Below, piece by piece: positions 1-16,606 of a stretch of DNA of 16,606 nucleotides (the first letter of the stretch is position 1; each line of letters starts with the position of its first letter). A model generated the notes under the pieces. The model searched no databases. It was not told where the DNA came from and worked only from the letters and a program-made list of their open reading frames with translations. Made by a program: the position numbers and the translations under genes. The DNA is from an uncultured delta proteobacterium (GTDB lineage Bacteria > Desulfobacterota > RBG-13-43-22). The stretch is taken from the NCBI GenBank assembly GCA_963802945.1, contig CAWDKY010000066.1, positions 1 through 16,606 of the forward strand. The letters are read 5' to 3'.

Positions 1-50
1 ACCTTACATGGTTCATGGCTGCCCTAAACGCAACGTAGTTTAGGGCGCCA
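1..50 (+). repeat. Copy 1 of a 50-bp double-hairpin repeat (probably truncated by the window start)
   Basis: accttacatggttcatggctgccctaaacgcaacgtagtttagggcgcca is identical to 447..496. It contains the perfect inverted repeat gccctaaac/gtttagggc (21-29/38-46). Confidence 0.95.
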
Positions 51-59
51 CTTAAAAGG

Positions 60-314
60 ATGTATTATTTATACATTTTTTTAAAAAGTCAATTGGATGG
101 GGAACTTTATATCGGATATACTGGAAATCTAAAAAATGGATTGCATCAACATCAAAATGGAGAAGTAAATTCGACAAAATCACGCCGCCCCCTTGAATTG
201 ATTTTTTATGAAGGCCATAGAAGTATGGTGGATGCAAAGTGGAGGGAAAGATATTTTAAAACCTCAAAAGGTAAGTCTTCCTTACGTTTGATGTTAAGAG
301 ATTCGTTGAAATGA
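60..314 (+). CDS. Stand-alone GIY-YIG nuclease family protein (84 aa)
   Basis: YYLYI...LYIGYTGNL...HQH.NG...STKSRRP.ELIFYE...A..RE.YFK..KG matches the short GIY-YIG pattern. The normally conserved Arg before L..H reads Gly here. Confidence 0.9.
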   Translation: MYYLYIFLKSQLDGELYIGYTGNLKNGLHQHQNGEVNSTKSRRPLELIFYEGHRSMVDAKWRERYFKTSKGKSSLRLMLRDSLK

Positions 315-350
315 TGTATTACCCTGATCGCTAACTGCTCACCCCAATAC

Positions 351-443
351 GGAGAGATGACCGAGTAGGCTTAAGGTGCTCGCCTGCTAAGCGAGTGTAG
401 GGGGAAACTTCTACCGAGGGTTCGAATCCCTCTCTCTCCGCCA
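351..443 (+). tRNA. tRNA-Ser (anticodon GCT)
   Basis: Acceptor stem GGAGAGA/TCTCTCC, anticodon arm ctcgc-ctGCTaa-gcgag, long variable arm, T arm gaggg-TTCGAAT-ccctc, discriminator G and encoded CCA. Confidence 0.97.
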
Positions 444-446
444 TGA

Positions 447-496
447 ACCTTACATGGTTCATGGCTGCCCTAAACGCAACGTAGTTTAGGGCGCCA
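447..496 (+). repeat. Copy 2 of the 50-bp double-hairpin repeat, attached to the tRNA 3' end
   Basis: Identical to 1..50. Hairpin 1 is gccatgaacc(440-449)/ggttcatggc(456-465) and includes the tRNA GCCA. Hairpin 2 is gccctaaac(467-475)/gtttagggc(484-492). The unit ends with CGCCA. Confidence 0.95.
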
Positions 497-672
497 TTTT
501 CCAGTTTGGATTTCCGCTTGCGGATTTTGGATTACACTCCCCTAACCCGAACAAGTCGGGGAAAAAATAATTTCCTCTTTCCTCGCCCTAATCCCTTATC
601 GTTATCATGAAAACAGGGCTAACATATCCGGCAGAAGATACAGATCCCCAAGCTTCTGTCATCAAGGGATTT

Positions 673-1385
673 TTATTTTTTTGAGGCTGTGTTTGGGCCA
701 GTTTTTCTTTGCAGATTTGAATATAATTTTTCAGTTTAGGGGGGTGGGAGGTGTCGGGAAACTGCTGAAGGATACCTTCAAACCTGCCCAGGGCGGCTTC
801 ATAATTTTTTCTGCTTAAAATAAAATTCTCCTATAAAAAATTCATGAGAGGCCAAGTTTTTTTTGGCGGTTATCAGATTGGATTGGGCTTGGGAAACATA
901 TTCGCTCCGGGGATAATTCTTAATCAATCGTTCAAATTCCTGAGCCGCCTGTAAAGCATAACTCTGGTCCCTGTCGATAGTGGGCATTTGTTTAAAGTAG
1001 CACATGGCCAGTTGAAAGACCACATAGGGGATGATTTCATTAGGGATGTAGTTTTTCAAATTCCTTATAGGCCGTGGCCGCCAACAGATATTCCTTATTT
1101 AAGAAATGACTGTCGGCCAATTTCAGTTCGGCGACGATCGCATAGGGATTGTAAGGAAAACGATCTTTTAAGTTTTGAAAGGCTTCCGCGGCCTTTTCAT
1201 ATTTTTTTCGCTGGTAGGCATCCAGGCCTTCCGGGATCAGGGCTTCGGGGGTTTTTTCCAGTTCTTTGGCTTCTTTACTTTTAAAATACCCGCAACTGAC
1301 CAGGGAGAATAAAAACCATACGATGATCAGCACAATCAGGCCGTATTTGCAAAAGGAACAGTTTAAAAAGCGGATTTTTTCTCAT
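673..1385 (-). CDS. bamD: Outer membrane protein assembly factor BamD (TPR lipoprotein), split by apparent indels; ends approximate
   Basis: Lipobox-like LVSC. Motifs KYEKAAEAFQNLKDRFPY..YA..AELKLADSHF, IDRDQS....A..EFERLIKNYP.SEY, LASHEFFIGEFYFK, and after a frameshift EAALGRFEGIL..FP. Joins ORFs 1040..1333 and 799..1059. Confidence 0.88.
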
Positions 1386-2309
1386 AGGGCCTCCAGATAT
1401 CTCTCGGCGGCGAAAACTGCTGTGGCTCCATCGCCAACCGCCGTGGATATCTGTCTTAATAGTTTTTGGCGGACATCCCCGGCGGCAAAGATTCCCGGCA
1501 CGGAGGTGGCCAGGTGATCATCGGTTTGAATAAATCCTTCGGGATTCAAGGGCAAGGTCCCTTTCAACCAATCGGTATTGGGCAGGATGCCGACAAAAAT
1601 AAATACCCCTTGAATCGGAATGGTCTGTCTGGAGGAGCCGTCCACTTTTTGACCCGGATCCCTTCGACTTGGTCGGTCCCCAAGATGGATTCCACCAGGG
1701 TATTCCAAACAGGTTGGATGGCAGGATTGGCCAAGGCCTTTTCTTGAAGGATTTGGCAGGCTCGAAGCTGATCCCTTCGATGGATCAGATAAATTTTTTT
1801 TGCAAAACGGGTTAAAAAAAGGGCTTCTTGAACAGCGGTGTCCCCGCCTCCGACGACGGCGATCTCCTGATCCCTAAAAAAAGGACCATCACAGGTGGCG
1901 CAATAGGAAACCCCTTTGCCGCCTAAAAGCCCTTCTCCGGGGACCCCTAGTTTTTTATGGGCGGCCCCGGTGGCGATGACCAAGGCCTTGGCTTTATAAG
2001 TCCCCTGGTTTCCTTTCAGTATTTTTTCAGTTCCTTGAAGAGACAGGGAAACGATCTCATCATTGATAACCGGCAATTCAAACCGTTCAGCCTGGCGGCG
2101 CATCTTATCCACCAGGTCAAAACCGGAAATCCCTCGGGAAACCCGGGATAATTGTCCACCCAGTCGGTAGTTAAAATCTGACCTCCGGGTACGAGCTTTT
2201 CTATAAGAAGGGTATTAAGCCGGGAACGTCGGGCGTACAGCCCGGCGGTCAGCCCTGCCGGACCTCCCCGATGATGATCATATCGTAGACAGGATTTTCC
2301 ACAGGGCAT
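1382..2309 (-). CDS. trxB: Thioredoxin-disulfide reductase, split by apparent indels
   Basis: [45 protein letters not shown] and [13 protein letters not shown]...[11 protein letters not shown] are spread over three consecutive ORFs. Confidence 0.95.
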
Positions 2310-2310
2310 A

Positions 2311-2637
2311 CTAAAAGGTTTTTTTGATAGCGGCTTCCAAGGTACTTTTGGAAACTGCTCCGGTGATCTGTTCGACCACTGTTCCGTTTTTAAAAAGGAT
2401 TAGAGTGGGGATGGCCCGAATCCCATATTGGCCCGGTGTTTTGGGATTCTCATCCACATTCAGTTTGCCTATTTTGATCTGACCTTGAAATTGAACGGCC
2501 AATTCTTCCACCACCGGGGCAATCGCCCTGCAAGGACCACACCAAGGGGCCCAAAAGTCAACCAGAGCCGGTGTAGAGGCTCGTTATTTCCCTTTGAAAA
2601 TTTTCATCGGTAACTTCGGTAATATTTTTTCAGCCAT
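2311..2637 (-). CDS. trxA: Thioredoxin, N-terminus frameshifted
   Basis: [17 protein letters not shown] reads in frame upstream of ORF 2311..2514 (KLNVDENP...[13 protein letters not shown]). ATG at 2637 has a GAAGGGAG RBS. Confidence 0.95.
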
Positions 2638-2692
2638 GATCTCTCCCTTCGTATTCTATGGTTAAACTGTTAGGATATCTGAAAGATAAAGA

Positions 2693-2721
2693 ATTTTAAT
2701 TCCCTTTCCTTCCATTGTCAA
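2693..2721 (-). promoter_or_regulatory. Sigma70 promoter for trxA-trxB-bamD
   Basis: Minus strand TTGACA (2721-2716), 17-nt spacer, TAAAAT (2698-2693), about 55 nt upstream of trxA. Confidence 0.75.
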
Positions 2722-2899
2722 TACTTACCCAAAATTCTAACTAAATATATTTGAAATTTTGGAAAGGTCAAGGGGGGTTTTATTTTTAAAAGCAAGAGAT
2801 GACTTCTTAGATTTCTGGGGAAACATTTAAAGGAAAAATTTTGACTTTGAGAAATTTTAGTTTAATGTCTTATGTTATCATAAAAAAGAGGAGATTGAT

Positions 2900-4089
2900 A
2901 TGGAAGAATTCAGACGCATGAACCGTTTGCCCCCTTATGTCTTTGCCACGGTCAATGCCTTAAAGATGGAATTGAGACGCAAGGTGAAGATATTATCGAT
3001 TTGGGGATGGGGAATCCCGACCTGGCCACCCCAAAACATATCGTGGATAAACTTCGGGAAGCCGCTCTGAAACCGCATAACCACCGCTATTCGGCTTCCA
3101 AGGGGATCACGAGGCTCCGAAAGGCCATTTGTGACTGGTATAAAAGGCGTTACAGGTGGACCTGGATCCGGAATCCGAGGCCATCGTGACCATAGGAGCC
3201 AAGGAGGGGATATCTCACCTGGTCTTGGCCACGACCAGTCCCGGCGATGTGGTCTTTGCGCCTGATCCGACCTACCCGATCCATCCCTTTTCGGTCATCA
3301 TTGCCGGAGGGGATTTAAGAAGATTCCCATGAGCCAGGACCGGGATTTTTTTGAGGATCTATTGACCGCCACCAAACAAACCTGGCCCAACCCGAAAATG
3401 TTGATCATTTCCTTTCCCCACAACCCCACCACCATGGTGGTGGATAATGGATTTTTTTAAAAAGATCGTGGCCTTTGCCAAGGAACACCAGATGATGGTC
3501 ATCCATGACTTCGCCTATGCCGATCTGGTTTTTGATGGGTATAAGGCCCCCAGTTTTATGCAGGTGCCCGGGGCAAAGGATGTCGGTGTCGAACTATTTT
3601 CTTTGTCCAAGAGTTACAGCATGGCCGGGTGGCGGGTAGGTTTTGCAGTCGGGAATCCTGATCTGATTCATGCCCTGACCCGTATAAAAAGCTATCTGGA
3701 CTATGGGGTTTTTCAGCCGATCCAGATTGCCTCCATCATTGCCTTAAACGGTCCTCAGGAGTGTGTCCAGGAGATCGTCGGCATCTACAAAGAAAGAAGG
3801 GATACCCTGATCCGGGGGCTGAACCGGATCGGATGGAAGATGGAAAAGCCCAAAGGGACTATGTTTGTCTGGTCCAAGATTCCGGAGCCGTTCAGGAAAA
3901 TGGGGTCGGTGGAATTTTCCAAGTTTCTTATCCGGGGAGGGAAAGGTGGCCGTATCGCCTGGACGGGGTTTTGGGGAATACGGGGATGAATATGTCCGGT
4001 TCGCCCTGGTCGAAAACTCACATCGGATCCAACAGGCGGTCAGGGGTATCAAAAAGGCCTTGAAAAAGGGTAGAAGAACTTTCTCATAG
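2900..4089 (+). CDS. alaC: PLP-dependent class I/II aminotransferase, AlaC-like, split by apparent indels
   Basis: [62 protein letters not shown] (PLP lysine), [33 protein letters not shown]. Confidence 0.88.
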
Positions 4090-4122
4090 CTCTGAGGTTA
4101 GGAAAGATAAGTGAGGGGAATC

Positions 4123-5426
4123 ATGAAAGAAATTCAGGTGGGTTTAATCGGTTTTGGCACGGTGGGAACCGGCGTGGTCAAGATTTTAATTGAGAAAGAG
4201 AGGCTTCTTCAATCCCTGGTCGGGGCGCCTTTGAAATTAAAACGGATCGCCGATCTTGATTTGAACCGGGATCGGGGGGTCCCGATTCCCAAAGGGCTTT
4301 TGGTGGACAAAGCCGAAGACATCTTCAATGATCCGGATATCTCCATCGTCGTGGAACTGATCGGGGGTCTGGAACCGGCCCGAAGTTTTATTTTAAAGGC
4401 CCTGGAAAAAGGAAAACACGTAGTTACGGCCAACAAGGCCCTGTTGGCCCACAAGGGGGATGAAATCTTTCAAAAGGCGGAAGACTGCAAATTAGATGTC
4501 GGCTTTGAAGCCAGTGTCTGCGGCGGCATCCCGGTTATTTTGGCCCTGCAACAGGGGCTGGTGGCCAATGAAATCGAAAGCATCCTGGGGATATTTAACG
4601 GGACTTCCAATTACATCTTGACTCGAATGACCGAAGAAGGACTGCCTTATTCGGAGGCCTTAAAGGAAGCCCAGCAAAAGGGATATGCCGAGGCCGATCC
4701 CACCCTGGATGTTGAGGGCCTGGATACGGTTCATAAACTTTCCATTTTAATGCATCTGGCTTATGGGTCCCCCTTAAATCCTGAGGCTATTTTTGTGGAA
4801 GGTATTACTCGAATCGGGTCCTTGGACATTGCTTTTGCCCGGGAATTCGGCTACTCGATTAAGCTATTGGCTATCTGCCGGAAAGAAGGGGACCAGTTGG
4901 AGGCCAGGGTCCACCCGACCATGATCCCTAAGGGTCATATGCTGGACGGTGTGCAAGGGGCCTATAATGCCCTTCTTATCAAGGGAGATTCGGTGGGCGA
5001 TGTTTTGCTTTACGGCCAGGGGGCCGGCATGATGCCGACCGGAAGTGCGGTAGTAAGCGACCTGGTCAATATGGGCCGGAATATCAATAAGGGGATTTCC
5101 CAAAGGATTCCCCGGAACCTGTCAATACAGGGGTTTAAGGAAAAGGGGTTGGCCTTAAAACCATTTTCGAGGTGTTCGGTCGTTATTATTTGCGGTTTTC
5201 CGCCTTGGATCGCCCCGGCGTCCTTTCCACCATTGCCGGTATTCTCGGGACCAATAAAATCAGTGTGGCCTCGGTGATCCAAAAAGGCCGAGAGGTTGAG
5301 GGGCCGGTGCCCATAGTCATGATGACCCATGAGGCCAAAGAATCCGCCGTCCAGAAGGCCATCCAGGAGATTGACCGGTTGCCGGTGATCACCGATCGAA
5401 CGGTGATTATTCGGGTGAAAAATTAA
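4123..5426 (+). CDS. hom: Homoserine dehydrogenase with C-terminal ACT domain (frameshift near 5170)
   Basis: [64 protein letters not shown]. The ACT domain YYLRF...DRPGVL..IA.I is in ORF 5172..5426. Confidence 0.95.
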
Positions 5427-5579
5427 AAGCTTAGAAAGTGTCAAAGGATTCGAGGATTCAAGGGTTAGCAAAGACTACTGGTATAAGCTGTCGGGTTAAA
5501 GGGCTTTGCTTTCTTCGCATTGATCCTAGCCCATTAATACCTATAAACTAAGGCACAGCGGGGCTATTCTTCTGTGTTT

Positions 5580-6811
5580 ATGAATTCGAAAGGCAGGAAA
5601 TATATCATTCTGGTCGGAGACGGGATGGGGGATTACCCCCAGGAAAACCTGGACGGAAAGACGCCTCTGGAAGCGGCCCATACACCCCACATGGATGCAG
5701 CGGCTTCCCAGGGAATAATGGGTTGGGCTCAAACCGTACCCTCGGGTTGTGAACCGGGAAGCGATATTGCCAACCTTTCCCTCCTGGGATATGACCCCAT
5801 GGTCTATCATACGGGCCGCGCTCCCTTGGAAGCGGTCAGCATGGGGATTCGACTAAAGGAAGAGGATGTAGCCTTTCGCTGTAATCTGGTTTGTCTGGAT
5901 TTCCAGGGCAATGAAACCGTGAGGATGAACTCTTATAGCGCCGGGCATATTTCTACGGAAGAAGCCCGGATTTTAATCAACGACCTAACGGATTTTTAGC
6001 TCATCCCAATTATCCTTCTATCCCGGGGTCAGTTATCGGCATATCCTGATCTGGGCCGGGGCCGATCCATCGGCCAAGACCATCCCGCCCCATGACCTGA
6101 CCGGGCAGGATGTGACGGAATATTTGAATACCACAGGAGAGTTGGGACCGATTGTGGATCTGATACGCCGTTCCTGGCCTTTTCTAAGCCAACACCCGGT
6201 TAATAAAACCAGGCAGGAGCGCGGTCTGGTTCCGGCCAACTCCATTTGGCTGTGGGGACAGGGGAAAACCCCCGGACATGCCCTCTTTCCAGGAAAGATT
6301 CGGACTTCAGGGGGAGTGATTTCCGCCGTGGATCTTTTGAAGGGTATTGGGTTGTCCGCCGGTTTGGAATCCCTTTTTGTGGAAGGGAATGACCGGATAT
6401 TTAGACACCAATTTCCGGGGAAAGGCCGAAAAGGCCTTGGCTTTCCTGGCCGAAAAAGACCTGGTCTATGTCCATGTCGAGGCCCCGGATGAGGCTTCTC
6501 ACGAAGGAAGCCTGGAGAAAAAGATCCAGGCCATTGAGGCCTTCGATCGAGAGGTCGTGGGGCCGGTCCTTAGCGGGTTGAACCGATTTGAAGCGTATTC
6601 CTTGATGATTGTGACGGATCATTTCACTCCTATTCAGGTAATGACCCATACCCGGGAACCGGTTCCTTTTTCGCTGTCCTGTTCTGAAGATCGATCCCGC
6701 CCTTCCCGAAAAAGGGGTTTTTCCGAGAGATCGGCTTTGGAGGGAGAGGTTTCTTTTTTAAAAGGAGATCAGTTGATGCCCTGGTTTCTCAAAGCCCATC
6801 AGGGGAGATAA
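5580..6811 (+). CDS. apgM: ApgM-type cofactor-independent phosphoglycerate mutase family protein, split by apparent indels
   Basis: [91 protein letters not shown]...TH..EPVPF. Confidence 0.92.
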
Positions 6812-6812
6812 A

Positions 6813-7214
6813 ATGAAATTTTTTCAAACGACTTACCGGGTTATTTACGGCGATGTGGATTCCATGAAAATGGCCTATTATGCCAATTATCTGCGCTGGT
6901 TTGAAATCGGCCGTTCGGAACTGATCCGTCATTTGGGTCTTCCCTATGCCGAGATAGAGGCCATAGGATATCTGTTGCCGGTTACTGAGGCCTACTGAAA
7001 ATATAATAAGCCGGCCCGTTATGATGAAATTATCTTGATCAATAGCGGTGTAGGGTTTATTCGCAAGGCCTCTATGCGGTTTGACTATCGAATTTTGAAT
7101 CAGGAGAACGAACTCTTGGTTCAAGGATACACGGTCCATGCCTGTCTGGATCGGGAAGGTAAATTGGTTCGTCTTCCTGAATCCGTGATTACCCTTTTGG
7201 AAAAGTGGGAATAG
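6813..7214 (+). CDS. YbgC/FadM-family acyl-CoA thioesterase with an in-frame TGA at 6996-6998
   Basis: YRVIYGDVDSM.MAYYANYLRWFEIGRSE...LPVTEAY-TGA-KYNKPARYDEII...SMRFDY.I...LLVQGYTVHACLD..GK..RLP. The frame is unbroken to TAG at 7212-7214 (133 codons including the TGA). Confidence 0.88.
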
Positions 7215-7275
7215 CCTTTATTTTCCCATTGGAACTTCTTTCCCCTTAACCCATTCAAAATGTAAGGAAAACATC

Positions 7276-7658
7276 TTGTCTGAAGCCGAAGCCGCTAAAG
7301 TGATTAAGGCCTATTTTATGCCTTTAACAGCCATGCCCATGAAACCTTTCTGGATACCCACCACTTTCCTCACATTCGGATCAACGACAAGGGGCAAGTG
7401 AGTATCGTCCAAAACGCCTCGGAATTATTACCCCTGGAGGAGGTCCTGGCCTACCTGACTAAAAAAGAGGGATGGCAACACAGCACCCTGGACTCGCTGG
7501 AAGTCATTCATATTTCAAAGATCAAGGTCCATTTTAATATCCAATTCAGCCGATATAAGGCAGACGGGTCCAGGTATGCGGTCTATAAATCCCTGTGGAT
7601 CATGACGAAGGAAAATGGCCGCTGGGGCATACAAGCCCGCTCCAGTTACGCCCCTTAG
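7276..7658 (+). CDS. Small NTF2/SnoaL-like hypothetical protein (frameshift near 7318)
   Basis: AAGGA RBS then TTG at 7276. Reads EAAKVIKAYF / AFN....FLDTHHFPHIRI...GWQHSTLDSLEVI...KVHF.I.FSRY..DGS.Y....SLWIMTKENGRWGIQARSS. The terminal G.W.I strand is typical of NTF2-like folds. Confidence 0.6.
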
Positions 7659-7673
7659 GGCAGCACAAAATAA

Positions 7674-7842
7674 TTAACAGTTTGCGGAAAAACTCATTTT
7701 TTACAGGTTGCTCAAAAAGATCCAGATACAAGGCGCCCGAAATTCTGAGGAATGAGGCGTACATAGAAGTACGTCGCAATGACGAAAAATGAGGGCAACC
7801 CGCCGTGGCGGGATAGATGGGCCTTTTTCAGCAACCTGTTAA
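7674..7842. mobile_element. Non-autonomous miniature inverted-repeat element (MITE-like)
   Basis: The right end (7823-7842) reverse-complements to ttaacaggttgctgaaaaag. It matches 7674-7692 at 17/19 and 7703-7719 at 16/17. Both outer ends are TTAA. No transposase is present. Confidence 0.7.
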
Positions 7843-7967
7843 TGGGCCGCTTCCCGCCTTTCCTCTCATCATAAAAAAGGAGATCGACTTCAGGGGAGTC
7901 TCTATCTCGGCGAGTACTCTTTCAAGCCAGACACCGGAAACATTAGCTGACCAGCATAGAATATTTC

Positions 7968-7996
7968 TTGACAAGCGGGTTTTTCTTCCCTAAATA
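7968..7996 (+). promoter_or_regulatory. Putative sigma70 promoter of bioB
   Basis: TTGACA (7968-7973), 17-nt spacer, TAAATA (7991-7996), immediately upstream of the BirA-like operator. Confidence 0.5.
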
Positions 7997-8000
7997 TAAC

Positions 8001-8030
8001 GGTTAACCAATACTTAAAAAAAAGTTAACT
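8001..8030. promoter_or_regulatory. BirA (biotin repressor) operator
   Basis: GTTAAC (8002-8007), N16, GTTAAC (8024-8029) fits the core of the BirA box TGTtAAC-N14-16-GTTaACA and lies 16 nt before the bioB start. Confidence 0.8.
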
Positions 8031-8045
8031 ATAGAGAGATTTGTT

Positions 8046-9061
8046 TTGAAAAACATCATCTCATTATTCGGAGAAAAAATATTGGACGGAGAAGCGATAA
8101 CCCAGGCTATGGTCGGTCGGTTGGGCGAGATGAAAGGGCCAGAGGCGATATTTGATCTTATTTACTGGGCCAATAAAATACGGCAAAAATTTAAAGGGGC
8201 TACCATTGATCTTTGTGCCATAGTCAACGCCAAATCCGGCCGCTGTTCCGAAGATTGTGCCTTTTGTGCCCAATCCTCCTGGTATCCCACAGAGGCCCCG
8301 AATTATCCCCTGTTAAAGACCGACGAATTATTGGATTCGGCCCATAAAGCCTTTGAGAATCAAGCCGGACGCTTTGGCATCGTTACCAGCGGGCGCTCAT
8401 TGTCCAGTCCCAAAGAACTGGACCGGGTTTGTCAGGTGATTTCTGTCCTTTCTGCACAAGGACAAATCAGCCCCTGCGCTTCTTTGGGTCTGCTGACTCC
8501 GGATATGGTTAAGGCCTTAAAACAGGCCGGTCTGACATCCTATCATCACAATATCGAAACCGCCCCCAGCTTTTATCCTTCCATCTGCACCACCCATTCT
8601 TTTGAGGCTCGGGTCAAGACCATTCAGATGGCTAAAGAAGAAGGGTTGCGTATCTGTTCCGGGGGAATATTCGGCCTGGGAGAAACTATGGAACAGCGTC
8701 TGGAGATGGCTTTTACCTTAAGGGAGTTGGGGGTCGACTTCCATTCCTATGAATTTTTTAAATGCAATTCCCGGCACACCTCTTGAGGGCCGTCCTTCTT
8801 TGCCTCCATTGGAACTTTTAACGATCATAGCTCTTTTTCGTTTCATCCTTCCCCAAGCCGATATTCGAACCTGTGGCGGAAGGGAAAAAGGACTCCGCAC
8901 CTTGCAGCCTCTAATGTATATGGCCGGGTGTAATGGGACGATGATTGGGAATTATCTAACGACCGAGGGAAGAAACCCAAAGGTGGATATTCAAGATAAG
9001 GGATTAGGATTGGTTCCAACTGTAGAATCCGGGAATAAAAAAAGCACACCAAGCAAGATAA
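8046..9061 (+). CDS. bioB: Biotin synthase (radical SAM), frameshift near 8745; 3' end approximate
   Basis: LCAIVNAKSGRCSEDCAFCAQS (CxxxCxxC), CASLG, YHHNIET, CTTH, CSGGIFGLGE, then NFLNAIPGTPL, R.CGGRE, AG.NG.MIGNYLTT.GR. Confidence 0.95.
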
Positions 9062-9167
9062 AAGATGCAGCAGGAAGGAATAAAAAATTGAGGCTCAATC
9101 GCCATCCCTATCCGATATTCCTTATCGCCACAATTGGGAACCCGTTTCACTGGCTTTATTTTTATCC

Positions 9168-9196
9168 TTGACCACCTTTCTTTCCTAATTTATACT
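9168..9196 (+). promoter_or_regulatory. Sigma70 promoter of the response regulator gene
   Basis: TTGACC (9168-9173), 17-nt spacer, TATACT (9191-9196), followed by an AAGGAG RBS and ATG at 9222. Confidence 0.7.
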
Positions 9197-9221
9197 TCTT
9201 TCATCAAAAAGGAGCACCATA

Positions 9222-9778
9222 ATGCCGCACAAAATTCTTCTGGTTGACGATGAACCTCACGTCACCGAAGCCTAAACGAACCCTTCATAGGGAGCCATTC
9301 GAGATTTTGAGTGCCGGTTCCGCCAATGAAGCGCTCCAGATTCTGGCTCGTGAGCCTATTGACCTTGTCATCTCCGACGAAATGATGCCGGGTATGTCGG
9401 GGTCCGAGTTTCTTGCCGAGGTGTACCGCAACTATCCGGAAACCATCAAGATTCTGCTGACTGGGCATGCAAACTTGAATGTAGCGGTGCGTGCTATCAA
9501 CGAAGGACACATTTATCGTTTCTTGATGAAACCGTGTAACGAACAGGAAATCCGTATTACCATTCGCCAAGCGATTCAACAGAAAGAACTGACTGAAAAG
9601 AGCCGAACAGTTTTTAAGAAAGGTCAAACAGCAAAATTTGATCTTGCAGAGAATGGAAAAGGAATATCCTGGGATTGCCAAGGTAGAGAGAGATTCCCAC
9701 GGGGCCATTATTGTTGACGACTTTGGATCTGATTTAGATGGACTTATACAACAAATTAAGGAAGAATTGAATATTTAA
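9222..9778 (+). CDS. Response regulator receiver-domain protein with a short helical tail (frameshifts near 9272 and 9612)
   Basis: MPHKILLVDDEP, DLVISDEMMPGMSG.EFL (phospho-acceptor Asp), ILLTGHA, AINEGHIYRFLMKP. The tail reads ...LQRMEKEYPGIAKVERDSHGAIIVDD...ELNI*. Confidence 0.9.
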
Positions 9779-10115
9779 TACAGGCAACAGCCCCCATGGC
9801 CCGGATGCAGCTTATGTGTCCTGACCAGTACCTGGGTTAACATGCACAGTGTCCAGATAACTCTTCTTGCGGCTTACACCTACAAGTCCACAAAAAACAT
9901 ACCCTCAAAAATTATCGATTACGGATGGAAAATATGCAATAGAAACTCACCGAATTCCACCACCCTCTTTGATGAAAGGATTGGCAAAAGTGGCCTGCCC
10001 CTTCCGCCAAGCCGGGTATTGTATCCCAAACCCCGAGTTTATATCAGCCTAATATATATATGACATGTCACCGTAAATTTACTGGCGAATGAGGATATGG
10101 GGATTTGTGCCAGGG

Positions 10116-12142
10116 TTAAGGTGTATTTATTTCTATTTTCTTTACAATATTATCCAACAAATAGACTATGTGTTTTGATATCTCATAACCCACGATATTT
10201 TTTTCAAATTCCTTGGGGGCTGATACGTTTATATTTTGTTGTAAGCCTTTCTTCCAGATAATATTATTTTTCTCATAAATTTTCACACCTGAGATTACAG
10301 AGCACTTGTAAGTAATTACATTGTTATCAATAGGAATGGCCTGTTTTTCAATTTTATATATTGCTTCAAGGCAATAATCGCTTTTTGTCTCGGAATTACG
10401 ATTTTTCTTAAAGCCAAATCCTCCTTCGTTAAGCCTTTGGATGTTATTTTTGAAATCTTCCCCCGGCATAAAAGGGAAACCTAAGTTCCCTTGAAACTAT
10501 AAATGGAACGAGTTGTTCGAAATCATCCAAAATCATAAATGCTCTACTGCAATTCATTTGAGCACATTTGTAATAGCTTTGTTTTATTCTCATAGTTCGT
10601 AATAATATCCATCGAAATAACTTTATCTCTAACTGAAGGTGCTGGATTTTTAGCTGATAGTGGCAAGATCGTGCTTGCTATTGCTGTATTTCCGCTTAAC
10701 GATATAACCTTTACATCCCAAGTAGGAATATAAATATCCTCATCTATTCCCTCCAGTTTACCAAACTTATAAAAGACGCTGATATTTTCTTCCGGCAAAA
10801 GAATACTATTCTGATCTTCAATATAGATTTGATTTCCATCTGTTTTACTAATAGAGGCTTCGACCTTATTAAACTTGACCTTATCAATAAAATCCGTTGA
10901 AAGCTTAACTATGACATTCTTAATAATCACTTCTTCCCCGGGCTTCATTGGAAAATCTTATGTCTCCAAATACTTCATCCGTTATCTCTTCATTCGCACA
11001 AGTACTAAATAGGACTCTTCCACTTCTATCCAATAATTCCCCACAAGCAATTACTTTATAGTTGTCATAGGATATATAAGGTTTAGTGGAAGGTAATTTC
11101 GAATATAATGGTCCTGCGAAATGAACTCTAAGGAAATAGTCGGGGATCTCCCGATTCTGTGTAATCTCCTGGGTTAGATGGGTCATTTCGACGACCGCTT
11201 TTTGGACATTATAAAAACTTTTGTCTAATGACATTAAAGAAAAAAGAAGCCTTTTTCCCCAGGGCGTTAATAAATAGTTGATAAATGACACTTTTCCGTA
11301 ACTGGGCTATCAAGCTTTTTAGTGGTATTGCTTAAGAGAAGGACTTTGGGCTTTTTAAGCTCATCCAGAGATTCGTTGGAAAACTTTATGAACTGAGAGT
11401 CATTCCTTTTCTCCCCCAAAAGGGCCTGGGCAATCGAAAATTTATTTGAAGAGTGGAGAACGGTAATTTGGGTGCCGTATTGATCAACCAAAATGTCCCC
11501 CTTTATTATTCCTGCCTCAGTCCCTTTATCCAAAATAAAATTATCATTCCAGTCTTTCTTGATTTCTGACCGGACTGAAAAAGGATTAAATTTTTCTTTA
11601 GAAGTTTGAATAATTTTTTTTATGAGTTCACTGTAAGTATCCTTATAAAGTTGTATAATTCTATTTTCTTTGTCTATGTTTCGAAAGTTCATGATCCGAT
11701 TGTTTAATTGTTTCATATCTCGCATAGTAGGTATAGGAATAGGAATAAAGGATTTCTCCAGTGACCATATTCGCAAAATTAATACTCATGGTTAGGGGGA
11801 GATAATAATCGATAAGCTTTTGAGATTTATCTATTTTGTATTGAGAAACCCTCTGGATATCAATCCAGACGACAAAGGTATTGTATTTATTTTTGTTGTC
11901 TAACATATCAACGACATTCGAGAAGTTTGCCTTAAAATTGTTGTTAAATTGATCGAGAGCATAGGATAAATTACTACCGAGGTCTCCGAAGAAAGTGCTT
12001 TTTTAAATAAATGGTTTTCGGTGGCTCTGTCCGAAAGGAAAATACCTTGGACTGGATAGACTTTAAAACTCTCTTGGGCGTAGGCAATTGACGAATATAT
12101 TAAACATATCAGCCCTGATAGGATAATCAGGGGTTTTTTCAT
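10116..12142 (-). CDS. Large exported hypothetical protein (about 670 aa if joined) with an FlgT C-terminal-like motif; split into six or more ORFs
   Basis: Signal peptide MKKPLIILSGLICLIYSSIAYA-QE. Consecutive, mostly overlapping minus-strand ORFs run down to 10116. Contains ILDKGTEAGIIKGDIL and INFANMVTGEILYS. The single-gene interpretation is an inference. Confidence 0.6.
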
Positions 12143-13609
12143 TTCTTTTGTTTCCCTTTTTGGGTTTTGTGCTTGCAACCGGATAAAACTTTACCTGATT
12201 CCCATCGACGGTATAATCATAATTACTAAACAAAGCAGCCAGTAGGAGCGGCTATTTCTGGGCAAATAGGGCATCGGCAAGAGGATCATTTCCGTTATAA
12301 GAAAGGATAAATTCGTATTTCCCGGGTTCAGCTGTCCTCGGTTTTACATTTGTGACCCCCTGAGTATTCTTAATAGTATTGGTGAACTGAATGCGGGCCA
12401 TGGGGGGAAAATTACAGGTCAAAATAACGACATATTCCATTCCATACATCTGCCTTTTTTTCCAGTAATCTTGGATCTTATTCGATATGACAAAGCCTAA
12501 ATTCTCACCAATCTTTTTCGCAACATTGGCCCGGCATTGGTCAGGCGAGTTTCCCGACGCCGATTCGGTCAAAGCCCCGGAAGCAATAGCCTCACTGTCG
12601 AGGGTTAAGTAAACTTTAAGAGCCACCATGCCATCGCACACAAATTTGTCTATGGATGGGTCCTTCCCCCTTTCCACAATAATCGAAGACCCTACACTAA
12701 AAAAATCAGCTTTTGCCTCGTCCCGTGAAAACTTGATATACTTAGCTAAGTCAGCACTATTTTCCAACTTATCAATAGTTATAGCCCGGTCATTAAAATA
12801 CTTGCTACGGAATAGGTCATTATCAAGAATCCTTATATCATATGTTTGATAAGCAGATTGTAATGCCTTAATCGTAAAATTCTGTTTGTCTGGGATATTA
12901 TTCTTCGGTTGATATACTTTAATGTTGGTGAAAAATTCATGTTCGTTATCTGAGGCATTTACAAAACTTCCATATTTGAGAGTGTTTTTTTTCAAAGAGG
13001 CTGCATCGACTGATCCTACCCCCTGTTCCTGAGCCGAAACGGCCTTTGATTTAATATTCTTTGTTGAAAGGGCCTCTCCTTCTTTATATTTAGCATCACG
13101 GTCAGACTTGTAAACAGTTATTTCTGTCAGAGGGGCCGAGGTTTGCAAATCGGAGGGGGTGGTAAAAAACTCGTCCATTAAAGTTATTATGGCGCTCGAA
13201 CGGACGACGGTTGTTCCTAATGCAATTCCCATGTCTGAAAGGAGTTGACGAAATTTTGTCTCGTCGAAGATCAACACTGTATTAACTATATAAATGTTCC
13301 CTTCTTTTCTAGCGGTATCATTTTGTTTGACTTTAAAGACATTAATTTGGGAAAGGACTTCTTCGAATTTTTGTTGTACTTTTTGGGTCATTCATTGCCT
13401 CCGGTCCGTAACAATCTATTTACGGCCATTGTCACCGCATTTCGTATCGCTTCTTTTTTGGCGTTGTATTGGACTGAGGCTATATCCTGGGTTATTTCCG
13501 CCCTCCCCTCCCCTTGTACTTCGATTTCAATAGCCAGCGCTGAATTGATAATAAAAAAGGAAACCACCCAGATCAGGGCAAATGGCAAAAACTTCGTTAA
13601 CCATTCCAT
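12140..13609 (-). CDS. Exported hypothetical protein with an FlgT N-terminal-like start and a TolB-N/CsgG-like middle (frameshifts near 13400 and 12260; 3' end approximate)
   Basis: AAGGAGG RBS and signal peptide ending ALA-IEIEVQGEGRA...AKKEAIRNAVTMAV. ORF 12252..13391 continues the protein, and another frame then gives LAALFSNYDYTVDGNQVKFYP. Confidence 0.65.
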
Positions 13610-13630
13610 TTTACTACCCTCCTTTAGCTT

Positions 13631-14193
13631 TTACTTTACTCTGATTTCGACATCCCCTGCCTTTATTGAATTTTCATCCGAATTAATCGATTTCCTTTTT
13701 GAACCCCTTTGGCCTTTATAATTAATCCCATATTTTCCAAGGAGTTCTCCAAAAGCATTCATTTTCCTTATCTCGGCGAGGTGGATGTCCGTGGTTAATA
13801 TTTCCTTGTTGTTGAAACCATTATGAAGGGCTTCGTCTAAAGTTTTCAAAGCTCCAAAGGTATCTCCCTTCATCGACTGCGCCTGAGCCTTAATATATAA
13901 ACAAATAGAGTCATTGGGGCGGCTTTTTCCGGCTTTCTCAGCATACTGAAGGGCCGTGTCGTAATCTTTCTGTACAGGGCTTTAATCGCTTCATAAAAAG
14001 AGTCATTATCAAAAGAGACATTTCCTTTGGTGGTGGCAGCAGGTTGGGAAACCATCGCTGTTTTACTGCTTAATTTAACTTCTTCCTTCGACGAAACCAT
14101 CTCCTTCACCCTGTCGCATGAGATGATAATGATAAAAATGGTGACTAACAGAGTGGGAAGTATAAATCTAAATTTATTGTGACCTATTTTCAT
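13631..14193 (-). CDS. Predicted lipoprotein with a TPR-like C-terminal region (frameshifted)
   Basis: MKIGHNKFRFILPTLLVTIFIIIIS-C signal. GDTFGALKTLDEALHNGF....L.TD..L..IR....F..LL resembles a TPR-capping motif. Confidence 0.65.
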
Positions 14194-14194
14194 T

Positions 14195-14929
14195 TTAATT
14201 TTTTAATTCAACCTCCTTCGCCGGTTCTGATGAGGATTTAGGTAAGGCCACTTCAATCTTCGCTTCCTGGGCTAGTTTAATTAAATTTCCTCCTAAATTA
14301 TATATTTTATCGATTTGGGACGGCAAATTGGAGGCGATGTCGGTAAGTTTAGTTGCATCCCCGGCAAAAGTTGCGGCAGTTGTGGGGTTAGCCTTTATTC
14401 CTTGGATTAACTGTTTAGATGTTTCGAGGGCTCCCTTATCCATCAACCCGGCCAAAAAGATATTATAAATTGCCTTCCCCAAGAGCTGTTTTTGCTCGTC
14501 GTTGAGGTTTTTAACCTTCTCGGCGGTCTCCTTTTGTTCTGTTGCTTTGTTGACTGCTACCATTTCATCTTGCCTTATTTTAATAATTTCAGCCTCTTTT
14601 TCTTTGGGGTCTTTTATACTTTCAATTTCCTTCATTCGTCTTTCGATTCGCTCTATATCTTCCTTATTTGCCAGCATTTTGAAAGTAATATCGACCGATT
14701 TTTTTAAAAGGGTGTCGGCTTGCGCAAGCAAATTATATACGTTGTCTATTCCTTCCCTTGACACGCTTGCTGTGCCCTTTTGAGATTCATCCTTAGACCC
14801 CCCTGGAACTGCTGACTTTAACTTATCAAAAGCTCCTCCATAAGCAATATTGGAACACAGAAAGATAACTATTAAGATAAAAGAACACCTCATCACCTGG
14901 GTAATAAATGGAACATTACGATTAGACAT
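14195..14929 (-). CDS. Exported, probably helical hypothetical protein (244 aa, intact)
   Basis: GAGGAG RBS, hydrophobic signal ending AYG-GAFDKLKSAVPGG, and an E/K-rich coiled-coil-like middle. The stop lies 1 nt from the next ATG. Confidence 0.8.
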   Translation of the reverse strand: MSNRNVPFITQVMRCSFILIVIFLCSNIAYGGAFDKLKSAVPGGSKDESQKGTASVSREGIDNVYNLLAQADTLLKKSVDITFKMLANKEDIERIERRMKEIESIKDPKEKEAEIIKIRQDEMVAVNKATEQKETAEKVKNLNDEQKQLLGKAIYNIFLAGLMDKGALETSKQLIQGIKANPTTAATFAGDATKLTDIASNLPSQIDKIYNLGGNLIKLAQEAKIEVALPKSSSEPAKEVELKN

Positions 14930-15013
14930 TACATTCTCCTCTCTTTAATTTATTTAATTTAATCTAATATGACCTGATATACACTGTTTTCAATCGTTTA
15001 ATATGATAATTAT

Positions 15014-15046
15014 AAAAAACCCCATCGCTCTGTTGAGAAATGGGGT
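15014..15046 (-). terminator. Intrinsic terminator-like hairpin upstream of the AT-rich operon
   Basis: Minus strand aaccccat-ttctcaacagagcg-atggggtt followed by a T run. Confidence 0.65.
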
Positions 15047-15306
15047 TCAATATTCTTCCATTGACGCTCCTTGATAAAAGGTTGCCAGCAAGAAAACATT
15101 TTAATTGGTTATAGGCTTTTTATAACTCAATTGCCAAAAAGTCAATAAAATTATCAGGTCTCTTTTCGTTGATTACCGTTTGTACTCTTCTGATTTTTTC
15201 AAAATCGAATTTTGCGGACTTCAGGAAGAAGTCACCATCAAACTTGACAATGCCTGTATAGTCAAATCCTGACTTTCACAGTTTCTCTATTCCTCGATGT
15301 AAGCGC

Positions 15307-16030
15307 CTATAATTGTTCCACCAAAGCCACCATATCGCGCACGGCCAGATCCAGCCCTACATAAAGGGCCCGGGCAATGATACTGTGGCCGATGCTATAT
15401 TCTTCTATTTCCTCCAGGCCTTGAAACCGTTTGATATTGGTATAATTGAGTCCATGACCGGCGCTGACTTTAAGCCCCCATTGGGCGGCCAATTGGGCTC
15501 CGGAGGCGATACGATCAAAAAGCCGCGAGGCCTCTTTTCGTTTTGGCCTCGGCATAATGGCCGGTATGCAGTTCAATGATGTCGGCCCCTACTTCCTTAG
15601 AGGCCCGAATCTGATCCGGGTCGGCATCTACAAATAAGCTTACCGCCACTTTCCCTCTGTGAAGCCGTCGGATCGTTTCCTTTAAGGACTTCTGTTGGCC
15701 CCGGACATCGAGTCCCCCTTCCGTGGTCAATTCCTGTCTTTTTTCCGGGACCAAAGTGACCATATGGGGACGGACTTTCAGGGCCATCCGGATGATTTCT
15801 TCTGCGGCGGCCATCTCCAGATTCAATTTGGTTTTTACGGTTTCTTTCAATAAAAAAAGATCCCGATCCTGGATATGCCTCCGATCCTCTCTTAAATGGA
15901 CAATAATGCCTTCGGCTCCGGCCAGTTCGGCTATACCGGCGGCAATAACCGGATCGGGTTCATCAATCTTTCTGGCCTGGCGAATGGTGGCGACATGATC
16001 CACATTGACAGCCAAACGGGGGAGTTGCAT
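15307..16030 (-). CDS. pdxJ: Pyridoxine 5'-phosphate synthase (frameshift near 15540)
   Basis: [15 protein letters not shown]...[72 protein letters not shown]. Confidence 0.96.
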
Positions 16031-16484
16031 CCTGTTTCCTCCTTCATTTCGGTTTCGATACGAGATATGATTTCTCGGGCCTGGCTCCATCCGCCGGGCT
16101 TCGGACTCCGAGCGTTCGTGATCATAGCCGGATAAATGTAATAATCCATGAATCAATAAGAATTGAAGGCGTTCGTTTTGCGTTATCCCGGCTTCCTGAG
16201 CCTCCCGTCCGGCGGTTTCGGTGGAAATAACCAACGTCTCCCCAAGAGTTCTGGGATTGGATCTCTGAAAACAGGCCCTCTTTCATGGTAAGGTGGAGGA
16301 CATTGGGGTCGGACCTTTTCGGTCCAGATATCTCCTGTTATAACCTGACATCTCCCGGCTCTTTAACCAAAAGGAGGCTGATTTCCCCTTTAGTCGTTCC
16401 CCAGGCCCTTATGATCTGCAGACTGATTTTCCGAATCTCGGCCGGGTCTATCAGGGTCTGCCGGTTGTTTATCTGTATCTCCAT
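16030..16484 (-). CDS. ybeY: rRNA maturation endoribonuclease YbeY, multiply frameshifted; 3' end approximate
   Basis: MEIQINNRQ...EISLLLV, VISTETA.REA, and [15 protein letters not shown] (HxxxHxxGxDH metal motif). It sits between an HD hydrolase and pdxJ. Confidence 0.9.
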
Positions 16485-16606
16485 CTGGTTTTTTCCTGAC
16501 ACTCCCGCTTTTGATGCCGGCCTCAGGGTATTCAATCCGATGATGGAATATCCCGTTCAGAATTTTATTAAAACTGGCGGATATCAAGGAAAGGTCTTTC
16601 AAGGTC
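16390..16606 (-). CDS. C-terminal fragment of a 7TM-HD/HDIG phosphohydrolase (PgpH/YqfF-like); partial
   Basis: LKDLSLISASFNKILNGIFHHRIEYP is the characteristic C-terminal motif. This family is typically found directly upstream of ybeY. Confidence 0.8.
   Translation of the reverse strand, partial: TLKDLSLISASFNKILNGIFHHRIEYPEAGIKSGSVRKKPDGDTDKQPADPDRPGRDSENQSADHKGLGND

Follow-up and report, generated by a model that had tools for sequence, protein, structure and literature searches.

A probable decaying selfish cassette, built from a small GIY-YIG nuclease gene and a double-hairpin module, at tRNA-Ser gene ends of an uncultured delta proteobacterium

The window analysed here, a stretch of 16,606 nucleotides that forms the entire contig C66 of an uncultured delta proteobacterium, probably carries at its left end a decaying copy of a selfish cassette that targets tRNA gene ends and combines a GIY-YIG nuclease with a hairpin element. 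The cassette would consist of two parts, a 53-nt double-hairpin module and a gene that lacks its own promoter and encodes a GIY-YIG nuclease of a single domain, about 83 amino acids long. A full cassette would be located behind tRNA-Ser(TGA), just off the contig, and a solo module behind the neighbouring tRNA-Ser(GCT).

All features discussed below lie on the forward (+) strand. The contig starts inside copy 1 of the module (1..50), which retains the rest of hairpin 1 (1-15) and hairpin 2 (16-50); the first 3 nt, TGA, are lost because the contig begins there. Copy 1 is followed by CTTAAAAGG and then by the ATG of the nuclease gene. This spacer (51..59) is 9 nt long, compared to 8-15 nt in relatives, and holds no convincing ribosome-binding site at normal spacing. 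The stand-alone single-domain GIY-YIG nuclease gene (60..314; 84 aa plus stop) is separated by a spacer of 36 nt (315..350), which is not conserved among related loci, from tRNA-Ser(GCT) with an encoded CCA (351..443; identified by ARAGORN and matching the Rfam tRNA model with 57.8 bits). The complete module copy 2 (444..496) starts at the first base 3' of the tRNA CCA. The original prediction described an identical 50-bp unit at 1-50 and 447-496, placed 3 nt after the CCA in the second copy and ending 9 nt before the nuclease ATG in the first. The match is exact and both distances are correct, with the tRNA ending at 443, copy 1 ending at 50 and the ATG at 60. The unit is part of a larger one: the true repeat is 53 nt long (444-496), as the TGA after the CCA belongs to the module. 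A repeat search of the window returns a two-copy family (1-66 and 447-512), of which the first 50 bases are identical, and a perfect 50-nt repeat within 16.6 kb is far beyond chance.

The module consists of two adjacent hairpins. In copy 2, hairpin 1 (444-461) has 6 bp and a loop at 450-455, and hairpin 2 (462-496) has 13 bp, a bulged T466 and a loop at 476-483. The fold has a free energy of -29.1 kcal/mol as RNA (z -6.0; none of 200 shuffles is as good) and of -17.1 kcal/mol as DNA (z -5.8). Both stems are maintained by compensatory changes. In an alignment of 23 modules, pairing is kept in 98.6% of the cells and 7 of the 19 pairs have undergone compensatory change, a level of covariation that is not reached by any of 500 shuffles, and slid controls are 32-42% paired. 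The corresponding covariance model, R1, scores copy 1 at 51.7 bits and copy 2 at 71.7 bits.

The first hairpin extends into the tRNA gene. A junction palindrome (440..465; 10-bp arms and a 6-nt loop) is formed by the last 4 nt of the tRNA (GCCA) together with the 5' arm of hairpin 1, which pair with the 3' arm followed by TGGC. Of 45 distinct related loci, 29 have a palindrome of this design, with outer 4 nt that covary with the tRNA end (GCCA/TGGC, GCCC/GGGC and ACCC/GGGT). The same 4 nt reappear after hairpin 2 at 15 of 37 loci, compared to a recurrence of 12% for other 4-mers. It had been noted originally that CGCCA ends both copy 2 and the tRNA (439-443), and this was likened to a target-site duplication. 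The shared ending is real, but CGCCA belongs to the conserved, base-paired portion of the module, and the reading as a duplication is not supported.

The window was also described as error-rich, and it is: neighbouring genes are frameshifted, and an alignment with contig C27 (88-90% identical) has 15 gap openings across 2.6 kb. In C27 these genes are free of the frameshifts that split the window's copies. It was asked whether faulty assembly produced the repeat at the contig start, through a repeat-induced false join or a collapsed end in a mixed-strain bin. The contig does begin inside the repeat and contains many frameshifts, and the bin is mixed, with a contamination of 6.7% and three versions of the locus (C27, C66 and C67). 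A BLAST search with the upstream region of the related genome G004 found no left continuation of C66 among the 72 contigs of the assembly, the only matches being to C27, C15, C66 and C67. Furthermore, a search of public sequencing runs with window 1-900 found no holder of the stretch, the best share of sampled words being 0.07 and probably due to the tRNA. An artefact is nevertheless highly improbable, as G004, a genome of the same genus that was assembled independently, has the same order in the interior of a long contig: tRNA-Ser(TGA), module, GIY-YIG gene, tRNA-Ser(GCT) and module, with 88% identity over window 10-520. About a dozen metagenome contigs also contain the module, the gene, a short spacer and tRNA-Ser(GCT). 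In G004 the orthologue of copy 1 follows tRNA-Ser(TGA), in agreement with the expectation that copy 1 is preceded by another tRNA, at the point where the window itself is cut.

The distribution of the module identifies it as a discrete insert, present or absent at the same site among relatives. Model R1 detects it in four of the 21 genomes of the family (the window's genome G000, G004, G010 and G011), all belonging to one genus, and finds no match in nine further genomes of that genus. Among the module-free genomes, tRNA-Ser(GCT) is present in 17 of 17 and tRNA-Ser(TGA) lies just upstream in 15 of the 16 checked. For the module-free members of the same genus, the tRNA-Ser(GCT) locus was read in eight of the nine, with the gene present in all eight and tRNA-Ser(TGA) upstream in seven. 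The tandem of tRNA-Ser(TGA) and tRNA-Ser(GCT) is conserved, also in relatives without the element, and tRNA-Ser(GCT) is a native gene of this tandem. In G005 the CCA of tRNA-Ser(GCT) runs straight into the sequence that corresponds to window base 497 onward, which equals the window minus exactly 53 nt, and the tRNA-Ser(GCT) site of G008 is likewise empty of the module. Both empty and filled tRNA-Ser sites, which the original prediction proposed to compare, are thereby found among relatives.

The module is confined to the ends of tRNA-Ser genes. Of five plus-strand modules found in G000 (4.37 Mb), four lie directly 3' of a tRNA-Ser gene and one, copy 1, is truncated by the end of its contig. 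This bears out the predicted enrichment at tRNA ends. Solo modules occur in this genome behind tRNA-Ser(GCT) and tRNA-Ser(CGA), and G011 has an additional module 3' of tRNA-Ser(GGA). All located module copies follow tRNA-Ser genes in the genomes searched. Such a placement is also what would be expected of a host RNA element of the tRNA-Ser transcript, for example a 3' trailer acting in processing, in termination or as a 5' shield of the downstream mRNA, with the nuclease gene merely settling in tRNA operons as a safe and highly transcribed site. In line with a function in RNA, the module is always on the tRNA strand directly 3' of the CCA, and the loop of hairpin 1 has a single orientation in 55 of 56 distinct modules. 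Sense-strand mismatches are more often G-T than A-C (44 versus 13), a count that is biased by an alignment fitted to the RNA model. Copy 2 is followed by a T-rich stretch, and the ORF lacks a promoter of its own, with no promoter-like site on the + strand in window 1-350. However, an element required by the host would hardly be restricted to four of the 21 family genomes when the tRNA-Ser genes themselves are present in nearly all module-free ones, and G005 has the same flank without the module. Moreover, an intrinsic terminator scan calls none at 462-505 or 16-59, no T run follows copy 1 or the copy on C15, and a search against Rfam 15 returns no family for the module, only the tRNA itself and two sub-threshold opposite-strand matches over the tRNA. 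A processing signal would likewise not be expected to form tandem arrays, which reach five modules, or nested copies that contain tRNA fragments. A host RNA element is hence regarded as decidedly unlikely.

The two repeats had been noted to bracket the GIY-YIG gene and tRNA-Ser. A composite element that is bounded by the two repeats and carries tRNA-Ser(GCT) was considered and rejected, as the tandem exists without the element in relatives, the homology of C27 to the window begins at 349, at the tRNA, and a module lies 3' of the downstream tRNA-Ser(GCT) in only 6 of the 12 related loci that have this tRNA. A reading in terms of integrase-type att sites or a group I intron was set aside, the unit being 446 bp long with no recombinase and no Rfam intron match. 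The two copies are instead separate modules behind two adjacent tRNA-Ser genes. Their perfect identity had been taken to suggest recent copying or strong constraint, and the comparison with relatives agrees with recent copying. The two copies in G004 differ at 3 positions and have an unflipped hairpin-1 loop, whereas those in the window are identical and both have a flipped loop, as found in C27 at tRNA-Ser(GCT). The best reading is that one window module was recently copied over the other, which would account for their identity.

For the nuclease gene as well, relatives span every stage: an empty site (C27 and G005), an intact cassette (filled sites in C66 and G004), an internally deleted ORF (G011) and eroded remnants (G008 and G003). 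The filled site is not a simple interruption of the empty spacer of 94 nt, most of which is replaced. The right flanks vary in length and sequence among loci and give the cassette no definite right end.

The window protein matches PF01541 over residues 1-72 with 43.2 bits (cut-off 22.6; E 5.1e-11), and NCBIfam holds no family for it. The nearest relatives of solved structure are the UPF0213 proteins 1zg2 (E 2.9e-10) and 1ywl (E 1.8e-8), followed by SLX1 (E 1.4e-4). Members of the family are mostly 83-87 aa long, and the G004 orthologue is 86% identical to the window protein. Residues Y5, Y17, G19, H31 and E63, which include both tyrosines of the motif, its glycine and the conserved glutamate and presumably have catalytic roles as in other GIY-YIG nucleases, are invariant in 34 family members and present in the window protein. 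At position 27 the window protein has a glycine where at least 90% of the family, including the G004 orthologue, has an arginine; this conserved residue after the second motif presumably corresponds to the catalytic arginine of I-TevI. Other departures at nearly invariant positions are R61W and one extra residue (F7). Judged by the R27G replacement, the window nuclease has probably lost its activity, with the proviso that individual residues are uncertain in so error-rich a contig. Only one nuclease gene and five modules were found in G000, which implies that any activity is low.

Across phyla, members of the nuclease family are found in association with tRNA genes, and in the window's clade these are tRNA-Ser genes. 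A same-strand tRNA is located at most 350 nt upstream or 160 nt downstream at 62 of 80 metagenome loci, with truncated flanks at nine others. Of six close homologues in genome contigs, five adjoin tRNAs, compared to none of 15 distant GIY-YIG loci. Among the 35 nearest loci (63-74% identical), 33 have a tRNA-Ser gene or fragment, representing four isoacceptors, and the other two are at contig ends. The tRNA type appears to differ from one nuclease clade to another: mapped on the protein tree, the tRNA-type labels change 26 times compared to a mean of 43.9 for shuffled labels, and none of 200 shuffles reaches this value, although the tree is based on 83 columns with 37 of 76 forks unresolved and the clustering can partly reflect vertical descent.

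The association extends to the hairpins. Wherever the upstream sequence of a Ser-clade ORF could be read far enough, one or more modules precede the ORF, and tandem arrays comprise one to five modules. Modules of the same design accompany more distant nuclease clades at other tRNAs in other phyla, and the prediction that nuclease homologues would have similar flanking hairpins is confirmed by homologue loci in Thermodesulfobacteriota and Patescibacteria. Nested forms with tRNA 3' fragments and cut-off gene starts occur at L054, L066/67, L070 and L087, and the duplicated tRNA fragments of nested copies begin in the T arm at L054 and L087. A collection of phage genomes yielded only 5 weak matches (35-41% identity), and phage and plasmid collections together, which hold few environmental taxa, gave weak matches only (33-41% identity) and no sign of carriage of the clade.

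Alternatively, the module might be moved or copied among tRNA-Ser genes by means other than this nuclease, such as gene conversion, replication slippage at palindromes or another enzyme, and the GIY-YIG gene would then be an independent homing gene at the same tRNA ends. Solo modules without the gene occur at tRNA-Ser(GCT) and tRNA-Ser(CGA) in G000 and in G010, where no nuclease homologue was found (genome 85% complete); the latter case indicates that modules persist, or move, without the gene. The window nuclease looks defective, yet the two modules are identical, and at L066/L067 a different GIY-YIG family with different hairpins occupies the same tRNA. These observations are offset by the consistent presence of modules upstream of Ser-clade ORFs and by the recurrence of the same hairpin design with distant nuclease clades at other tRNAs in other phyla. 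Furthermore, within the family, modules are restricted to the genus in which the gene or remnants of it occur, and a precise gain of 53 nt without right-side homology is not simple gene conversion. Mobility independent of the nuclease is on this evidence considered unlikely.

Returning to the preferred reading of a selfish cassette, we infer that the nuclease moves the module. The nuclease gene would be transcribed together with the tRNAs, and its product may recognise the folded single-stranded module or the tRNA-end junction, much as its distant relative SsnA acts with hairpin repeats. Cuts by the enzyme would cause the module and the gene to be copied to further tRNA-Ser ends. This would proceed either by homing, with repair from a filled copy as for SegB of phage T4, or by cut-and-rejoin of the module beside a stem ending in GCCA. 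As the module itself ends in a GCCA-type stem, it would recreate its own target, which would explain the tandem arrays.

Among published systems, the pairing of Ssn nucleases with hairpin repeats comes closer than REP/RAYT. Ssn nucleases (SsnA of Neisseria meningitidis; CDD cd10448) are associated with NTS/SRM hairpin repeats and cleave single-stranded DNA site-specifically near hairpins (Chenal et al., Nat Commun 2025, PMC11893778). Similar to Ssn, the nuclease described here is small, consists of a single GIY-YIG domain and has its own hairpin-forming repeat in the flanks of its gene. An hhalign comparison of the window family with the gonococcal ssnA homologue gives a probability of 97.3% (E 2.1e-11; 35% identity over 69 columns; BLASTP 33%), and the family is no closer to this homologue than to the UPF0213 proteins. 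In contrast to Ssn, for which the paper describes hundreds of repeats and makes no mention of tRNA (PMC11893778), five modules are found per genome here, and they are anchored to the tRNA CCA end as a double hairpin of which the first palindrome includes the tRNA end. The module also differs in lacking the SRM motif: the degenerate motif given in that paper matches nowhere in window 1-700 or in the flanks of 35 related loci, compared to 8 matches in 2.2 kb at the gonococcal ssnA locus, which served as a positive control.

A second parallel is the homing endonuclease SegB, a free-standing GIY-YIG enzyme that phage T4 encodes within its tRNA gene cluster and that recognises a site including the T-psi-C stem-loop motif conserved in tRNA genes (Brok-Volchanskaya et al., NAR 2008, PMC2330249). 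In both systems a free-standing GIY-YIG gene lies among tRNA genes and is found in some relatives but not in others, and the T-psi-C site of SegB is matched here by duplicated tRNA fragments that start in the T arm (L054 and L087). They differ in that the host is a bacterial chromosome and not a phage, and no hairpin module is reported for SegB. The window protein is also much reduced in comparison: its 84 aa make up a catalytic domain only (Pfam residues 1-72), unlike enzymes of the Seg type, which have a separate DNA-binding part. In size and single-domain architecture it resembles the UPF0213/YhbQ-type proteins (1zg2, BH0048; 1ywl, EF2693) and the Slx1 nuclease domain. The UPF0213/YhbQ-type proteins are encoded by housekeeping-type or uncharacterised genes, for which we know of no tRNA linkage or cognate hairpin. 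A full-text search on UPF0213, YhbQ and COG2827, judged by title and abstract, returned no paper on the subject of tRNA-linked nucleases and hairpins.

The analogy with REP/RAYT that had been proposed originally is not upheld, as the modules number only 5 in 4.37 Mb and are located at tRNA-Ser ends, or in the case of copy 1 at the contig end, instead of being scattered through the genome like REPs, and as the enzyme is a GIY-YIG nuclease and not an HUH/Y1 transposase. GIY-YIG nucleases hydrolyse DNA, and no covalent rejoining of DNA by them is known to us, so that a transposase-like role would need host factors. What the cassette does share with REP/RAYT and IS200/IS605 is a nuclease gene beside the hairpin repeats that are presumed to be its substrate, and insertion beside a short specific sequence with no obvious duplication. 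In IS608 a guide pairs with the cleavage-site tetranucleotide, and the TGGC at the hairpin foot, which is complementary to GCCA at both borders, recalls this pairing. A bolder scheme, to which only a rather low probability is attached, takes the likeness literally. The 53-nt module would then be a minimal mobile element that moves as single-stranded DNA, with the GIY-YIG enzyme cutting after GCCA at both borders and the TGGC beside the foot of hairpin 1 pairing with either GCCA as a guide. The module would be pasted behind any acceptor-stem-like helix ending in GCCA, such as a tRNA CCA end, amounting to nuclease-only, guide-directed transposition to the ends of tRNA genes. Such pasting could equally occur behind the module's own 3' end and would also explain the tandem arrays.

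A full-text literature search, with subscription journals outside its scope, found no published account of miniature bacterial GIY-YIG genes linked to tRNAs and to hairpin modules. Taken alone, the window is a modest result, a decaying copy with two recently homogenised modules. If the preferred reading of a selfish cassette is true, one of the smallest selfish elements known, about 320 bp long and made up of one hairpin module and one catalytic domain, resides at the ends of tRNA genes in many uncultured bacteria. The pairing of nuclease and hairpin known from Ssn would be extended to a tRNA-anchored form, and the enzymes could offer programmable, structure-guided cutting of single-stranded DNA. 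The cassette would also explain several oddities in the annotation of metagenome-assembled genomes near tRNA genes, namely duplicated tRNA ends, palindromes after the CCA and tiny 'excinuclease-like' ORFs.

The left end of contig C66, which is the window in its entirety, carries what is probably a selfish element, a variant of the known pairing between a GIY-YIG nuclease gene and its own hairpin repeat. The nuclease is encoded by an 84-aa ORF at 60–314 with a GIY-YIG domain (PF01541, E 5.1e-11), and a tRNA gene search places a tRNA-Ser(GCT) gene at 351–443. As originally described, positions 1–50 and 447–496 are identical; copy 2 begins 3 nt past the tRNA CCA, a gap of 9 nt separates the end of copy 1 from the ATG, and CGCCA is the terminal sequence of tRNA and repeat alike. 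The complete unit, here called the module, measures 53 nt (444–496) and takes in the 3 nt that separate copy 2 from the CCA; in copy 1 these 3 nt are missing solely because the contig boundary cuts them off. The module folds as two hairpins, both as RNA (−29.1 kcal/mol, z −6.0) and as DNA (−17.1 kcal/mol, z −5.8), and this fold is matched by none of 200 shuffles. The left flank of copy 1 is not present on any other contig of the bin, and no public sequencing run with this stretch was found. In G004, a genome of the same genus, an internal part of a long contig is 88% identical to window positions 10–520 and has the order tRNA-Ser(TGA), module, 11 nt, GIY-YIG gene, 35 nt, tRNA-Ser(GCT) and module. 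The order in the related genome G011 is the same, with the gene cut down to its first 15 and last ~55 bases. In the nearest relatives, another tRNA thus does precede this copy, as had been expected. That the repeat is an assembly artefact is unlikely, as G004 and metagenome contigs show the same layout.

Among the 50 tRNA genes of the bin, the module occurs only behind tRNA-Ser(GCT), in three versions, and tRNA-Ser(CGA); inspection of these genes revealed no module behind tRNA-Ser(GGA) and the tRNA-Ser(TGA) of C27, another contig of the bin. A covariance model built from 23 modules finds five plus-strand sites in the genome, which are the tRNA-Ser-end modules and the cut copy 1. Over 21 genomes of the family, this model detects the module only in four (the bin itself, G000, together with G004, G010 and G011), all of one genus, and gives no hit in nine other genomes of that genus. 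The tRNA-Ser(GCT) locus was read in eight of these nine congeners; the tRNA gene is present in all eight, with tRNA-Ser(TGA) just upstream in seven. In G005, the CCA of tRNA-Ser(GCT) is followed at once by the window's post-module sequence, equalling the window minus exactly 53 nt, and the corresponding site in G008 is also empty. Between the two tRNA-Ser genes, the spacer of C27 and G005 is 94 nt of unrelated sequence, the 65-nt spacer of G008 starts like hairpin 1 and ends like the post-ORF stretch of G004, and G003 has eroded hairpins and no gene. At the level of sequence comparison, the relatives together form a series of empty, filled, deleted and eroded sites, the module is shown to be a discrete, patchy insert at tRNA-Ser ends, and the cassette is shown to pass through a cycle of gain and decay.

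In the alignment of the 23 modules, standard pairs are found in 98.6% of the cells and 7 of the 19 pairs display changes on both sides. None of 500 shuffles reaches any of five measures of module pairing, and pairing falls to 32–42% when the partners are slid as a control. Judged from this alignment, the module structure is under selection. Hairpin 1 is the inner part of a longer palindrome across the tRNA/module junction, in which GCCA of the tRNA end (440–443) plus the six-base 5' arm is the exact reverse complement of the 3' arm plus TGGC (456–465). Of 45 distinct related loci that have a tRNA shortly upstream, 38 contain a perfect junction palindrome of at least 8 bp, and its left arm extends at least 3 nt into the tRNA in 29 of the 45. 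The far arm covaries with the tRNA end (GCCA/TGGC, GCCC/GGGC, ACCC/GGGT and GCCG/CGGC). Furthermore, the last four bases of the tRNA recur directly after hairpin 2 in 15 of 37 loci, compared to 12% of trials for other 4-mers, so that TGGC can pair with either border. This recurrence is mostly seen in the Ser clade, the clade of the window's nuclease at tRNA-Ser, plus one locus each at tRNA-Asp, tRNA-Arg and tRNA-Asn; the third copy of the four bases is missing in most tRNA-Asn loci. The CGCCA had been taken for a target duplication. It is indeed shared, and the palindrome and the recurrence of the tRNA-end bases make the terminal CGCCA a conserved, paired part of the module, which may have arisen by duplication.

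The GIY-YIG gene is single-copy in the bin and, among the 21 family genomes, has a close orthologue only in G004 (86% identity). Other GIY-YIG genes in these genomes are 29–40% identical, with no tRNA near any of their 14 scanned loci. Worldwide, at least 142 homologues of 46–147 aa were found, up to 83–90% identical and some of them from Patescibacteria. On genome contigs, five of six homologues (45–85% identity) adjoin tRNA genes, and upstream of them the same two-hairpin design starts from the tRNA end with different sequences. A same-strand tRNA lies within 350 nt upstream or 160 nt downstream in 62 of 80 metagenome loci; the flanks are cut in nine further loci, and nine with full flanks have no tRNA in range, two of which (L066 and L067) have one further up, separated from the gene by another GIY-YIG cassette of a different kind. 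A tRNA-Ser gene or fragment (anticodon GGA, TGA, CGA or GCT) is found in 33 of the 35 nearest loci (63–74% identical), with one to five modules between tRNA and ATG, and the other two are at contig ends. More distant loci are located at tRNA-Asn, Asp, Arg, Gly, Lys, Trp or Glu, or just upstream of tRNA-Leu. A protein tree of 79 rows and 83 columns, obtained after removing five duplicates and two rows with stops or short matches, is poorly resolved and pairs the window nuclease with that of G004 (support 99/95). The tRNA-type labels require 26 changes on this tree, a value attained in 0 of 200 shuffles (mean 43.9), and host kinship can produce part of this clustering. The loci compared here show a nuclease family that is bound to tRNA genes and to hairpin inserts across phyla.

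Repeated insertion is suggested by module numbers that differ between near-identical contigs (L081 vs L082, L066 vs L067) and by several nested loci. In L087/L088, a module behind tRNA-Ser(TGA) is followed by the ORF's first 42 bases, by 28 nt of a tRNA that begin in the T stem and are unlike the resident tRNA, and then by another module and the full ORF. Locus L070 has a truncated ORF start, behind which a new module and a further ORF stand, and in L054 two sets of three modules precede the ORF, with an unrelated stretch and an 18-nt tRNA 3' fragment, in this order, between the sets. Among the best 150 hits of the covariance model over 86 loci, 95 are on the gene strand, and 50 of the 55 on the minus strand are shadows of stronger hits on the plus strand. 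These 95 start directly behind a tRNA (41), behind another module (17) or behind a tRNA 3' fragment or other stem ending in CCA (12); the remaining 25 are of other kinds, many still with CCA before them. A role of the hairpins in host RNA fits these data in part, as it agrees with the conservation of hairpin strand and loop, but is at odds with the patchy distribution, the precise empty site, the arrays and the nested copies. Two further arrangements were observed. In L066 (834–1310) and L067 (956–1430), another small GIY-YIG gene, unrelated to the first and accompanied by different hairpins of its own, lies between tRNA-Ser(GGA) and the studied cassette, followed by a duplicated tRNA 3' end, so that two nuclease families are stacked at one tRNA. 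In a tRNA-Leu(CAA) subfamily (L055, L100, L111, L116, L119 and L132), the module is preceded by a copy of the tRNA 5'-part, up to the anticodon loop, and a complete tRNA-Leu lies 7–22 nt behind the ORF (124 nt in L055), which looks as if the cassette entered the gene, bringing a replacement.

Where it could be tested, the original prediction of a tRNA-end repeat that the adjacent nuclease may spread finds support. A profile comparison with a gonococcal ssnA homologue, identified through 8 flanking SRM hairpins (the Ssn repeat motif), gives 97.3% probability at 35% identity and shows the family to be homologous to the Ssn nucleases. The Neisseria gonorrhoeae record in question (L162) is filed as a plasmid and has the size of a chromosome (2.17 Mb); its ssnA homologue is unannotated, has 8 SRM/NTS hairpins in 2.2 kb and no ATG, GTG or TTG at the family's usual start. 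Published work shows Ssn enzymes to be single-domain proteins that cleave single-stranded DNA at sites set by hairpin repeats flanking their genes (PMC11893778). The present element likewise combines a nuclease with hairpin repeats, but lacks features that define the Ssn systems, as the SRM motif is not present and module copies are few. It shares a free-standing gene with the Seg-type homing genes in tRNA clusters, whereas their DNA-binding domain, likewise a defining feature, is absent. REP/RAYT was rejected because its enzyme belongs to another class and because the present repeats are not scattered over the genome. Full-text literature searches turned up no account of mini GIY-YIG genes paired with hairpin modules at tRNA ends.

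As a promoter scan found no promoter-like site of the ORF's own on the plus strand, the ORF would probably be transcribed together with the tRNA genes. By analogy with Ssn, the nuclease may read the folded junction or the module. Spread could occur by homing, in which an empty tRNA end would be cut and repaired from a filled copy. This route fits the tRNA fragments in nested copies and the site of SegB, a phage T4 GIY-YIG homing endonuclease, which is reported to include the T-psi-C motif (PMC2330249). Alternatively, the module might be cut and rejoined beside GCCA-ended stems with the help of host enzymes, which would account for the solo modules and tandem arrays as well as for the complementarity of TGGC and GCCA. 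For this second route, we know of no rejoining chemistry.

The bin comprises 72 contigs and 4.37 Mb with 6.7% contamination. C66 is a second version of part of C27 (90% identical), the match beginning at window position 349, two bases 5' of the tRNA, and contig C67 is a third version of the locus; the bin is therefore a mix of related populations. Genes near the locus are broken by frameshifts in C66 and not in C27, with 15 gap openings in 2.6 kb, which agrees with the earlier description of the sequence as error-rich and calls for caution with single residues. Compared to 33 homologues, the window protein carries the substitutions R27G and R61W, has H at a position that is mostly Y, and contains one additional residue in a T/A run. 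Each arginine is R in at least 90% of the family and both are kept in G004; we take R27 to be the catalytic arginine of GIY-YIG enzymes. The window's nuclease copy is probably inactive, and errors in C66 may account for these residues. It is possible that the module is mobilised by another agent, as a module is present in G010, where no gene was detected, and the gene in the window appears to be dead.

Three positions distinguish the two modules of G004, whereas the window's two are identical. In 55 of 56 distinct modules elsewhere, the hairpin 1 loop points the same way; the flipped orientation is seen in both copies of the window and in the module behind tRNA-Ser(GCT) in C27 and C67, and not in G004, G010, G011 and contig C15 of the bin. 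In the simplest account, the flip would have occurred in the module behind tRNA-Ser(GCT) in the ancestor shared by C66 and C27, and in the C66 line this flipped module would later have overwritten the one beside the nuclease gene. The flip common to both identical modules lends support to the recent copying suggested previously. This copy of the cassette is probably decaying.

Several minor features of the window were also observed. On the minus strand at 802–2399, frameshifts break up two adjacent genes, dividing a 255-aa ORF in two and a 336-aa ORF in three; the counterparts on C27 (88–90% identical) are whole, and the split forms are either assembly errors or pseudogenes. A MITE-like repeat of ~170 nt (7672–7842), with inverted ends at 7700–7724 and 7818–7842 that are 84% complementary, has dozens of matches (70–90% identity) spread over at least 20 of the bin's contigs and is missing from the same site in C67, where the alignment skips from 7677 to 7839. 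A 5.5-kb stretch (9803–15289) is present in C66 and C27, not in C67, and is flanked on both sides by short repeats (9816–9936 and 15012–15284) found on many other contigs; the pattern suggests an insertion/deletion polymorphism between populations binned together. Irregular runs of GGATTT/CGGATT-like units at 497–540 also occur 3' of tRNA-Ser(GGA) on contig C24 and of tRNA-Gln genes on contigs C29 and C33, and such runs trail several tRNA genes in the bin and in relatives.
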